From positions 28,399 through 92,398 of the IMG/VR virus record IMGVR_UViG_3300037484_000104: DNA of 64,000 bases. One strand, 5' to 3'. Under the pieces are notes generated by a model, which had not been told where the DNA came from, did no database searches, and saw only the letters and a list, made by a program, of their open reading frames with translations. The translations under genes were made by a program, and so were the position numbers. The DNA is from a virus. Of the stretch, positions 1 through 64,000 are shown one piece after another; positions within the stretch are counted from its first letter, which is position 1, and each line of letters begins with the position of its first letter.

Positions 1-411
1 GTTTGGTAAACTGGTATATTGTGTACCAGAGTATACAAATTTAACTCGGAGTTTAACTCCTACAAATTTGTCACCAATTATTGATATTGTTTTCTTAGCG
101 AAATCCTCGAATGAAATTGCACTAAATACAAATTGTTCTTTTGTAACAAAACATAAGGCAATTTGTTTAATACGACTCATTTGATTCATTTCTTTTTCAG
201 CTAACTTTTCTGGAGTTTCTGCTGATGCTTTCCATTCTGTATGAGATCCTTTCGAACCTTTACCATCTACAAAATAGAAGGCTAAGAATTCTTTACCATT
301 CTTGCTAATTCCATACTCTACTTTTGTCATTTCGACATTTTCATGGATACCAGCATCAATAAAATTGGCTCCTTTTTCTTCAAATGGGGTATCTAACGTA
401 ACGTTGTACAT
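1..411 (-). CDS. putative ssDNA-binding protein (crAss-like), runs off window start
   Basis: ATG at 411 reads MYNVTLDTPFEEKGANFIDAGIHENVEMTKVEYGISKNGKEFLAFYF...; open to position 1; directly downstream of the AAA ATPase, a usual SSB position. Confidence 0.55.
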   Translation of the reverse strand, partial: MYNVTLDTPFEEKGANFIDAGIHENVEMTKVEYGISKNGKEFLAFYFVDGKGSKGSHTEWKASAETPEKLAEKEMNQMSRIKQIALCFVTKEQFVFSAISFEDFAKKTISIIGDKFVGVKLRVKFVYSGTQYTSLPN

Positions 412-497
412 ACTTAATTTATTTTATAAGTAATATTCACAACTTTAATAAGGCATTTCTGATAACTTAGTTATTTTTGCTTGAATACTTATTGTTA

Positions 498-1151
498 TTA
501 ATTATTATTGTTTAAAACTGTTCTTATATGTTGTAGAAACGAATTACTATCATTAGGAATAGTATCCTGCTCGTTTACCAAGAACATTGGTGGACATTTA
601 GCAGAATCTTTACCGTCAGTGTTTAACTTAAGATAGTATTCTTTCTTCTCATCTTTAATACGCATATCAGCAAAAGTCACTATGGTAAAGTCTTTTTCAA
701 CCATACCTTCGTATTCTTTACCCTTCACTTTTACACGTTTTTCAATTGCACCACCTTCATTCTGTATCCACTCATAATGAGCTGTAACAAAAATATCTTT
801 AGGATATTTCTTGAATAAGAAAGCTAATTTAGCAATTTCTTCGTTGTACATATTCCAAGTATCAAAACCTTTTTTGGTTTCTCTAGCTGTTTTAAGTACA
901 GAGTCCATATAAGTACTATATGAATCGAAGACTACTTCTGTTATTTCTGGTATCTTTGCAAACTCTATCAATTTTGTATAAGCATCTTGCCAACTATTTG
1001 GACTGTAATAATGCTTAAATTTGTTTATGAATGGTAATGGTTTACCTTCCATATTGATAAATCCACAGGTTTCAGGATTCATATTTCTAAAAGAATATGT
1101 TTTACCTCTACCTGGAGATCCAACTATCATTACTTGATAGGGAGTAGTCAT
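498..1151 (-). CDS. AAA_24/Sak4-like P-loop ATPase
   Basis: Walker A GSPGRGKT, Walker B VVFDS, TAH motif, SAKCP near C-terminus. Confidence 0.85.
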   Translation of the reverse strand: MTTPYQVMIVGSPGRGKTYSFRNMNPETCGFINMEGKPLPFINKFKHYYSPNSWQDAYTKLIEFAKIPEITEVVFDSYSTYMDSVLKTARETKKGFDTWNMYNEEIAKLAFLFKKYPKDIFVTAHYEWIQNEGGAIEKRVKVKGKEYEGMVEKDFTIVTFADMRIKDEKKEYYLKLNTDGKDSAKCPPMFLVNEQDTIPNDSNSFLQHIRTVLNNNN

Positions 1152-1275
1152 GTTTGCATTGTTTAAAAATAAGATTATTGGTCAATTAGACACATCTCTT
1201 ATTATCGGGCAAGTCTAAATTGTCCGGTTAGTTTGAACTAACTTATCATAACTAACCAATAATCTTATAGGTTAA

Positions 1276-1851
1276 TTATATTAGTTGTAAATAGTAACCT
1301 TTATAGTCACTTAATACTTCAAATTTCTGACCACGAATCTTTACAGTTTCTTCACCATAAAAATTTGTATGAATATCATACTGGTCATAACCAACTTTAA
1401 CATAATTGTTAAAAATAGTTACTTTTTCTTCTTTACGACTAGAAACCCATTCACCATCACGAATGATAGTATCACGTCGACATTTTGTGCTAAACGGACA
1501 ATAGTCACAGATATCACAAGTTGTTGCTGGTTTGTAAACGTTTTCAAAGAAATTATTAATTAGTTTCTCAATTTTCTTGAAATCATCCGAAAGTTTATAG
1601 ATAGGAAGATCTAAATCTATAACATCATTGCTACTAGTTTCCCGATAAACTTCTTTTGTTTTAAATACTAGGTAATCACCATATTTAATTTTGGCAGCTA
1701 CTTTATTGTATTTATTGATCAATTTAACTAAAGCTGGGATATATAAAGGTCCACGATCGTTTACCTTAACCACAAATTCTTTAGCTAACTGTTCTTTTTT
1801 CGGAGTTTCTGTCAAAAATGATAAAACTGATAATTCTATGATATTAATCAT
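1276..1851 (-). CDS. hypothetical protein with Cys cluster
   Basis: 191 aa ORF in the operon; CDICDYCPFSTKC. Confidence 0.6.
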   Translation of the reverse strand: MINIIELSVLSFLTETPKKEQLAKEFVVKVNDRGPLYIPALVKLINKYNKVAAKIKYGDYLVFKTKEVYRETSSNDVIDLDLPIYKLSDDFKKIEKLINNFFENVYKPATTCDICDYCPFSTKCRRDTIIRDGEWVSSRKEEKVTIFNNYVKVGYDQYDIHTNFYGEETVKIRGQKFEVLSDYKGYYLQLI

Positions 1852-1865
1852 ATTTGTTATTTTTA

Positions 1866-2813
1866 TTATTTGTTTGATATTGGTGTATACTCATCTATTG
1901 AGTTATACTTCAAATTATTAACAAAGGATAGGATTTTAGGTTCTCCATCTCTCACCTTTAGTAGATGCATATATATCATGTTTGTTACAGGCCAATGACT
2001 GCTACCATATGTCTTTAAGCCCAAAATCTCAGGTCTGTGCAACACTATGACATAATCGGAGCCTTGATATACACTATCAGATGAAGATAAATCTCTCCTT
2101 TGTGGAAAATGGAGTAGAGGATTATTAATTCGATCTGTTGACTCTATTTCCCGGTTTAACTGTGATAATTGAATTATCGTTGTTAAGCCAATTTTCTTTT
2201 GTTGAATAAATACCCTTTGGAGTTCTACTATTGTTTCACGTTCACCTTGTCCAGGATTAGGTTTTAGTAGTAACGTATGATCTAATATTATTATTAACCA
2301 TTTATCCTTACTAACTAATTCTCTAAATACTTCAATAGTGTTACTTACTTCAACAACTGAACCCGGTGTATCTACATAGTAGACAGGGTAATTTCTTATT
2401 TCTTTTGACTCATGTACTACTTTATTAAAATCGTAATCTGAGAGTGGTTTCTCTGCTGTATATAATTCAGAAGTTGTCTTTTTGAGTTTATAGGATAGCT
2501 TTCTACCCACAACTTTACTAGAAAGCATTTCTAAACTGAATGATAATACTACAAAATCTATATCTGGATTCAAATCAAATAAATCTGTTTCTAAAGAATT
2601 GACAAATGCCGATTTGCCTGCACCTGATATACCACATGCTGTTATAACTACATTTGGTTCTAATCCTCCATTGCAACTATCATTAAATTTCTTCCATTTA
2701 GTTTTCAAACTTCTGCTAATTCCTTTACGTCTATCATCAATGTATGAAACTATATCATCTGTTGCAACAGATATGTGTTTAAATGTTAAGCTTTTATTCG
2801 AGGGTGTTTCCAT
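1866..2813 (-). CDS. dnaB: DnaB-like replicative helicase
   Basis: Walker A GISGAGKS, FSLEM, IILDH, LSQLNR, KVRDGE: DnaB H1-H4 motifs. Confidence 0.92.
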   Translation of the reverse strand: METPSNKSLTFKHISVATDDIVSYIDDRRKGISRSLKTKWKKFNDSCNGGLEPNVVITACGISGAGKSAFVNSLETDLFDLNPDIDFVVLSFSLEMLSSKVVGRKLSYKLKKTTSELYTAEKPLSDYDFNKVVHESKEIRNYPVYYVDTPGSVVEVSNTIEVFRELVSKDKWLIIILDHTLLLKPNPGQGERETIVELQRVFIQQKKIGLTTIIQLSQLNREIESTDRINNPLLHFPQRRDLSSSDSVYQGSDYVIVLHRPEILGLKTYGSSHWPVTNMIYMHLLKVRDGEPKILSFVNNLKYNSIDEYTPISNK

Positions 2814-3381
2814 ATCCTAGATCCTCACTATTAGTAAGAGAGTCAATAGTTGATTCAGTTAGAGCTTGTTCGTATATTTTCCACTCTTCACTAATTAACC
2901 ATTTAGATAATCTCTTGAAATAAGACATCTTTCCCTCTTTCCGTTTGAGCGCTATCTCATATCTCAGACACTCTAGAATATGTTGATGTATAAAGTACTT
3001 ATTCTTTGTAATTTTTGAATAAGACATTTTACAACGCTTTAAATCGTTTCTTAAAAAATCTTTAGTTCCATCAGGTCTAATAACTGACACTGGAAACACT
3101 TGTACCAATTCGTCGAAAAAATCACCATTTGCAATTATTCGTAAAAAGTTAGGCCCTAAAGTTATTTTAGAAGGATCGTATTCATTTAAACTATTTTGAT
3201 TTGTTACGAATTCTAATAAATTAAACCTATCAAACAATCTTTTTTTCTCTTCACTATTATACAAAAATAGGTATTTAGAGACTAGATCATATTGTTTATC
3301 ATAGATTAATTGTAATACAACAAATTCATCAACTTTAATAAGGTTGTTTATTAATGAATTTACATCTACTTGTATTAACAT
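2794..3381 (-). CDS. putative replication initiator/helicase-loader-like protein
   Basis: FFDELVQVFP...KRLSKWL..EEWK C-terminal pattern; overlaps the start of dnaB. Confidence 0.5.
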   Translation of the reverse strand: MLIQVDVNSLINNLIKVDEFVVLQLIYDKQYDLVSKYLFLYNSEEKKRLFDRFNLLEFVTNQNSLNEYDPSKITLGPNFLRIIANGDFFDELVQVFPVSVIRPDGTKDFLRNDLKRCKMSYSKITKNKYFIHQHILECLRYEIALKRKEGKMSYFKRLSKWLISEEWKIYEQALTESTIDSLTNSEDLGYGNTLE

Positions 3382-3472
3382 TATAAGTTGTTATTACTTG
3401 CTCATTTCTAGGTAGATGTCTGTAAAATTTGTAAGGCATTATGAGCTGTTGATTATTAATATTGTTTTCATA

Positions 3473-3775
3473 CTAGAAACGTTGTCTGTAAGATTTGAGT
3501 TTATTGTTATTTTTAATTAAAAGTCTTTTTTTATCTCTTAATTGGATAAGTCTATCTGGATCTATTTTAACTTTATAGTCAAATAATTCCATTATACTAA
3601 CTGAATCAGCGTCACTATTAGATGCCCTGTTAGACTGACCTCTTTCAAAGAAAGCATATCCCTTGGGAGATTTAAGATCTCGTACTATATCTTGTAGAAT
3701 AAGTAATTCTGTATTGGTAGGTTCGTAATTATCTGATATTATTGCGAATACTACATCTATAGTAATGTTTGTCAT
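3473..3775 (-). CDS. hypothetical protein
   Basis: 100 aa ORF coupled to the polymerase stop codon. Confidence 0.55.
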   Translation of the reverse strand: MTNITIDVVFAIISDNYEPTNTELLILQDIVRDLKSPKGYAFFERGQSNRASNSDADSVSIMELFDYKVKIDPDRLIQLRDKKRLLIKNNNKLKSYRQRF

Positions 3776-4713
3776 TATTTCTCTATTTTGTTAATAATCT
3801 TATTACACTCATTGATATAATAGTCATAATTAATATTATATTCTGACATAGGTAACTTCCTATATCTATTAAATACTGTGGACAAATATCCTTTTTCAAC
3901 ACTAGTTTCTCTACCATCTTCATTACATTTAATAAATGTCTTTCCATTAGTAGATACATAATATCTAACATTTTTTGATAATTTGTTAGCTATCTGATAA
4001 GTTTTTTTAAATTCGTTAATAGATTGATTTAGTGCTGTAGATAATCGACAGGCTCCTTTTTCATAAGATTTGCCATTATCTATCCATTCTTTTTTTATCC
4101 AAGTATTTCCTTCATACTCAATCCAACCATATTCTTTTATAAACTCTATTTTCTCATCTTTATCATTAAAGATTGGGATAATAGGTTCTTGATCGTAATA
4201 TCTTTCCTCTAACCACCATCCTTTAACAGTTTTAACTCGTTTACAGAAATGGTATATATTAGTATGATTTAGTATAGTTTCTTCAATAGGTGTGTTATTT
4301 ATGAAGTAATTTGTTAATGCTATACGAACTATACGCATAGAGTTATTCTTGTGGATCTCTGAATCTATTTCAAAGTCACCTTTACGCTTAATCTCATTGT
4401 TACTATCTAAAGCAATGTAATCGTTTACAGATGTTTGAATTAAGAACTTATAGTCCTTGTACTCAAGTTGGCCTGATTCACTATTACCTACTTTTTTTTC
4501 CCATTCATGACATATCTCATAATACTTATTATTAAGATCTTTATCAAATAGACACACTATACCATCTGTATTAGCAGATACTACATGTATATTATTTAAT
4601 TCCATCTCTTCTATAAGCATTAGAATCTCAAATTGATTACCAATTGTACAAGAGAATTGTACTAATGGATCAAATTGCCACGAATTAATTTCATTGGTTT
4701 TACCAAAACCTCC
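3775..4713 (-). CDS. polB: DNA polymerase family B, exon 2
   Basis: frame extends upstream of the ORF-track start: GGFGKTNEINSWQFDPLVQFSCTIGNQFEILMLIE...SANTDG (motif C), VNDYIA, KRKG. Confidence 0.9.
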   Translation of the reverse strand, partial: GGFGKTNEINSWQFDPLVQFSCTIGNQFEILMLIEEMELNNIHVVSANTDGIVCLFDKDLNNKYYEICHEWEKKVGNSESGQLEYKDYKFLIQTSVNDYIALDSNNEIKRKGDFEIDSEIHKNNSMRIVRIALTNYFINNTPIEETILNHTNIYHFCKRVKTVKGWWLEERYYDQEPIIPIFNDKDEKIEFIKEYGWIEYEGNTWIKKEWIDNGKSYEKGACRLSTALNQSINEFKKTYQIANKLSKNVRYYVSTNGKTFIKCNEDGRETSVEKGYLSTVFNRYRKLPMSEYNINYDYYINECNKIINKIEK

Positions 4714-5055
4714 CTTACCACTATAATTTTCATTACCAATCTCATTGCGCCATATCCTATATCCTATACTGGGAGCTACATTATGTATTGTTTGTGGTCT
4801 GGACTATATCTTTAACTACTCTGATCCTTAGTAGTCAGTGTTCCTGCATCTAGTCTCTACGGCTGAATCTAATAATATGTATTAATCTTAGTTTTCGGAC
4901 AAGTATTAGTTGTCCGACTAGAATTACACTAGTCATATTATTAACCTATGCCTCGGTATTAGCATATTAAATTAACTACTAAGGATGATCAATCCGCAAG
5001 TAACTTAAATTAGCTTTCACCGATATTCAGGAATTTAAAAACGGCAGCTATGTTT
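4714..5055 (-). mobile_element. group I self-splicing intron (342 nt, no homing endonuclease ORF) in polB motif B
   Basis: 5' exon ends AAACGGU and pairs with IGS GCCGUUU (U-G at the splice site); P3 UUCCUG/CAGGAA; R CCGUAGAGACUA; S AAGAUAUAGUCC; terminal G at 4714; splicing restores the frame KLALNG|GGFGK. Confidence 0.92.
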
Positions 5056-6216
5056 ACCGTTTAAAGCTAATTTAAATACCTCTTGTATAGAGTTATATTT
5101 AGCTTTCTTTGTCTTCTTATAAGTAGATTTAGCATCTAATCTACGAGATATATTATCTTTATAACCTTGAATCCATGCTTTACCTAAGTGTCTAGGATAG
5201 AGATTACGTTTAACAATAGCATTTGGATATTGACTGCCTACGTCAGCGTCACGTAATATTTGATCTTCTATAGGAATTAACTTCCTAGGTTTATCAACAG
5301 AATGTAATCCTCCTCTAGCAATAGTATATGTAGTATCTCTAAACTCTAGGGTAAAGATCTGCTTCTCTCCATCAGTATCTTGTACTACAGGAGTATCTTT
5401 AATTAGATTATAGAAGTCATTAAGTTCTTGTGTCTTAAAATGTACATAACTAGGGATACATTGTCCAAATACAAAAGTATCTATAAATTTAGGAAGTACT
5501 TTAATTTGTTTCCAATCTAATCCTGAGTTCTTAGAGTAATTAAGCTTATTTAACTCATCACCAATCTTAACATCATTGTAGTTAATACAATTGATACCAA
5601 ATTCAGCTTGTATATCCTTACGTAATTGTAGTTTATCCTTACCTTTATACAAAGGATTTTCTGTATCTCCTATTGTAATCTTATAGAATTCATATGTAGC
5701 CAGTACATCATTTAAGTTATAGGATAGGATATCAGATACCTCTTCATCTGTAACATAATGACTAGGTTCAAATGGCATATCCTCAACATTCTCAAAGTCC
5801 ATAGCTATCTCTACAGCTTTCAGACTAGTATGTTTAGCCTTGTTATCAAAATGCCAGATCTTGAATAGATCTAATTGAGGGATAAGAGTTTTCCACTCAG
5901 GTATACTAGACCATTCTGAATTAATTACTTCATTAGATTTATTGTATAGTATTTCAGTAAATAATTCTGAATTCTCCCATATCTTCTGTCTAGTATCAAA
6001 AGTTAATAAATAATGTATTATAGAGTAATCATAATTTATGTTATTAAATCCTATTAATCCCGAAACTTCAGTTTGTAAAAATTTGATATATTCTGAAAAG
6101 TCATTTTTGGATTTGTGTATTACAAATTGACGTACTTCTTGATTATCTATTGCTAAAAATGTAGCAGTATGACAATTAAAAAGTACTTCAATATCATAGA
6201 CCCAAATTCTTTTCAT
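5056..6216 (-). CDS. polB: DNA polymerase family B, exon 1 (3'-5' exonuclease and motifs A/B)
   Basis: ExoI YDIE, ExoII GFNNINYD, ExoIII YNLNDV, motif A DADVGSQYP, motif B KLALNG; spliced product 699 aa. Confidence 0.92.
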
Positions 6217-6217
6217 A

Positions 6218-6436
6218 TTATCCTTTCATTAAAATTGCAGTAATTATACCTATCATTATTAGTATACCAGAAATAATAATATCATATTTTGCTAATCTTG
6301 TTTTAGCAAAATCTTCCATTGCATTTATGATATATCCAATATATTTTTCAGATATTTTTATATTATGTTTATCATAACAATCTTTAAGATATATATCTAA
6401 TATATCTTTAGATAATTTTCTATTCTTTTCTGTCAT
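6218..6436 (-). CDS. small protein with C-terminal TM helix
   Basis: 72 aa; hydrophobic C-terminus. Confidence 0.5.
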   Translation of the reverse strand: MTEKNRKLSKDILDIYLKDCYDKHNIKISEKYIGYIINAMEDFAKTRLAKYDIIISGILIMIGIITAILMKG

Positions 6437-6437
6437 T

Positions 6438-6902
6438 CTATTCTATATTATAAGTTATTCCTGGAAGATATTTCTGTAAAATATTGTCAAATCCTTTTTT
6501 GTAGTTTTCAGATATATTTTTAGAATATAGTTTCAAAATACGCTTTATATGATTTATTTCTAAATCTTTAATTAGTCTAGTTATTGGTTTTTCTAGTAAA
6601 TTCCCGTCTTTATCATAAACACTAGTCCATAGTAAATATTCTTCTGGAGCTAATTCTTGATCTACTAGAATATCTTCTTCTTCATCATTCCAAGCTTTAA
6701 AATTATCAGGAATTAACCCTAGATTGATAAGGACTTGTCCTATACGCTGATCTGAATTTTCTTTCCAATAGTTAGTGAATTTGCTAGAATTATCCCATCC
6801 TAATATATCTAAAAGAAAACCATGTTCTAATCCCCAACGATTTGCTAAAAATTCAATATCAACTTTACTTATAAAGTTATCAATTCTTTCAATTGGTCTC
6901 AT
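6438..6902 (-). CDS. hypothetical protein
   Basis: 154 aa; MRPIERID...DQRIGQVLINLG phage-type motif. Confidence 0.6.
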   Translation of the reverse strand: MRPIERIDNFISKVDIEFLANRWGLEHGFLLDILGWDNSSKFTNYWKENSDQRIGQVLINLGLIPDNFKAWNDEEEDILVDQELAPEEYLLWTSVYDKDGNLLEKPITRLIKDLEINHIKRILKLYSKNISENYKKGFDNILQKYLPGITYNIE

Positions 6903-7395
6903 CTTTTAAGTATTTAATTTCTGTACAATTACCTGTTGATTTATATATAATGGGTTCCCAATTAGTATGTAATTTTCCACACTCCTTACACAATGTCTTA
7001 ATCCATCCAGTTGTAATACCTATATCCTTATTAGAACCACATTCTTCACATGTTGTATGAGAAGCATGTTCTAATATATCTATTACTTTAGGTGTAGATA
7101 TACAGTATAAACAAAGTGATCCATATTTTTCTTTTATCTGAGAAAATTTATAAGATGGTGGAATTAATATATCTAATCCTATCTTGTTAATTAGTGTTCC
7201 AAATTTAGTTAACCAATATCCTCTACACATTGACCAATTCCACAAATGTTTTAACCAAAAGGGTATATTAGGCCAATTTGAATCTAGTATTATTGCTGCG
7301 GATAAAGTTAGGTGATCCCAACCTCTTCCATGAGCAAAACATAGATTTACATGACTATATTTGTTTCTGTAATAGTCTCTTTCTTTATCTGTCAT
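6889..7395 (-). CDS. conserved phage protein with Zn ribbon
   Basis: QIKEKYGSL...CEECG...GWIKTLCKEC. Confidence 0.65.
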   Translation of the reverse strand: MTDKERDYYRNKYSHVNLCFAHGRGWDHLTLSAAIILDSNWPNIPFWLKHLWNWSMCRGYWLTKFGTLINKIGLDILIPPSYKFSQIKEKYGSLCLYCISTPKVIDILEHASHTTCEECGSNKDIGITTGWIKTLCKECGKLHTNWEPIIYKSTGNCTEIKYLKDETN

Positions 7396-7510
7396 TCTGT
7401 TTTATTATTACATTTTGGACAAGATATACAATAGATTCTTTTATCATATATTTCTCCACACTTTGCACAAGTATACCATAATTCGTGATTATATAACATA
7501 ATTTATGTAT

Positions 7511-7570
7511 TAGTACCACTTGTTGAATCGAACATACATTCTTATTATTTCGGATTAACCGTTAGTGGTA
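7511..7570 (-). ncRNA. divergent tRNA-like element lacking an anticodon arm
   Basis: UACCACU/AGUGGUA stem, CGG-UUAAU-CCG hairpin, T-loop UUCGAUU, 3' end ACUA like the elements at 26024 and 27055. Confidence 0.4.
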
Positions 7571-7721
7571 TGATAAAAGATTATCTATTCTCAAGGTTTC
7601 TGAATAAATCACTACTATAAACCTTTTTTCGCTTTTGAAGGGATGATTAGCCCCGGAATTATTTACAGTTCTCCTTAGTATTTCTACTTTAGTGTGTTTT
7701 GAATAGATAATCTTTAAATTT

Positions 7722-8405
7722 TTAGTAGGTAATATCGTCAAATATTACTGGAATTTTACTTTTTAGTTCTTCTAATAAGGGAATTGTAAGTTCTCTCATT
7801 TGAGGATGAGCTGAAACTGCGGTGCGAAGTTTAAAGAAATGTCTCCATTCTCTAAGATTCATTTTAATATTAATCTCAGTTTTAAGAGAATTTGGTAGTA
7901 TAGACCTAGCTTGTTGAGGTTGCCATCCTTGTTCTATTAGATATAAATAACTTGCTTCAGATTGAAGTAAATTAAATCCGTATCTTCCAATAGGAGTATT
8001 ATCTTGATTTTTCATATTATTAAACTTCAAGAAATCATCTACATTAGTAAATTCACCCTCTTGTATATCTAACCAAGATGGTATTATAAATGTTAAATGT
8101 CCACCAAATTGTCCTTTAGAATAATTTACATATCTAGTACTTTCTTGAGCAAATGATGCAATACGATGACGTACTAATTCATGTGATACTCCTCTATCAC
8201 AGATAAATTTTACTGTAATATCAAAGAATTCAATCATAGCTTCATGACCTTTTGATATTAGAGTTTTAACTATTTTTTCAGCAGAATCTTCTGTTATTTT
8301 GTCCTCTGATTTATAACAAGTTCTAGCTACTTTTTCAAGAGTTTGTAATATATCTAATCCATTAATTGGAGTTAGAATTTCTGTTGATGGCTTGATTAAT
8401 TTCAT
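7722..8405 (-). CDS. thyX: FAD-dependent thymidylate synthase
   Basis: GHEAMIE, RHRIASFAQESTRY, NLREWRHFFKLR, AHPQMR. Confidence 0.95.
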   Translation of the reverse strand: MKLIKPSTEILTPINGLDILQTLEKVARTCYKSEDKITEDSAEKIVKTLISKGHEAMIEFFDITVKFICDRGVSHELVRHRIASFAQESTRYVNYSKGQFGGHLTFIIPSWLDIQEGEFTNVDDFLKFNNMKNQDNTPIGRYGFNLLQSEASYLYLIEQGWQPQQARSILPNSLKTEINIKMNLREWRHFFKLRTAVSAHPQMRELTIPLLEELKSKIPVIFDDITY

Positions 8406-8406
8406 A

Positions 8407-8838
8407 TTATTTGATTATTTCTTGAGCATGTTCCCCATCATCAATACTTTGAAAATGATAACCTTTATTTTCAGCTTCTAACCATTCAAGCCTAATTCCA
8501 TTGAATAGATCAACTAAATATTCCATATTATTGGTTTCTTTATATAAAGTTAGTCTTCGTTGAAGAAACTCTTTATAATTATATTTACCAATATTTTCCC
8601 TAGTTTTACTACCATATCTAAAGGTTCCTTGCATCATTCGATGATCAGCTAGTTTATTTACAATTTCTGTAGTTTTTTGTAGAAAATCTGGAATAGATAA
8701 GTTAATTAAATCTTCTATTGATTTTATACTACCTGAATCTATTTTATCACGTTTATCATAATCAATCTCAGATAAACCACATTTCCACTTCCAAGCATTG
8801 TCCATGAAAAATTCGTTAATTCTTATTTTCTTATTCAT
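8407..8838 (-). CDS. hypothetical protein, possible all-alpha nucleotide pyrophosphatase-like
   Basis: RMMQGTFRYG...YKETNNMEYLVDLFN pattern; next to thyX. Confidence 0.35.
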   Translation of the reverse strand: MNKKIRINEFFMDNAWKWKCGLSEIDYDKRDKIDSGSIKSIEDLINLSIPDFLQKTTEIVNKLADHRMMQGTFRYGSKTRENIGKYNYKEFLQRRLTLYKETNNMEYLVDLFNGIRLEWLEAENKGYHFQSIDDGEHAQEIIK

Positions 8839-11029
8839 GTAGAATTTTTATAGTATTTTTAACTTTTAAATACTTTTTTGTCTTAGTTTCCGGGATAGGA
8901 GTTACCCACTTCTTTGTTTTCTTAAATGGACTTCTTAAAGGATTATACCTTCTAATCCATTTAGTAAATTCCCAGATATTCTCACTAATTATAGTGGAGG
9001 TAGTTTCGTCAAATCTCTTCTTTATAAGAGGGGATAGTTGTTCTACACCTTTCTTAATAACTTTAGGTATTACCACTATTTTGGCCTCTAGGAAGCCTTT
9101 GGTTGGATTATCTTTCTTTTCTGGTATAAGTATACCATCTGGAACGATCTCTTCACTACGGTGCTTAAATAGGGCAAAATCAAGGACTTCTGTAACAGAT
9201 GCTTGAAATTTATGATAAGATCTATTAATAGCTTTCTCTAATGTTGGAGAAATTACTGTAGATACAAATCCTGCTTTACCACTTCCATCTGGAACATGTT
9301 TTTCTATTGTTACTACAAATTCTTTAAAGTTTTCTTTTGATATCTTATTAGAGTTACCACTGTGCTTTTTACGTAATGACTTCTTCTGATTTTTAGTTTT
9401 TATCTTTTTAGTAATTACTAAGTCAGAAGTGACTGGTACAAATACCATTTCATATGTAGGCGGTATTCCCTTTATCGGATCAGCTTTGACAATTACTATA
9501 TTATTAAATTGACCTAAACATTTTTCACCATAAATAGGATCAAAATCTTGTGTAACTTCATTCCATTCCCAATCAATAATTGGACTACCTTTGATTAAAT
9601 CTGTTCTTTTTTCAAAAGGAATTACTTCTATAATAGTCTTTATGTTATTGTGATTAGAAGATACCTTCTTTGGAGATTTCTCTCTAGGGATGTATATTCC
9701 ATTATCACCATTTGCTGGAGTAAACGACTTACCATATTTTACTTTCTGTAGCTTCCTTGCTTCAGATTTAGTAAAGAATTTGTATTTATATGGAGATTTT
9801 TTAACTAACTTATCAGCTAATCTCCAATATACTCTTTTAATCTTATCTCCAATAATTGTTCCTACCCAAACTAATCTATTTTCAGATAAATCAGTTTTAG
9901 TTACTTTACTTGGACTCCACTTATACGGAGCTTTAGGAGGAAAAGATGTAGCAGTAAGTGCTCTTTCTGATTTTGTTATTAGTTGAACTTTTAATATACC
10001 AATTTTTTGCTTCTGTTTTTTTTGAGTAACAGGGTACATCTTGTCTTCTTTACCTTGAATATATAATTCATTACCCAGTAAATCCTTAACTGGGACTATT
10101 GACTTTTTTTTAGTCATAATTTCTTTATGTTGCGATTTGTATAATTCCGAATCTACTAACTTATCTGGAATGTCTTTTTTAATTGTTCCAGAATTTACTA
10201 ATTCCATCCATACTTGTTTACGAAGTACTTCATCTGTCATTAGTACATCTTCTTTTTTATAGTCTGTGAAGATATAGACTTGATCTTTTGAATTTACGTG
10301 ATCAAATGGAGTAGCATACTTCGAGTTATTCTCTATTTCAAATTCACATCCACCACCAGTGATTCTATATAGTGCTCCATTTATCTCTAATATTTTTCCC
10401 ATTCGTCTGATATGACGATTAGATTCATCTGGATATATATCTTGATTTAAAGTCATATTAGTTAATAACTCTTCAGCTTGATCAGTACTATATATACCAC
10501 TAGATCTATAGATATTGTCTTTATTATAACCAGGAACTATAATTTGTCTAATAGGATGAGATGAATGAACTCCCATTCCAATCCATTTATTTGAATCACT
10601 TTTTATTCCTTCTACATAGAAGTAATAGAGTTTCATCTTTGATATTTTTTGATTGATTGTTTCATAACTATAATCTTTATAACCTCTCCCATATCTATTT
10701 TTGGATAGTTTATATGACCAATAACTCCATTTTACAGTAATAGGAAATCGAAATGAACAATTATTACGTAATTCTGCCGTTTTTGTTGGAATATTTATAT
10801 ATACAATAGTGTCATCATGAACTACTCTAACATATCCAATCTTAAGCATTTGTTTAATTCGATCTATTGTTAAATCTTCAAATCCTTTTGTCTTAGTCCA
10901 ATATATAGTTTTAACTATTCCTTCAGTTTTAACTAAGGATATATACTCGAACTCAAAATTATCTGTAAATTCATCAATAGTTGGAAGTCGATAATCATCG
11001 AACTTATTCCAGTTTACTATTTTTTCCAT
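8831..11029 (-). CDS. large Lys-rich hypothetical protein
   Basis: 732 aa ORF; N-terminal YRLPTIDEFTDNFEFEY resembles ORF 34267. Confidence 0.65.
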   Translation of the reverse strand: MEKIVNWNKFDDYRLPTIDEFTDNFEFEYISLVKTEGIVKTIYWTKTKGFEDLTIDRIKQMLKIGYVRVVHDDTIVYINIPTKTAELRNNCSFRFPITVKWSYWSYKLSKNRYGRGYKDYSYETINQKISKMKLYYFYVEGIKSDSNKWIGMGVHSSHPIRQIIVPGYNKDNIYRSSGIYSTDQAEELLTNMTLNQDIYPDESNRHIRRMGKILEINGALYRITGGGCEFEIENNSKYATPFDHVNSKDQVYIFTDYKKEDVLMTDEVLRKQVWMELVNSGTIKKDIPDKLVDSELYKSQHKEIMTKKKSIVPVKDLLGNELYIQGKEDKMYPVTQKKQKQKIGILKVQLITKSERALTATSFPPKAPYKWSPSKVTKTDLSENRLVWVGTIIGDKIKRVYWRLADKLVKKSPYKYKFFTKSEARKLQKVKYGKSFTPANGDNGIYIPREKSPKKVSSNHNNIKTIIEVIPFEKRTDLIKGSPIIDWEWNEVTQDFDPIYGEKCLGQFNNIVIVKADPIKGIPPTYEMVFVPVTSDLVITKKIKTKNQKKSLRKKHSGNSNKISKENFKEFVVTIEKHVPDGSGKAGFVSTVISPTLEKAINRSYHKFQASVTEVLDFALFKHRSEEIVPDGILIPEKKDNPTKGFLEAKIVVIPKVIKKGVEQLSPLIKKRFDETTSTIISENIWEFTKWIRRYNPLRSPFKKTKKWVTPIPETKTKKYLKVKNTIKILHE

Positions 11030-11552
11030 TTTTGATATTCTTTAAATACCATTCGTACCCAAAGATTCTACCTTCTAGTTTAAGTTTGGCTTTTCTTCTT
11101 TGTTTACAATTTAATTTCTTTTCCATTGTTGATTTTCTATGTATAAAACAATTTGAATTTTCTGGTTGACAAATATTTGGACTTAATTTAACTAATTTAT
11201 CAAATTTAATACAAGCCGATCCCTCTCTGTTTAAGTATTTACAGTCATTACAATTTGTATCTATTAATTGACACTCATGTGATTCAAATTGTTTAGATTT
11301 TTGTAATAGATCTTTATGGATAGGTTTCCATATAAATGGAGTCCAATAGCTTATTCTTATTGCTATTGTATCTATACTTAATAATACTCCAGATTCACAA
11401 CAATATTTAGATGGAATCCAATATTTATGAAAAAGATTATTAAAGAATTGTTGTCTATCTGGTTTTTCTTTTATCCACTTTTCATAGAATTCACTTAAAT
11501 TATCTGAAAAACATGCTTGGATAAAGTAATCTTTTTCGGATAACTGTTTCAT
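11004..11552 (-). CDS. Cys-rich hypothetical protein
   Basis: CQLIDTNCNDCKYL...C...CQPENSNCFIHR. Confidence 0.6.
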   Translation of the reverse strand: MKQLSEKDYFIQACFSDNLSEFYEKWIKEKPDRQQFFNNLFHKYWIPSKYCCESGVLLSIDTIAIRISYWTPFIWKPIHKDLLQKSKQFESHECQLIDTNCNDCKYLNREGSACIKFDKLVKLSPNICQPENSNCFIHRKSTMEKKLNCKQRRKAKLKLEGRIFGYEWYLKNIKNGKNSKLE

Positions 11553-11553
11553 A

Positions 11554-12306
11554 TTACCAATTTATTATTGATTTGTTTTGACTCTCTAATATTTGATTAG
11601 TCTTAGAGAAATGTTTACATCCAAAGAATCCTGTATAAGCACTGAATGGACTTGGATGTGCTGCTTCCAATATGTAGTGTTTAGATTGATCTATTAATCT
11701 TTTACACTTTTGAGCATGTTTACCCCATAGTATAAATACTATTCCTGATTCACTAAATTGCGATATTCTTTGTATAGTAACATCAGTTAGTATATTCCAT
11801 CCTATATCTAAATGAGAATTAGGTTGTCCTTCTCTTACTGTAAGACTAGTGTTAAGTAGTAATACTCCTTGTTCAGCCCATCTAGTTAAATCACCATGTT
11901 CTGGTATAGGTGTGGCTAAATCACTATCTAATTCCTTAAATATGTTCTGTAATGATGGAGGTATTTTACAACCTTCCTGTACACTAAATGCTAAACCATG
12001 TGCTTGATTAGGACCATGATATGGATCCTGACCTATTATAACAACTTTTATCTTTTCAAATGGAGTTGTATTATAAGCATTAAATATATCTGTAAAATAA
12101 GGATATATCTGCTTACATGGAGTAGTTCTAGTATCATATTTAGGATTATGAGGTAGTAAGTTAGATAATTTGATATCTATAATTGGTTGCCAATTTAACT
12201 CTTCTTTTAATGCTTTCATTGTAGCACTAAAATAAGGAGACTCGAAGTAATCCTTTAATAAAGAGTACCACGAGTCTTCTATTTGTAATATATCAACTTT
12301 TTTCAT
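11554..12306 (-). CDS. ung: uracil-DNA glycosylase family 1
   Basis: GQDPYH, AHGLAFSV, PPSLQNI, GVLLLN, HPSPFS. Confidence 0.96.
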   Translation of the reverse strand: MKKVDILQIEDSWYSLLKDYFESPYFSATMKALKEELNWQPIIDIKLSNLLPHNPKYDTRTTPCKQIYPYFTDIFNAYNTTPFEKIKVVIIGQDPYHGPNQAHGLAFSVQEGCKIPPSLQNIFKELDSDLATPIPEHGDLTRWAEQGVLLLNTSLTVREGQPNSHLDIGWNILTDVTIQRISQFSESGIVFILWGKHAQKCKRLIDQSKHYILEAAHPSPFSAYTGFFGCKHFSKTNQILESQNKSIINW

Positions 12307-12533
12307 GAGTTAGATATAATCAATTCAAGTTCCTTCTTTCTACTCCAGTAGTAATCAGAATTTATATAATCTTTTGATAATTCTAATTCTGATAATCGAA
12401 TAGGAGCTTCACATGTTTGACAAATAGTTATATCAGTTGATTCTAACTTTGTCCAATCTTCACTTGTCATGTTCTTTGTAGATCTTATAAGCACATTACA
12501 AAGATCACATATTATTCCTGATAATTTTTTCAT
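12303..12533 (-). CDS. small Zn-finger-like protein
   Basis: CDLC...CQTC. Confidence 0.5.
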   Translation of the reverse strand: MKKLSGIICDLCNVLIRSTKNMTSEDWTKLESTDITICQTCEAPIRLSELELSKDYINSDYYWSRKKELELIISNS

Positions 12534-12631
12534 TATCCAAAGTTTAAGTCATTATTGTCTCCAGTATTACCTGATAGTAGATAGTAAACTAGTGCTATCA
12601 CTAATACTGACACTATAAATAATTCTGTCAT

Positions 12632-13636
12632 TTAAAAATCCTCCAATATAATTGGTGTATTAGTTGTATAACCTCTTTTTTTATCAAGAAGTTGAAATTG
12701 CATCATAGGAACTTCTGGAGTAAATCCAAATGCCCTACTCATTTCGTTATATCCTATTACAGCTCCGTTGATACGAACTTTAGGACTAACAATGTATCTA
12801 TGCCAATGACCTATCCAAGCCATATCGAAAGGCATTACAGCATTTTCACGATAAGACCATTTATTTAAACCTACTTCTATTCCACCTATTCCTCCTTGAT
12901 AATTAAAATGATTACCATGAGAGAATTTGTTTATCTTACCATAAATATTATAGTAGATATATGGAGATTCGGATATAATGAATTCTACGTTTGTAAACCC
13001 AGCATTCTTGAAATAGTCTGATAAATGTTGATATATAATTGCTTCAAATGAAGTATCGAATGTATTCTTAAAGTGATTCTTTTTAGTAGTTCTACTATGG
13101 TTACCTATGGAACAAGGTATTACTATATTTACTAGATCACCCATTTCAGCGATAGTCTTAATACCTCTAGTCAGTAATTGCTCTACTAAAAGAGTGGCCC
13201 TTACAGGAGTCATTGAATTTGTTTCAATTAATTCATCGTGAATCCATCCAGAGATGAAGTCACCTACTAAATGAAGAACTAGATTGTCGATCTTAATTCC
13301 TGCTCTACGTTGAAGTCTTATCATATAGATAAGTCTAGTGAAATATCTTTCTAACCGTAATTCAGCAATTTCTGGATTATAGGAATTAAGTTTATTAGTA
13401 ATATTAGGATTAACTATCTCATCAATATGAACATCTCCTAATTGTGTAATTACTGTACACTCTTCTTTATAGGATCTATTAGCTTTGATTACATAGGAAT
13501 CTAAATTAGTTAAATTCTCTATTTTAATAGATTCTATTACAGATCTAGCAGCTTTAAGTTCATCTACTTCCTTCTGTAATATTCCTATTTGTTTTGTCTG
13601 TTTTTTATCTACTAATAGTTTTTTTGATTTTGCCAT
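12632..13636 (-). CDS. calcineurin-like metallophosphoesterase
   Basis: GDVH, VGDF, GNHSR, SHG, GHWH motifs. Confidence 0.85.
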   Translation of the reverse strand: MAKSKKLLVDKKQTKQIGILQKEVDELKAARSVIESIKIENLTNLDSYVIKANRSYKEECTVITQLGDVHIDEIVNPNITNKLNSYNPEIAELRLERYFTRLIYMIRLQRRAGIKIDNLVLHLVGDFISGWIHDELIETNSMTPVRATLLVEQLLTRGIKTIAEMGDLVNIVIPCSIGNHSRTTKKNHFKNTFDTSFEAIIYQHLSDYFKNAGFTNVEFIISESPYIYYNIYGKINKFSHGNHFNYQGGIGGIEVGLNKWSYRENAVMPFDMAWIGHWHRYIVSPKVRINGAVIGYNEMSRAFGFTPEVPMMQFQLLDKKRGYTTNTPIILEDF

Positions 13637-13858
13637 TTCCGATAGATTTTAATTAAACACTCATTGTTGATTTAAGGATATTGTATATATTCTTAGATTG
13701 TTTTGTAATCGACTTTTTATCAACAACTTTTATTGTATAATGACCCCCTGCTCTTACTCCAGTATAAGGTATCTTTAAAGATTTTGTTGTAGCACTATCT
13801 GAAGCTAATTTAAGAGTCTGTTTGATTATAGATTGTAACTTTCTTTTTGATAAAGTTG

Positions 13859-14077
13859 TCATTTTCTTAAAGCTTTTTGTTTATCTTCCTCACTAGATGG
13901 GAAGAATTTCCAATCTCTTATGTTCCAACTATTAAATAATTTGTGAAGGAATCCTATTGATTTAAATCCTTGTTCGCTTGATTTAATGAACTTACGGATT
14001 TGTTTGTTAGCTGCTCGTTTATCTGAACGATGTGCTTTGTCTGTAAATACAGCAGTCTTTTTAGTGGAATTACTCAT
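13859..14077 (-). CDS. small basic hypothetical protein
   Basis: KRAANKQIRK...NSWNIRDW. Confidence 0.55.
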   Translation of the reverse strand: MSNSTKKTAVFTDKAHRSDKRAANKQIRKFIKSSEQGFKSIGFLHKLFNSWNIRDWKFFPSSEEDKQKALRK

Positions 14078-14460
14078 TACGTTTCAATTAATTCTCGTTT
14101 AACTCCTAGTTTTGCTAAAAATCTTACATGATTATTATAAGAACGTACGTATCTTAAATCTTTTGAAATAAATACCCATTCATGTATTCTTCTATGAGCT
14201 ACGGATATAATAGAACTATTTTCTTTGTAACCAAGTAGATTTTTTATTTCTTTTGCTGGAGTATCAAATATTTCAATTAACCAATATGTAATAAATTGTT
14301 TACATATAACTGAATCATCTTTTTGAGAATCAATTATATCAGAAAGTTTTAATTTGTAATAATCTAATAAAAAAGCAATGATATCTTCTTTATTTAGATT
14401 GTCTATAGACAATAGTTTTACTTCCATTGTTTCTAGATCTATTCTTAAATCTAGTATCAT
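14077..14460 (-). CDS. putative HTH protein, DnaA C-terminal-like
   Basis: CKQFITYWL...AKEIKNLLGYKENSSIISVAHRRI. Confidence 0.4.
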   Translation of the reverse strand: MILDLRIDLETMEVKLLSIDNLNKEDIIAFLLDYYKLKLSDIIDSQKDDSVICKQFITYWLIEIFDTPAKEIKNLLGYKENSSIISVAHRRIHEWVFISKDLRYVRSYNNHVRFLAKLGVKRELIET

Positions 14461-14579
14461 GTTTTTGATATTTATGATAAATAAAAATAGGATTACAATA
14501 TATTAAGACTTGACCACTCAAACAAAAAGTAATTACTTTAGTTAATTATGGCTTAATATACTATAATCCTATAAATGTT

Positions 14580-15038
14580 TTAATCGAGAGTTATTGTGAT
14601 TTTTTGTAAGAGATCTTCAGATATTTCTATTTTGACCTTCTTTTCATTGTTAAATTTACTTAACTTATTAGACAAGTTATCTCTTTCTCTGTCTATATTC
14701 TTTATTTTTGTTGTATGATCAACATTGTATTTCTTGTCACTAATTTTTAAATCACCTAGAAAATTACGAAATATTGTAAGTTCAGATAATAACTTTATGT
14801 TATCACTGTTACACCTATCTTCTCCCTTACCTTTCTTGAGATTAACTTCTTGAATAGAAGTATTTAGAGTTATAACTAATTCAGTTATCTCATCTCTGAG
14901 AAGCTCTAATTCTACAATCTTGGAATCTGTTGGATTTTTTTCATAAATTTCTTTTATTTCTGCATAAGTCTCGTTTCTAGTGTTTTCCAGCGCTTTCTTA
15001 AGCTGCACTGCTTTCACTAGACTAATTGTCTTTTTCAT
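14580..15038 (-). CDS. coiled-coil protein (DIP1984-like pattern)
   Basis: ISLVKAVQLKKAL...IQEVN...LSKFN. Confidence 0.4.
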   Translation of the reverse strand: MKKTISLVKAVQLKKALENTRNETYAEIKEIYEKNPTDSKIVELELLRDEITELVITLNTSIQEVNLKKGKGEDRCNSDNIKLLSELTIFRNFLGDLKISDKKYNVDHTTKIKNIDRERDNLSNKLSKFNNEKKVKIEISEDLLQKITITLD

Positions 15039-15084
15039 GGGATCGTTGAATAGCGGGCTTTATTAGGCCCTTATTTGAGATTTC

Positions 15085-15759
15085 TTATAGTAGTGATATA
15101 AACGTATTAACTTCAGCTATAGTTATAATTGAGTCTTTGTTTAGATCAAATCTTCTGTTATGTTTGTATATTTCAGTACGATTTGAATGGCGAGTTTCAA
15201 TAATAGTTGAATCATGTTTTCCAATCATTGCAGGAACAAATGTAGCCATATATAGAGTAGACTCTTTTACATGTTTCTTTCCTTTCAATGCTTTCTTGTA
15301 GTATAAATGTACAAAATCTAATTGTTCAGATGTTGACATATTATATAACTTTTCAGTAGTAGTTCCTAGACTAATTGCTGTACTAGGTATAAATTGTATT
15401 AGACCTACTGCTCTTCCTTTACTGATTCTTAAGCTATCATCTTTAGGATCATTGGTCTGTCTATTAACAGCTTTAGTACTTCCTCCAGATTCTGCTCTTA
15501 TTATTTTATAAAGCCATTTGGTTTTTATTCCTAAATCATCTGCTATCTTTCTCACTTTTCTTCTATCAGACTTTGTAAACTTGTCTAACATTTTATAATG
15601 AGTAAGAATTGTAACATCAATAGAGTCTTTATTTATCTCTAATGGAGTTATTACAGATTCTTGGTTTAAGATCTGTTTCTGCACTTGAGGTATTGATAAT
15701 TCAGGTGCAAATAGTGAATTAAACCAAAACATTAGGAATACGAATATGTATTGTTTCAT
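15085..15759 (-). CDS. lytic transglycosylase (SLT-like) with N-terminal signal/TM segment
   Basis: IRAESGG catalytic Glu, AVGLIQF, EQLDFV..Y; likely start MKQYIFVFLMFW at 15759. Confidence 0.8.
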   Translation of the reverse strand: MKQYIFVFLMFWFNSLFAPELSIPQVQKQILNQESVITPLEINKDSIDVTILTHYKMLDKFTKSDRRKVRKIADDLGIKTKWLYKIIRAESGGSTKAVNRQTNDPKDDSLRISKGRAVGLIQFIPSTAISLGTTTEKLYNMSTSEQLDFVHLYYKKALKGKKHVKESTLYMATFVPAMIGKHDSTIIETRHSNRTEIYKHNRRFDLNKDSIITIAEVNTFISLL

Positions 15760-15815
15760 ATTAGTTGTTTTGGTTTGACATAGCTTTCTATTTCTAAAAA
15801 GCATTAACGGTGTTA

Positions 15816-15844
15816 TTATACGTAAGGCTTTAGATAAGGGTTTA
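15816..15844 (-). promoter_or_regulatory. putative promoter TAAAC-N17-CGTATAA
   Basis: same -35/-10 pattern as 32823 and 33379; about 56 nt upstream of ATG 15759. Confidence 0.4.
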
Positions 15845-16017
15845 CGATAATCACTAGTTATATTTGCTTCTAAGCTTTGATGCATAGCTCACCTATATTT
15901 GATATACAGGGTGATAGGACTACCTCGGAAAGGTCATAACTTTAGTCCCAACCCCAGATATTTGAGTATCTGAGGCCAATTTGTGATTAGTTTAAAGTCC
16001 AAGTTCCCCAACTTAGA

Positions 16018-16554
16018 CTAGGTATTTATTAGAGATATGAAGCGAAACCTGTCACTTCTATCCTGTTTACTTTCTAGGTTTAATCGCTTTATATAACTAA
16101 AAGCATCACCTAATCCATTTTTTAATGATACATTCGTAACTCGCAAATTACTTATGACTTCACCAATTGTTATTTTATTTGAATCACCCTTTGGTAATGC
16201 AAACTGAGATCTTTCAACTAACAGCTCTACTTTTGAGCTAGTTCTGATTTTGGTAAATTCGAAGTATATATAATCAATGAGATTCTTACGAGACGATAAT
16301 ATATCTCGAAGGCAGTCATTATACACAACGAAATAATTTTGATTTCCATTTCTATAGTTGCTTAATCTCTTACTGAGTTCAGTAAAAGCTAGTTCAAAAA
16401 TGTTTACTTTATTTCCATAGGAAATCCAGTACTTCTTGAACGTTATATTACCACTATTTGAGATAGTGATATATCTATATTCTGGAAATAATGTTTTTAG
16501 GATAAGCAGTATTCGTTGCCTCCTAAGTTTAGTGATTTCTATTTTTGATTTCAT
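16018..16554 (-). CDS. hypothetical protein
   Basis: 178 aa ORF. Confidence 0.55.
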   Translation of the reverse strand: MKSKIEITKLRRQRILLILKTLFPEYRYITISNSGNITFKKYWISYGNKVNIFELAFTELSKRLSNYRNGNQNYFVVYNDCLRDILSSRKNLIDYIYFEFTKIRTSSKVELLVERSQFALPKGDSNKITIGEVISNLRVTNVSLKNGLGDAFSYIKRLNLESKQDRSDRFRFISLINT

Positions 16555-16594
16555 TTTAAGTATATGATTTATGAAATACTGTTGATCCAGTAAG

Positions 16595-17023
16595 TCAAGT
16601 TCGCCCCAACTTATTCACAGAGTGATATAAGTATAGGTTAAAATGAAGTCTATTTCTTATTCCCAACAATCCTAACGTCTTTGCTTTATCTGGATTAGAG
16701 ACAGATTCATATGTTGTTACAATAGAAGTATATACTTTACTTATTCCAAATATAGGAGTTAGTAAGTTACTACTATTTAAATTTGTTGAATGATTATTAC
16801 TGCATATATCAGCAATACTATTCAAGTAATAATGGAGATTTGTTCCACTATTGATAAAAGAATAGTTTGTATCTAATACGTTTGTTGCTAGCACAACATT
16901 GTTACCAGTACAAGTAGCTAATACAGTAATATCATTCTTTTTTATTGTGTTTGTTGAGGTTGTTATATTTGATAGAAACATACCTAAGAACAAACTGATA
17001 ATAAGAACGATAAACTTTTTCAT
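16595..17023 (-). CDS. secreted/membrane hypothetical protein
   Basis: N-terminal signal-like MKKFIVLIISLFLG. Confidence 0.5.
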   Translation of the reverse strand: MKKFIVLIISLFLGMFLSNITTSTNTIKKNDITVLATCTGNNVVLATNVLDTNYSFINSGTNLHYYLNSIADICSNNHSTNLNSSNLLTPIFGISKVYTSIVTTYESVSNPDKAKTLGLLGIRNRLHFNLYLYHSVNKLGRT

Positions 17024-17027
17024 GATT

Positions 17028-17576
17028 TTAATTTATTAATTTTGTGAAGTTTAAGATGTTTTGATAATCTCGATTGAAACAGTATGATAATATGTCATAC
17101 AAATGATTTTGAAGTAATATGATAGTTAATATAAATACTATGGTAATTACTATTGTTCCTTGCCAATTCATAGAATTTCTAGAGTAGGAAAATAGATAGT
17201 ACACGCCAGATATTAGCAATAATGCTATTAACAGACTTGTTATAAACCTAATTAACGTATCTGCTCTGGCTTTTTTAAATAATTCATCACCGGATATATT
17301 TAAGAATATACACACTTCTTCAATTCTTGTTGAGCTACTAGATAGAGCATCCTGCATAAGTAGGAGTCGTGAATCTCCTTGACTTACTAATTCTTGCATA
17401 ACTTCTGTAGCTTTTGTTATTAATGCATCATCCCCCTTTTGATATCTAGGCATATTTACATTAATTGATGTTTTTACTAATACAGAATCTCCTGTAGCAA
17501 CTTTTTTATCAGTTGTATAAGAAGATAGAGTTATAGCAAATATTGCTGTTAATATAAGATAAAGTAATTTCTTCAT
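17028..17576 (-). CDS. membrane protein
   Basis: signal peptide plus two TM helices. Confidence 0.6.
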   Translation of the reverse strand: MKKLLYLILTAIFAITLSSYTTDKKVATGDSVLVKTSINVNMPRYQKGDDALITKATEVMQELVSQGDSRLLLMQDALSSSSTRIEEVCIFLNISGDELFKKARADTLIRFITSLLIALLLISGVYYLFSYSRNSMNWQGTIVITIVFILTIILLQNHLYDILSYCFNRDYQNILNFTKLIN

Positions 17577-17656
17577 AATAATTTATTTGATTAGATTGAT
17601 AATAAAGAAAAGAATTAGAGACTACTCAATTAAGAGTAATCCCTAATAATTTGTGA

Positions 17657-18157
17657 TTAGAAGCGTTTATTTGCAATAAGTTCTTCCATATAGGTTTTTT
17701 GAGACCGGATATCCTGAAGAATTTCAGCTTGTTTCTCTTCTTCTTTCTTGATCTTCTTTAATTCGTTGATACACAAAGTTTCGTATTTTTCAATACAATC
17801 ATCCTTTGAAAAGAAGTACCAAGGTCCTTTGCTAAGGATACGAGATCTTTGTAATGGAAGATCAATTTCGTTGTTAATAGAAACGAATCCCCTTTTTTTA
17901 AAGGATTGACTATCAACTTCAATTGTACGAACCATAAATCCGTCAAATCGTGGAGCACCATTATTACGTTCATCGTCTTTGATTGAACGAACTGTTATTT
18001 CAAAAATTACTCCTTCGTTATTAGCAATATCATGAAGAAATTCACTACGAAGTCTTTTGAGTTCATTATCGGTTAATTCACGAGCATCGTTATCAAATAA
18101 ACTTTCTTTTGTTGATTCTTCTGAATCATTCTGATCGATCAATTGTACTTTGGCCAT
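17657..18157 (-). CDS. hypothetical protein
   Basis: 166 aa ORF. Confidence 0.6.
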   Translation of the reverse strand: MAKVQLIDQNDSEESTKESLFDNDARELTDNELKRLRSEFLHDIANNEGVIFEITVRSIKDDERNNGAPRFDGFMVRTIEVDSQSFKKRGFVSINNEIDLPLQRSRILSKGPWYFFSKDDCIEKYETLCINELKKIKKEEEKQAEILQDIRSQKTYMEELIANKRF

Positions 18158-18164
18158 AATTTTG

Positions 18165-18602
18165 TTATTTAAAATTTAAAACGTTTTTGATTTTAGTGAT
18201 AATTGTTAATAAATTTGATTTTTTAGGTAGATTTGACTCTTCCCCAAGAGTAAATATTTTTTCGAACTTATTTAATTTTCCGATTAAAATTGGATCATCT
18301 ACTTCAATTAAACTTGAAGCAAACTCAATGTTTTCAATACTATTTTGATTTTTGTAATTGATATGTGTTTTGATCCATACATTCGCTAGAGGGGATGATG
18401 TATTACCCCATTTACCTTTGTCACACATCGCTTTCGATGATGCGTAGTTTTTCTTATAAGGTTTAATAAAGATAACTTGTTGTTTTTTATCTCCATCTAT
18501 TACCTCATACACCAATTTGATACCTCCCATTTTGGTATCCTTTATTATTTTACTACCAGAAATTTCGGGAATATCTTGACTAATTATTCTATATTTTGAC
18601 AT
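18165..18602 (-). CDS. hypothetical protein
   Basis: 145 aa ORF. Confidence 0.55.
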   Translation of the reverse strand: MSKYRIISQDIPEISGSKIIKDTKMGGIKLVYEVIDGDKKQQVIFIKPYKKNYASSKAMCDKGKWGNTSSPLANVWIKTHINYKNQNSIENIEFASSLIEVDDPILIGKLNKFEKIFTLGEESNLPKKSNLLTIITKIKNVLNFK

Positions 18603-18620
18603 ATTAATTAGATTAAAGAT

Positions 18621-19828
18621 AAAAAAGTAAGCAGTCCTTTAACAGCAGAAGCCAATTATTGGTCGTTTCTGAGAATTCTGTAACTATTGCTAATTTTGTA
18701 ATTCTACTGCTTATTTGTAATATACGAATGAGCTGTCTATTTTTATATAGACTTACTAGTTTATTGTTTACGATATTTAAATCGTTATAAATACACTATA
18801 TCCTTATGGTTTTCTAAACCTATCACTTATGAGATGATTAAGTCAAGTGTTACGGTATTATTAGCCATATCCGTAGGCCACTTATCTTCTAACTATATGT
18901 CTCCATATTTCACTATGAAGCTGATTAATTCATGTACAACCTTACAGTTGTGTTGCAACTAATCAATAATTATTGATAAATACAAGAAAGTAAATTTGTT
19001 ATTTTTGGTAATATTGTTTGGGAAGGTATTTCTGTAACTCAGAATGAATTACATGGAGATAATGTCTCATATACATTGGATTGTATAGGACGTAAATATC
19101 GACCTTAATTTACACATTTCATTGTATATTGAATTCTATACAACTTCCTTTCAACCTGTCGTAATTGGAATATTCGTACAGTATGTGACTCCAGTTCATT
19201 TTCTTAAGTACTGGTAACAATCAGGTGTTTATACCCATTTCCCAGGGACACCACAAACTGAATTATCTTTTAATACACCAGTGATTTGACACTGAATCTG
19301 AGACCACCTATTTACGATAGGCTCCACGTTCTACGTAGATGTATACTAAAATTACTTCTATAAAATAACCGACTTCTTCTACCGCATTTGTTTGTCAAAG
19401 GGTTTTACTCTAAAGAACACCTACATTTTATGTTAATTTGTCTTCGTTAGCCTTTACACAACCATCTGTTGGGAATCTCACCCTATCGCTAATCATAATG
19501 TTATACAAGAGGTATTATAAACAAATAGTATTAGTATTTGAATTATGTACTAGAAGGAGTTTATCATAGAAATATGAATAACTTCTATAATAAACTCGTT
19601 AATGTAAGATAGTCAAACTGTGAACGAATCACTTTTCTCATTACTGATAGTTTGAACTGAAGTACACTATCTTCTAATAATAGGTCTTTATAATACGAAG
19701 GATCTGCTACAATCCTGACGACTTTAGAGTAATAACTTAGCGCTATGAGTTACCTCGTAGTTATTATTGTTCTCTAGTGAGTTTAATTGTAAGTTGTGTT
19801 GTGTACATTTAAGGATGTACGTTCTCCT
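18621..19828 (-). ncRNA. candidate large structured ncRNA (~1.2 kb); strand inferred from flanking genes
   Basis: no ORF >=60 aa in six frames; many tandem hairpins, several with T-loop-like loops. Confidence 0.5.
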
Positions 19829-19984
19829 TTAGTTTTTATAACCTGGAATTTTTGACATAAATTTATACTTATCCAATAGTTCTCTGGCTTCTTTTCTTGA
19901 CAATCGTTGTTTAGACTCTTTATTTCTAAATCTATTACAAACCTTGTCAATATTTTTTGATGTATAATTTCTATTTGTTATCAT
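19829..19984 (-). CDS. small basic hypothetical protein (51 aa)
   Basis: hand-translated MITNRNYTSKNIDKVCNRFRNKESKQRLSRKEARELL... Confidence 0.4.
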   Translation of the reverse strand: MITNRNYTSKNIDKVCNRFRNKESKQRLSRKEARELLDKYKFMSKIPGYKN

Positions 19985-20089
19985 ATTTCCTCCCAAGCTT
20001 CAAATTTCAATGTTCTTAGTTGACGTATAGTGAACATACTAATCAATATTGATGTAACCGTAGTTCCCTGTGCTTTGTAGATTTTTCCA

Positions 20090-21517
20090 TTAAATTGGAA
20101 AAGAAAGATTCTCATAATATTTTCGTATTATTCGTTTGTAACTATCTCTTTGAAAATCTCCTGATATAGGGATAATTTCATCAATATATTCAGAACTGCT
20201 AGTTTTTGAATTGATGATAATCCTATATTGTTCAAGTGTTAAAACAAATCTGTCATAAGATAGTCCTAGATAATCTAAGACATCTTGATTAAGATGTACC
20301 AGAAGAATTAATTTGTCGTTTGATGATACTAGTAAGCATGATTGTATAGTATTAATATGATTAAATGTGTTTTCAGCATCACTTGTCATAATATATCCAA
20401 ACTTACCATGTATAGTATCTTCTTTTCTACCATCAAAGAATATGTGTTGATTGAAGTCATTAGAAAGATCAATCTGTAAATTATCTTCTTGAAATAGACT
20501 AGATGAAGGTAATTCATCACTTAATAGTCTGCCAACAGATCCTTTTACATACTTTTCAGGTCTCTCATAAGATGTTATACCACATTCTTCAACTCTGCCA
20601 AAAGTTGTAGTGTAAGGTATTTTTAACCTATTTAATGTCCTCTCTATCTTTTGAGGTAGTGTAGAGTTTAGAATTATTAACTGTTGTAATTTGGGAAATA
20701 ACTTCTTTATTTTTGATTTAAGATAGTATTTTCTAATAAACCACAGTTTTAAATCCTTTAGAATGTTGTTTTTGAAATCCTCAACATTCTCAATGTATGT
20801 CTTATAGAGAAGTACGAAATCAAAAGCTGTAATTACTACAACTTCTGGCTCATACTCCTCTAACTCATTTCTTAAGCCATAAGTATCTTCATTATTGGGT
20901 ATTACTATTGTTATACCACATGTAAGTGGTAGTAATAGTCCAATTAGATAATTATAGGCAAATCCCATTTGTGCTAAGTAAATAGTGCTAGTATCGAATA
21001 TTTTGTTTCTTCCAAGTAATACCATAGTATCAAGAATTTTATCATGATCTATATATATTGGATTTAATGCTCTTGGTGAAATTACTAATATTGATGTATT
21101 TGTTTCAGATAAATCTCCATCTTCTAATGAAAATTGTATAAATGTGTCTATCCAAAGTATGTTACATAGAATGCTAGAATTATTATATACAGTAGCATTA
21201 TCCGTAATTACTAATTGAATATGAGATCTGGGTATTATTACAAGTAGGTCTTCAATATCTGATTTTATATCAAATAGTGCTAACCTATGCCTACTAAATA
21301 GTATTGCAAAGAATGTAATTATCCACTCAACACTGTTATTAGCAACTAATAAAATCCTAATAGGAGATTCATATGCTTTGTTTAGTATTTCAGCAAGTGC
21401 TTTAGACTTTCCAAATATCTCCCTATAAGTATAACTTTTATCTCTCTGTATCACAAAGATATTTTCTAAATAGAGTTCAAAGAACGCTATAATTTTTTTA
21501 ATCAAGTTGCTTTTCAT
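20090..21517 (-). CDS. AMP-binding (long-chain acyl-CoA ligase-like) protein, degenerate
   Basis: YTYREI, NNSVEWIITFFAI, TFGRVEECG (A5-like), GSVGR, DGRKEDTI (A8), YKRIIRK (A10); P-loop degenerate. Confidence 0.7.
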   Translation of the reverse strand: MKSNLIKKIIAFFELYLENIFVIQRDKSYTYREIFGKSKALAEILNKAYESPIRILLVANNSVEWIITFFAILFSRHRLALFDIKSDIEDLLVIIPRSHIQLVITDNATVYNNSSILCNILWIDTFIQFSLEDGDLSETNTSILVISPRALNPIYIDHDKILDTMVLLGRNKIFDTSTIYLAQMGFAYNYLIGLLLPLTCGITIVIPNNEDTYGLRNELEEYEPEVVVITAFDFVLLYKTYIENVEDFKNNILKDLKLWFIRKYYLKSKIKKLFPKLQQLIILNSTLPQKIERTLNRLKIPYTTTFGRVEECGITSYERPEKYVKGSVGRLLSDELPSSSLFQEDNLQIDLSNDFNQHIFFDGRKEDTIHGKFGYIMTSDAENTFNHINTIQSCLLVSSNDKLILLVHLNQDVLDYLGLSYDRFVLTLEQYRIIINSKTSSSEYIDEIIPISGDFQRDSYKRIIRKYYENLSFPI

Positions 21518-21845
21518 ACTGTATAATTGTTATTTTTTGATTACTAACAATAGGAGAGATTACTTCCTCTACTTTGAATGTTTGACCACTATTATGGATT
21601 GTTATGAGATACTCGTCACTATGAGTTGGTTCGGTTATTTGATTTTCGACTACCAAGGTCATTGTGTTTTGTTCATTAGTTATAATAAATCTACTATTTC
21701 TAGTAGAATTTATCTTACCCATAATCTTGTTAAAACATTTGGTAATGTTTGTAATAGCCATAATAGATGGATCTTTACCTACACTATGACGGGCTATCTC
21801 TATTTTTCTCATTGAGTTTAATAACTCATTACTATCTTTTGTCAT
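21498..21845 (-). CDS. hypothetical protein
   Basis: 115 aa ORF overlapping its neighbours. Confidence 0.5.
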   Translation of the reverse strand: MTKDSNELLNSMRKIEIARHSVGKDPSIMAITNITKCFNKIMGKINSTRNSRFIITNEQNTMTLVVENQITEPTHSDEYLITIHNSGQTFKVEEVISPIVSNQKITIIQYEKQLD

Positions 21846-22344
21846 GAAATATAGATTTATGTTTTAGGCTATCACTTAATAAGGACTTTTGATTTCCTAA
21901 GATGTTAGCACATTTCTTTTTTGGTAATATTGTACCAGCGGTAATGTTATTAGTCTTATCTGTATAATCAGATAAAAATAAAATTAGTTCCGATGACCCA
22001 GTTGATGTATCAGTAGGATCTTTTAGTTCTTCCAGGATTAAATAACCCTGTTTCATTTCCATTGACGATAATGCCCATATGTTCGATTCTTCATTATAAC
22101 CCAATATATTTCTTCCTGTTAATAGTGGAAGAATAAGTCCTTTGAGTTGAAGATTAATCTCCTTAATACGAGAATCTACTTCGTCGAGCATTTCTTGGAA
22201 ATACTTACTTGTATGTAATATAACTCCTGTTTCAGCACTGTTTGATCTGGCTTTAATTAAAAGTTCTTTATATAGTCTTAGTTTAAAGATATTTTTAGAA
22301 TATCGGACTATACGTTCAATTACTGTTTCTTCTTGTTTTTTCAT
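21832..22344 (-). CDS. hypothetical protein
   Basis: 170 aa ORF. Confidence 0.55.
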   Translation of the reverse strand: MKKQEETVIERIVRYSKNIFKLRLYKELLIKARSNSAETGVILHTSKYFQEMLDEVDSRIKEINLQLKGLILPLLTGRNILGYNEESNIWALSSMEMKQGYLILEELKDPTDTSTGSSELILFLSDYTDKTNNITAGTILPKKKCANILGNQKSLLSDSLKHKSIFHDKR

Positions 22345-22572
22345 GTTAATTGGTTTAATTCAGTTATAATACAACCTGTGAGGTTTGCAGACTTTTCATT
22401 GAAAATTTGTCTATTATTAATATCTGTCCAATTAGAATAATTAGTGATATTAGAATATTTAGTTTCATCATCATTTACTATTATTTTTGGAAAAATATTA
22501 TCTTTTAAATTTTCTAATGATTGCCTATCATTGCTAGAAACACGTATTATTAATTCATATCCCATAATTTAA

Positions 22573-22968
22573 TTATTTAAGATGAGTTTTTCTAATCATT
22601 TCACGAGCTAAGTCCATATCACCTTTGGTTTTAGTTAAATAACTTATTGCTTGTTTGATAGAGCATTTAGTAAAATCTCTTAACCTTTTTATTTCATTAG
22701 CTTCTGGAATGTAGGAAATAATTTCACTAACACTTCCATCTTCTAATACAAAGTAATCTCTTTTTTCAATAACTTTCGTGTTAGATTTAGTGTTCTGATC
22801 TATAAAGTCTTCTTTATTACCAAAATAGATCTCATTTTTTTGTAAATCCAAAGATACGAAATGTATCTTATCTACTTCATCTCCTTTATAAGTAATAATT
22901 TTCATACCTTCTTCTTTAGCATATGAAACTATTTCTTTTATTAATTTTTCTAGTTTTAAATCCGTCAT
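22573..22968 (-). CDS. protein with C-terminal EF-Ts N-terminal (UBA-like) domain
   Basis: ANEIKRLRDFTKCSIKQAISYLTKTKGDMDLAREMIRK matches the EF-Ts pattern VKELRERTGAGMMDCKKAL...GDIEKA.E.LRK. Confidence 0.65.
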   Translation of the reverse strand: MTDLKLEKLIKEIVSYAKEEGMKIITYKGDEVDKIHFVSLDLQKNEIYFGNKEDFIDQNTKSNTKVIEKRDYFVLEDGSVSEIISYIPEANEIKRLRDFTKCSIKQAISYLTKTKGDMDLAREMIRKTHLK

Positions 22969-23084
22969 ATAATTGGTTTTAGTTAGACATAGTAAAAAGA
23001 AGAGAGGTATGACATCACTGCCACCCTCTCTTGTGTCTAAAGGAGACTGATCCTTTAAACTATGAAAGATAAAAAAGGAGTAAT

Positions 23085-25259
23085 TTACTTAGTTTTAATT
23101 TCGGCAATTACTTTTAATTTATTAATGATATTAACCATATCATCTGGACGAGTACCTTTATAAGGTTTACTCTGTTTGATGAGCTTAGCAAGTTCTTCCT
23201 CGGATATACCTGCTTTTAAAGCTTCTACAGCTAATTCCTTAACTCTATTACTTTTTGTTTCCTTAGCAATTGCAGAGAAATTAGTTACTTTATCATTAGT
23301 ACGACTCTCTTCTATAATCTCTTGTGGAGTAGTTTCGGAAACTTCTTCGATTTTAATTGGTTCAGTTGAAAGTACTTCAGTAGATACCTCAGTATTTTCT
23401 ACTACTGGTTTAACTTCTTTAATGTTCTGTAACCGGGCTTTCTTTTCTTTTTCATGGAACGCTTTAAACCAAATGGTTTTAGAGCTATCGTCCATTTCTT
23501 TGTATAAATCAAATGTATTGAGATGTTGTAATGTAGCATTGTATGCGACAGCCCAAGCATCTTTGATCAAATCTTTCTTTTCAAATAGTATGCTTGAAAT
23601 AAGAGATTCGAACTCTACATTAGTTTTACACTGAATGATGCTTTCGTAAACATCTGCATACTCTTTAGAAGTAGCTAAATCTATGGATTTAGTTAAAGGA
23701 CGAAATAATGCGTTATCTACTTCGATTTCTGGATTTTCAGTAATAACTTCTTCTTTAACTGATTTGAAGTATTCTCCAGCTTGTTTACCTCCTAGTAATT
23801 TACGTACACTAAGGGGTTTTAAGAATTTTCTAACTTCATTCATTGCATTAGTGGACTTAGTCTTTAAACTTTCAAGAATAATAGACTTAACCTTTTCTTT
23901 AACAATATCTTCAGTAAGAGTTTCTTTACCTTCAATTGCTGCTTCATGAGCTGCTTCAACTAAAGCATCTTTATCTATAACTATTTCATCTGTAGCAGGC
24001 TCATTAACGATATTTACAGGCTCACCACTGACTTCTGTAGTAGCTTTGGATATATTACCCCAATGAGTCATTAGATCTTTCCAGAGAGGTTTAAATACAT
24101 TCTTTTGATCATCTGTGATATCAGTAACATCTTTAATAGATTTAATGAAATGAGGATAAGCATCTTTCTGTTTACCATCTTTTAACATCTGAATACATTC
24201 TGCAAAAAGTGAATCCTTTGTTAAACCTTCTACTGATGTAGTAGGAACTATCTCTTCTTCTATTGTTTCTACAGGTTTATTTGTAGATACAGTTAATCCT
24301 GTACCACTAGCTGTTAAACCAGGAGTTCCTTCGTTATTGAAAGCTGTTTTATCCTGTTGAGTAATTGAATCAGGACTAACGATAGAAGTTATACCTTTAC
24401 TTTCTAAATAGTTGGGATCTAACTTAGCTTTAAGTTGATCTATCCACATAGATAAAGATATCTCTTCCATATCATCTTTAGGTTCACAAATAGTACCTAT
24501 TCTATTAGGTAATACTTTAAATAAGAACCTTTGTTCAACGGCAGTTTGATCAAGAAGTTTAGATTTAACTGCTAAATCAATAGATAAGTTTAAAGCATTT
24601 TCTGCCATATTGTTATCAATTAATATTTTAGCAATTTCATCAATTTTATCTAAATCACTTGGATTAGCCTGAAGTAATATTTGTACTGCTTGTGGAAGAT
24701 CAATTAGACTACCAAATACTGTTTGACGCTCATATCCTTTGAACCACTGATCTTTAGGAGTAACAGTTATAATAGGAGATTGAGCTTTTGTATCTTTTTC
24801 TGCAGCTTTAACAAATTTCTTAGTGGCATCTACGGTTTTACCTTTAGGATTTACACTAGTTGCTTCAGCTTTAGTTAAAGTAACTTCTTGTTTTGTTTGA
24901 CGTTCTTCAATTGGTTGATCTTGTAGATCAGGATCAATTACGTTATTCTTAATGCTATTGACTATTTTTACATCATCTGGTGTAGGTATAATTAGTCCTT
25001 GACGGATATTTAATACTTCTGCAGTTAATGCTATACGTTTTTCTAATATTGAATGTAATGTAGCTTTGTTTTGATTTAATTGTGCTATATTAGCTCCAGC
25101 TACGGTTTTTTGAGATTCAAAGTATTTCATTAATTCAATAGTTTCACCTGGGGTGGCTACTAATACTAAATCACGAAGTAAATTACGATCGGTCTTTTGA
25201 ATTTCACCGATAAGATTCTTTGTTTCCTGATATTTTAATGCTAAATTTGTATTATTCAT
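23085..25259 (-). CDS. large Glu/Lys/Thr-rich hypothetical protein
   Basis: 724 aa ORF, helical/low-complexity. Confidence 0.7.
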   Translation of the reverse strand: MNNTNLALKYQETKNLIGEIQKTDRNLLRDLVLVATPGETIELMKYFESQKTVAGANIAQLNQNKATLHSILEKRIALTAEVLNIRQGLIIPTPDDVKIVNSIKNNVIDPDLQDQPIEERQTKQEVTLTKAEATSVNPKGKTVDATKKFVKAAEKDTKAQSPIITVTPKDQWFKGYERQTVFGSLIDLPQAVQILLQANPSDLDKIDEIAKILIDNNMAENALNLSIDLAVKSKLLDQTAVEQRFLFKVLPNRIGTICEPKDDMEEISLSMWIDQLKAKLDPNYLESKGITSIVSPDSITQQDKTAFNNEGTPGLTASGTGLTVSTNKPVETIEEEIVPTTSVEGLTKDSLFAECIQMLKDGKQKDAYPHFIKSIKDVTDITDDQKNVFKPLWKDLMTHWGNISKATTEVSGEPVNIVNEPATDEIVIDKDALVEAAHEAAIEGKETLTEDIVKEKVKSIILESLKTKSTNAMNEVRKFLKPLSVRKLLGGKQAGEYFKSVKEEVITENPEIEVDNALFRPLTKSIDLATSKEYADVYESIIQCKTNVEFESLISSILFEKKDLIKDAWAVAYNATLQHLNTFDLYKEMDDSSKTIWFKAFHEKEKKARLQNIKEVKPVVENTEVSTEVLSTEPIKIEEVSETTPQEIIEESRTNDKVTNFSAIAKETKSNRVKELAVEALKAGISEEELAKLIKQSKPYKGTRPDDMVNIINKLKVIAEIKTK

Positions 25260-25329
25260 TTGATTAATTGTTTTTGATTATATTAATACTATTTACAATT
25301 AATCACAAATTGTGAAAGGGGGAATTAGT

Positions 25330-25356
25330 AAAAAGCGGGGACACGACTCCCCTGCT
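25330..25356 (-). terminator. intrinsic terminator after bL12
   Basis: GC-rich hairpin AGCAGGGG...CCCCGC followed by U5 on the minus strand. Confidence 0.65.
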
Positions 25357-25373
25357 CACTTAATGAGTACTTT

Positions 25374-25730
25374 TTATGATATTGTTACACTAGCACCAAG
25401 CTCTTCAAGTTCTGTTTTTAAAGCTTTAGCTTCAACTTCCGAGATGTTTTCCCTTAATGTTACTGGAACAGTATCAATTACTGCCTTTGCCTGCATTAAA
25501 GTTATATCAGAATTACTGTTTTTCCAATACTTTATAACATCCATTTTTTTAGGACCTGAGTCATTTAGAATAACGTTAAATGTGGATTTTACATCTTCTT
25601 TAACTTCTTCTACTGCAGCTACTGCTACTGTTGGAGCAACGTATCCTAATAATTTTAGTTCTTCAACTAATTTACGAGCATCTTCTAAAGATAATCCATC
25701 TATTGCTTTTGCTATTTCTTTTGGTGTCAT
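25374..25730 (-). CDS. rplL: 50S ribosomal protein bL12 (L7/L12), full length
   Basis: NTD LSLEDARKLVEELK, Ala-rich hinge AVAAVEE, CTD FNVILNDSGPKKMDVIK...AKAVID.VP..L.ENISEVEA..LK.ELEELGASV. Confidence 0.9.
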   Translation of the reverse strand: MTPKEIAKAIDGLSLEDARKLVEELKLLGYVAPTVAVAAVEEVKEDVKSTFNVILNDSGPKKMDVIKYWKNSNSDITLMQAKAVIDTVPVTLRENISEVEAKALKTELEELGASVTIS

Positions 25731-25740
25731 TTTAATAATT

Positions 25741-25995
25741 TTATTTGGTTAGACTTGATAAAATGTTCGGTAAACCGGCTGTTAATGATCCAAAAAGAAG
25801 TGATAATACTCTTTTCTTTTCATTTGAAATAATTGGTTTAAAATAACCCCACTCACATGACAAAAATATGTCAGGAAATGTTTCTTTGTATTCTTTTACA
25901 ATTGGATCAATCTTTGATAAATTATCCTCAATTGCAAGTACTGTTGGTCTGGTATCATCCAACAATTGTCCCACTAATTTGATTTTTTCTTTCAT
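25741..25995 (-). CDS. hypothetical protein
   Basis: 84 aa ORF. Confidence 0.5.
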   Translation of the reverse strand: MKEKIKLVGQLLDDTRPTVLAIEDNLSKIDPIVKEYKETFPDIFLSCEWGYFKPIISNEKKRVLSLLFGSLTAGLPNILSSLTK

Positions 25996-26023
25996 ATATT
26001 ATTTTTAAATAGTTATTAATAAC

Positions 26024-26075
26024 TAGTGAGCTTGGAGGCCTCGAACCTCCAGTTTAGCCTGGTTACTAAGCTCTA
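26024..26075 (-). ncRNA. 52-nt tRNA-like element (acceptor, D-like and T arms; no anticodon arm)
   Basis: GAGCU/AGCUC stem, UGGAGG-UUCGAGG-CCUCCA T-arm, ends CACUA. Confidence 0.65.
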
Positions 26076-26081
26076 ATAGGA

Positions 26082-26879
26082 CTACTTTGTAGTCACTAAG
26101 TTTGAGATAGGAGTATTCCCATATAAAGGGGTATGTCCATCCCATTTGTCAATAAATTGTTGTGTAAGAACCTCTTTTGTTAAACCACCGGATAGAATAA
26201 GATTTTCCTGTGCTTTAAGTGCAGCAAGTTCATTACGTTTTCTTTGTTCAAGAATCTGTTGATCAATTACGGAAATATTAGTATTAACCTCATTTCGATT
26301 GTCGATTTTAGCGATAAAGTTAAAGCTAAAATCTAATTGACAAGAGAATGTCATTAATTCTAACCCTTTAATTTCAAATTCTTTTTTAACAATGATTTGT
26401 ATAGCATTTTCAAATTTTAATGATCCCCCATTAGCCATTAACTCATCAGTAGAGTATTTACGGGATTCCTCTTTCATCAAATCGTATATTTTAGTCTCTA
26501 GAATATTGTCTTCTAATGACTTCATAAACTCAGTACCTGAGCCTAAATGTTTATTGTCAAATACTAAATCGACAGAACGATTTTCAATAGCTTTATAAGA
26601 ATATAATGGCTTACTTGTAAATTCAGTATTATCTGATGCTTTTAAATGTAGTACACGATCTCCAAAATCAGCTCGTTGTTCCCATAAAGGAACTTGAAAT
26701 AATTCTGTACTCGGAGCAGCTACATTTACTCTACCCTTTTGAATAGAGAAATCAGACTTACCTTCTTTACCGTAATTTTCCATTAATACTCCCACATAGT
26801 TTGGAGCAACTCGTTCACACGATGTGAAATTGATGAATCCTAAGGTTAGGATCAAAAACATTAAACTTTTCCATTTCAT
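26082..26879 (-). CDS. SPFH/band-7 domain lipoprotein
   Basis: lipobox FTSC, VAPNYVGVL, C-terminal IDKWDGHTPLYG. Confidence 0.85.
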   Translation of the reverse strand: MKWKSLMFLILTLGFINFTSCERVAPNYVGVLMENYGKEGKSDFSIQKGRVNVAAPSTELFQVPLWEQRADFGDRVLHLKASDNTEFTSKPLYSYKAIENRSVDLVFDNKHLGSGTEFMKSLEDNILETKIYDLMKEESRKYSTDELMANGGSLKFENAIQIIVKKEFEIKGLELMTFSCQLDFSFNFIAKIDNRNEVNTNISVIDQQILEQRKRNELAALKAQENLILSGGLTKEVLTQQFIDKWDGHTPLYGNTPISNLVTTK

Positions 26880-27037
26880 TTGTTAAATTTTTTAAATTGT
26901 TTGATAATATAAGACACAGTTAATCCTAATAGAATTAAATAACTTGCAATACCTAACCATGAATTGATATGATTAAATACCCAATTTGATATAAATAATC
27001 CTAATAGAATTAAAACAATAATGATATAGTATTTCAT
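26876..27037 (-). CDS. small two-TM membrane protein, partner of SPFH (53 aa)
   Basis: hand-translated MKYYIIIVLILLGLFISNWVFNHINSWLGIASYLILLGLTV...; ATGA overlap with the SPFH gene. Confidence 0.6.
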   Translation of the reverse strand: MKYYIIIVLILLGLFISNWVFNHINSWLGIASYLILLGLTVSYIIKQFKKFNK

Positions 27038-27054
27038 AATCATTGTATTAAAGT

Positions 27055-27106
27055 TAGTGGAGTTGAGAGACTCGAACTCTCAAGTTGGCCTGAACCAGTA
27101 CTCCAA
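27055..27106 (-). ncRNA. 52-nt tRNA-like element (second copy)
   Basis: UGGAGU/ACUCCA stem, UGAGAG-UUCGAGU-CUCUCA T-arm, CAGGC and CACUA at the same offsets as copy 1. Confidence 0.65.
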
Positions 27107-27259
27107 ACAATCTCATTCTTATTATAAAGTTATGATGATTGTTGTTTCTTTACAAATACCGGATGTTTAGCAGTACTTGTTGTTTGTGCTTTCTCTGGGA
27201 ATAGATTTTTGATTGTATCTAATTCCTGTAGTGATTTGAACGTTTTACCAAGTGGTTTA

Positions 27260-27448
27260 CTAACTTTTGGATACATTTCTTAATATTTTAGAGATTAAAC
27301 CTGATCCGTCTATAAATAATAACGGACTTTTACGAAGTTCATCCTCAGTTTTATGAGGAAATGCATCTTTTACCAATTCTCTGTTAGAATTCCATTCTTG
27401 TACAGATTTACTGGATTTCATTAATTCAATGGCGCTTTGATGAGTCAT
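27260..27448 (-). CDS. hypothetical protein
   Basis: 62 aa; MKSSKSVQEWN...IDGSGLI. Confidence 0.55.
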   Translation of the reverse strand: MTHQSAIELMKSSKSVQEWNSNRELVKDAFPHKTEDELRKSPLLFIDGSGLISKILRNVSKS

Positions 27449-27724
27449 ATAATTTAGTTATGATTTCAGGATTAAATAAATAGATACTGTTAATTACTGA
27501 ATGTCTTGATGTAGGAAATCTACTAGAGGCTACAACTGTAGCAGGAAGTCTTCTAACTTGAAGTTTATAAGTTTGTAATCTAGATACTCTTTTTATTACA
27601 TAATTATACAATTCTGTTTTAGAAAAGTCAGTTAAGGTAATACCATTGATTTTACTTTTAGACCTATTCAAATCTTTGATTTCATCTTGAATTAGATCTA
27701 ATAACTTTTGTTTATAAGTTTTCA

Positions 27725-27958
27725 TTATAAATCTGATATATGTTCCCAATAGTCATGACCTTCTGGGGCTAGTTGCCAAGAAAATGCGTATATAATAAAC
27801 CATTCCCAGTTATCCGCACTATTAGCTTTTTCTCTTTGATAAATAGGATTAGTAACTTTCCATTTATTAGCTTTCCAATTCTTTACAAACTTAGTTTTGA
27901 TTTTAAGTTTCTTGAGTTTAGCTTCAAACTCTGGTTTAAATACTATTGTTCTAGACAT
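27725..27958 (-). CDS. hypothetical protein
   Basis: AFSWQLAPEGHDYW motif. Confidence 0.55.
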   Translation of the reverse strand: MSRTIVFKPEFEAKLKKLKIKTKFVKNWKANKWKVTNPIYQREKANSADNWEWFIIYAFSWQLAPEGHDYWEHISDL

Positions 27959-28373
27959 GATTAAATATTTTATGAGTTAAATAATGTACAAAGAACCATA
28001 TTATTCCTATAAATAAGAATATTTGTACAGATATATCAAAGAAATAGATATATACGATTATTCCTATCCAAGTAGAATTACAATATGGACATAGACCTAA
28101 TGGTTTAGCTAAATATGCTAATATATATAATATAGGTTTATTCTTATTATATTTCTTACATATACTACTATACCTAACTGTTTTATTTAACCATTTACCA
28201 TAGTTATTGAAGATCATACCAGGAGTCATATAATGTTGAAAACATAACTCTAGTAATGATACTATAAATCCTATTAAGAGATATAATACCATTACTAATG
28301 ATAGATTAATTAATACTGGTGTACTCATAAGTTGTCGCTTTGTTGAATCGACGAACAGCTTTGTATTTCTCAA
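27951..28373 (-). CDS. membrane protein (DUF1360-like CxxC pattern)
   Basis: KPLGLCPYCNSTW between TM helices. Confidence 0.6.
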   Translation of the reverse strand: MRNTKLFVDSTKRQLMSTPVLINLSLVMVLYLLIGFIVSLLELCFQHYMTPGMIFNNYGKWLNKTVRYSSICKKYNKNKPILYILAYLAKPLGLCPYCNSTWIGIIVYIYFFDISVQIFLFIGIIWFFVHYLTHKIFNHV

Positions 28374-28599
28374 GTACTGTTACTTCACGTAATTGTTCCG
28401 AATATACCGGAGATGTACAACCATTGTTACATAATTGTATCTCGTAATTGTTATTTCCGCTGTCTTCAGCAATTTTACAAATTGTACCTTTATCAGCATA
28501 TGAACAACCACATGATAAAATACCTACTGTTAAGATAGCTAACTGGCCTACTTTAAATTTACTCATTTTTCTTTGATTAAATGGTTATTATTAAGAAAA

Positions 28600-29300
28600 T
28601 ATATATTGTTTTGATTAATACATTATTTAGTAAAAATATCTCCGTATTTCACAACATTAGAGATAGATCTTTGAGTTTATTCAAATTAAATATTCGCTTA
28701 TATTACTACACGTATCAATAGTGTAGTCGCACAATTAGATAAATTAGAAGATAAAGGATCCAAACCTATTACAACTCTTTAATAGTATCTCTATTACATC
28801 TATACGACAAATACTTTCATATTTGAAGGCTAATACTAACCGAGTCTACTCAATTTGTTAGTTTTATTTAGCTGCCAATACAAATATTACATATGTTGAA
28901 GATATTGATAGATATCTCAATTCATATTTGTATTATATTATCACCGACTATTTACTAGGTAGGTGTAAGTATCAACAGGGTTTTTGTTTATTAGACACGG
29001 TCATATCATATTATAGATATTTAATCACCCCGAACGTTTACCTTAGTTTTGTTACAATATGTTTAAATAAAGTTATTCTAATAAAGCGTATACAGCCCCT
29101 CTATTAGAATGAGATTATAATCAACGTTTCTAAAATGTTGATACTCAGATATCATCTAGCGTTTTTGCCCACGATAGAGACGTTTTTATTATATAGTACC
29201 ATATATTATCTATATGGGATACCCTATTCTGCGCTTATCTAAAATAGGAGTACCAATTGTTTCATTCATACTTTTATTGACAGTCTCTGTATCAACTATC
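28600..29300 (-). ncRNA. candidate large structured ncRNA (~0.7 kb); strand inferred from flanking genes
   Basis: ORF-free; dense hairpins, e.g. 28705-28727, 28877/28934, 29120-29142. Confidence 0.4.
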
Positions 29301-29305
29301 TATTA

Positions 29306-29998
29306 CTAATATGAAATCCCTAATTTCTTATGAAGTTGTTTAACGATCTGGTTACATTGAATGATCCATAAAATAACTGTTTCATATTCGAATGTCATGG
29401 GAGCAATACGAAATTCAATACTATCCATATTATATCTAATATTTATCCAACTACTTTTGTTTTCAAATCTAACTTCTTTGCGATTGTAACAACCTGTATA
29501 TTTACCAAATATATCTTCTAGTGTATCTAATTTAGATGTTAGAAAATCTTCAATTTTTTGTTGATTGTTACCTGATCTTATAAAATTATGATTTGTTATT
29601 TTATGAGCATCAATATGAAGGTGTATTCCAGATCCAGGATTTAATGTACAATATTTCTTCATATCTTGAAGTATTTTGTATAATCCTGCTGCTTGGGAAT
29701 AATTACGAATAGATATACGATGTTCACAGATATCTTTTGATTTTAATCTGAGTCTATCATCACTATATTCTAATATATCGTATTTCTTTGGCATTGTTGT
29801 ATATCTTCTTGGTGTGTTAAGATTTAACACTCTTGTTAGAGAAGTGATACATTCGATTTCAACTGAAGATCTGAATGGTATCATATTGTAGAGAATACCT
29901 TTAGTTATTTTAGGATTAAATGATTTATCCTTTAGTAACTTTGAGATTAACAAGGGGTGTCTTAGTAGACACTCCCTAGTATACTGTGATTTATTCAT
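29306..29998 (-). CDS. putative amidoligase (COOH-NH2 ligase type 2)
   Basis: SVEIEC, GSGIHLHID, WINIR...SIEFRI. Confidence 0.7.
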   Translation of the reverse strand: MNKSQYTRECLLRHPLLISKLLKDKSFNPKITKGILYNMIPFRSSVEIECITSLTRVLNLNTPRRYTTMPKKYDILEYSDDRLRLKSKDICEHRISIRNYSQAAGLYKILQDMKKYCTLNPGSGIHLHIDAHKITNHNFIRSGNNQQKIEDFLTSKLDTLEDIFGKYTGCYNRKEVRFENKSSWINIRYNMDSIEFRIAPMTFEYETVILWIIQCNQIVKQLHKKLGISY

Positions 29999-30009
29999 AA
30001 CAATAAATG

Positions 30010-30168
30010 TTAGTATTCTCCTTTTCGGTTTGTTTTTGCTGTTTTCGGAGGTTTTGTCGTAGTTTCAATTTTTGCGATCATTTGATCTTTTGTCATAGAC
30101 ATTTTAAGATCAAGACGTGGATTGTCAGCAATAAGTTGAAGTTTTGTGAAATTAGCTAGATTTGACAT
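30010..30168 (-). CDS. small Rho-N/HeH-like protein (52 aa)
   Basis: hand-translated MSNLANFTKLQLIADNPRLDLKMSMTKDQMIAKIE plus basic tail. Confidence 0.4.
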   Translation of the reverse strand: MSNLANFTKLQLIADNPRLDLKMSMTKDQMIAKIETTTKPPKTAKTNRKGEY

Positions 30169-30362
30169 GTCATTATATTTTTGATTTGAACGGTATTCTA
30201 GCGGATTTCACGCTCATAGACCTTAGCATCAAAATGATAAGACTAGGAATTATCCCATCATAGTTGTTACCAGTTAGACTGATAGTATGATTGAATAACT
30301 CCTAGAATGTGAGGGTAGCATACCTCACTCCAGACTCACAGTCTGATGATATAAATTTAACG

Positions 30363-30923
30363 TTATTCCGTTTTGTCTTCGATTGGCAAGTCATTTGCGT
30401 TACCTTTTGGTGTTTTAATAAATGCGGCATCAGGTATGCGATTTAATTCACGGTTTATATATACATCTGCATCACCATTTAGTGGTACAAATACGCGGAT
30501 AACTGTACGAACCATAAGTTCACCTTTTCTTTTTCCTTGGGTAATTTTTAATGGTTTATCGTTTTCATCAAAAATATGATGGGCAGGAACTTCACGTTCT
30601 GCAATATTTCCGATTAAACCAAATGCTCCTGGATCAATTTTTAAGCCGGTTTGTAATTTTTCGAACGATCCTTGTTCAATTGCATCAGTTAATGCGTCGA
30701 ACATTATTTTGTCAATAGAACTGTTGATTATTTTTGAGTAAGCTCTATCTTGTAAGATTGTATTAACACGACCAAATACTGTTCCAAGTGCTAACCATTC
30801 TACTACAAAGTAGTTGGCTTTACCGTCTTTTGTTGTATAAGGTTTTGTTAAATCGGGTTCTTTTGTTTCGTCGTTTTTAGATTTTACAATCTTTAAACCA
30901 TATTCTACATCGTTTTTTAACAT
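30363..30923 (-). CDS. hypothetical early protein
   Basis: 186 aa ORF. Confidence 0.65.
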   Translation of the reverse strand: MLKNDVEYGLKIVKSKNDETKEPDLTKPYTTKDGKANYFVVEWLALGTVFGRVNTILQDRAYSKIINSSIDKIMFDALTDAIEQGSFEKLQTGLKIDPGAFGLIGNIAEREVPAHHIFDENDKPLKITQGKRKGELMVRTVIRVFVPLNGDADVYINRELNRIPDAAFIKTPKGNANDLPIEDKTE

Positions 30924-32418
30924 TGTTGTTCAGATTAAGTTAATGTTTATGTTTATTTGTTGGTTCTGCTGTTATTGCAGACCATGTCATCAGTCCGAGC
31001 ATTACAAGCACTACTAGTAGAAGACATAGTATGTGTTTGGATTGAGGATGTTCGCTAGTGATGATATTGTAGAACACCAGACATGAAAATGCTGATATTA
31101 CAACTAGAATGATGTAATTTTGTAGTTTGTGTAATTTCATATATGTAATGTTTTGATTAGTTACTATGAAATAAAAGAGAGCTTAGATGTGCTAAATCGC
31201 CGGTAAGCGTAGCGTATATACACCAATCCTTCTAAGCTGTCTAACCTGTGTTTTAATTAGGTATTGTCACAATGTGTGATTCATACCAAATAAGTTCTTC
31301 ATCTAATGTAATACACCAATCTGATGCACTGCATTTATCTGCTTCAGCAATTGTTGCTTCCAGATAATTAAAGAGTTTGTCAAATAATTCATATCCATAT
31401 AATGTATGGAATGTTAGAACACTTGGTGTTGAGTTTTGACCAAATGCAATACATTGTAAATGAAAAGACTTTAATGGAATGTAATTGAGAATAGTAATTT
31501 GATATTTCATGATTCTTTAGTTATGATTAATAAATCCTCCATTCATTCTAATCCAAAGGAAACGATATTTTATAAGGTCTTTGATAAGGTCTTACATATA
31601 TACCATTTATTACAGTTTGAGGAGCAATAACTACACATGTTATATAATGGTAATCATACATTGTATGTTCACTACTTTTAATTACATGCTCTTCTATTGT
31701 TTTTCTGATGATTCTGAAACCTCGAATGTTTTGATTATCCATTGTTTATATTATTAGGTTAGACTTACCCATCTACAATTTACAGAGGCTTTGGACTCTC
31801 AAGTTATTACACTTCGCTGTATTAGTAATTGGATTTCGGTATTTGAGAATAACCTACTTTCCTAGTTGTGTCCGCACTTCCTCCTATTCGCAACATGCAA
31901 GGACTTATCAGTTTATTGTGTTCTCTTATCACTCAACTGGCAGAAAGACATAAATTGGTTTCATATGATAGTCTTAATTTATTACACACAAATCACTAGT
32001 GTGGACACAAGAACCTTTCTAGTAAAGGAAATTGATGTATCAGCACCAATATTACCAAGGGTTATAACTAGAATGATAGAACACAGAGCTTCCTAATGTG
32101 AGGGAAGCTATATAAGTATGGTAATAATGAGAAAATAGAGGATATTATGACATAGATAATTGACCGACAGTCAGTATCACACAACTACACTCTCATGTAA
32201 TCGCTACACATTCATAATAATCCTCTAAATCATCAATTACTAACCTATTTAACTACAATTCGAGGCAATGTCCCAGGGGGACGGCGCAGTGAGGGGGTTT
32301 ATCAACCCTATTAAATGTTAATACTAATCTCTTAATGAGATTAATGCACAATTGTTCCCTAATCGGTCACAATTCTATGTAGCAATGTCATGAAGACTAA
32401 AACAAAAGGGATGCACTG

Positions 32419-32673
32419 TTATAGTGCAAACCCCAATCTGTAACGTTCGTGACCGTCATGAGTACCTGTATGCTCATAAGTTATCTCTTGCCCCTTCAAT
32501 GACAACATAGTAGCCAATGGCATATCAGCACTAGTGCCAATAATACCAGTAACACCATTAGATAACGATATGATACAGAAACCTTTAACATAACGGAAAC
32601 CATTAATAACAGCTTTGCCTGCGTTAGCAGGAGAATTAGTTTTAGCCATTACGAAATATTTTAGGTTAGACAA
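32419..32673 (-). CDS. hypothetical protein, first leftward gene
   Basis: 84 aa ORF next to the strand switch. Confidence 0.5.
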   Translation of the reverse strand: MSNLKYFVMAKTNSPANAGKAVINGFRYVKGFCIISLSNGVTGIIGTSADMPLATMLSLKGQEITYEHTGTHDGHERYRLGFAL

Positions 32674-32822
32674 TGTGACAGGGGACTTCCCTCTCGCTTG
32701 CGTATGGGGGGTGATCGACTACGGTAAGTTAAACCCTCAAATATACCCAATAATTTGTAAATTTTATAAAAAATTTTATTAGAAAAATTAGTATAATTTT
32801 GTTAAAATTCTTAGTGATTTTT
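32674..32822. other. strand-switch region, possible origin/terminus
   Basis: divergent gene blocks; G-rich motifs (GGGGACTTCCC, TGGGGGGTGATCGAC) followed by an AT-only tract. Confidence 0.5.
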
Positions 32823-32850
32823 GTAACCCTATTAATTACCTTCCGTATAA
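32823..32850 (+). promoter_or_regulatory. putative promoter GTAAC-N16-CGTATAA
   Basis: ECF-sigma-like AAC/CGT geometry; 20 nt before ATG 32871. Confidence 0.55.
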
Positions 32851-32870
32851 CGACTTATAAAACGTATCAT

Positions 32871-33092
32871 ATGGATAGAATTAAGTTTAACAAATTATGT
32901 GATAGAGTTCAAGAATTAAACGATCTTAGAGATAGTGATACAATTAGACCTAATAGTAAGGTTTGTATCTGTATGATTATAGATAGATGTATGTGTGAGA
33001 TTACTGAGGAATTAGTTGCTTCAGGATATACATTAAATAAGAAGAAATTAGACACCCTAGAATTAGGACCATCCGATATCGCATGTCAATGA
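32871..33092 (+). CDS. hypothetical protein (start revised to MDRIKF)
   Basis: ATG at 32871 follows the promoter motif. Confidence 0.5.
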   Translation: MDRIKFNKLCDRVQELNDLRDSDTIRPNSKVCICMIIDRCMCEITEELVASGYTLNKKKLDTLELGPSDIACQ

Positions 33093-33101
33093 TAGAGCGG
33101 A

Positions 33102-33282
33102 TTAGAAGTTGGGTTATAGGAATGATAAAATAGTCATTCTATGTTGTCCCCAATAGTGTCGATAATAAAGTTAGTATAAAGATCTGGCCCTCCACCAGTA
33201 AGGTAAATGTAGCTAAGAGAGGGGTAGGACTAGTCGAAAGATGATTTACGACAGATACGAAATCTAACTTTAAACTTCTAAG
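33102..33282 (+). ncRNA. structured intergenic RNA element
   Basis: nested stems TTAGAAGTT/AACTTCTAA, AAAGTTAG/CTAACTTT, ATCTG/CAGAT, CCCTC/GAGGG. Confidence 0.45.
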
Positions 33283-33378
33283 TGCTTACTGACAGGTAGG
33301 GCATTATAGGGGAAGATTACACAAACTAATTAAATAATTACAAACCTAATTACTGAATAATATTTTGTGACATGAAGT

Positions 33379-33406
33379 GGAACTTATCCGAAGGATAAAC
33401 GTATAA
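33379..33406 (+). promoter_or_regulatory. putative promoter GGAAC-N16-CGTATAA
   Basis: same spacing as 32823; 19 nt before ATG 33426. Confidence 0.55.
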
Positions 33407-33616
33407 GATCTAAACATTAAGATATATGTTAAATAAATTACGATATTGGATTATATCCAAACTACTGACATACGATGAAAGGTATTTATTATACGATGCT
33501 CTAGAAACTAGAATTATATTTTTAGTGTCTGAGAGAGTTAAAAATAAATCATTGGATTATCAAAATACTGGTGACGATATAGGTAGTCTATACAAATTAA
33601 GAAGAAATTTAATGCT

Positions 33617-34174
33617 ATGGGGAAATTAGTTAATATAGAGGGAATAGAGTTAGAACAATGTGTTCTAGATAATGATGAATTAGATGGTCCAATTGTTAGA
33701 GAGGTACTCGGTATGTACGAAGATAATTCAGAGTATATCCTATCAGATCCTTTAGAAGATGATATGGATTATATTACAACTACCCCAGAAGATGTACAGT
33801 TTATCAATGAGTATATAGAATCTGAGTTAGATAAACAACCTGATAATGTAGAGGAAGATATACATATACAGGATTTATTAGAACAAGAATCTGAAGTATT
33901 TCCGAGTTGTGTGGGATTTATACAGTGGGTGCAACACAGTGAATTTGCAGATGCTATTCCTCAATATGAGGATTATGTAAGAGAATATAAGAAAGAACTT
34001 AGAGAATGGTACTTTAATAAACACCCCCAATATGCTAGAAATAGTAATGGTGATGTTGCTTTTTATAATGGTCAACCGGTAACTAACAATGACTTAGAAT
34101 TGGGAGATAAGGTAATGGATATGTATAGTAATTCTATAGACAATGACAAAGATTACGAAAGTGATAATAACTAG
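33617..34174 (+). CDS. acidic hypothetical protein
   Basis: 185 aa, D/E-rich. Confidence 0.6.
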   Translation: MGKLVNIEGIELEQCVLDNDELDGPIVREVLGMYEDNSEYILSDPLEDDMDYITTTPEDVQFINEYIESELDKQPDNVEEDIHIQDLLEQESEVFPSCVGFIQWVQHSEFADAIPQYEDYVREYKKELREWYFNKHPQYARNSNGDVAFYNGQPVTNNDLELGDKVMDMYSNSIDNDKDYESDNN

Positions 34175-34266
34175 AAGTGTTGTTAAAAATCAACAACCTC
34201 AACCAATAGTGTTTACAATTAATAATATAGATCCTTCTATATCAGAAGGTATAATAGTGATAAGAG

Positions 34267-34743
34267 ATGCTAGAAAGTAATTACTATACTCCATTAATCG
34301 AGGAGTTCTACGTTGGATTTGAGCATGAAGAATATGTGTCTCAAGTTATTTCACCACAGGATAGAGTTATAATAAATGGAGAGATTTATATAGGTCCTGA
34401 AAAACTACAATCAAAGTGGGTAAAATCAGTACTTTCAGATTATCATTTTGATATGGAGAATATATTAGATATATACAATTCTAAAAAAGAAAGCGATAAA
34501 TTAAGAGTTAAATATTTAGATAAGTCTGATATAGAAAGTTTAGGGTTTACTCTAATAGAAGGTTCTCAATCTGAGTATATAAATAGTCATGGTGATAAGA
34601 TATGGTTTGGAAAGAAAGATGATTCTGGATTACTATGGATAACAAAGATTATAAATAAAGTAGAAGTGAAAGTTGCTCAATGGCATGTTATAAAGAATAT
34701 CAACGAATTACGTAAACTACTTAAACAATTAGGAATAGAATGA
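34267..34743 (+). CDS. conserved phage hypothetical protein
   Basis: YYTPLIEEFYVGFE...RVKYLDKSDIESLGF...INELRKLLKQLGI. Confidence 0.65.
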   Translation: MLESNYYTPLIEEFYVGFEHEEYVSQVISPQDRVIINGEIYIGPEKLQSKWVKSVLSDYHFDMENILDIYNSKKESDKLRVKYLDKSDIESLGFTLIEGSQSEYINSHGDKIWFGKKDDSGLLWITKIINKVEVKVAQWHVIKNINELRKLLKQLGIE

Positions 34744-35078
34744 TAGATAAGCATAAAATAACAGTAGTGTATCCAGACCTATACTTTGTAGTTATATACA
34801 AGTGGAATTACATGAAAGATTGTGGTGATCTGACTAATGTTGATTTTGAGGTATATGAAATATTAGAGATGACTGAATCTGAAGAAAGTGTAGTTTGTGA
34901 AAAAGAAGCAATGTGTGTGGGATTTATTAAATGGGACGGATGTTGTGATTTTCATATAGAAAGAACTCATTTTTGTGGATACTATAGATTCAATCAATTA
35001 AATAAAGTATTCGCTGAGATATACTATAAAGTTGAAGAGATTTGTAAAGTAGATGATTTAATAACTAAAGGAGCATGA
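34740..35078 (+). CDS. hypothetical protein
   Basis: GFIKWDGC..HFCG motif. Confidence 0.6.
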   Translation: MIDKHKITVVYPDLYFVVIYKWNYMKDCGDLTNVDFEVYEILEMTESEESVVCEKEAMCVGFIKWDGCCDFHIERTHFCGYYRFNQLNKVFAEIYYKVEEICKVDDLITKGA

Positions 35079-35383
35079 GTTTAATAACATTTCCAATTGA
35101 GTCATACCCAGTCTTATACAAGATGTACTGGAGTGATGACTTAGAAGAAGATAAGCGTATAGAGAATAACAAGGATAAGTTGTCAATATATGGACAGATA
35201 TACAATACTTACTATAATCAAACATTCGATGGTAACAGTTTATATACAGTTACGTATACTGGAAGAACTAGTGGTTGGCAGATTATCTTTAAGATATTAT
35301 ACTTGACTAATGATGGTAGTGTAGACTACCTATGGGAGTACTTTGATAACTGGGTTAAGATATTGAATTTAAATAGATATTAA
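35075..35383 (+). CDS. hypothetical protein
   Basis: 102 aa; weak MCP-like YLW..F..W segment. Confidence 0.55.
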   Translation: MSLITFPIESYPVLYKMYWSDDLEEDKRIENNKDKLSIYGQIYNTYYNQTFDGNSLYTVTYTGRTSGWQIIFKILYLTNDGSVDYLWEYFDNWVKILNLNRY

Positions 35384-35384
35384 G

Positions 35385-35780
35385 ATGAGTGATATAAGAA
35401 CATATAAAATGCCCGGTAGTTACAAGGGTATAAGTGATTTAAGTTCCATCTATGCTTTTCATGGTAACTCGCAAGGATATGATTCATGCTCTAATGATGT
35501 AAATGATTTTATTGGATCACAAGGATGGATGTCAGTATCTCATGGATTTAAAGATATTGATTATCTAAATCAAGATGAGGTTAATAAGAGGTCATTAGAG
35601 ATACAAAAAGAGAATGATGAGTATATCAAATCCTTATATAAATCTGGACAGTATGGAGAGTACAATGGAGATATTAATTTATCACTCAAATATATGCCTT
35701 TATATGATGATCCTTCACCAATTCACTCAAAGGGGGTTGAATCATACAGAATGGCATTTATAGATTTTAGTAAGGAATAA
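35385..35780 (+). CDS. small protein carrying an MCP C-terminal fragment
   Basis: NGDINLSLKYMPLYDD...KGVESYRMAFIDF vs MCP NGIELTLKHFPLYDN...KPLESYRMTFIDF. Confidence 0.8.
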   Translation: MSDIRTYKMPGSYKGISDLSSIYAFHGNSQGYDSCSNDVNDFIGSQGWMSVSHGFKDIDYLNQDEVNKRSLEIQKENDEYIKSLYKSGQYGEYNGDINLSLKYMPLYDDPSPIHSKGVESYRMAFIDFSKE

Positions 35781-35782
35781 TT

Positions 35783-36082
35783 ATGACTATACCTAAATCA
35801 TTTCAACTAGGTGGATCTACAATTAATGTAGAGGTTGTTAGTAATCCAATGGAAACAGGTAGTGCCGCTTGGATAGAATTAGCTACAGGAAGAATTAAAG
35901 TATCTAGTAATTATGTTGGATCACCTTGTAGTCAAGATTATATAGAATCTGGATTTTATCATGAATTAGTGCACGGTATATTACAAACTATGGGTAAAAA
36001 GGAGTTAGACAAGGATGAGGAATTTGTAGAAGGATTTGCTAATCTACTTCATCAATTTATTAAATCAGCAAAGTATGAGTAG
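35783..36082 (+). CDS. zincin-like metallopeptidase
   Basis: FYHELVHGIL (HExxH) plus downstream DEEFVE. Confidence 0.75.
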   Translation: MTIPKSFQLGGSTINVEVVSNPMETGSAAWIELATGRIKVSSNYVGSPCSQDYIESGFYHELVHGILQTMGKKELDKDEEFVEGFANLLHQFIKSAKYE

Positions 36083-36272
36083 ACTTGTAAATAAAATATT
36101 AGTGTTTGATGATGGTAGTGTAGAGATTACCAAATATAATAGTCCCACTCCATTATTAGATGAATTATGGAAGAAGGCTAAATATTGTAAATTAAAAGAT
36201 GGTACTCCTTGTACATGTAGAGATATGATGGATGAACTTATGATTGACAATGCTCTTAAAACAATGAAGTAA
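36075..36272 (+). CDS. small protein ending in an MCP N-terminal-like motif
   Basis: start MSRLVNK; C-terminal MMDELMIDNALKT vs MCP LVDENMLSNALVT. Confidence 0.6.
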   Translation: MSRLVNKILVFDDGSVEITKYNSPTPLLDELWKKAKYCKLKDGTPCTCRDMMDELMIDNALKTMK

Positions 36273-36505
36273 TGAATAGACACATTATATCAGATGATAC
36301 TTATAATCACATAGAATCTGAAACCTGTTGGTGTAATCCCCGTATAAGTCAATCAGAAGGAGAAACTTGTTATATTCATAATAGTAATTATTCTACAGAC
36401 ATAGAAACTGAGGATAGAGAAGAAGTAGATTATAGGTCATTTCCAGAAGGTTATTTAAGATGGAAGAATGAGACAAGTATGTTTCCTAGAAACAATTATA
36501 GATAA
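36272..36505 (+). CDS. small His/Cys metal-binding protein
   Basis: HIESETCWCNP...YIHN. Confidence 0.55.
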   Translation: MNRHIISDDTYNHIESETCWCNPRISQSEGETCYIHNSNYSTDIETEDREEVDYRSFPEGYLRWKNETSMFPRNNYR

Positions 36506-36689
36506 GTGATATGAATAGAAATATTAACTTAGACAAGATTAGAGAGAGAGCAATGTTATCTGTTAATGAAGAGGATGTAGTTGAATTCTCAGAGTTCTTT
36601 GCAGATAATTATGAAGATATAATCGAGAATACAGATGATTATATTGCAGAAGGTATAACAAGTATGTTTTATATAGATAAAGAAGCAGA

Positions 36690-36872
36690 ATGACAACTAA
36701 TGATTATGCGACCGGTTACGGGATATATGAAAGTATGAAGACTGCTCCAATAAAAGAGATAGATTTTAATAACCTAAATAGTCTAAACGGAGATTGGATA
36801 ATTTATTGTGGTTCCGATACTGTAGACGAATGGATAAAATTAATTAATAAATATGAAATTAAAAGTAATTAA
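36690..36872 (+). CDS. small protein with MCP-like segments
   Basis: TGYGIYESM and WIIYCGSDTVDEWIKLI resemble MCP RGSGLLQQI and FVALTGEMGMKEFDRIL. Confidence 0.5.
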   Translation: MTTNDYATGYGIYESMKTAPIKEIDFNNLNSLNGDWIIYCGSDTVDEWIKLINKYEIKSN

Positions 36873-37311
36873 AGCAGTTAAAGGATTAGTTCCTGGAGAT
36901 ATATTAGATTATAATGAGAAAGATTCTAATTATGAGATCCTCAAAGTTGAAGAGGATATTACTGAATCTGGAAGTAGTAAGAAGTCATTAAAAGTTACTA
37001 TTCCTGAATACTTAGTAGATGACTTTAAAGAGTTTTTTACATGGGTAGACGATGATGGTAATGATATGAAAGTAGAAGAGTTTAGATATAAAGATAGTCC
37101 TAATTACGAATCTGATGTGGTAAAAGAGGTCGCTAAACCATCTGAACCAACAGATCTAGATTTACTTAGACAGAAAGTAATTGATCTAGAAAAGCAATTA
37201 GATGAGTATAAAAATCCAATAGATGGTTATATACAACATATTAAAAATAGAGTGTACAATATCCCAGTAGTTTATACATATAATCCTTATAGAACAATAT
37301 ATAATTGGTAA
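36853..37311 (+). CDS. conserved crAss-like hypothetical protein
   Basis: MKLKVIK...PGDIL; located upstream of the Zn-finger/terminase block. Confidence 0.6.
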   Translation: MKLKVIKAVKGLVPGDILDYNEKDSNYEILKVEEDITESGSSKKSLKVTIPEYLVDDFKEFFTWVDDDGNDMKVEEFRYKDSPNYESDVVKEVAKPSEPTDLDLLRQKVIDLEKQLDEYKNPIDGYIQHIKNRVYNIPVVYTYNPYRTIYNW

Positions 37312-37433
37312 TATGAGCAGTAGATGCGAGAGTTGTCCATTACAGGACATAGATTGTTATTATCTACTAGATATGATTCGAATAGATAAGGAGATGAAAC
37401 AAAGAAAACATAATAGAAAAAAGGTTATTAAGA

Positions 37434-37754
37434 ATGGAAGAAAATAAAGATACGGCTCCAGTTAAGCCAGAAGTTAAACAATATGAGTTTGCACATTTAG
37501 TAGTACACTGTGGTAAATGTAATAGTAAGTATGTACTAGATAAAGATGTTAAAGGTGGGGTACAGATTAATCTCCCAACTGCTAGTAATGCAGAGTTAGT
37601 ATTAGTATGTAAAGAGTGTAAGAATACAATGGCCTTATACTATGTAGAATCAGATGGATCAACTAGGAAAGAAGAACCTAAAGTTGAGAGTGCAGAAATA
37701 GAAGAAGTTATTCCTGAAGTAGCTTATGAACCTAAAATGGAGGTTGTAGAATAA
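37434..37754 (+). CDS. Zn-ribbon protein
   Basis: CGKC...CKEC. Confidence 0.65.
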   Translation: MEENKDTAPVKPEVKQYEFAHLVVHCGKCNSKYVLDKDVKGGVQINLPTASNAELVLVCKECKNTMALYYVESDGSTRKEEPKVESAEIEEVIPEVAYEPKMEVVE

Positions 37755-37951
37755 TGGAATTAGTTTGTTGGAAAACAGATATTAAAGGTACTAGTAAGTC
37801 AATCTTTAATGTAAAGGTTTGGGAGAAGTACCGTACAACTAGGGGTAAGAATGCAGGGAGTATCATTGAGATATCATCTACCTCTAAGTTTATACAAGCA
37901 TTAAAATTAGCTTGGTTTATTATAAAGAATTACAAATGGTTATAGTAATAT

Positions 37952-38266
37952 ATGATTAAATATATATTAGAATATAAAGATAAGACTTTCTACCACAATA
38001 GAAGATTAGATATTGAAACATATAGGAAAACTTACAGTACTGGATATTTATATTATGATAATAAAATTCTAGTTGAAATATCTGATTTTACTTGTAAAAA
38101 TGGAGCAATAGATAAAGACTGGAATCCTGTATATGTAGTGAATGAAATATTAACTCAACGAAATTATTTAGAGTTATTATTACATAATTCTAATCCTAAA
38201 TATAAATTATATACGGAAGAAGAGTTTAACGATATATTTAATGTAATTAAAGAAATAAATATATGA
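37952..38266 (+). CDS. hypothetical protein
   Basis: 104 aa ORF. Confidence 0.5.
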   Translation: MIKYILEYKDKTFYHNRRLDIETYRKTYSTGYLYYDNKILVEISDFTCKNGAIDKDWNPVYVVNEILTQRNYLELLLHNSNPKYKLYTEEEFNDIFNVIKEINI

Positions 38267-38550
38267 TAGTATCAAATAAGGTAGACCCAATTCTAAAGGA
38301 TTTATCTTTGAGATTCTACAAAGATATGAGGGTGATCAAGTTAATATGTGATCATCCTTTATTTTTTGTATCAGAACGTATCAAAGATCCTAATGACACA
38401 AGAGCAATAATGATCCCATTTTTTGGGAAGTTTGTGTTTAGATATGGTAAAACTATGGAGAGTAAGATAAAGAATGTAAAAAATCATGAGTCTAGAATAG
38501 CTCAGAAATGTAACCCAATTAGTAACCCTGACGTAACTGAGACCAAATGA
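38263..38550 (+). CDS. IHF/HU-like protein
   Basis: helix-helix followed by AIMIPFFGKF beta arm. Confidence 0.6.
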   Translation: MIVSNKVDPILKDLSLRFYKDMRVIKLICDHPLFFVSERIKDPNDTRAIMIPFFGKFVFRYGKTMESKIKNVKNHESRIAQKCNPISNPDVTETK

Positions 38551-39071
38551 TATTTGATATAGTAGGATCAACGATAGTGTTGAAAGCAGAATCTTTAGTA
38601 GTCCCTGAATTTAGAAAGTTATGGGATAGAGATAAATCTAAGGATAAGAAAAGAGCTATAAATGAAATAACTTATGCAGTATTTTTATGTGATAAATCTG
38701 ATAAGAATCCTTATAAAAATTATTCAGAGTTTGATAGAATAGTAATGTTAAAAAAGGATTTTGATATAAAAGAGATAGACTCACTAATACAAGAAGCAGT
38801 AGAGAAGTATAAAAAACTTAATACCACTAGATACGAAAGGGTTGTACATGCTGCTCTTGATTCACTAGAAGATATAGAAGATTACTATATAGGTATTAAA
38901 GAAAAAGATAAGAAAGAATTTGATATAAGTGAGTACTTAGGATCAATGGAAAAGTTAGGAAAAGCCATAAAGTCTCTGAGAGAGTTGGAAAAACAACTTG
39001 AAGCGGATAGGACTGAAGGTAGTAAAGTTCGAGGAGATAATCAAATTGGACTATATGAAATTCCAAAATAA
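38547..39071 (+). CDS. putative terminase small subunit
   Basis: MIFDI...WDRDKSKDK...KVRGD; directly upstream of terL. Confidence 0.5.
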   Translation: MIFDIVGSTIVLKAESLVVPEFRKLWDRDKSKDKKRAINEITYAVFLCDKSDKNPYKNYSEFDRIVMLKKDFDIKEIDSLIQEAVEKYKKLNTTRYERVVHAALDSLEDIEDYYIGIKEKDKKEFDISEYLGSMEKLGKAIKSLRELEKQLEADRTEGSKVRGDNQIGLYEIPK

Positions 39072-39073
39072 AT

Positions 39074-41080
39074 ATGTATACAGTAGAAGTTAAAAAGATA
39101 GTTAATACAGACAAATTTAGACAGGCAGCCATATGTTGGCAAAAGAATGGTTATTATACACCTCATCCAAAAGGTACTACAGCTTATATGAAGTACTGGG
39201 ATGAAGAAGTTCTTAGATGTCTAGAAGGGTATTTGACAGAAGATGGAGATTATATATCTGGATATAATTATTTCTACTTAAATTACTCCCCTATTATTAT
39301 AAGGGAAGAATTAGAGGTTGAGAGGAACGGTAAGAAGTTTAAAAAATTAAATAGTATACGTAGTTTTCCTAACTTCTGGGATTATGATAAGGCTTTCTTT
39401 GATGCAGTTGAAGAAGCTGAACAACAAGGTAAACATTTGACATTTCTAAAACCTCGTGGTATTGGAGCATCATTTAAAGGATCTAGTATGTTGACTAGAA
39501 ACTATTTCCTAATACCAGAATCTACATCACTAGCTATCACAGAAGAAATGGAATCTTTAACAAAAGATGGGATTCTTACTAAAGCTTGGGATATAGTAGA
39601 CTTTATAAATGAACATACTGCGTGGACAAAGAAGTCGCAGAAAGTAAATACTAAATTACATAAGAGAGCTTCTTTATTATTAGATAATGGAACAACTCAG
39701 TTAGAAGTAGGTTACAAATCAGAGATTATAGGATTAAGTGTCAAGAATAATCCAGATAAACCTCGTGGTAAACGATTTAAATTATGTGTGATAGACGAGG
39801 TTGGATTAATAACAAGTCCTATACATTTATACTCTAGTTTAAGGCATGGGGCTGAGGAAGATGGTGAAGCATTTGGATTAATTATACTCCAAGGTACCGG
39901 AGGTAAACAAGAAGCTGACTATTCAGAAATGCGTAAACTCTATTATGAACCTAATGTATATAACTTTCTAGAATGTAATAATATATGGGATGATGGAAAG
40001 TCAGGTACAGCTTGTGGATTCTTCTGGCCAAGATATTATAACATAAGAGGATTTATGGATGAGGATGGAAACTCCCTCATACAAGAAGCTAGAAAAAGAG
40101 AACAAGAAGAAAGAGAAAGAATTATAACAAAGGCCTCGGATAAAAATCAAATAGATATCCATTGTGCTGAAAGACCATTTTGTCCTGAAGAAAGTTTACT
40201 ACAAGTAAGTGGTAACATATTTCCTAAAAAGGATTTATTAAACCATTTATCCTATATACAAACTACTGAGGTTATTCGTAATTATAAACAAGTTGGTGAT
40301 TTAACCTTTGGTCCAAATGGAATACTAGAGTGGAGTCAGCAGGCTAAACCAAAAGATATAACTAAATATAATTTAGATAAGACTCAAGTTAAAGATGGTG
40401 CTATAGTGATATGGGAACACCCAGAACCAAATCCTCCTTGGGGATTATATCTAGCTGGAACTGATCCATACGATCATAATCAAGCAGAATCTAGTGATTC
40501 ATTAGGTTCTATATTTATATACAAAGGATTTCAATCATTAGGTAAAACTTCTGATACAATTGTAGCTGAGTATACAGGTCGACCAGCATCCGCTGACGAC
40601 TTTTATGAGAATGTAAGAAAACTATTAATATACTATAATGCTACATGTCTTTATGAAAATCAATGGCCAGGTCTCTCAGTATATATGAGGAATAAGCATT
40701 CAGATTACATGTTGGCGGATCAACCAAGTATTATATCAAAAATAATAAATGATAGTAGAGTCAATCGTGGTAAAGGTATCCACATGACTAATCAGATTAA
40801 AGACTGGGCTGAATTAAAGATAAGAGATTGGTTACTAGAAGAGTATGAGGAAGGTAAACTAAACCTTACTAAAATATTATCAGAACCCTTATTAGAAGAA
40901 CTTATAGCTTATAATGGAGAAGTTAATACTGATAGAGTTATTGCTTTAATGATGATTATGATATATAAAGAAGAATTACATGATCTGCATAATAAAAATA
41001 GAGAGGTAATCGTAAAAACTAAAAAGTTGTTTGAATATCCTGTGTTTGATATGAACAGAGAATTCACTACATTTAATTAA
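39074..41080 (+). CDS. terL: terminase large subunit
   Basis: KPRGIGAS (Walker A-like), VIDEVG (Walker B), GTGG, nuclease GTDPYD, EYTGRP, TDRVIA. Confidence 0.92.
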   Translation: MYTVEVKKIVNTDKFRQAAICWQKNGYYTPHPKGTTAYMKYWDEEVLRCLEGYLTEDGDYISGYNYFYLNYSPIIIREELEVERNGKKFKKLNSIRSFPNFWDYDKAFFDAVEEAEQQGKHLTFLKPRGIGASFKGSSMLTRNYFLIPESTSLAITEEMESLTKDGILTKAWDIVDFINEHTAWTKKSQKVNTKLHKRASLLLDNGTTQLEVGYKSEIIGLSVKNNPDKPRGKRFKLCVIDEVGLITSPIHLYSSLRHGAEEDGEAFGLIILQGTGGKQEADYSEMRKLYYEPNVYNFLECNNIWDDGKSGTACGFFWPRYYNIRGFMDEDGNSLIQEARKREQEERERIITKASDKNQIDIHCAERPFCPEESLLQVSGNIFPKKDLLNHLSYIQTTEVIRNYKQVGDLTFGPNGILEWSQQAKPKDITKYNLDKTQVKDGAIVIWEHPEPNPPWGLYLAGTDPYDHNQAESSDSLGSIFIYKGFQSLGKTSDTIVAEYTGRPASADDFYENVRKLLIYYNATCLYENQWPGLSVYMRNKHSDYMLADQPSIISKIINDSRVNRGKGIHMTNQIKDWAELKIRDWLLEEYEEGKLNLTKILSEPLLEELIAYNGEVNTDRVIALMMIMIYKEELHDLHNKNREVIVKTKKLFEYPVFDMNREFTTFN

Positions 41081-41088
41081 CGAAACAA

Positions 41089-43455
41089 ATGGATTTATAT
41101 TACAAACGAACGGAATTTCCAGTACAGAAATTACCACTAAAACAGAAGGATGAAGCTTGGAGGAGAGGGTGCGTAGATGTACTTATCTCTAGAGAAGGAT
41201 CTACTTACGCTAGTGGTAAATCTAGACGAGATATTCTAAGAACTAACTATGATTTATATAATGGAATCTTTAATGAAGATGACTTTAAATACGTAGTTAA
41301 TCCATATAATGTGGACGATGGTTTTCCAGCACATCCTCAAAGTATGAATATAATCAAGTCTAAAATAGATTTGCTTATAGGTGAGGAAACAAAACGTCCT
41401 TTCAATATTAAAGTATTCTCTACTAATGAGGAGTCTATCTCGCAGGTACAGGAAGTTAAGATGAACATGCTTATGGAAGAGTATATATCATCTACACTAG
41501 AGGGACAACCAGAAGAAGTTATAGATAAGAAGTTACAGGAAATAGATTCTTATATCAAGAATAAGTATTCTAGTGTAGCTGAGAAAACAGCTTACGACTC
41601 TCTTCAGTACTTACGTCAACAACTCTTATTAGAACATGAGTTTATCAAAGGTTGGAAAGACGGATTAATAGCAGGAGAAGAAGTATACTATACTGGAATT
41701 GTTAATGGAGAACCCATGTGTGAACGTGTAAATCCTTACCATTTCACTTATGATAACGATCCTGATATAGAGTATATAGAAGATGGAGATTGGGCCGTGA
41801 GACGCTTTAGAATGGCTCCTGGAGCAATATACGATAGGTTTCAGAACGTTATGGACGAATCAGATCTAGATAACCTACTTAAAATGGTTGGAGGAGATTC
41901 TCTAAAGACTAGACCTAGTGATGTTAACTTTAATACCATCATATATAAAGATAAGATTATCTCAGATATTACTAATGATGAATTCTTTAAAGGACAACTT
42001 ATACCTGTATGGCATACAGTATGGAAGTCATTTAAGAAGATATTCTACATAGTAGACGGAGAAGGTAATGATTTAGATGTTGTAGATGAATTCTTTAAAT
42101 TGTCAGACGAAGAGAAGGCAATGGGACTAACTCTACAAAAAGATTGGATTACTGAAACATGGGAAGGGTTTAGAATAGGTACAGATATATACTTAGAAAT
42201 ACGTCCTGTAGAATACCAATATCAGTCATTAGAAAATCCTAAGGTATCTAAACTCCCTTATGTAGGGGCTAAATATAATTGTACTAATACTAAGAATAGA
42301 TCTCTAGTGGATACTATGAAATCTTTACAGTATATGTATATAGTAGTTTGGTATCGTCTAGAGTTAGCTTTGGCTAGAGATAAAGGTAAGATAATCACTA
42401 TGGATATCACACAAATTCCTAAATCAATGGGGATTGATATCAAACAATGGATGCATTACTTATCTGCATTAGGTGTCAACTTAGTTAATCCATATGAAGA
42501 AGGTTGGGATATACCTGGTCGTTCTGGTGGACATCCCGCTTCTATGAACCAATTTGGTCAAGCAGATTTAACTATGTCTAAAGTAATTGCTGACTATATA
42601 GGTTTATTAGATAAAATTGAAGAAATGTGTGGAGAACTTTCTGGAGTATCTAGACAACGTCAAGGATCTATAGCATCTAATGAATTAGTTGGTAATGTAC
42701 AGAGATCAGTAGTACAGTCTAGTCATATAACAGAACCTCTATTTGAGATACATAATCAAGTTAAACGTAGGACATACACTGCTTTACTTAACTGTGCTAA
42801 ATATGCTTGGACTGAGAATAAACGTAAGAAGTTAAACTTTATAGTAGATGACTTTTCTAGGACATTCTTAAATATAGATGATGACTTTCTATACTCAGAC
42901 TTCGATGTGTTTGTAAATGATTCAACTAGAGAAAATCAGAACTTAGAGGCATTAAAAGGTCTTATTCAACCAGCTATGCAAAATGGAGCTACTCTATCAG
43001 ATGCTGCTTTAATACTTACAACAGAGAGTATATCTGAAGTTAGGAATAAGTTACAAGAGATAGAAGAACGTAGAGTTCAGCAACAACAGGCTATGGAACA
43101 ACAGCAACAACAGATGAATGCTATGATTGCTCAACAACAAGCAGAAGCTATGGCAGAAGATAGACGTATTAAAGAAGAGGATTCTATACGTAAATCTGAA
43201 ACACAGATTCAAGTTGCTTTAATTGGGGCAGAATCTAATAGCGAACCTGATATGGATAATAGTGATGAAGATACTGGATTAGAGGCCCAAAAGCTTGGAT
43301 TACAGACACGTAAGATAGAAAACGATAGTAGACTTAAGCAAGCTCAAATAAATGAAGTGGTGAGGTCTAATATGGTGTCTGAGAGGCAGAAAGAAAAAGA
43401 GATAGCTATTAAACAAAAGGTTGCAAATCGACCAATTAGTAAATCAACAAAATAA
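41089..43455 (+). CDS. portal protein
   Basis: 788 aa after terL; PVQKLP..K...W, NIIKSKIDLLIGEE, SGVSRQRQG, C-terminal Q-rich coil. Confidence 0.9.
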   Translation: MDLYYKRTEFPVQKLPLKQKDEAWRRGCVDVLISREGSTYASGKSRRDILRTNYDLYNGIFNEDDFKYVVNPYNVDDGFPAHPQSMNIIKSKIDLLIGEETKRPFNIKVFSTNEESISQVQEVKMNMLMEEYISSTLEGQPEEVIDKKLQEIDSYIKNKYSSVAEKTAYDSLQYLRQQLLLEHEFIKGWKDGLIAGEEVYYTGIVNGEPMCERVNPYHFTYDNDPDIEYIEDGDWAVRRFRMAPGAIYDRFQNVMDESDLDNLLKMVGGDSLKTRPSDVNFNTIIYKDKIISDITNDEFFKGQLIPVWHTVWKSFKKIFYIVDGEGNDLDVVDEFFKLSDEEKAMGLTLQKDWITETWEGFRIGTDIYLEIRPVEYQYQSLENPKVSKLPYVGAKYNCTNTKNRSLVDTMKSLQYMYIVVWYRLELALARDKGKIITMDITQIPKSMGIDIKQWMHYLSALGVNLVNPYEEGWDIPGRSGGHPASMNQFGQADLTMSKVIADYIGLLDKIEEMCGELSGVSRQRQGSIASNELVGNVQRSVVQSSHITEPLFEIHNQVKRRTYTALLNCAKYAWTENKRKKLNFIVDDFSRTFLNIDDDFLYSDFDVFVNDSTRENQNLEALKGLIQPAMQNGATLSDAALILTTESISEVRNKLQEIEERRVQQQQAMEQQQQQMNAMIAQQQAEAMAEDRRIKEEDSIRKSETQIQVALIGAESNSEPDMDNSDEDTGLEAQKLGLQTRKIENDSRLKQAQINEVVRSNMVSERQKEKEIAIKQKVANRPISKSTK

Positions 43456-44012
43456 TGGAATTAAAGAAACCAACAACAATTAAATCTCCAGACAGATTAG
43501 GAGTAACCATTAAGCGCCTCTCTTCTGTCTTGGAGAAAGATTTAAATAGTCATATAGAAGCAGAAGCTTACTCCTCACAGATATACTTAGCTATGTCAAT
43601 GTGGTGTAAGGATAATGGATATTTCGGTGCAGCTAAACTATTTAAGAAGTATTCAGATGAGGAATTAACTCATATGAACAAGATATATGAATTTTTACTA
43701 GATAGGGATTGTTGCCCTATTACTCCAGCAATAAGTAAACCTCAGAATGAATATCTAGATATATTAGATGTAATAGAAACATCCTATAAACATGAGATAA
43801 GTGTATCTGATTCATATTACATAACAGCAGATTTAGCCCTTAAAGAAGGATGTCATGCTGGATATGTATTTACTCAATGGTTTGTAAAAGAACAAATTGA
43901 AGAGGAAGCTAAGTTTGCTGATCTTATATACAAATACAACATTCTTATGAAGACTGGGGTTACAGGTATAGCCCTTATGGAATTTGATGGAATATTAGAA
44001 GAATACAATTAA
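43455..44012 (+). CDS. ftnA: non-heme ferritin
   Basis: ferroxidase residues: EAYSSQIYLAM, DEELTHM, HEISVS, WFVKEQIEEE. Confidence 0.9.
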   Translation: MELKKPTTIKSPDRLGVTIKRLSSVLEKDLNSHIEAEAYSSQIYLAMSMWCKDNGYFGAAKLFKKYSDEELTHMNKIYEFLLDRDCCPITPAISKPQNEYLDILDVIETSYKHEISVSDSYYITADLALKEGCHAGYVFTQWFVKEQIEEEAKFADLIYKYNILMKTGVTGIALMEFDGILEEYN

Positions 44013-44024
44013 TAATTAATTATT

Positions 44025-45215
44025 ATGGCAAAAAATAAAGGATTCGGTGGATTTGACGAAATGAGTGATATGTTCCTACCATTTAATGAAGCAGGTAGTG
44101 ATACTATAGTAGATCCCGAAGAAATTGAAAGACAAATGGCTAAGTTAGATGATGTAGATGAAATACCTACAGATACTGATGAACCAAAGAAATCGGAGGT
44201 AAAATCTCCTGAGAAGCAATCTAAACCAACTGTTAAAAGAGTTGAGACGTTAGAAGAAGATAAAGATATAGAGGAAAAAGTGCTTGAGGCTATCGACAAT
44301 AAATTAACTAAACCTTCAGAAGAAACAAAATTAGATGAAGAGTTAGTTGAGGTAGAATATGAAGAGGCTGATTTAGTAGATGCATTTGCTGATATATTTG
44401 TTGAAGAATTAGATTGGAAATTTGAAGAAGGTGAAAAACCTAAATCAATTAAGGAATTAGTAGAGTACATGCAAAATGTAATTGAAGAAAATTCTGCTCC
44501 AAGTTATGCTAGCGATGATATAAAAGCATTAGATGAATTTGTTAAAAATGGTGGGGAATTATCTGATTTTTATAAACAAGTTTATACAACTGAGATTAAT
44601 ATTGACACTGTAGATTTAACAAAGGAATCTAATCAGAAGATTATAATTAAAGAAAGTCTTCGTAATAAAGGTTATTCTGAACAACGTATAGAAAAGTTAA
44701 TTTCTCGTTACGAGGTTTCTGATTCTCTAGAAGAAGAAGCTCAAGACTCTTTAGAAGAGGTTAAGGAACATAGAGAAAAAGTTAAAACTCAGCTATTAGA
44801 GACACAGAAAAAACAAGCTGCTATTGAATTAAAACAACAACAAGACTTTATATCAAGCGTACAGAAAATCATAGACGAAGCCAAAGATGTGCGTGGTTTC
44901 GAACTTTCTAAGAAAGAAAAGCAAGAACTCGTAGACTACATATTCAAACCGGATAAAGATGGTATGACTAGGTATCAAAAGGAGTATAACAATGACCTCC
45001 GCAATCTAGTTGAATCTGCTTTCTTTACAATGAAAGGTAAAGATTTTGAGCAACAAATGGAAAAAAAAGCTACCACAGAAGCTATAAAGAAGCTTAAATT
45101 GAAATTAAAGACAAAAGGAAAGAGCACAAAGAATGCTGAATCCGATCAAGAAGAGTCAAATAGTAAAGTTCCCAACCTCTGGGATCTAGCAGGTAGAGAA
45201 TTAAGAAAATTTTAA
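44025..45215 (+). CDS. putative capsid scaffolding protein
   Basis: very acidic 396 aa protein immediately before the MCP. Confidence 0.65.
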   Translation: MAKNKGFGGFDEMSDMFLPFNEAGSDTIVDPEEIERQMAKLDDVDEIPTDTDEPKKSEVKSPEKQSKPTVKRVETLEEDKDIEEKVLEAIDNKLTKPSEETKLDEELVEVEYEEADLVDAFADIFVEELDWKFEEGEKPKSIKELVEYMQNVIEENSAPSYASDDIKALDEFVKNGGELSDFYKQVYTTEINIDTVDLTKESNQKIIIKESLRNKGYSEQRIEKLISRYEVSDSLEEEAQDSLEEVKEHREKVKTQLLETQKKQAAIELKQQQDFISSVQKIIDEAKDVRGFELSKKEKQELVDYIFKPDKDGMTRYQKEYNNDLRNLVESAFFTMKGKDFEQQMEKKATTEAIKKLKLKLKTKGKSTKNAESDQEESNSKVPNLWDLAGRELRKF

Positions 45216-45238
45216 ACATTAATTTAAATTAAAACAAA

Positions 45239-46711
45239 ATGCAAGATACCGTATTAAATAATCTTCAACTCTTTAGGTCCAAATATTTTTCTGGACTTGT
45301 AGACGAGAATATGCTTTCTAATGCTTTAGTTACGGAGCCTCATAGAGTGTCTAATGTTTTATCCTATATTTTCGGACGTTATGAAAATACTACTGTTGAC
45401 TTTTTGACAGCAGGTTTAGGTAAAACAATCATCACTGAAAATCGTCAGTATGAGTGGCCTGTAATGATTGAAAGCGAAAAAGCAATTTCAATTAAACAAG
45501 CTAGATGGCAGGGTTCCGCTGTAGTATCAACTGATACTCCTGGTCAAAATGGTTCTCCTATTCAATTGTGGTTAGGTGAAAAATGGTTTGGTCCTGGTGC
45601 TATCCTCGAATTTGATGATAAAGAATATCAAGTAATTGTACAGGGTACTCCATATCAAGATGGTAGTGATTGGGTTTATACAGTTGTTGTGGCTGATGGT
45701 CAGTCTACATCATATATTCTTCCATCATTATTAGCTGCTGGAAAACAAGTATCACGTGCTGGTTCTGCTTATCCTGAATACAGTGAAGAAGCTGATATCG
45801 TGAACTATCAAACACCGTTTAAATTACGTAACCAATTAACTACTATGCGTTTATCGTATGATATTACTGGTTCTGCTTTATCCGATTTGATGGTAATAGC
45901 AATGCGTGATCCTAAAACTAAAAGGACTTCTTATTTATGGAGTGACTATCAAGAATGGATTGCCTTACGTCAATGGTACAATACTATTGAATACCAGTTG
46001 GTATACGATAAGTACAGTAGCAATGCTGATGGTAGCACAGACTTAGTTGGTTCTAATGGACGTCCTATTTATAGAGGCTCTGGTTTGTTACAACAGATCG
46101 CTCCTTCTAATCGTCAATCATATACTACACTTACTGCAGACTTAGTAGAAGACTTCTTATTCAATCTTGCCTATAATGTACTTGGTAATAGCGAACGTAA
46201 ATTCGTAGCTCTTACAGGTGAAATGGGTATGAAAGAATTCGATCGTATATTGAGAGCCAAGGCTTCTTCTTATACACTCGTAGATACTAAATTTGTAACT
46301 GGTAGTGGTCAAGACCTTACTTTAGGTGGACAGTTTACAACTTATAAGATGCTCAATGGTATTGAATTAACATTGAAACATTTCCCACTTTACGATAATA
46401 TCGTTAAGAACAGAAAGTTGCATCCAATTAGTGGTAAACCACTTGAATCCTATCGTATGACTTTCATTGATTTTGGTAACCGTGATGGTGAATCCAATAT
46501 CCAAAAAGTTGTTAAAAAGGGTCGTGAAATGGTTATGTGGCATACAGGTGGGTCTGCAGCTCCTGGAACAGGATTTGCAAAATCTATCAATACACTCCGT
46601 TCTAATGCAAAAGACGGATACCAAGTTCACTTCTTATCAGAACAAGGTATTATGATGAAAGATCCTACTTCGGCAGGTGAACTCTATGTATCTAGTGAAT
46701 ATGGAATTTAA
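45239..46711 (+). CDS. major capsid protein (HK97 fold, crAss type)
   Basis: 490 aa; DENMLSNAL, YEWPV, ESYRMTFIDF, DGYQVHFLSEQGI; followed by a terminator. Confidence 0.9.
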   Translation: MQDTVLNNLQLFRSKYFSGLVDENMLSNALVTEPHRVSNVLSYIFGRYENTTVDFLTAGLGKTIITENRQYEWPVMIESEKAISIKQARWQGSAVVSTDTPGQNGSPIQLWLGEKWFGPGAILEFDDKEYQVIVQGTPYQDGSDWVYTVVVADGQSTSYILPSLLAAGKQVSRAGSAYPEYSEEADIVNYQTPFKLRNQLTTMRLSYDITGSALSDLMVIAMRDPKTKRTSYLWSDYQEWIALRQWYNTIEYQLVYDKYSSNADGSTDLVGSNGRPIYRGSGLLQQIAPSNRQSYTTLTADLVEDFLFNLAYNVLGNSERKFVALTGEMGMKEFDRILRAKASSYTLVDTKFVTGSGQDLTLGGQFTTYKMLNGIELTLKHFPLYDNIVKNRKLHPISGKPLESYRMTFIDFGNRDGESNIQKVVKKGREMVMWHTGGSAAPGTGFAKSINTLRSNAKDGYQVHFLSEQGIMMKDPTSAGELYVSSEYGI

Positions 46712-46725
46712 TAAGTAATTAAAGA

Positions 46726-46756
46726 AGGGGGAGTGAAATATCTCCCCTAACTTTTT
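46726..46756 (+). terminator. intrinsic terminator after MCP
   Basis: AGGGGGAG...TCTCCCCT hairpin plus T-tract. Confidence 0.7.
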
Positions 46757-46785
46757 ATAAATGTTTAACTCTTAATTTAAAATTA

Positions 46786-47574
46786 ATGGAAGTTATATTG
46801 AGACCCCTGCTTAGAAATGCAATGCCGGGAGTGCGAGGAAGATTTAAAAATTGTTTTGACTGGATTGGTACATACTACACCAGAGCTGGAAATTTACATA
46901 CAGGATTGGTAGAAGAAGATAAATCTTTGAAATTAGAACCAGGAACAACTGCTGGTAGGTTAGAAAAAATATTACAAATGGAACCAGGTACGTTGTTACC
47001 CTACTCCAATTTTTGGAAAACTTTTTATGTTAGAACTGATAGTAAAGATATTGTACTAAATACTGAGATACCTGATGATGAAGTTAAGTATTTATTCTTA
47101 AAGAGTCATAAGGATGTAGCAGATGGATTTAGTGACATGAGTAAACCAAAAGCTGATTATGTATTAATCAATAAAGAAATTGAAGCATTAGAGTCCAATA
47201 AGAATGGACAATTACGTAGAAAAGCTGCTATAGAGTTTAATAAATTATCTCTTACAGATATGCGTAAACTATTGCGTTTATATGGACATCGTTCAGATAA
47301 CCTTAGTTCAGAATTAGTTGAAAATAGACTGTATGAAATGGTTGAACGTGATCCTAAAAAGTTCTTTGATAAATGGGTTGATAATAAACGTCGGGAAACA
47401 GAATTCCTAATATCAGATGCTATTGCAAAGAATGTAATGAAAAAGAATAAATCTGAGTATAAATATGGAGTAGACACAATAGGTATGACCCTAGATGATG
47501 CTATTAATTATTTAGATTCTACAGAACATCGAGATTTAAAATTAACTATTATAAATGAAGTAAATAGTAAGTAA
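46786..47574 (+). CDS. conserved crAss-like virion-associated protein
   Basis: 262 aa; conserved position after the MCP. Confidence 0.6.
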   Translation: MEVILRPLLRNAMPGVRGRFKNCFDWIGTYYTRAGNLHTGLVEEDKSLKLEPGTTAGRLEKILQMEPGTLLPYSNFWKTFYVRTDSKDIVLNTEIPDDEVKYLFLKSHKDVADGFSDMSKPKADYVLINKEIEALESNKNGQLRRKAAIEFNKLSLTDMRKLLRLYGHRSDNLSSELVENRLYEMVERDPKKFFDKWVDNKRRETEFLISDAIAKNVMKKNKSEYKYGVDTIGMTLDDAINYLDSTEHRDLKLTIINEVNSK

Positions 47575-48272
47575 TGACAGTACCAGAAATGCATATTGCT
47601 GTACGATTAGGTTTAGATAAAACCTCATCTTTTGAATACGCTAGTTTTCAACAAGAAGAATTGGATTTCTGGCTTAATGAGTCTCAAGAAAGGTTTATTA
47701 AACAAAGATTGTTTGGTAATAACTATAAACAAGAGAAGTATGATCAGACTCAGAAACGTATAGATGATCTTAAAACTTTAGTAGTTGTTGCTTCAGAAAT
47801 TACATTAACTGGAAGTTATCTAGGTTCAAATGTAAGAGAAGCAGCATTACCAGTATCTGATCTAACTAATCCTTATATGTTTTATCTAAATTCTACTGTT
47901 TATGATACAACAGGAGATGCTTTACAAACAGGAGATGTTATATCAACGGATCTTATAAGTAGATATATAAAGGATTCAGTAAACAATCCTTATATATTTA
48001 GACCTCTAGTTTATTTTTACTACATAGGTAATAGTAGATTAGCATTTATTCATGGAGATGAATTTTATCCAATTACTTGTGATATTACTTATATAAAGAG
48101 ACCTAAGAAGTTAATATATAGTTCTCCAGGAACATACGAAACTACTACTTGTGAATTGTCCGAACATACTCATAAAGAGATAGTTTCTATATGTGTAAAT
48201 CTACTATTAGAAAATATAGAGTCTCCTAGAACACAATCTTTTCCTCAAATTAATTCATCTACAGTAGAATAA
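47574..48272 (+). CDS. head-tail ring/adaptor protein
   Basis: MT..EM...WLN...QTQKRIDDL.TLV...CELSEHTHKEIV. Confidence 0.7.
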   Translation: MTVPEMHIAVRLGLDKTSSFEYASFQQEELDFWLNESQERFIKQRLFGNNYKQEKYDQTQKRIDDLKTLVVVASEITLTGSYLGSNVREAALPVSDLTNPYMFYLNSTVYDTTGDALQTGDVISTDLISRYIKDSVNNPYIFRPLVYFYYIGNSRLAFIHGDEFYPITCDITYIKRPKKLIYSSPGTYETTTCELSEHTHKEIVSICVNLLLENIESPRTQSFPQINSSTVE

Positions 48273-48312
48273 TTCGTTTCACTCATTGGTTCACTAACGT
48301 TCACAAAATAAT

Positions 48313-48987
48313 ATGACAGCAAGAGAAATGCAAGTAGCTTTTGAAAGAGAGGCCAATTTTCAAGATCCTATAGTTAAACCTACCTCAACAGAAATATTCT
48401 ATTGGATAAATAAAGCCATAGATACTTTTGTAAAGAATAGATATACTGGAAATAATCCAAAGAGAGAGGGTTTTGAACAGACTCAAAAGCGTATTGATGA
48501 TATAAGAACGTTAGTAACAGAAGCTAGTATTAACACATCTGTAGGTACAATTAAACCTAATTCATATACAGCAACTATTCCTTCTGGTTACTTATTTACA
48601 CTAGGAGAAGAAGCAACTATATCGTATACAAGGAATGGATCTACTGAGACCGCCAGGAAGGGCATTTTAGAGACCACCACTGATAGATATAGGGATGATG
48701 TGGATAATCCTTTCAGTGAACATATATTGTTCAACTACGAGGCTAAACCACTTAGATTATATAGGGGGGCAATTGTAGAACTTATATCAGATGGAACCTA
48801 TACAATTCCAACATATCACTTAAGATATTTAACTTCCCCAACAGTTGTAGCATTACCTTCAACATCATGTAATCTACCTGAACATACTCATTATGAAGTA
48901 GTTAAAATTGCTACAAAGATGTATTTGGAAAGAACTAAAGATCCTAGACAACAAACCTATAATAACGAAATTGTTACTATGGAGTAA
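48313..48987 (+). CDS. head-tail ring protein (paralog of the preceding gene)
   Basis: shares QTQKRIDD.RTLV and C.L.EHTH.EVV with 47574. Confidence 0.7.
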   Translation: MTAREMQVAFEREANFQDPIVKPTSTEIFYWINKAIDTFVKNRYTGNNPKREGFEQTQKRIDDIRTLVTEASINTSVGTIKPNSYTATIPSGYLFTLGEEATISYTRNGSTETARKGILETTTDRYRDDVDNPFSEHILFNYEAKPLRLYRGAIVELISDGTYTIPTYHLRYLTSPTVVALPSTSCNLPEHTHYEVVKIATKMYLERTKDPRQQTYNNEIVTME

Positions 48988-49171
48988 CAAACAATATACA
49001 TTACTGGTTCGACGTGGAAATGCCGATTAGTAACATACTAGACGATAGCCTAGAAATAGGTCTGCAAAGTAGAAGAACTTGTACGTTGTACACTTCTCTA
49101 CAGAAACCAAACAATGTATGAGGCTTTAATAAGCCAAAAATAAAGTGTATAACTTAAAACAAATAAAAACA

Positions 49172-50170
49172 ATGGATAGAGTAAATAAAGTACTTATCGG
49201 AAAATCTATAGCTCGTACAGCAGCTTTGACCGCAGCTACCCTTTATACAGGTACTAATGGTCCAGCAGAAGGTGAGATTATAGTTCTAGATAAGAATTTC
49301 AAACTTGCTTCCCCCGGAATCACTATCGCTGATTCCCCTATAATTTATATAGCAGAAGCAGTAGGTTTAACCTATAGTACAACAAATGAAGCTGGTACAA
49401 CTGTTACCGGTATTCGTAAATTAATTGTATCTGATGCAATTGAAGGTGATAAAGTAACTTCATATCTTGGTAGAGCATATGCCGCTGCTACAGCACAGGT
49501 TACTACAATCGACCTTTCATCTCTTACACCAGTTGTAGGAACAGAATATACAATTCGTGTAATTTATACAGATACTTATGATCGTCCTGGTCAAGTTGCT
49601 GTAACTTACCGTTATGTAACAACTACAGCTACATTGGCTACATTTATTACAAACTTTGCAGCCGTAGTTAACAAACATATTACTCGTAGAGTAGATGCTA
49701 CAACTACAGCTACTACCCTGATCTTAACAGGTCGTGTAATGCCTTATGATGTAACTGATTCAGTTAATGCAATAGATGAATATTACCAAGTTAATTTTAA
49801 AGTAACCTTACTTTCTAATAACTATTCGACTAGCACGGTAACATATACTACTACTGCTACTCCAGGTAACGGTACATGGCAACGTGTTCGTGATGCTGAG
49901 AAGAAAGCACAGGGTTATAAGGGTGTGACTAATCGTACCTATTTCCCAGTATTTACTCCTGCTATGCGTACAGTAGCTTCTACTAATTATGATAGTATCG
50001 TTATTGAAAGCGAAAGAGGGTATAGTTCTCCAGATAGTTATAATAAAACAGCTCGTATAACTACTGAGTTGTATATTGTAGATGGAGCTAGTCAAACCGC
50101 TAATGTATTATCTGTATTGAATCCTTGGATGGCTTCAACTCCAGGTAGTTTTGGAAATGTATCCTTCTAA
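49172..50170 (+). CDS. auxiliary capsid/structural protein
   Basis: Thr-rich; MDRVNKVLIGK start; PGNGTWQRVRDAEK..QGYKG. Confidence 0.65.
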   Translation: MDRVNKVLIGKSIARTAALTAATLYTGTNGPAEGEIIVLDKNFKLASPGITIADSPIIYIAEAVGLTYSTTNEAGTTVTGIRKLIVSDAIEGDKVTSYLGRAYAAATAQVTTIDLSSLTPVVGTEYTIRVIYTDTYDRPGQVAVTYRYVTTTATLATFITNFAAVVNKHITRRVDATTTATTLILTGRVMPYDVTDSVNAIDEYYQVNFKVTLLSNNYSTSTVTYTTTATPGNGTWQRVRDAEKKAQGYKGVTNRTYFPVFTPAMRTVASTNYDSIVIESERGYSSPDSYNKTARITTELYIVDGASQTANVLSVLNPWMASTPGSFGNVSF

Positions 50171-50195
50171 TTATTAACTTAATAAATGTATAGAA

Positions 50196-50573
50196 ATGGC
50201 TTATAATGAATTTGATATTAAAAGGACAGCTTACGCTTCTATAGCTATTCCAAATGCTGCTACAACTGTGTCCACTGGTAAATTTATTCCTGCTGGTGCA
50301 ATTGTAACAGGAATTAGAATGGTTGCTCCATCTGCTGTAACTTTAACAGGAGCTTCGGCAACTGTACAGTTGATGGTTGGTGCAATTAGTGTATTAGCTA
50401 CATCTAATGTTTCTGCATTAGGTGCTCAGACTGTTCCTTCAGTTAAGGCTTTAGCAACAACTGCTGGTAATTATTTAACAGTAGATAGTGAAATTAGTCT
50501 TATAGCACAAGCTAGTAGTAACTCTGCAGCAACTGCTACGTATGATGTATATGTAGACTATATTTTAGTCTAA
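50196..50573 (+). CDS. small structural/head decoration protein
   Basis: IPAGAIV...YDVYVDY beta-rich. Confidence 0.55.
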   Translation: MAYNEFDIKRTAYASIAIPNAATTVSTGKFIPAGAIVTGIRMVAPSAVTLTGASATVQLMVGAISVLATSNVSALGAQTVPSVKALATTAGNYLTVDSEISLIAQASSNSAATATYDVYVDYILV

Positions 50574-50587
50574 TTACAATTAATTTA

Positions 50588-50623
50588 ATGGAGGAGAGAT
50601 TAAATGTCTTTCCTCTATTTTTT
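50588..50623 (+). terminator. intrinsic terminator
   Basis: GGAGGAGAGA...TCTTTCCTCT plus T6. Confidence 0.65.
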
Positions 50624-50633
50624 ATAACAATAT

Positions 50634-51338
50634 ATGGAACCAAGAATTTTAACTGAAAGTAATATAGGATTTCATAATATAAATCTAGAGCAATCTATTG
50701 AAAGAGTTGAGAAATCTAAAATGTACAGAGATTTATCTACTATTATAATATGTCCCACTAGAGGGATGTTTCCCACTAGAGTAGTACAGGCTTGGATGAA
50801 ACTAATTCGTCCAATGAATCAAATGGTGGCTGGACCAATATTTGCTGAATCTATGCAAGTAGACGAGGCATATAATTCACTATTTACATATATACTTAGT
50901 AATGACTATTTAAAGACTTTTAAATATGTACTTACAATAGAAGAGGATAATCTTCCTCCAGCAGATGGGTTAATTAAATTATATGAAAATATCGATAACT
51001 ACGATGTAATAGGTGGGTTATACTGGAGTAAAACTGATAATGGTTTCCCAATGATGTTTGGTGACCCTGAACAAGGGTTATATCATAGTGCTCCTCAAGT
51101 ACCAAAAGTTGATGAGATTGTTAGAGTAAATGCATTAGGAATGGGATTTAATTTATTTAAATTAGATATGTTTAAAGAATTAGAAGGTCCTTGGTTTAAA
51201 ACAGTAGAGGAAGAGAATGGGCTAATGACTCAAGATTTTTATTTTTATAGAAAGGCTGCAGAACAAGGATTTAAGTTTGCATGCGATTGTAGAGTGAGCG
51301 TTGGACATTATTCTCATAAAGAAGATAAAGTATACTAG
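50634..51338 (+). CDS. GT-A fold glycosyltransferase
   Basis: IICPTRG, IEEDN (DxD-like), GMGFNLF, QDFYF, VGH. Confidence 0.8.
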   Translation: MEPRILTESNIGFHNINLEQSIERVEKSKMYRDLSTIIICPTRGMFPTRVVQAWMKLIRPMNQMVAGPIFAESMQVDEAYNSLFTYILSNDYLKTFKYVLTIEEDNLPPADGLIKLYENIDNYDVIGGLYWSKTDNGFPMMFGDPEQGLYHSAPQVPKVDEIVRVNALGMGFNLFKLDMFKELEGPWFKTVEEENGLMTQDFYFYRKAAEQGFKFACDCRVSVGHYSHKEDKVY

Positions 51339-51891
51339 TATGGAATTAATAAATGAATTACGCATTGATTTGGCATGTGGTAATAGTAAAAGAGAAGGAT
51401 TTAAAGGAATAGATATAGTTAAAACAGATAGTACAGATTATGTATTTGATCTAACTAAATACCCTTGGCCTATAGAATCAGAGAGTGCTGAAGAAGTACA
51501 TTGTTCTCATTATATAGAGCATATTCCTCATAATATAAATAATCCTTCTGATTCAAGAGATGGGTTAATCCAATTTATGGATGAAATATATAGGATATTA
51601 AAACCTGGAGGTAAATTAACTGTCCTAGTTCCTTACCTAACTTCATTTAGAGCATTTCAAGATCCAACTCATTGTAGATTTATGTGTAAAGAGTCATTCT
51701 ATTATTTTAATAAAGAATGGATGGATGCTAATAATTTAAGTCATTACGGTATAAAAGCAAATTTTGATATAGTATTCTCATATTATATCAACAATGAATT
51801 AGTTCTCAAATCAAAAGAGGTGAGAGAGAAATCATTTAATGAGGATTGGAATTCTATAGACGATCTTATGGTACAACTAACAAAAATATAG
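51301..51891 (+). CDS. class I SAM-dependent methyltransferase
   Basis: IDLACG, GIDI, SHYIEH, RILKPGG, DPTH. Confidence 0.85.
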   Translation: MDIILIKKIKYTSMELINELRIDLACGNSKREGFKGIDIVKTDSTDYVFDLTKYPWPIESESAEEVHCSHYIEHIPHNINNPSDSRDGLIQFMDEIYRILKPGGKLTVLVPYLTSFRAFQDPTHCRFMCKESFYYFNKEWMDANNLSHYGIKANFDIVFSYYINNELVLKSKEVREKSFNEDWNSIDDLMVQLTKI

Positions 51892-51894
51892 TCA

Positions 51895-52518
51895 ATGGCA
51901 CTAGTTTTAAATTTATCAGTTGTTGAACGCAACGATAGCAAATTAATTACATTCACAGATACATCTACTGGATGGGGTACAGAAGGAGATCCGAATGTAA
52001 CAAATTTAGATCCACGTACAGAACTTACATATTCATTAACAATAGATATTACTATTAATACATCAACTGAAGTAATAGTATGTGATCAAATTGATCTGCG
52101 TGATTTATTTGGTCCATTTACAACTACAGCAGATCTAGTATTTCCATTAGACTACACAACTATATTATCAAGCGGAGTTGGTGTAGATAGTAATGAGGTA
52201 TTACCAGATGGTATATGGGATATCACATATAAAGTACAACAATATGTTACAGGTAGTTGGGTAGATATTGACTCATATGTATTCTCAGTACTTATATATG
52301 GGGATGTTAAAACACAAGTTTACAATAGACTTAGACAAGTACCTAACTTATATAATAGTAAAATACTAATGGGTAGAGATATTCAAGAACCTCTTCTCTA
52401 TTATACATTCTTACAATCAATTGAAAAAAGTGCTTTTGTAGCACGTAAAGAAGAATTATTATCAATGTTAGAAACATTAGAAAGACTACTACTGAATGGA
52501 AGCAATTATCCTTGGTAA
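51895..52518 (+). CDS. tail hub/fibre-docking structural protein
   Basis: LPDGIWDITY; precedes the tail fibre. Confidence 0.5.
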   Translation: MALVLNLSVVERNDSKLITFTDTSTGWGTEGDPNVTNLDPRTELTYSLTIDITINTSTEVIVCDQIDLRDLFGPFTTTADLVFPLDYTTILSSGVGVDSNEVLPDGIWDITYKVQQYVTGSWVDIDSYVFSVLIYGDVKTQVYNRLRQVPNLYNSKILMGRDIQEPLLYYTFLQSIEKSAFVARKEELLSMLETLERLLLNGSNYPW

Positions 52519-55500
52519 TTATACAGATATTCCTATTGGATCAACAATTCCAGTTAGTGTTCCTGCATATGAAGCAGAACAAGCTGTAATTAAATTATCT
52601 GATGGATATAATCCTTATGTAATAGGAGAAACCAGTACTGACTCTTATTGGTTTAGATATAGTAATGGTATAATAAGACCTCTTACAGTTACTGATTTAG
52701 TAGTTATAGGAGGAACCACTACTGTCGGATCTGAAACATTAAGGGTGGTAGGTAGTATTTTATCTACAGGATTAAAGTTAGGATCTACAACATCTGTTAC
52801 ATCTATATTAGATGAAGATGATCTTGTATCAAATAGTAATACATCACTCGCAACTCAACAATCTATCAAGGCGTATGTTGATTCTCAAGTTGGTGGATAC
52901 TTACAATCTGGCGATAATATATCAGAATTAACAAATAATGTAGGTTATATTTCTATTGAAACCGATCCTATATTCGTAGCTTCAGTAGCTCATGCAATTG
53001 TTCTACAAGATTTTGTAGACTGGACTACTGCATATGGGTGGGGTAATCATGCTAGTGCTGGATACCTAACTACTGAAACTGATCCAATATTCACAGCTTC
53101 TGTAGCATACAATATAACTCAATTTCAAGTAGACTACTGGGACAATACTATAACTTTAGCCCATACTCATTCTAATATGACCACATTGAATGGAATTTTA
53201 TCTACAGGATTTGGAGATCAATTCTTATCAGATGATGGTACATATAAATCATTAACTGTATTACCTACTGGAACAGATGGATATGTTTTATTTAATGATG
53301 CCGGTACTATGGGTACAGATAGTACATTTTACTTTGATAAAGTAACTAGTACCCTTACTTATACAGACGGTGATATAGCAGGATACTTATATTTCAATTC
53401 AACTGATGTATACATAAGAAATAATGGAACTGGTGATCTAACATTCTTTGATAGTAATGCTGGATTAATTACTCTTTCAGACTTAATAACAGGAGCAACT
53501 AGTTATTGGACTCAAATAGGATCAGATATACATTATAGTTCTGGTAAGGTTGGAATCAATACAACTACATTTACTGAATCACTTAATGTTAGTGGTAATA
53601 TACTAGCAGATAATTTTAATAGTAAATACTATAGAGTTAATACATATAACAATATATGTATAGGTGATACTGCTGGAGATGGTATTACAACCACAAACTT
53701 ATTATTTATAGATAACAATGCCCTTGGTACAGCATCTACATTCCCACTTATTAAAGGAGATTTCTCTAACAGATATGTAGAGATAAATGGTGAACTGACT
53801 CTTAATTATGGCATAATTAACTTTGAAGATGCTAATCAAAAGATATTTTCAGACCTGGGTTATCTATATGTACAAGATCAATATATTAATACAGGAAGTC
53901 CATTAGCGTTAATATCATTTATAGATGGTACATATAATGCTTTAAAAACAGATTTTGCAGCTTATTCAAGTGTAGCTGCTATAACTGCTGCTAATATATC
54001 AAATTGGAATAGTGCCTATGGAGGAATACATAATCCCGTAACTATAGGAACAGCTAATGGATTATCATTAGCTGCTCAGGCTTTATCTCTAGCACTAGCA
54101 AGTACATCTATAACAGGGGCATTATCTAGTACTGACTGGAATACATTTAATAACAAACAAGCTACTCTAACAGCAGATGTGGATTATTTAACTCCAACAA
54201 CTGCGTCAACTACATATGAACCAGATTTAGGTAATCCTGGAACTACAGGGTATGTATTAAGTTCTACAGATGCTGGAGTAAGAAGTTGGATAGCAGTATC
54301 TAGTGGAGTAACTCCTACAGATGATATATTAGATTGGAGTACTGATAAGTATATACCATATGCAACAAGAGCTGAAGTAGGCACTAATTTATCTTTCTAT
54401 TCAGAAAATCTTGTCCCAAATGCTAATCACACAGGAACATTAGTTTTAAATGGGAAATTCGTTGCGGGAAGTACTAATAGTTCATATAATTCAACAGCAC
54501 TAGAAGGAAGAACCTATGGAGGAATAGGAGTACGTGGAGAAGCTACTGCTGGAGGAGCAGGTGTTTTAGGACAAACTACGAATGGTTCTGGGTGTCAAGG
54601 TACTGTAACATCTACTGGTTATGGACTAGTGTCCAGAATAACAGGAAGTTCTGTAACTACAGCAAAAGGATTATTTATTAATAGAGATTCAGGTGGAGTG
54701 TCTTCAACTGGAGATTTAATTTTAATTACAGATAATCCCTCATCAGCAACTATATCAGGTAAAGTATTAACAGCAACAATAGGGGCTACAGAAAGAATTA
54801 GTTTAGATCCTAGGGTTGTAGATGGGGCAAGTGCTGTAGCTTATATGTTTGATACCCATAATGCTTTATCAACTACTGGTGCTAAATTAATAAGTTTTAA
54901 AAATAACGGGACAGAATGGGCCTATATTACAAATTATGGACAAGTTAATGCTGTAGGAACAAAATCAATTACAGATGCTAGTAATTATGCTTTATATAAT
55001 CCAAGTGGGATATCTATAACTACAGCAGGATCAGAGAAATTAAATATTTCCTTAAATGCTACAGATGGAGCAAGTGCTTTAGTTTATGATCTTCGTACTA
55101 AAAATACTTTATCAACACTAGGCTCTAAAATAATCTCTATAAAGAATAACACAGTAGAAAGATTTAGAGTAACTCCTACTACTACAGATATACCTTGTGG
55201 GTCATCTACTACATTTGCTACAATTGGTGGGGTATTAAAAGACTTCTATACAGACGCTTCTACTAGTGGAACTGGAGAAACTGATTTATATAGTTATACC
55301 ACAATTGCAAATGTTTTATCAACTAATAATGATAAATTAGAATTTAAAGTTTTTATAAATCACGGGGCTGGAGCCAGTTCTACAATAAATTTCTATTTTG
55401 GAACATCTTTCTTAACTCAAAGTATTGGTAGTTTTACGGGATATGGAACATATGTATGTACAATAATGCGAATCAGCTCCACTGTAGCAAGAATAACCGT

Positions 55501-55657
55501 CTATTCAGATATATATGGTGTTACTACAGTGTATAGTGAATTAACTTCATTAAATTTTACAACAACTAATGTTGTAAAAGTTACTGGAACAAATAGTACC
55601 GGAACTTCTACAGCAAAATTTGGATATGTAGAATATAAACCAGCGGCAATTAACTAA
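52496..55657 (+). CDS. tail fibre/receptor-binding protein
   Basis: 1053 aa T/S/G-rich; LATQQSIKAYVD, two ETDPIF repeats, GALSSTDWNTFNNKQ. Confidence 0.75.
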   Translation: MEAIILGNYTDIPIGSTIPVSVPAYEAEQAVIKLSDGYNPYVIGETSTDSYWFRYSNGIIRPLTVTDLVVIGGTTTVGSETLRVVGSILSTGLKLGSTTSVTSILDEDDLVSNSNTSLATQQSIKAYVDSQVGGYLQSGDNISELTNNVGYISIETDPIFVASVAHAIVLQDFVDWTTAYGWGNHASAGYLTTETDPIFTASVAYNITQFQVDYWDNTITLAHTHSNMTTLNGILSTGFGDQFLSDDGTYKSLTVLPTGTDGYVLFNDAGTMGTDSTFYFDKVTSTLTYTDGDIAGYLYFNSTDVYIRNNGTGDLTFFDSNAGLITLSDLITGATSYWTQIGSDIHYSSGKVGINTTTFTESLNVSGNILADNFNSKYYRVNTYNNICIGDTAGDGITTTNLLFIDNNALGTASTFPLIKGDFSNRYVEINGELTLNYGIINFEDANQKIFSDLGYLYVQDQYINTGSPLALISFIDGTYNALKTDFAAYSSVAAITAANISNWNSAYGGIHNPVTIGTANGLSLAAQALSLALASTSITGALSSTDWNTFNNKQATLTADVDYLTPTTASTTYEPDLGNPGTTGYVLSSTDAGVRSWIAVSSGVTPTDDILDWSTDKYIPYATRAEVGTNLSFYSENLVPNANHTGTLVLNGKFVAGSTNSSYNSTALEGRTYGGIGVRGEATAGGAGVLGQTTNGSGCQGTVTSTGYGLVSRITGSSVTTAKGLFINRDSGGVSSTGDLILITDNPSSATISGKVLTATIGATERISLDPRVVDGASAVAYMFDTHNALSTTGAKLISFKNNGTEWAYITNYGQVNAVGTKSITDASNYALYNPSGISITTAGSEKLNISLNATDGASALVYDLRTKNTLSTLGSKIISIKNNTVERFRVTPTTTDIPCGSSTTFATIGGVLKDFYTDASTSGTGETDLYSYTTIANVLSTNNDKLEFKVFINHGAGASSTINFYFGTSFLTQSIGSFTGYGTYVCTIMRISSTVARITVYSDIYGVTTVYSELTSLNFTTTNVVKVTGTNSTGTSTAKFGYVEYKPAAIN

Positions 55658-55669
55658 TAGATAATATAT

Positions 55670-55954
55670 ATGGCAGCAACACCCACTGAAATTAACAATT
55701 TTAAGGCCACTATTCAATCAAAACAGTCTGAGATAGGAAATACTATCACTAACATATTATCTATCAATGGTAGGGCTGAAAATGAGGAAATATTGAGTAA
55801 ATTTAAACTCATTAATATATATGGAAATATACTAATAGATTACTTTAGTCAAGATCCATATAACACATATAACTTTTTTACAACTGATGAAATATGGGAT
55901 ATAGTTCAACATTTTAACGAGTTATGTAATACTGATTATAGCATAGATTTATAA
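55670..55954 (+). CDS. small structural (hub-like) protein
   Basis: 94 aa following the fibre. Confidence 0.45.
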   Translation: MAATPTEINNFKATIQSKQSEIGNTITNILSINGRAENEEILSKFKLINIYGNILIDYFSQDPYNTYNFFTTDEIWDIVQHFNELCNTDYSIDL

Positions 55955-55989
55955 ACAAATAATAACTAATTCGCAATTCTCATATAGTT

Positions 55990-56298
55990 ATGATAAATAC
56001 CGATTTGACAATAATGGACTACATGATAACCATATCAGGGTCATTAATATTAATACTACTAGGAGGAATAGGTTATTTCCTAAGACAGTTTGCAATAAGT
56101 GTTAAAGACCTGAAATTTACAGTAGATCAATTAAGGATTGTTCTTTCTGTTGAACAAGAAAAGATACATAATATAAAAGAAACAGTATCCACATCATTAG
56201 TTAATATAGATACAAAACTTACAGGAATGTCTATTAAGATTGATCAACATGATAGAGATATAACTGTACTTAAAACTATACATAGTGATAAAATTTAA
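55990..56298 (+). CDS. holin-like TM plus coiled-coil protein
   Basis: N-terminal TM helix; directly before the endolysin. Confidence 0.5.
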   Translation: MINTDLTIMDYMITISGSLILILLGGIGYFLRQFAISVKDLKFTVDQLRIVLSVEQEKIHNIKETVSTSLVNIDTKLTGMSIKIDQHDRDITVLKTIHSDKI

Positions 56299-56713
56299 AG
56301 TTGAGAGATCACATCTCAAAGACACTTATACAATAGGTGATTTCTATATAGACTATGGAAATGGTTGGGAATACTTCTGTAATACATTAGAAGATACTGT
56401 TCGTGATTTAAACCATGATGGTATCAATGAAGTTAAGATATGGGGAAAGACTGCTATACCATATGGTACATATAAAATAACATGGGCGATGTCTCCTACA
56501 TATAAGAAATTAATGCCTCTATTATGGGGAGTTAATGGATTTACTGGAGTACTTATTCATGTAGGAAATTTCCCAGAGGACACAAATGGATGTTTACTTG
56601 TAGGTGAAAATAAGATTAAGGGGCAACTTATAAACTCCACTATAACTTTTAATAAGTTATACAAGATAATGGTAGATAGTAATCAACAAGAATTTATAAT
56701 AGAAATTGTATGA
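56285..56713 (+). CDS. DUF5675-like endolysin (L,D-peptidase-like)
   Basis: YTIG, CNTLED, TAIPYGTY, LIHVGN...DTNGCLLVG. Confidence 0.8.
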   Translation: MIKFKVERSHLKDTYTIGDFYIDYGNGWEYFCNTLEDTVRDLNHDGINEVKIWGKTAIPYGTYKITWAMSPTYKKLMPLLWGVNGFTGVLIHVGNFPEDTNGCLLVGENKIKGQLINSTITFNKLYKIMVDSNQQEFIIEIV

Positions 56714-58944
56714 CACCTATAGATTATATAAATCAACTACTTAAAAGTATAGATTTTACAGAAGAAGAAATTGTAGATTTTTCTAGTATTATATATGATT
56801 CTGTCCAGAAGATAAAGGACGTGGAATCTCAGATGGCTAATAGAGTTAACTTAAAATATATGGAAGCTCTAACCTTAATAAGTAGTATTTTTGGTGGAGA
56901 TCTAGATAATCTAGTAAGGAATTGGAATTATGGATATCCGACAAATGTATATAATTATCCAGATGCTCCAGTAGAATTAAACCATATATTTACATTAAGT
57001 GGAACAGATTTAGTAGCTACTATTGAAGCTAATACAATACCTCACAAAGCCTCAACTAAGAATTTAGGAATATCTATATATAAAACAGATATTGCAAGTA
57101 ACACATCTAGTTCATCTATCTTTAATACATCTACTGGACTATATCAATTTTCTGGACCATGTGAAAGATTAACTAAAGGATTAAATATTACAAATAGTAG
57201 GACATATTGGATAAATGAAGTTGGTAATGTTACTACACGATTAGACTACGCACATCAAATTTGTGAGAAGTTTAATATTGATCCAGCAACATACGTCATC
57301 TGTTTAGATAAACCACAACCTCAATCGGCTTTAGGAGATTCAGCACTACCTACTTCATTATATGAAGAAGCTGTTACCTATAACTTAGCACAAAATTATG
57401 GGTTTAAAATGTGGGAAATAGGTAATGAGCCATTCTATTGTTGGGGAGTATACTCGACAGAATCTGTATATGCAGATTACGTTATTGCTACATCTATTGC
57501 TATCAAAGCAATTGATTCTACAGCTTTAATAGGTATATCTCCTATGAGAAAAGGGACTAATTGGGGAAATACTTGTTTAACTTTAGCAGCAGGATATTAT
57601 GATTTTGTTAGTCCACACTGGTATGGTTGGGCAAATCTTGATAATGTTACTACAGATGCTGCTGTACTAAGTGAAAATTATAGAACAATAGATTATCAAT
57701 CTTATTTAAATAATACTATAAAAACATTAAATCCTAACAAAGAAGTATATCAATTTGATACAGAATGGAGATTGTTTCCATCTACAGCAACAACTACTGG
57801 TGAGAATGATAGACACTGTGGTAATATAGTTGGAGCTATGCACTTAGCTGTACGAATGATATATACAGTTCGTGATGGATATTTAAGAGGATCATCATCG
57901 TGGTCATTGAATGGAGGTAGTCCTGGATCTACAGTACCTGCGGGTAATTATATTAAAGACTCTGTAACTTATCCTGCTGATGGAACTAGTACTCCAGTAT
58001 ATTGGACTAAGTACTATTTTACAAGATATATACATGAAAACATAGTGTCTTTTACTGGAACATCTCCATCTCATACTGGCACAGTAGCGAGATATGTTGA
58101 TGAAGGGTCTGGACCATTAACTGTAGAGATTACAGGTCCTAAAACACCTATGATTTGTACAATGAATTCTGACAAAACAAAAATGGGTATAGTTATTGTA
58201 AATGGAGCAGATAGTACAACCCCTTTTGATTTAGAAATTAATGACTTTATCCCAATAAACATAGAAGCTAAATCTATTACTCAAACAACAATTGACGACT
58301 TTCAGATAATAGATTATCAGACAGATATAGTTTCAAATCTAGTAGTTGATTATGCATCTAAACATTTAACCGGAACATTAGCTGCATATTCGATTAATTT
58401 TATTGAATTATCTAAACAAAGTGTCCCAGTAAAAGTTGATGAGACTTATAAGATATCATTTGGTACTTCTGACTATGCTGTAGATCATTGGAATGCATTT
58501 AAACAACTTACTGCAGGATATGGGTTTGATGTCTTAGAAACAACTACAGGGAATATCAATGTAATAGGTGTTAAACTTGTAGATGCTTGGTTAACTACTA
58601 ATAACGGTGGAATGACTAATACTATATATCCAGATGAAATAAGTGTAAACTCATTTTATACAAGTGATGATATAGTACGAGATATACTAGTTTACAATCT
58701 AGATCAAACTAGACAGTATTCATTTACATTTTTTGGAAGTAGAAATACTACAGGATCTAGGATAGCACAATATACTATAGGAGCTACTACAGTAGAATTA
58801 GAGGCCATACAAAATACTTCAAATACTGTAACTATTTCTGAAGTTACTCCTGATTCAAATGGTCAAGTTACTATATCGGTAAATAGAAAGGCTGGAAGTA
58901 CATATGGATATTTAAATGCAATAATTATAGAAACTTTAGCTTAA
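56710..58944 (+). CDS. glycoside hydrolase (clan GH-A, GH39/51/79-like) with extra domains
   Basis: WEIGNEP acid/base, DFVSPHWY, FDTEW nucleophile, C-terminal beta-sandwiches. Confidence 0.75.
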   Translation: MTPIDYINQLLKSIDFTEEEIVDFSSIIYDSVQKIKDVESQMANRVNLKYMEALTLISSIFGGDLDNLVRNWNYGYPTNVYNYPDAPVELNHIFTLSGTDLVATIEANTIPHKASTKNLGISIYKTDIASNTSSSSIFNTSTGLYQFSGPCERLTKGLNITNSRTYWINEVGNVTTRLDYAHQICEKFNIDPATYVICLDKPQPQSALGDSALPTSLYEEAVTYNLAQNYGFKMWEIGNEPFYCWGVYSTESVYADYVIATSIAIKAIDSTALIGISPMRKGTNWGNTCLTLAAGYYDFVSPHWYGWANLDNVTTDAAVLSENYRTIDYQSYLNNTIKTLNPNKEVYQFDTEWRLFPSTATTTGENDRHCGNIVGAMHLAVRMIYTVRDGYLRGSSSWSLNGGSPGSTVPAGNYIKDSVTYPADGTSTPVYWTKYYFTRYIHENIVSFTGTSPSHTGTVARYVDEGSGPLTVEITGPKTPMICTMNSDKTKMGIVIVNGADSTTPFDLEINDFIPINIEAKSITQTTIDDFQIIDYQTDIVSNLVVDYASKHLTGTLAAYSINFIELSKQSVPVKVDETYKISFGTSDYAVDHWNAFKQLTAGYGFDVLETTTGNINVIGVKLVDAWLTTNNGGMTNTIYPDEISVNSFYTSDDIVRDILVYNLDQTRQYSFTFFGSRNTTGSRIAQYTIGATTVELEAIQNTSNTVTISEVTPDSNGQVTISVNRKAGSTYGYLNAIIIETLA

Positions 58945-58953
58945 AATATAGAT

Positions 58954-59211
58954 ATGAAAAATATATTAAAATTAAGTAATCTAAATAAGCCATCTCATCC
59001 TAATTGGAAAAAGATAGCAGATATAGCATTATATATGCTTATGGCAGAATTGCCTATTATAACAATGTTACCAGTAAGTGATACAACTAAATTATGGATA
59101 ACATTAGGATTAACTCAAGGTACAGTATTAATTAAAGCAATAAGTAAATTTACATTAGATCCTGATTATGTGGACAATACTCTTATCGAAGATTCAACAG
59201 ATAGTAAATAG
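58954..59211 (+). CDS. putative holin
   Basis: PSHPNWKKIAD plus two hydrophobic segments. Confidence 0.55.
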   Translation: MKNILKLSNLNKPSHPNWKKIADIALYMLMAELPIITMLPVSDTTKLWITLGLTQGTVLIKAISKFTLDPDYVDNTLIEDSTDSK

Positions 59212-59758
59212 TAAATTATTCTTATATTTAGTTATAGGAGGACTTGTATACTTCTGGATTGTAGATAGAAAACAATTGAGAGATAATATAAGTAGATTGG
59301 AAACTAATCAGATTGCTCTTACTACTAATAGTTCTATTCAACAACAGGTATATCTTGGGGAATTTAAGAAATTACATTCTAAAGAAGATAGTATAGCTAA
59401 ATTAATTGGGTTGAAACCTAAAGATATAACTAACGTAGTAGTTAACAATTATCATTATAAAGATACAACTATTGTACAAGTACCTCTAATTCCTAAAGAT
59501 TCAACCTCTAAAGATACTCTAACCTTTATATCTCCAATTAAATGTGGATATGTATCAGGAGAAGTATATCTTAAGAATATGACTATTAAGATAAAAGAAG
59601 TAGATACTAAAGATACTCTACACACATTTCTATATGAGAACTATAATAGATTCTTAGGATTCTTATGGAAACGTAATAAAAGATATGAAGCAGTAACTTA
59701 TAGTGAATGTATGAACAAAGTTATCAATACAGAAGAAAACATTAAAATAATTAAATAA
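59168..59758 (+). CDS. putative spanin (Rz-like)
   Basis: N-terminal TM, coil, C-terminal RFLGFLW. Confidence 0.55.
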   Translation: MWTILLSKIQQIVNSKLFLYLVIGGLVYFWIVDRKQLRDNISRLETNQIALTTNSSIQQQVYLGEFKKLHSKEDSIAKLIGLKPKDITNVVVNNYHYKDTTIVQVPLIPKDSTSKDTLTFISPIKCGYVSGEVYLKNMTIKIKEVDTKDTLHTFLYENYNRFLGFLWKRNKRYEAVTYSECMNKVINTEENIKIIK

Positions 59759-60453
59759 TGGAATTTCAATCGTTACCATTAATTATAAGAGATCTAATTC
59801 GAATTATCAGAGGAAGTATCGAAACTCAATCTGAAACTATATCTGATAGACAAGTAGAGTACTGGATACATCAATACAGAGCACTACTACTTAAACAAGA
59901 TATAGATAAGAATAAGACTTCTAATCCAGACTATATTCAAGAGATCAAGGGATTACATTTATCTCCAGTAGATGTTACTGAAATAACTACTATACCTATA
60001 AATAAGTATATACTTAAAACTGATCTACAATTACCTAAAACTATAGACTGTAATTTCAAATCTGGATTTACATACATAGGTACAGCTAATGGTAGGGAGT
60101 TACAATTTATTTCACAAGGTAGATCTCAATGGCAGAAATATAAATACTATACTCAAAATGATCCATTAGTATACTTAAAGAATAGATACTTATATGTAGA
60201 GAATGGAGACATATTAGAATACTTAGATGTAAGAGGTATATTTGAAATACCTACAGAAGTATCTCAATTTGTAAATCCTACTACAGGAACACCTAGTTAT
60301 GATGTAAATACAGATAAATATCCTATTCCAACTAATATGTTACCAGTATTAAAACAAATGATACTTAAACAGGAATTAAACATAATGATAAATAGTGTAT
60401 CTGATACAACAAATGATAGTGCTAATAATACATTAAAGGATGGAAGAAGTTAA
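59758..60453 (+). CDS. tail ring/tubular protein
   Basis: ISDRQVEYWI.QYRALLLKQD, VRGIFE.P, YPIP. Confidence 0.65.
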   Translation: MEFQSLPLIIRDLIRIIRGSIETQSETISDRQVEYWIHQYRALLLKQDIDKNKTSNPDYIQEIKGLHLSPVDVTEITTIPINKYILKTDLQLPKTIDCNFKSGFTYIGTANGRELQFISQGRSQWQKYKYYTQNDPLVYLKNRYLYVENGDILEYLDVRGIFEIPTEVSQFVNPTTGTPSYDVNTDKYPIPTNMLPVLKQMILKQELNIMINSVSDTTNDSANNTLKDGRS

Positions 60454-60913
60454 AATAAAAAGACATAATAAGATTCCTAATCCTTATAATAAGAAACATC
60501 TATACGATCATTACTTATCTATAATAGATACAACATCTATGTACTATGTAGACTCAGAAACATATTATAAGATAATAAATCAATATTATCAAGCAATAAT
60601 GGATCAGATGATAAATGAGTCTAAGACCATAAAACTCCCTTTTAGATTAGGTCATATATATATAGAAAAGAAGAAACCTAAATTTATAACACATAGAAAT
60701 GTTGGAATAGATTGGGTTGAATCAAAGAAGTTAGGAAGATGGGTGTTATTCTCAAATGATCATAGTAGAGGATTTAAGTTTCAGTTTCATTGGAGTAAGA
60801 TGTTTTGTAGAGTAGTAAATAGAGAATACTATAGATTTGTTGCTAGTAGAAATAACAAAAGAACTTTAGCAAAAGTAATTAAAGGTGGTAATGTAGATTA
60901 TTTAGAAAGATAA
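60440..60913 (+). CDS. IHF-like tail-associated protein
   Basis: KLPFRLG.I.I.K, IDW..SK, NDHS.G, KR.LAK.IK. Confidence 0.65.
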   Translation: MEEVKIKRHNKIPNPYNKKHLYDHYLSIIDTTSMYYVDSETYYKIINQYYQAIMDQMINESKTIKLPFRLGHIYIEKKKPKFITHRNVGIDWVESKKLGRWVLFSNDHSRGFKFQFHWSKMFCRVVNREYYRFVASRNNKRTLAKVIKGGNVDYLER

Positions 60914-60918
60914 GAATT

Positions 60919-61710
60919 ATGATATATAACCTAGTTTCAGTAAAAAAAGTAATCGCAAAGGTTTTTACGGACTTAGATTTACAAGAAGGTACTCATAGAA
61001 TAAGTGATTTCATAGAATGGAGTTCTGAAGCTCTTAAAAAAATAGGAAGCTATCCTCAGTTTGTTACGAAAGTGACAGGTAAGGAGAAGGTTCCTTTATT
61101 AGTTATAGAGGATTATCAAGCTAAACTACCTACAGATTTATATAGTATAAATCAAGTAGCTTATAGTACTGGTATAACAGCTCCTTATTATCCAATGAGA
61201 GATACTGCTGGTAGTTTTTCATCTAATCATGGGGCTACCCTACAATATGGAGGAACCGATACTACTCCTGCTACTACAACTAGTTCTGAAAATATAACTA
61301 CATTTAGTGGAGATCGTCAGTATAGTATAGTTGGTGGATATATAAAAACTAATATCAAAGAAGGTTATTTATTAATATCCTATCAGGCTATCCCAGTTGA
61401 TGATGATAATTATCCAATGGTTCCAGATGATGAAAGTTTCTTTGAAGCAATCTATTGGTATATTAATATGAAGTTAATGTACCCTAAATGGAGAGATGGG
61501 CAAATTAGAGATGCTGTATATTATGATGCTAAATCTAGTTGGAATTACTATCGTAAGCAAGCTTACGGTAATGCTATGATGCCAAATGCAGATCAGTTAG
61601 ATACAATTAAGAATATATGGATTAGACTTATTCCAGAAATAAATGCTAGCAAATCTTTCTATTCTAATATAGGTGATCAAGAGTTTATATACAATAAAAA
61701 CACTCGATAA
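60919..61710 (+). CDS. tail tubular/ring protein
   Basis: VSVKKVIAKV..DL, EW..EAL.KIG, YPMVPD..SF.EAIYWYI. Confidence 0.7.
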   Translation: MIYNLVSVKKVIAKVFTDLDLQEGTHRISDFIEWSSEALKKIGSYPQFVTKVTGKEKVPLLVIEDYQAKLPTDLYSINQVAYSTGITAPYYPMRDTAGSFSSNHGATLQYGGTDTTPATTTSSENITTFSGDRQYSIVGGYIKTNIKEGYLLISYQAIPVDDDNYPMVPDDESFFEAIYWYINMKLMYPKWRDGQIRDAVYYDAKSSWNYYRKQAYGNAMMPNADQLDTIKNIWIRLIPEINASKSFYSNIGDQEFIYNKNTR

Positions 61711-64000
61711 TGGCTAATGTAAATAAACAGTCTGCAATAAATACTTTTACTAAAGGTATGAACAAAGATTTAGATCTATCTGTTCTACCTAAAGAAGCTT
61801 ATTTACATGCTCAAAACTTTCGACTTGTTACAAATGAAGGATCTAGTACCACTGCACTAGAAACTATAGAAGGGAATAGTTTACTATCTAGTGCATTACC
61901 TAGTGGATATACTGCTATAGGATCAACTACACTTAGAGATGAAGTAATTATATTTGCTACTAATAATACATATAGTAGGATATATCTAGCTACACTAAGT
62001 TCAACTAATACATTTATACTTACTTTACTATATGATGATAGTACTACCAGTGATGGAAGTAGACTTAACTTTTCTACTAGTAATTTAATAAGAGCAATTG
62101 GTAGATACGAATCTCCTAATATAAAGAAGGTATATTGGACAGATAATACTAATAGGATTAGATTTGTAAACTATGCTGGAGGTATAGTTACAATAGGTTC
62201 ATACCTAGTCTCACAATTTGACATAATTCCAAACTATACTCGTTCTTCTATAGAAATAGATTCATTATCAAGTGGATCGTTAAAATCTGGGGCAGTTCAA
62301 TATGCTTATCAATTATATAACTTAAATGGAGCATCTTCTTTCTATTCAACTACAACCAATTTAATTCCATTAAGTAATAGTTTGCAGACAGGGTCAGATG
62401 CATCATTTAATGGAAGTGATCAAGGAACTAACAGTGGTAAGTCTGTTTTATTTCATATAAATAATGTAGACACTACGTTTAATAGAATAAGAATAGTTAG
62501 ATTACAACATAATACCTTAGTAGATCTTCCAGAAATAACCATAATAGAAGAAACTGTAGTTACAGGAACTTCTATGTCATTTATTGATAATGGTACTCAA
62601 TCGTTAGGAACAATAACTAGTGAAGAGTTTAATTTCTCTAACTATGACTTTATATGTAAAGAATTAGAAACTAAAAATAATATACTATTTGCAGCTAATA
62701 TCACTGAAAATAATTGGGATATAAATTATGATGCTAGAGCATTTAGATATAATAGTTTTGGGGATGGTTATATAACAGCAGAAGATGGAGTATCAGAACA
62801 AATAGCTTTTACTTATTCAGATTTATCAGGAGCTTCACCACAATATTATTATAATGGAAGTGCTACTCCGACACTAGGAGTTCCACCAGAAACTCATGAT
62901 AATTTTAATACAGTTAATTTATCTGAAAATCCTACTACATTTTTTTCTCACATATATCAAGGAAATGGAATAACATTAGGAGGGCAAGGTAGAAATGTAC
63001 TATATTCATTTAGTACTGAATCTTTTGGAGCTAGTTCAGGATTGGGTGGTGGTAATGTAGTAAATAATACTAATTTTACTGGAATAACTAATTCACTAAC
63101 TATTTCTGAAAAAGTCTCTCATATGAGAGATGAAATTTACTCTTATGGAGTAGTTCTATATAATAATAAAGGACAGAAAAGTTATGTTAAATGGATAGGA
63201 GATATAAGATTTCCATCTACAGCAAATAGTACTATTTATAATACAACTGGTGGAAGAAGTATACATAATTTATATATACAATTTACATTAAATAATTTAC
63301 CAACTGATTGCATAGCAATACAGATAGTTCGTTGTGAAAGAACCAGTCAAGATAGAACTGTTGTAGCCCAAGGATTACTTGGAGCAACTAGGGAAACTAG
63401 TACTTGGTATACAGCATCTGTAGCACCAGTGACTATAAAAGAATATGGTTTAGGGGTACAAGCTAAAGGAACCTGGACTTCAAATTTGAATAAAACTTTA
63501 TTAGAATTTATATCCCCAGAAATTTCTTTTGGAAATAATATGGAGTATTCTGCTGGAGACAAATTAGAGATAAGTAGTTTTACAGGATTTGATAATTTTT
63601 GGTCTAAAGGTCAGAATACAACTGCTGCATTTGTTAATAGTGCTGCAAATGTACATATTTATGATAATTCAGAAGTAAATATAACTGTACTGACTTTATC
63701 CGGCACTGGACAAATTACTGGAACTTCTTCTATTACTATAAATGATTTTAAAATAGCTAATTTTTCTAATAATCCACCAGCAGGTAATACAGATCCTATT
63801 GTTTCTACAATGGAGACAACTGTTAATAGTATATCATATGAAAATTATATTAGAGCCTATGGGGATAATTCAGTTCAAGGTGCGCATGGAACTTGTGGAA
63901 TAATATCTATTCCTTCTGCCATAGTGACAACTACTACAGATACTTTAGGTGTCAGATATTTTATAGCAAATTATAAGAGATATATTAAACCATATGGAGG
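61710..64000 (+). CDS. tail stabilization/muzzle protein, runs off window end
   Basis: ATG at 61710 reads MANVNKQSAINTFTKGMNKDLD...; later GAVQYAYQLYNLNG and RDEIYSYGVV...WIGDIRFP; absent from the ORF track, consistent with no stop in the window. Confidence 0.75.
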   Translation, partial: MANVNKQSAINTFTKGMNKDLDLSVLPKEAYLHAQNFRLVTNEGSSTTALETIEGNSLLSSALPSGYTAIGSTTLRDEVIIFATNNTYSRIYLATLSSTNTFILTLLYDDSTTSDGSRLNFSTSNLIRAIGRYESPNIKKVYWTDNTNRIRFVNYAGGIVTIGSYLVSQFDIIPNYTRSSIEIDSLSSGSLKSGAVQYAYQLYNLNGASSFYSTTTNLIPLSNSLQTGSDASFNGSDQGTNSGKSVLFHINNVDTTFNRIRIVRLQHNTLVDLPEITIIEETVVTGTSMSFIDNGTQSLGTITSEEFNFSNYDFICKELETKNNILFAANITENNWDINYDARAFRYNSFGDGYITAEDGVSEQIAFTYSDLSGASPQYYYNGSATPTLGVPPETHDNFNTVNLSENPTTFFSHIYQGNGITLGGQGRNVLYSFSTESFGASSGLGGGNVVNNTNFTGITNSLTISEKVSHMRDEIYSYGVVLYNNKGQKSYVKWIGDIRFPSTANSTIYNTTGGRSIHNLYIQFTLNNLPTDCIAIQIVRCERTSQDRTVVAQGLLGATRETSTWYTASVAPVTIKEYGLGVQAKGTWTSNLNKTLLEFISPEISFGNNMEYSAGDKLEISSFTGFDNFWSKGQNTTAAFVNSAANVHIYDNSEVNITVLTLSGTGQITGTSSITINDFKIANFSNNPPAGNTDPIVSTMETTVNSISYENYIRAYGDNSVQGAHGTCGIISIPSAIVTTTTDTLGVRYFIANYKRYIKPYG

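Follow-up and report, generated by a model that had tools for sequence, protein, structure and literature searches.

Beyond ribosomal RNA, RNase P RNA and introns, few large structured RNAs are known in bacteria and phages, and OLE, GOLLD and ROOL have each given rise to studies of structure and function. ROOL and GOLLD have been shown by cryo-EM to form RNA-only assemblies (bioRxiv 10.1101/2024.12.08.627333). Their lengths are roughly 0.6–0.8 kb. A second body of knowledge concerns T-loops, which are always engaged in long-range contacts or ligand binding and which combine with pseudoknots as 'T-loop-PK' domains (PMC2615604). Strings of this type are familiar: GGGUGAAAUUCCC occurs in FMN aptamers and UAAGGGUGAAA in bacterial RNase P. 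For crAss-like phages, a globally important group, the literature that we searched holds no paper on a large RNA of the present kind. The non-coding RNAs of the UG27 reverse transcriptases carried by some crAss-like phages are unrelated in context to our element, and a description of long non-coding regions in Yutin et al. 2021 was not borne out.

The locus described here resembles ROOL and GOLLD in being long, ORF-free and phage-encoded, with a conserved multi-domain structure, one or more pseudoknots, conserved single-stranded motifs and no known function. It differs from them in that neither model is matched by any of the five homologues, in its length of 1.2–1.5 kb, which exceeds that of OLE, GOLLD or ROOL, in its hosts, which are environmental crAss-like phages, and in its neighbours, which encode an ANL-type protein and a 145-aa protein rather than tRNAs. 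Its likeness to the T-loop cores of the FMN and cobalamin riboswitches and of RNase P is limited to a hairpin, GGG-UGA(A/G)AUU-CCC; their models are unmatched, and the surrounding helices and motifs are unrelated. Finally, like Rho-independent terminators and riboswitch expression platforms, it ends in a G+C-containing stem followed directly by U5-6 just upstream of an ORF, but the stem closes an insert of 70–150 nt and not a short loop. The evidence presented below supports the view that the element is a new large structured RNA belonging to no Rfam 15 family; its transcription is inferred.

A region without coding capacity in a crAss-like phage

The DNA analysed, hereafter the window, makes up the right-hand 64 kb of an IMG/VR virus record of 92.4 kb (IMGVR_UViG_3300037484_000104). 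The major head protein encoded at 45239-46711 is ~60–64% identical to its counterparts in gut crAss-like phages, which identifies the source virus as a crAss-like phage. A search of sequencing runs found the phage DNA in sediment metagenomes, in two DNA runs, one of them probably the source; their contigs yielded nothing beyond the close relative described below. From position 1 to ~30.9 kb every gene lies on the minus strand, and this block includes genes for DnaB, ThyX, UDG, an SLT lysozyme and a bL12-like protein; we infer that these are early/replication genes. The element and its two neighbours within the block are as follows.

18603..19830, minus strand: whole conserved ORF-free element, 1228 nt, read 5' to 3' from 19830; bounds set by alignment to the relative and by mapping of the element
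20090..21517, minus strand: AMP-binding (ANL superfamily) protein, 475 aa (PF00501, E 2e-15), upstream neighbour
18165..18602, minus strand: 145-aa protein of unknown family, starting at an ATG at 18602, downstream neighbour

The initial annotation had singled out 18621-19828 as ~1.2 kb free of ORFs on both strands. Both claims held, the span almost exactly, since the conserved element runs from 19830 to 18603 on the minus strand. The gap is flanked by the minus-strand genes 20090-21517 and 18165-18602, and the longest table-11 ORF inside 18603-19828 on either strand is 43 aa; two 55-aa ORFs (19783-19950 and 19829-19996) touch only the upper edge of the gap. Reassigning stop codons (TAG=Q, TGA=W, TAA=Q) opened no long frame, and one minus-strand frame across the gap contains 31 stops. 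Thus, 18603-19830 has no coding capacity under any code tested. A hidden or decayed gene or paralogue was rejected as well, as comparison of six-frame peptides and of the DNA with the masked genome returned noise only. No iterons or tandem repeats, the marks of an origin, were found at the element, and no tRNA or tmRNA was found in the 64-kb window.

The AMP-binding protein has distant PDB relatives among adenylation domains. In the AMP-binding proteins of these phages the Pfam match is confined to the N-terminal part, and the consensus of their alignment (A1), inspected by eye, shows no canonical Ser/Thr/Gly-rich phosphate-binding loop while a GRxxD-like motif is retained; judged on sequence alone, they may be diverged or non-catalytic ANL proteins. 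The 145-aa protein belongs to no family in Pfam or PHROG and had no usable Atlas match, and its AF2 model (pLDDT 77) gave no convincing fold match with Foldseek (best E 1.2) or VIA-align (best Z 4.2). Among GenBank phages there was neither a DNA match to the element region nor a protein match to the AMP-binding, 145-aa and 724-aa neighbours.

Two other features of the window were observed. A 118-aa phage protein encoded at 25374-25730 on the minus strand, 5.5 kb upstream of the RNA element, clearly contains the C-terminal domain of ribosomal L7/L12 (PF00542, E 4e-19). Where the minus- and plus-strand gene blocks diverge, 30923-33617 is a further 2.7 kb without an ORF of at least 100 aa; within it, the tract ~32301-32600 is 99.5% identical to the close relative described below, its surroundings being much less so, and the region could be an origin, a promoter region or another RNA.

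Homologous elements in five phage lineages

Searches of IMG/VR with three queries, namely the AMP-binding protein alignment, the conserved core motif and the 724-aa protein encoded upstream, recovered four further lineages, giving five in total (A to E, the window belonging to lineage A) and seven sequences, two pairs of which are near-identical, all on environmental crAss-like contigs. Gene order is constant in each lineage: the AMP-binding gene, directly upstream in 5/5 lineages, an ORF-free stretch, and the homologue of the 145-aa protein. The stretch measures 1228 nt here and 1264–1509 nt in the four other lineages. Between lineages, the AMP-binding proteins are 29–38% and the 145-aa homologues 33–50% identical. 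Conserved islands are collinear along its full length, their order and the total length being kept in all lineages, and the sequence between the islands is conserved only poorly from one lineage to the next. With a covariance model of the core (R1), exactly one copy per genome was found, at 80–98 bits. The whole gene block is collinear among these phages.

In bacterial and archaeal genomes, a motif scan gave 42 matches, all in unrelated coding sequence. A loose core motif matched viral contigs at least 117 times, mostly by chance, and one real new lineage was sieved out of these; a TTATGA...T-loop pattern scan gave only four additional chance matches, and a metagenome scan with the AMP-binding alignment a single truncated contig. 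In one homologous locus (L172, IMGVR_UViG_3300014204_000140), a mechanically called 263-aa ORF with a GTG start (2303-3094, minus strand) overlaps the 3' stem and U-run of the RNA; the true homologue of the 145-aa gene starts there at ATG 2788 and encodes 161 aa, so gene callers may hide part of the RNA at this locus.

The closest relative of the window (IMGVR_UViG_3300037483_000076, G001) is about 87% identical genome-wide. The flanking genes are 80–90% identical and 18900-19800 is 97–100% identical, the longest such tract in the window. The two genomes are mosaics, with other 97–100% tracts inside genes (e.g. 10101-10800, 11101-11600 and 13301-13600) and 21% of the window unaligned. Since such tracts also lie in coding regions, the near-identity of the element to G001 could partly reflect recombination. 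Identity starts abruptly at ~19830, upstream of which 143 nt here stand against 304 unrelated nt in G001. This extra DNA between the AMP-binding gene and the RNA (19842-20115) is peculiar to lineage A; a 44-aa ORF in it (19981-20115) is conserved in the close relative (L002 7394-7528), the unrelated 143/304-nt segment comes after it, and in the other lineages the RNA begins at the stop codon of the AMP-binding gene. The few substitutions between the two copies of the element cluster in one place.

18735..18845, minus strand: variable patch of small hairpins, in which ~22 substitutions relative to the 99%-identical relative cluster

Placed on the single-sequence MFE fold of this genome, the G001 substitutions included 5 compensatory doubles where 0.34 were expected (0/1000 re-placements). 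The folding energy was retained in the relative (-61.7 vs -60.6), while random mutants reached -52.9 +/- 4.2, a loss of ~8 kcal/mol.

A T-loop-type hairpin core crossed by a long-range helix

One part of the element comprises a core domain and a distant strand that pairs with it.

19426..19509, minus strand: core domain, consisting of AACA-UUAUGA, outer stem, T-loop-type hairpin, 3' strand of the long-range helix and UAAGG ... CGAAGA
19488-19491 with 19448-19451, minus strand: core outer stem (alignment A5)
19471-19483, minus strand: T-loop-type hairpin GGG-UGAGAUU-CCC (alignment A5)
19792..19799, minus strand: 5' strand of the long-range helix, ACACAACU, beginning 10 nt after a conserved AAUG and pairing with 19456-19463
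19456-19463, minus strand: 3' strand of the long-range helix, inside the core just 5' of UAAGG

Firstly, the seven pairs of the core are formed in all 42 cells of alignment A5 (100%), and three of the seven are changed on both sides, where slid controls gave none. The loop, UGAGA/UGAAA(UU) on a 3-bp G-C stem, is invariant in the five lineages and fits the U-(G/U)-N-R-A signature of T-loops; in lineage E the hairpin stem carries a compensatory change from G-C to A-U. The core hairpin is thus of the T-loop type at the level of its sequence signature, its three-dimensional conformation being inferred.

Secondly, the 8-bp long-range helix pairs in 40 of 40 cells over the five lineages, with covariation in seven of its eight pairs. 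When the strands were dealt to the wrong lineages, a mean of 23.5 and a maximum of 28 of the 40 cells paired. The strand itself varies by lineage (ACACAACU, AUAUAAGA, AUAAGUAU, GUAAAGUA and GUAAAGCA), each version being accompanied by its exact complement, and the helix lies in every lineage at a fixed offset from the conserved AAUG, with a span of 315–366 nt (about 340). Because the 3' strand is located inside the loop closed by the core outer stem, the two helices cross and form a pseudoknot. In duplex energy compared with shuffles the helix is weak alone (P 0–0.22 per lineage); the case for it rests on position and covariation and not on energy.

T-loops always contact or recognise something (PMC2615604); hence we infer that the invariant hairpin, together with the equally invariant single-stranded strings AACA, UUAUGA, UAAGG and CGAAGA around it, is the most likely functional site. 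The AUG within the UUAUGA of the core opens frames of 22–41 codons (19426-19498, minus strand), which encode similar peptides in lineages A, B and D.

Further conserved hairpins and the two ends of the element

Downstream of the core, conserved structure consists of local hairpins and a single-stranded motif, and each end of the element bears its own conserved signal.

19224..19336, minus strand: mid-domain of four hairpins (alignment A8, lineages A and D)
19326-19336, minus strand: ACGU/ACGU hairpin of the mid-domain
19307-19321, minus strand: CCUAU-CGUAA-AUAGG hairpin; this CGUAA hairpin covaries in lineage B too
19278-19295, minus strand: UCAGUG-UCAAAU-CACUGG hairpin of the mid-domain
19224-19252, minus strand: GGUGU-CCC...GGG-ACACC hairpin of the mid-domain
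19141..19181, minus strand: hairpin CUGUACGAAU/AUUACGACAG, with two covarying pairs between lineages A and D, then single-stranded motif GGUUGAAAGGAAGUUG (19141-19156)
19800..19830, minus strand: 5' conserved motif AAAGGAGAACG-UACAUCC-UUAAAUG-UAC, at which identity to the close relative sets in sharply
18621..18714, minus strand: 3' terminal stem (18706-18714 with 18627-18635) enclosing ~70 nt, and U-run (18621-18626); terminator-like

In the mid-domain, 97% of the cells of 23 pairs are paired, and seven pairs are changed on both sides, against 0–1 in slid controls. The single-stranded motif that follows, GGUUGAWAGRAAGUU, is retained in 5/5 lineages.

At the 5' end, the conserved motif is 93% identical over 30 nt to that of lineage B, while the adjacent proteins are only ~34% identical; it (AAAGGAGAACG...UUAAAUG) recurs in lineage D and, in part, in E. 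It touches or overlaps the AMP-binding gene's stop codon in lineages B and D. Neither a promoter nor the 5' end of the RNA was identified, and it is possible that the RNA is excised from an operon transcript.

At the 3' end, the nine pairs of the stem (alignment A7) are 96% paired, with one C-G to U-A double change and two G-U pairs. The stem and a run of U5-6 are kept in 5/5 lineages, the arms enclosing 70–150 nt, and together they end 18–30 nt before the next gene in four lineages (18 nt here) and ~260 nt before it in lineage C. This arrangement meets the stem/U-tract criterion for an intrinsic terminator; termination activity is inferred. As the stem closes a 70–150-nt insert and not a short loop, a simple terminator scan does not call it. 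It is the only conserved stem with a U-run in the element, of which it forms the 3' end, and no internal terminator or promoter that is conserved was seen.

The structured strand and whole-element statistics

Several observations show that the structured strand is the minus strand of the window, which is also the gene-sense strand. It has the lower MFE in 7/7 sequences; the excess of compensatory changes is stronger on it than on the opposite strand; and the G-U pairs of the 3' stem and of the core stem fit only this strand, on which the U-run follows the stem.

We then considered pairs of lineages, folding one sequence alone and classifying the substitutions of the other lineage in reliably aligned columns. 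Between lineages A and D, 12 compensatory doubles were observed where 2.9 were expected (P<0.001), and between C and E, 8 where 2.6–2.8 were expected (P=0.002–0.004). Compensatory doubles are thus 3–15 times as frequent as under the null in the three independent comparisons, that with G001 included. Applied to three coding segments of comparable length, the test revealed no excess (9 vs 8.2, 6 vs 4.4 and 4 vs 5.9). Because only seven sequences from five lineages are available, and two pairs of these are near-identical, helix-level statistical support is lacking for most of the 1.2 kb, and most of the 3' 800 nt has support at the level of hairpins only.

Local folding energy was uninformative. 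Sliding 200-nt MFE z-scores on the minus strand ranged from about -0.04 to -4.8; on neither strand were they stronger than in the neighbouring genes, and by energy alone the region would not stand out.

Comparison with known RNA families

At the gathering threshold, Rfam 15 gave no match in the 64-kb window; within 18300-20200 there were three noise matches only (E 1–8), and on four loci with homologues nothing at E≤1. GOLLD, ROOL, OLE, HEARO, raiA and the other Rfam families were therefore rejected, their covariance models being unmatched by the element or its homologues. The FMN riboswitch (RF00050), the cobalamin riboswitch and bacterial RNase P RNA gave no match at E≤10 here or at E≤1 in the homologues. 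Group I and group II introns were also rejected, as no Rfam intron model matched and the flanking genes are each complete: the AMP-binding homologues are 470–518 aa long, with or without the extra spacer, and the 145-aa homologues begin at their own ATG.

These results bear on the remaining claims of the initial annotation, which had proposed a candidate giant ncRNA on the grounds of hairpin density. The inverted repeats that it listed are present, and five proved to be conserved, covarying helices: 18625-18635/18706-18716, which is the conserved 3' stem, CAGTG/CACTG at 19279-19294, CCTAT/ATAGG at 19307-19321, GGTGT/ACACC (19224-19252) and the T-loop-like GGG-TGAGATT-CCC at 19471-19483. A second T-loop-like hairpin, CATA-GTGAAA-TATG at 18904-18917, failed, as it is conserved in the closest relative only. 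That the region is denser in hairpins than chance would allow is not supported by folding energy, and the shuffle-folding check that had been proposed was run and proved uninformative. The proposed Rfam check (GOLLD, ROOL, OLE, group I/II) was run without a match, and on whether the RNA is of a known family or new, which had been left open, no Rfam 15 family matches. The proposal of a giant ncRNA is supported, in the absence of expression data, on the basis of covariation in five lineages and not of hairpin density.

Discussion

Base pairing conserved across five lineages, on the sense strand and with a single copy of the core per genome, is demonstrated here. More than 500 nt of non-coding sequence with conserved long-range, pseudoknotted structure place the element among RNAs of the large ornate kind; that it is made as a discrete, stable RNA is an inference. 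We favour the reading that the region is the gene of an undescribed large structured ncRNA, ~1.23 kb long here and 1.26–1.5 kb in relatives, to which, lacking expression data, we assign a probability of about 0.6. In this view, the minus strand of the window would be transcribed along with the surrounding leftward early/replication genes, and the RNA would begin at or near the conserved AAGGAGAA...AAAUG motif. A 5' domain of ~380 nt would be locked by the long-range pseudoknot helix onto the T-loop-type hairpin core, and the series of covarying hairpins and conserved single-stranded motifs that follows would complete a compact multi-domain fold. The conserved stem and U-run would provide the 3' end, a leaky terminator directly ahead of the following gene. 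The RNA would act in trans during infection, as a folded RNA or an RNP, with the T-loop/pseudoknot core as the putative place at which a partner RNA, ligand or protein docks. The ~260 nt that separate the 3' stem from the next gene in lineage C fit an RNA with an end of its own and not a leader.

Several points speak against this reading. The sequencing-run search for the ORF-free element returned no RNA run with the sequence, only the two DNA runs; the local folding energy is ordinary; and the 5' end and promoter are unidentified. In addition, the terminator-like stem stands 18–30 nt from a start codon in four lineages, as is typical of leaders that regulate in cis. The inference that the 5' domain and the 3' two-thirds form one molecule rests only on their contiguity and on the absence of conserved internal signals.

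The main rival, which remains possible, is that the element is a giant cis-acting leader (5' UTR) of the 145-aa gene and of the operon behind it, in which the 3' stem would be a conditional terminator and read-through would be set by what the T-loop/pseudoknot core binds. In its favour, in four of the five lineages the stem and U5-6 lie 18–30 nt before the ATG, so that a promoter does not fit between them, the gene that follows is in every case the 145-aa homologue, and T-loops typically serve riboswitches as modules that dock a ligand or an RNA (PMC2615604). Against it, a sensing domain of 1.2–1.5 kb would be several times the size of any known leader. Moreover, ~260 AT-rich nt intervene between stem and gene in lineage C, the terminator arms enclose 70–150 nt, which is unusual for an expression platform, and no pairing that could act as an alternative antiterminator was identified. 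Adjacency by itself says little, because the gene block is wholly collinear in these phages.

A composite of several shorter structured RNAs or UTR elements lying side by side, for instance a ~400-nt 5' RNA, small hairpins and a terminator, appears unlikely. It would account for helix-level covariation being confined to local hairpins and one helix of ~340-nt span, for the lack of any supported helix joining the 5' domain to the 3' 800 nt, and for the poor conservation between islands across lineages. It is opposed by the absence of a conserved internal terminator or promoter, the sole conserved stem with a U-run being at the 3' end, and by the order of the islands and the total length, which are kept in all lineages.

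The two remaining alternatives are both very unlikely. A string of translated micro-ORFs, such as the frames opened by the core UUAUGA AUG, is suggested by the conservation of this AUG and the next codons in three lineages (A, B and D), but in lineage C the frame ends after five codons and in lineage E the AUG is missing at this place, substitutions are not biased towards third positions and pair across stems, and the longest open frame has 43 codons. That the element acts at the level of DNA, as a replication origin or a site of packaging or recombination, or is a spacer without function that was exchanged recently, could be argued from the location within a replication-gene block (DnaB, ThyX and UDG nearby) and from the mosaic nature of the two closest genomes, which share other near-identical tracts, but there are no iterons or tandem repeats, covariation is kept between lineages whose proteins are 29–38% identical, the G-U pairs and the asymmetry in energy point to one strand, and a spacer would keep neither collinear islands nor an 8-bp helix with seven covarying pairs.

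Returning to the large structured ncRNA, its defined bounds and conserved helices open the element directly to tests by in vitro transcription, probing and cryo-EM. A bolder version of this reading, which we hold to be less likely than not, is that of a single discrete RNA machine of 1.2–1.5 kb built around the T-loop/pseudoknot core. Were it true, no larger structured RNA, ribosomal RNA aside, would be known from any phage or bacterium, and the molecule would work as a ribozyme, as an RNA multimer or as a platform on which tRNA or components of the ribosome dock; in these crAss-like phages, it might act with the always-adjacent ANL-type protein and 145-aa protein.

What the first reader, a model, noticed from the sequence alone, without database searches (positions are those of the whole stretch)
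33617..37311. Cluster of small ORFs built from different fragments of the phage's own major capsid protein: candidate capsid-mimic/decoy system
Seen: at least three short genes upstream of the terminase each match a different part of the MCP (45239-46711). ORF 35385 matches MCP aa ~363-412, ORF 36075 matches aa 19-32, and ORF 36690 matches aa ~279-341. Weaker hits: 35075 (DYLWEYFDNWV vs SYLWSDYQEWI; DGNSLYTV vs DGSDWVYTV), 33617 (LREWY...YARNSNG...NGQPV vs LRQWY...YSSNADG...NGRPI) and an unannotated 45-aa ORF at 34143-34280 (SEGIIVIRD vs SEQGIMMKD). The fragments sit inside unrelated sequence and are not in MCP order, so this is not one decayed second MCP gene. Established: some defence systems sense capsid proteins (CapRel-SJ46; Lit via the T4 Gol peptide). 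Inference: these peptides may be decoys that soak up MCP sensors, dominant-negative inhibitors of co-infecting relatives' capsids, or timers of the phage's own head assembly.
Basis: partly seen in the sequence, partly recalled or inferred. Interest (0 to 1): 0.88.

Follow-up and report, generated by a model that had tools for sequence, protein, structure and literature searches.

The report
One capsid-mimic accessory gene, not a cluster
Only one of the flagged small genes really copies a piece of this crAss-like phage's major capsid protein (MCP), and it belongs to an undescribed, patchily distributed family of small phage proteins whose tail looks like an MCP strand pair, which may bait host sensors or dock on capsids.

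Summary
The claimed cluster of capsid-fragment ORFs does not hold up. Against sequence shuffles, a capsid HMM, Pfam Crass_capsid and a six-frame scan of the whole 92-kb genome, only ORF 35385-35780 (131 aa) resembles the major capsid protein (MCP, 45239-46711). ORFs 36075, 36690, 35075, 33617 and 34143 score at chance level.

The one real match is interesting. The ORF belongs to a conserved, unannotated family of about 125-aa proteins: 138 clusters at 50% identity, with no Pfam, PHROG, PDB or BFVD match and no copy in GenBank phages. Each member has a confidently folded N-terminal domain with no detected fold match (residues 1-110 pLDDT above 85). Each also has a flexible C-terminal tail homologous to MCP residues about 375-424 (profile-profile E 6e-8).

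The tail keeps MCP-invariant residues. In three of six phages it matches its own phage's MCP clade best. Two family members have added a second, non-adjacent MCP piece. Synonymous sites are saturated, so the likeness is held at the protein level.

The gene is a single-gene cassette. It is absent from 10 of 10 near-complete relatives, including one whose MCP is 97% identical.

Best reading: an accessory MCP mimic. What it does is untested: counter-defence bait about 35%, capsid docking about 30%.

The parts
35385..35780 (+). Gene for a 131-aa accessory protein, a member of an unannotated family of about 125-aa proteins with an MCP-derived tail.
   Evidence: Family: 13 close clusters and 138 representatives at 50% identity, nearly all 100-190 aa. 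No PHROG match; the only Pfam hit is a sub-threshold Crass_capsid match. AlphaFold2 mean pLDDT is 91 with a 69-sequence alignment.
35385..35669 (+). N-terminal domain (aa 1-95). It has conserved G-x-D-D-L and A-F-x-G-N-S-Q-G-D motifs and a 25-residue helix (aa 63-87). It is not MCP-like at profile level.
   Evidence: Conservation. pLDDT is 91-99 over aa 1-100. No fold match in PDB or BFVD. hhalign against MCPs aligns only the tail.
35673..35777 (+). C-terminal tail (aa 97-131) homologous to MCP residues about 375-424: strand, P-L-Y-D turn, shortened loop, E-S-Y-R strand.
   Evidence: hhalign of 69 family members against 6 diverse MCPs: probability 94.7, E 5.8e-8, 43 columns. Colinear window matches reach z 4.9-7.2 even with this phage and its relatives left out of both profiles. 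pLDDT falls to 56-73 after aa 110.
45239..46711 (+). Major capsid protein (490 aa), the source and model of the copied segment.
   Evidence: Pfam Crass_capsid E 9.8e-189. phmmer hit to PhicrAss001 gp32, PDB 7QOF, E 1.2e-40.
46361..46510 (+). MCP residues 375-424, the strand pair that the small protein's tail copies. It contains the MCP-invariant D386, S404 and R406.
   Evidence: Alignment ranges. Invariant columns. Assigning it to the HK97-fold P-domain hairpin is my inference from fold topology; it was not measured here.
33426..39071 (+). Context: a co-directional array of about 19 tightly packed small ORFs upstream of the large terminase gene, behaving as single-gene cassettes.
   Evidence: ORF map. 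The relative L029 (MCP 97% identical) lacks ORFs 35385, 36036 and 36690 but keeps their neighbours. Contigs of a relative in run X2 join across whole ORFs at gene boundaries.

Best explanation
ORF 35385-35780 encodes an accessory chimeric protein. It has a conserved, well-folded N-terminal domain of unknown fold (aa 1-95) and a flexible C-terminal tail (aa 97-131) descended from a roughly 50-residue strand pair of a crAss-type major capsid protein (MCP residues about 375-424). By HK97-fold topology I infer this is the P-domain hairpin.

Shown: the homology; the family; its patchy, cassette-like distribution; protein-level maintenance of the likeness; retention of MCP-invariant residues; and clade-level matching of tail to resident MCP in three of six phages.

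Inferred: the protein works as a mimic of that MCP element. The tail occupies a site on some partner that normally recognises the MCP strand pair, and the conserved N-domain carries the activity or blocks the partner.

My odds for the partner:
- About 35%: a host factor that senses unassembled MCP, so the protein acts as a counter-defence antagonist or bait.
- About 30%: the capsid lattice itself, with the tail as a docking or targeting peptide that places the N-domain on or in capsids.
- About 10%: the phage's own assembly control.
- About 8%: interference with co-infecting phages.
- The rest: unknown.

The confidence given below applies to the mimic reading as a whole, not to any one partner.
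For: - Homology limited to the tail and significant by four methods.
- The family HMM hits the same MCP region in about 85 MCPs from related loci and in 10 further genomes.
- Some members continue the likeness past the second strand into the next MCP motif.
- The family is large and conserved in length. The N-domain is confidently folded while the tail is not, the usual look of a domain carrying a binding peptide.
- MCP-invariant D386 and S404 are at least 90% conserved in family subsets, and R406 is the majority residue.
- Cognate matching: over six small-protein/MCP pairs the diagonal sum is 341, reached by only 2 of 720 permutations. Against 79 distinct MCP hairpins, the W tail prefers the W clade (mean 85 against 46). 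The L001 tail prefers its own clade (90 against 72). The G006 tail ranks its own MCP first of 79.
- Two members (P0020 = L001, and P0128) add a second MCP piece matching MCP about 250-320, placed after the hairpin. For L001 the score against its own MCP is 85 against 27 +/- 3.8 for shuffles, and only 45 against the W MCP.
- Codon identity at identical residues equals the codon-usage expectation (10 observed against 10.0 expected; 5 against 6.9). The likeness is therefore kept by selection on the protein, not by recent gene conversion.
- Accessory status: absent from 10 of 10 near-complete relatives, from every other MCP-flanking locus searched (80 around relatives of the W MCP and 21 of relatives of the L001 MCP), and from the exact slot in L029. 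No conserved neighbour in 19 loci.
- N-domains are 30-54% identical between phages whose MCPs are only 15-27% identical. This fits horizontal spread or a conserved target.
Against: - No experiment and no expression data exist.
- Cognate matching rests on six pairs, is driven by three of them (W, L001, G006), and fails for G001, G003 and G007.
- Tails in general resemble the W-clade/consensus hairpin, so a single old capture followed by horizontal spread explains much of the pattern.
- Assigning the copied segment to the P-domain hairpin, and its place at capsomer contacts, is inferred, not measured.
- Rough codon counts in two close pairs (11 synonymous against 26 non-synonymous differences; 4 against 9) suggest relaxed or diversifying evolution. 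They are too few to interpret.
- Known capsid sensors are activated by binding the capsid protein (PMC9712102), which makes a simple decoy mechanism awkward.
Confidence: 0.65

Rival explanations
1. Capsid docking. The MCP-like tail adds onto the MCP lattice where a neighbouring subunit's strand pair would sit. This tethers the N-domain to procapsids as a minor decoration, a packaged cargo or a capsid-bound accessory.
For: - A flexible C-terminal tail on a folded domain resembles the targeting peptides of encapsulin cargo and scaffolding proteins (my own knowledge).
- The gene lies upstream of, and co-directional with, the terminase-portal-MCP genes in W, L001, L002 and L011.
- The copied pieces (hairpin, and in two members the region after the spine helix) are elements that the crAss001 paper draws at the local three-fold junction (PMC10172136, Extended Data Fig. 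1 legend). The residue mapping is my inference.
- A homotypic-type contact would explain why the tail tracks the resident MCP.
Against: - The gene is dispensable: it is absent from the closest relatives.
- The loop tip between the two strands is shortened in the family and lacks the MCP-conserved H-P.
- In L006 and L010 the gene is not next to the structural genes.
Confidence: 0.3
2. Dominant-negative poison of capsid assembly in co-infecting related phages: superinfection exclusion by a capsid fragment, as with Gag-derived restriction factors of retroviruses.
For: The gene is an accessory, patchy, fast-changing cassette. The tail scores well against many MCPs of the same clade, not only its own.
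Against: The tail resembles the phage's own MCP as much as its clade-mates' MCPs, so the phage would poison itself. No immunity partner is conserved beside the gene.
Confidence: 0.08
3. The phage's own assembly helper or timer: a chaperone that caps the MCP strand-pair site until capsomers join.
For: MCP-invariant residues are retained in the tail. The gene lies near the structural genes.
Against: Close relatives with 61-97% identical MCPs assemble without it. The N-domain is more conserved across phages than the MCP it would serve.
Confidence: 0.1
4. A neutral relic of a partial MCP duplication, or a chance or convergent motif, with no function tied to the MCP.
For: The similarity covers only about 35-50 residues, and the Pfam score is below the gathering cut-off.
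Against: - 138 length-conserved clusters.
- A confident fold.
- Profile-profile E 6e-8, with colinear matches after this phage and its relatives are removed.
- The likeness persists although synonymous sites are saturated.
- Independent second MCP pieces in two members.
Confidence: 0.04

Closest known systems
Crassvirales major capsid protein (Pfam PF23898 Crass_capsid; PhicrAss001 gp32, PDB 7QOF)
   Same: The tail (aa 97-131) is homologous to MCP residues about 375-424 and keeps the MCP-invariant Asp and Ser and mostly the Arg.
   Different: Only about 10% of the MCP is represented. The remaining 95 residues are unrelated to the MCP at profile level. The protein cannot form an HK97 shell, and its Pfam score is below the cut-off.
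SaPIbov5 Ccm, a satellite-encoded capsid-protein homologue that redirects helper capsid assembly (PMC8569155, abstract)
   Same: A mobile element carries a capsid-derived protein that acts through its likeness to a capsid protein.
   Different: Ccm is a full capsid-protein homologue that co-assembles into shells and is carried by a satellite acting against its helper. Here a phage carries a short fragment of an MCP like its own, fused to an unrelated domain.
Capsid-sensing bacterial immunity (CapRelSJ46, activated by direct binding of the SECPhi27 capsid protein; PMC9712102)
   Same: It shows that short surface regions of HK97-fold capsid proteins are read by host immunity. That would give an MCP mimic a target.
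   Different: No sensor is known for crAss-like phages. CapRel is switched on by binding, so a mimic would have to bind without activating. Nothing here shows any link to a defence system.
C-terminal targeting peptides of encapsulin cargo and phage scaffolding proteins (my own knowledge; not tested here)
   Same: A short flexible C-terminal peptide on a folded domain that could bind an HK97-fold shell protein.
   Different: Those peptides are not copies of the shell protein itself, and binding was not shown here.

Membership tests
Pfam PF23898 Crass_capsid (crAss-type major capsid protein) | Score at or above the gathering cut-off (27 bits) with near full-length coverage of the 496-position profile. 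| tested here: not met
   ORF 35385 scores 20.3 bits and covers profile positions 359-424 only. In the six-frame genome scan it scores 18.7 bits over positions 360-425. The true MCP scores 628 bits over positions 2-494.
HK97-fold capsid protein | A-domain plus P-domain fold recognisable by structure comparison. | tested here: inconclusive
   No significant match for the AlphaFold2 models. The best rows are a phage BB1 procapsid chain at Z 2.8 with rmsd 8.1 and unrelated chains at Z <= 3.6. At 131 aa the protein is too short for the full fold.
The new family of about 125-aa proteins (defined here) | N-terminal G-x-D-D-L motif, long helix, and a C-terminal P-L-F-D ... E-S-Y-R strand pair, in a protein of 100-190 aa. 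| tested here: met
   ORF 35385 is the top hit of the family profile (167 bits) and aligns end to end with members 43-75% identical.
Known phage protein families (PHROGs v4) | HMM match at E <= 0.01. | tested here: not met
   No PHROG match for ORF 35385.
Decoy or antagonist of capsid-sensing defence | Binds a host sensor of the MCP and prevents its activation. | not testable with these tools
   No host, no sensor and no expression data are available. Only the mimicry and the accessory-gene signature are shown.
Full-length capsid paralogue (Ccm or T4 gp24 type) | Homology to the capsid protein over most of its length. | tested here: not met
   hhalign aligns only 43 columns.

The most novel reading that the evidence does not exclude
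This family would be the first phage-encoded mimic of the phage's own capsid protein. It would be a horizontally mobile adaptor whose conserved N-domain neutralises a conserved host immune component. Its exchangeable tail, built from one or two surface pieces of the resident MCP, would bait the sensor that reads that MCP.
Probability: 0.3. Interest if true: 0.9.

Novelty: new variant of a known kind. Interest (0 to 1): 0.6.

Why it matters
Capsid proteins are now known to trigger bacterial immunity, but no phage protein that imitates the phage's own capsid has been described.

This family offers a concrete, testable candidate. It is a small soluble protein with a defined MCP-derived peptide, found in environmental crAss-like phages. 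There are natural variants with one or two MCP pieces, and natural presence/absence pairs of otherwise near-identical phages.

Whichever partner it binds (a host sensor or the capsid lattice), it marks the MCP strand pair 375-424 as a functionally read surface of the crAss capsid.

It also shows that the small-ORF array upstream of the terminase gene is a cassette region, where accessory functions of these uncultured phages are likely concentrated.

Tried and rejected
- Complex prediction of the MCP (alignment A5) with the small protein (A1) gave no verdict (score 0.02). It counts neither for nor against binding.
- Fold searches found nothing significant: Foldseek PDB, VIA wide, BFVD and VIA second look.
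- I considered that the whole protein is a permuted mini P-domain (N-terminal strand + helix + strand pair) and did not adopt it. It ranks 2-5 (z about 3) without it, within the range of the control windows.
- The ESM Atlas returned no usable hit.
- GenBank phages: tblastn with three family members found only MCPs or nothing. blastn of the region found nothing.
- The genome-contig scan found no relative. Several alignments were too diverse for pattern scans.
- No RNA holder is listed for the region.
- Recent gene conversion between tail and MCP is rejected: codon identity equals chance.
- No partner gene is conserved next to the family gene in 19 loci.
- The promoter and terminator scan was uninformative: 40 promoter-like sites against 47 expected.
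- Literature searches for phage capsid mimics, decoys or partial MCP duplications found no precedent.
Full report
SETTING. The window is the right-hand 64 kb of a 92,398-base virus record that is held by sediment-metagenome runs. GC content is about 30%. After a strand switch near 32 kb comes a rightward block: about 19 tightly packed small ORFs (33426-39071), then a 668-aa ORF whose homologues precede the portal-size ORF and the MCP in related loci (read here as the large terminase from size and position; not tested), a 788-aa ORF in the portal position, a 396-aa ORF and the MCP. The MCP (45239-46711, 490 aa) is a clear Crass_capsid protein (E 9.8e-189) related to PhicrAss001 gp32, PDB 7QOF (E 1.2e-40). 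This is an environmental crAss-like phage.

CHECK OF THE OBSERVATION. I translated the 19 co-directional small ORFs of 33.4-39.1 kb and compared each with the MCP.
- By Smith-Waterman against 300 shuffles, ORF 35385 stands far out: 106 against 33.5 +/- 4.9, z 14.8.
- ORF 36036/36075 (z 1.5), ORF 36690 (z -0.9), ORF 35075 (z 0.5) and ORF 34143 (z 1.0) are at chance.
- ORF 33617 (z 2.1), ORF 34267 (z 3.5) and the lysine-rich ORF 37313 (z 3.8) are marginal for 19 tests.
- With an HMM of six diverse MCPs and 200 shuffles per ORF, only ORF 35385 exceeds its shuffles: 21.8 bits against a maximum of 3.2.
- Pfam reports Crass_capsid for ORF 35385 alone.
- A six-frame scan of the whole genome at E <= 10 finds only the MCP and ORF 35385.

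The 'cluster of fragments' is therefore not real.

WHAT THE REAL MATCH IS. BLASTP aligns aa 32-128 to MCP 312-412, but profile methods narrow the homology. hhalign of 69 family members against six MCPs gives probability 94.7 and E 5.8e-8 over 43 columns, aligning aa 97-131 with MCP 375-424. Sliding 8-column windows of the family profile over an MCP profile, with this phage and its close relatives removed from both, gives colinear best hits at MCP 375, 381, 399 and 405 with z 4.9-7.2. The family HMM in turn hits this same MCP region in about 85 MCPs from related loci and in ten further genomes. In some members the likeness runs on past the second strand into the next MCP motif, which argues for common descent rather than a convergent motif. 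The MCP-invariant residues D386 and S404 are at least 90% conserved in family subsets, and R406 is the majority residue. From HK97-fold topology I infer that this segment is the P-domain strand pair; that was not measured here.

THE FAMILY. ORF 35385 has 12 close homologous clusters of 125-167 aa at 46-75% identity. A profile search of 1.84 billion representatives gives 138 clusters at E <= 0.001, nearly all 100-190 aa, and no full-length MCP among them.
- There is no PHROG match, no Pfam family apart from the sub-threshold capsid hit, no copy in 50,697 GenBank phage records and none in GTDB genomes.
- With the 69-sequence alignment, AlphaFold2 gives a mean pLDDT of 91. Residues 1-110 are confident (block means 87-99), with a 25-residue helix at 63-87. 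The last 20 residues, which include the second MCP-like strand, fall to 56-73 and take no regular structure.
- No known fold matches the model.
- A subgroup lacks the A-F-x-G-N-S-Q-G-D motif but keeps the helix and the tail, so the tail belongs to the universal core of the family.

AN ACCESSORY CASSETTE.
- In the nearest relative (L029, MCP 97% identical), homologues of ORFs 35075, 35783, 36272, 36511, 36853 and the ORFs that follow are present in order. ORFs 35385, 36036 and 36690 are missing.
- Ten related, mostly complete genomes (MCP 61-97% identical) contain no stand-alone family member. The family profile hits only their MCPs.
- None of the 80 loci around relatives of the W MCP has one, and none of the 21 loci of relatives of the L001 MCP. 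L001's own contig, fetched again as L109, is the only locus that does.
- Contigs of a relative in a second sediment sample join across whole ORFs at gene boundaries: 36689 to 36853, 37944 to 38263, 36074 to 36272, 34739 to 35075 and 35383 to 36035.
- Across 19 loci that carry a family member, no neighbouring gene is conserved.
- The N-domains of six carriers are 30-54% identical, while their MCPs are only 15-27% identical. That points to horizontal spread or an unusually conserved target.

RELATION BETWEEN TAIL AND RESIDENT MCP.
- For six phages with both genes (W; L001; L002+L015; L006+L016; L011+L017; L010+L018), the tail-against-hairpin score matrix has a diagonal sum of 341. Only 2 of 720 permutations reach it.
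- Against 79 distinct hairpins, the W tail prefers W-clade MCPs (mean 85 against 46 for the L001 clade). The L001 tail prefers its own clade (90 against 72). The G006 tail ranks its own MCP first. G001, G003 and G007 show no preference. Tracking is therefore real but partial.
- Tails in general sit close to the W-clade/consensus hairpin, which fits an old capture followed by spread and occasional re-matching.
- Codons at identical residues agree no more often than codon usage predicts: 10 against 10.0 expected for W, and 5 against 6.9 for the second L001 piece. Recent gene conversion is excluded, and the likeness is being held at the protein level.
- The L001 protein (184 aa) carries a second MCP-derived piece after the hairpin. 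Its aa 137-169 match its own MCP 275-311, scoring 85 against 27 +/- 3.8 for shuffles, and 45 against the W MCP.
- P0128 (281 aa) has a similar addition matching MCP about 250-320.
- In the MCP this piece lies before the hairpin, so the order is permuted. Accreting non-adjacent MCP pieces is what one expects if selection favours imitating a three-dimensional MCP surface.

MECHANISM. What is shown is a conserved accessory protein that displays MCP-derived peptide(s) on a flexible tail. The inference is that it acts by mimicry, the tail engaging something that normally reads that MCP element.
- Counter-defence (about 35%, narrowly favoured). The gene shows the accessory-gene signature: a cassette array, patchiness, horizontal spread, and fast change (rough codon counts of 11 synonymous to 26 non-synonymous and 4 to 9). 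The caveat is that known capsid sensors are activated by binding (PMC9712102), so the protein would have to be an antagonist, not a simple sponge.
- Capsid docking or targeting (about 30%). This is supported by the peptide-on-a-domain architecture and the gene's place before the structural genes.
- An assembly helper (about 10%) fits poorly with dispensability in close relatives.
- Poisoning of competing phages (about 8%) fits poorly with the tail's likeness to the phage's own MCP.
- A neutral relic or chance motif (about 4%) is contradicted by the size of the family, its fold and the saturated synonymous sites.

COMPARISON AND NOVELTY. The protein is not a Crass_capsid member (below cut-off, about 10% coverage) and not a full capsid paralogue like Ccm. 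I found no described phage protein built from pieces of the phage's own MCP. It is best filed as a new variant of capsid-derived accessory or mimic proteins. Its function is unproven.

LIMITS. Everything here is computational. There are only six cognate pairs. The domain assignment of the copied segments is inferred. One tool (look-up of encoding contigs) was closed. No RNA data exist for the region.

Noticed in passing
window 33426-39071; joints at 34739/35075, 35383/36035, 36074/36272, 36689/36853, 37944/38263: The small-ORF array behaves as a set of single-gene cassettes. Contigs of a relative in a second sediment run skip whole ORFs at gene boundaries. The closest IMG/VR relative (L029) lacks ORFs 35385, 36036 and 36690 while keeping their neighbours.
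   Followed up: partly
L001:751-1302 (protein P0020) and protein P0128: Two family members carry a second MCP-derived segment (MCP about 250-320) after the hairpin-like tail, in permuted order relative to the MCP. For L001 it matches its own MCP far better than the window's MCP.
   Followed up: yes
window 35783-36082: The 99-aa ORF immediately downstream, starting 3 bases after the end of ORF 35385, matches phrog_1233 (unknown function, E 2e-14). It contains an H-E-x-x-H motif, so it may be a small metallopeptidase-like protein. Its homologue in L029 is only 42% identical although the flanking ORFs are 83-95% identical.
   Followed up: no
window 36853-37311 and 37434-37754: ORF 36853 has a sub-threshold DUF7399 hit (E 1e-4). 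ORF 37434 has two C-x-x-C pairs and weak zinc-ribbon hits. ORF 37434 has homologues in 17 related loci and ORF 38547 in 32, making them the best-conserved members of the array.
   Followed up: no
six phages: window, L001, L002/L015, L006/L016, L011/L017, L010/L018: The small protein's N-terminal domain is 30-54% identical between phages whose MCPs are only 15-27% identical. This suggests horizontal transfer of the cassette between distant crAss-like lineages.
   Followed up: partly
protein P0138 (406 aa): A family domain is fused to a roughly 290-residue C-terminal region of unknown nature. Other long members (P0043, P0073, P0126) were not examined.
   Followed up: no
L006/L016 and L010/L018: In these two phages the family gene is not upstream of the structural genes. 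The MCP lies 12-22 kb away on the other strand, so linkage to the structural module is not universal.
   Followed up: no

Follow-up and report, generated by a model that had tools for sequence, protein, structure and literature searches.

The window analysed here (64,000 nucleotides, G+C ~30%) is part of a 92.4-kb virus record, of which it spans positions 28399–92398. Leftward genes occupy 1–31 kb of the window and the coding strand switches near 31–33 kb; the rightward unit that follows opens with ~20 small ORFs (32.8–39 kb), then continues into the genes for the large terminase, the portal and the major capsid protein (MCP). The features to which the text refers are:

35075–35383, plus strand: 102-aa ORF, conserved upstream flank of a variable slot (84% nucleotide identity to L007 84–395)
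35385–35780, plus strand: ORF131, a small accessory protein of 131 aa, ATG to TAA (ORF listing and homologues)
35385–35627, plus strand: N-terminal domain of ORF131, residues 1–81 (alignments and AlphaFold model)
35628–35777, plus strand: MCP-derived C-terminal tail of ORF131, residues 82–131 (hhalign, Pfam, shuffles and dN/dS)
35783–36082, plus strand: 99-aa ORF with an HExxH motif, downstream flank of the slot (phrog_1233, E 2e-14)
39074–41080, rightward unit: large terminase
41089–43455, rightward unit: portal
45239–46711, plus strand: MCP, crAss-type HK97 fold, intact, 490 aa (Pfam PF23898, Crass_capsid)
46310–46480, plus strand: MCP residues 358–414, the segment copied in ORF131 (BLASTP, Smith-Waterman and profile alignments)

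The MCP covers profile positions 2–494 of 496 in PF23898 (E 1e-188) and is homologous to gp32 of crAss001 (PDB 7QOF; E 1e-40); together with the terminase and portal genes, this crAss-type MCP identifies the phage as crAss-like. An acidic protein of 396 aa is encoded at 44025–45215. ORF131 is tightly packed, with spacers of 1 nt and 2 nt to its neighbours. The upstream 102-aa ORF is also present in L007, the closest relative of the phage (MCP 97% identical). The downstream 99-aa ORF matches the N-terminal third of phrog_1233, and only its 3′ third is conserved with L007.

The preliminary description of this locus had proposed that ORF131 carries a near-copy, ~40 aa in length, of a C-terminal segment of the MCP. 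This proposal is borne out both by BLASTP of ORF131 against the MCP (E 1e-10; 36/107 identities, ORF 31–128 against MCP 311–412) and by hhalign of the ORF131 family profile against a profile of 70 MCPs, which pairs ORF 82–130 with MCP 358–414 (probability 96.8%, E 2.5e-10). The Smith-Waterman score of 106 compares with a shuffle mean of 34 (sd 5; z ~14–15), none of 1000 shuffles coming near it, and at z ~15 the match is significant. The signal resides in the last 46 residues of ORF131 (score 93; reached by 0/500 shuffles). The core alignment of the tail contains 25–26 identities over 42–49 aligned positions and reproduces the 9/10 identity noted earlier for the final strand. The Pfam crAss-capsid model matches ORF131 residues 74–130 at profile positions 359–424 with E 2e-4, the score of 20.3 bits being under the gathering cut-off of 27 bits. 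A tblastn search of ORF131 against 50,697 GenBank phage records returned only the MCP genes of other crAss phages and, conversely, the family HMM matches the same MCP segment (residues ~370–430) in all 80 related MCPs. From these alignments, we identify the MCP gene at 45239–46711 as the source or template of the ORF131 tail. On the basis of HK97 topology and the gp32 alignment, we take MCP 358–414 to be, probably, the last hairpin of the P-domain together with the strand returning to the A-domain.

For the first 85 residues of ORF131, homology to the MCP was rejected; in the shuffle test, residues 1–85 score at background against the MCP, and the 'TYKM' likeness to which attention had been drawn at the N-terminus is not significant alone (profile E 0.2–0.4). 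When the N-terminal domain is aligned by profile, its best match (residues 3–60; 35385–35560), though not significant, falls once more on MCP 365–430, so that ORF131 may contain a further, strongly diverged copy of the MCP segment. Separately, a distant family member (P0126) opens with seven residues that match the first strand of the MCP hairpin exactly. The possibility that neighbouring small ORFs are further MCP fragments was also rejected: when all 20 small ORFs were tested by shuffling against the MCP and four control proteins, ORF131 alone stood out (z 14.8), with ORFs 36036–36272 and 36690–36872 giving z values of 1.8 and −0.9 against the MCP, respectively. Elsewhere in this region, a 152-aa ORF (36853–37311) has a local score of 70 against the portal (41089–43455; z 5.0 with 100 shuffles), which is borderline after ~100 comparisons.

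The tail and MCP segments are ~60% identical at the DNA level. Selection on the MCP-like residues, as had been suggested, agrees with the comparison of synonymous and non-synonymous divergence between the tail and the MCP segment of the same phage (dN 0.42, dS 1.96, dN/dS ~0.2; 42 aligned codons), in which dS is saturated, and with the retention of the motif across a family of 138 clusters (described below). The same codon is used at 13 of the 26 identical residues, with 13.8 expected from the codon usage of the phage; three other genomes gave observed and expected counts of 13 and 14.1, 6 and 7.2, and 8 and 8.7. Since these counts lie at expectation, the likeness is held at the protein level rather than resulting from recent duplication or gene conversion; recent gene conversion is ruled out by the 60% nucleotide identity, the dS of ~2 and the same-codon counts taken together. 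With a dS of ~2, a dN/dS of ~0.2, codon sharing at expectation and a motif kept family-wide, we conclude from the sequence comparisons that the copy is old and selectively maintained, being neither a recent duplicate nor a decaying relic. A neutral origin, in which a decaying fragment of a duplicated MCP gene lies by chance within an ORF, finds support in the fragmentary nature of the match and in nothing else. It is effectively refuted by the existence of homologues, by the conservation of reading frame and length across 138 clusters, by the low dN/dS at saturated dS and by the confident fold prediction, and we consider it highly improbable.

Homologues place ORF131 in a large, previously undescribed family of small accessory proteins of crAss-like phages. 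A word-indexed search yielded 12 free-standing near homologues of 125–137 aa (one of 167 aa) with 46–75% identity, and a profile search of 1.84 billion representative proteins gave 138 clusters (defined at 50% identity) at E <= 1e-3, 81 of them at E <= 1e-10. Members are almost all 100–190 aa in length, and none of the 138 clusters is a full-length MCP. Family members begin with an N-terminal strand and a near-invariant G-x-x-D-L motif, followed by a long helix and then by another strand that leads into a P-L-[YF]-D turn, the Asp of which is near-invariant; the final MCP-like strand usually comes next. ORF131 carries all of these (profile E 1e-49 to 1e-65); its N-terminal domain contributes the strand, the near-invariant G15, D18 and L19, and most of the long helix (63–87). 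The most conserved part of the family is this non-MCP N-terminal domain, within which a block at residues 24–48 is strongly conserved in the ORF131 subfamily and replaced in other subfamilies. The 3′ limit of the MCP-like stretch differs between members: ~14% stop right after the turn and are devoid of the final strand, whilst some have longer MCP-like tails that extend into MCP residues ~415–428. The Pfam capsid model matches 14/106 members by themselves (E <= 0.01; best E 1.3e-7).

Searches of the annotated collections returned little else. A Pfam search of ORF131 gave nothing beyond the sub-threshold capsid match, and the match to phrog_7654 is marginal (E 0.031, 15.7 bits, residues 21–88). 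No family members were found in GenBank phages by tblastn, for which P0016 as query returned nothing and P0111 returned MCP genes only. Single-protein scans of viral contigs and of genome contigs revealed no further loci, and a scan for the A6 subfamily found nothing.

Some members have unusual arrangements. In P0073, a SET domain (27.2 bits, above cut-off) lies C-terminal to the tail; in another alignment member (by eye P0124), an N-terminal substrate-binding fragment of Lon (E 4e-10) replaces the usual N-domain. Each of these is either a real fusion or an artefact of gene calling or assembly. One in-frame TAG (codon 1319–1321) divides the family gene at L106:1031–1483 (IMGVR_UViG_3300014204_003190) into two halves that are otherwise intact. 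Some crAss-like lineages read TAG as sense, and the split is either a fresh pseudogene or a sign of a phage that reads TAG in this way.

An AlphaFold model of ORF131, built with a 106-sequence alignment, has an overall pLDDT of 91 and a pTM of 0.74; residues 1–110 are confident, with pLDDT values of 96–99 over residues 11–100. Strands are predicted at residues 4–9, 25–27, 49–51 and 97–102, and helices at 39–45, 63–87 and 105–108. The tail is made up of the 97–102 strand, a short turn or helix at PLYD (105–108), a shortened loop, and a final strand-like segment (119–128). The last ~20 residues, which include the strand common with the MCP, are modelled as coil (pLDDT 61–78) and do not pack against the remainder of the protein. 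The model thus portrays ORF131 as a compact N-terminal α/β domain bearing a flexible, aromatic and strand-prone tail. The unpacked state predicted for the last ~20 residues fits a docking tail and does not prove one; the binding surface proposed in the preliminary description is an inference.

Comparison of the predicted structure with known folds gave no relatives. Foldseek searches of the PDB and of BFVD returned no match at E <= 0.001; VIA-align of two models against 48,161 chains gave best Z scores of 3.5–3.6, to unrelated chains, with none above background; and the ESM Atlas offered no usable match or neighbour. Searching all PDB sequences with the family profile (hmmsearch, E <= 10) returned coiled-coil noise only, and anti-defence mimics such as DSAD1 and Ocr did not rise above background in the fold searches of ORF131.

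Both a family member and an MCP were available from six genomes, which permitted the construction of a 6x6 matrix of scores between tails and MCP segments. The cognate pair scores best in three genomes, namely that of the window (94 vs 61), G002 (102 vs 78) and G025 (45 vs 39), and the centred diagonal terms are positive in 6/6. The diagonal sum of 352 compares with a permutation mean of 232 and is reached by 2/720 permutations (p ~0.003), and cognate sums exceed cross sums in 14/15 quartets; three of the six cognate pairs carry most of this signal. Across the family, tail type tracks MCP clade and not N-domain subfamily. Tails of the G002 clade occur both in P0020 and in P0111, whose N-domain is different; the tail of P0011 lies nearer to a window-clade MCP (138) than to the tail of ORF131 (94); and the tail of P0121 pairs with the MCP of G001, of which it is the starred sister in the maximum-likelihood (ML) tree. 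In that tree (52 columns), the tails form one clade in 0/200 bootstrap trees. The AU test of 'all tails one clade' gave a borderline p of 0.063, so that a single origin is not formally rejected. Fine-scale tracking of the window's own MCP was rejected: within its MCP clade, tail similarity is not related to MCP closeness (rho −0.06), and some MCPs with 63–70% identity score higher against the ORF131 tail than does the window's own. We consider these results, with moderate confidence, to suggest concerted evolution at the level of clades, which could have arisen through ancient, repeated capture or conversion with subsequent purifying selection, or through co-evolution.

These data also bear on whether the MCP-like piece mimics the capsid at all. 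It might instead have been captured once and exapted as a building block, now forming part of the protein's own fold or of an oligomer interface, in which case the likeness to the MCP would reflect shared structural constraints with no functional link to the capsid. The borderline AU result, the missing last strand of some members, the concentration of the most conserved residues in the N-terminal domain, and the absence of fine-scale tracking within the MCP clade are all compatible with such a history. However, it would predict neither the preference for the cognate MCP (p ~0.003) nor a tail type that follows MCP clade, and it sits poorly with the modelled last 20 residues, which are left unpacked in an otherwise confident prediction. 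We therefore judge exaptation of this kind to be unlikely; mimicry of the MCP segment is probably what the tail is for.

The gene is not present throughout the lineage. Among 80 viral contigs with MCPs 61–97% identical to that of the window, the family profile detected no small family member at the loci compared, and the family gene is absent from the whole records of 15 larger genomes with MCPs in the same identity range (nine of them >= 90% complete). The genome of the window itself contains a single copy. In L007, the flanking genes are conserved and an unrelated 84-aa ORF (L007:398–652) occupies the slot of ORF131. The absence from 15 relatives and the replacement in L007 indicate, on gene content, that the ORF131 gene is accessory and that its slot is variable, forming a hot spot of gene replacement.

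Family members were found in 13 other loci, where their neighbours (genes for DNA ligase, DNA polymerase A, a 5′–3′ exonuclease and a P-loop kinase, and a Clp-protease-like gene) are those of replication modules; in two genomes, the family gene and the MCP gene are on opposite strands. The window and G002 have it upstream of the terminase, on the structural-gene strand. Placement in replication modules and on the opposite strand to the MCP argues against a core role in assembly or structure. Two further features of these loci were observed. A P-loop (d)NMP-kinase-like gene recurs 1–3 kb upstream of the family gene in several unrelated genomes (L107, L110, L108 and L002). The family member of G001 is immediately preceded by a Clp-protease-like gene (L004:7153–7686; Pfam CLP_protease, E 1e-5), the longest reading frame of which overlaps, at its end, the ATG of the family gene.

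Gene position is pertinent to the idea that the protein is a passenger of the virion, in which the tail would be a putative capsid-docking tag by which the protein is carried, as cargo or decoration, into the capsid or onto its surface. The location of the MCP-like tag at the very C-terminus, its co-variation with the resident MCP, and the position of the gene upstream of the terminase in the window and G002 would be expected of a passenger; decoration and cargo proteins are often accessory, and the member fused to a SET-domain enzyme looks as if the module had delivered a payload. In most other genomes, however, the gene forms part of the replication module and is sometimes encoded on the strand that does not carry the MCP, and no sequence similarity was detected to the solved virion proteins of crAss001 in the PDB. 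A passenger role thus seems improbable to us.

The same distribution lends itself to a host-directed role, as a decoy or antagonist. The tail would copy an MCP epitope that is read by a host abortive-infection sensor, chaperone or quality-control protease, and the small protein, made before or with the MCP, would occupy the host factor without triggering it, or soak it up. The patchy accessory distribution, the variable slot, and placement amongst early or replication genes are typical of counter-defence genes; the tail is predicted to be an exposed, aromatic, strand-like peptide, and host sensors are known to read phage capsid and tail proteins, sometimes through linear aromatic patterns (PMC13728456; bioRxiv 10.1101/2024.02.24.581848). 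The member with the Lon substrate-binding fragment and the Clp-protease-like gene overlapping the family gene in G001 would also fit, but these protease links are single cases. Moreover, early display of a trigger epitope would normally set off the sensor, which obliges this explanation to make extra assumptions, and sequence and fold searches (PDB, BFVD and VIA-align) revealed no similarity to known anti-defence proteins. By analogy with the systems cited, we regard a host-directed decoy as possible, if doubtful. The more specific form, a counter-defence or counter-proteolysis decoy that is made with the replication genes and has a tail renewed, or co-evolving, to match the resident MCP, is marginally more doubtful still. 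The SET fusion, the Lon fragment and the Clp-like neighbour are single-case hints on which we place no weight in choosing between explanations.

Our analyses thus support ORF131 being a real, selectively maintained accessory protein of crAss-like phages. As to its action, we tentatively favour a tail that mimics the MCP segment and docks on the phage's own MCP or procapsid, or on an assembly intermediate, whilst acknowledging that the alternatives together carry considerable weight. That the tail binds at all, to which partner, and with what consequence, is what we infer. The tail would occupy the site that normally recognises MCP ~358–414, probably by β-strand pairing onto the usual contact of that segment, and the N-terminal domain would supply the effect by blocking, tethering or recruiting; among possible partners, we think the MCP of the phage itself, or an intermediate in its assembly, the most likely. 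The P-domain hairpins of adjacent subunits contact one another at the three-fold axes of HK97-type shells, so that a hairpin copy could bind at these points; it would then need to change in step with the resident MCP.

Docking on the MCP or its assembly intermediates is consistent with the significant homology of an old copy kept by selection, with the length and architecture conserved over 138 clusters, and with the modelled pairing of a confident domain with an unpacked aromatic, strand-prone tail. It would also account for the cognate co-variation, in which tail type tracks MCP clade across N-domain subfamilies, and it agrees with the failure of the tails to form one clade in any of 200 bootstrap trees, the placement of one tail as starred sister of an MCP, and the varied 3′ limits of the MCP-like stretch. 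Several observations pull the other way. The gene is missing from 15 genomes with 61–97% identical MCPs and replaced in L007, such that the MCP evidently assembles without ORF131, and in this respect a host-directed role fits better than one in assembly. Elsewhere, the gene lies among replication genes and not structural genes; ~14% of members end before the final strand; no fine-scale tracking of tail and MCP is seen within the window clade; and the AU test (p 0.063) and the small set of cognate pairs (just six, three of which carry most of the signal) limit the strength of the co-variation argument.

Crassvirales rank with the most abundant phages known, and no function has been assigned to most of their small genes. 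The family described here is new, in that its 138 clusters have no significant Pfam or PHROG family of their own, lack counterparts in GenBank phages and gave no structural match. It has the unusual trait of bearing, on a predicted flexible tail, a copy of one MCP segment that is kept by selection and matched to MCP clade. Should this tail dock on the capsid, it would mark an interface used in assembly or packaging.

Relative to the Crassvirales MCP (PF23898; crAss001 gp32, PDB 7QOF), the homology of ORF131 is confined to its C-terminal ~50 residues, which correspond to MCP ~358–414, or ~12% of the MCP; the other ~80 residues form an unrelated domain, and ORF131 is not a capsid protein. A full-length HK97-type capsid protein differs likewise in extent, ORF131 having 131 aa against 490 aa and matching profile positions 359–424 of 496 only. 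Capsid paralogues with special roles include the T4 vertex protein gp24 and SaPIbov5 Ccm, an MCP homologue that redirects capsid size. These are similarly derived from HK97-fold MCPs and used beyond the main lattice, but they are full-length HK97 folds, whereas ORF131 keeps one hairpin-plus-strand segment on a different domain. T4 internal proteins and encapsulin cargo use capsid-targeting or cargo-loading peptides which, like the putative ORF131 tag, are short, terminal, specific to the resident shell and carried on a payload; unlike the ORF131 tail, they are not known to be copies of the shell protein itself. The auxiliary capsid proteins gp36 and the portal-vertex protein gp57 of crAss001 bind the crAss MCP lattice (PMC10172136). 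They are small or accessory, as is ORF131, but their genomic context differs, and the family profile has no sequence similarity to PDB chains including gp36, gp57 and the cargo proteins.

The closest parallels to a decoy come from host defence. CapRel SJ46 senses the MCP (PMC13728456), the HigBAC chaperone HigC senses aromatic patterns of lambda gpV (bioRxiv 10.1101/2024.02.24.581848), and DSAD1 is a phage inhibitor of the mimic type (PMC11087589). Together they supply the logic by which ORF131 might act as a decoy, in that sensors read capsid or tail segments and small early phage proteins occupy sensors. A phage inhibitor that copies a segment of the phage's own capsid was not found in the phage collection, the solved structures, the viral fold library or the literature searched. 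If ORF131 were such a decoy, it would, to our knowledge, be the first known instance in which a phage employs part of its own capsid protein as a decoy against immunity, and its tail would mark an MCP epitope that is sensed by the hosts of crAss-like phages.
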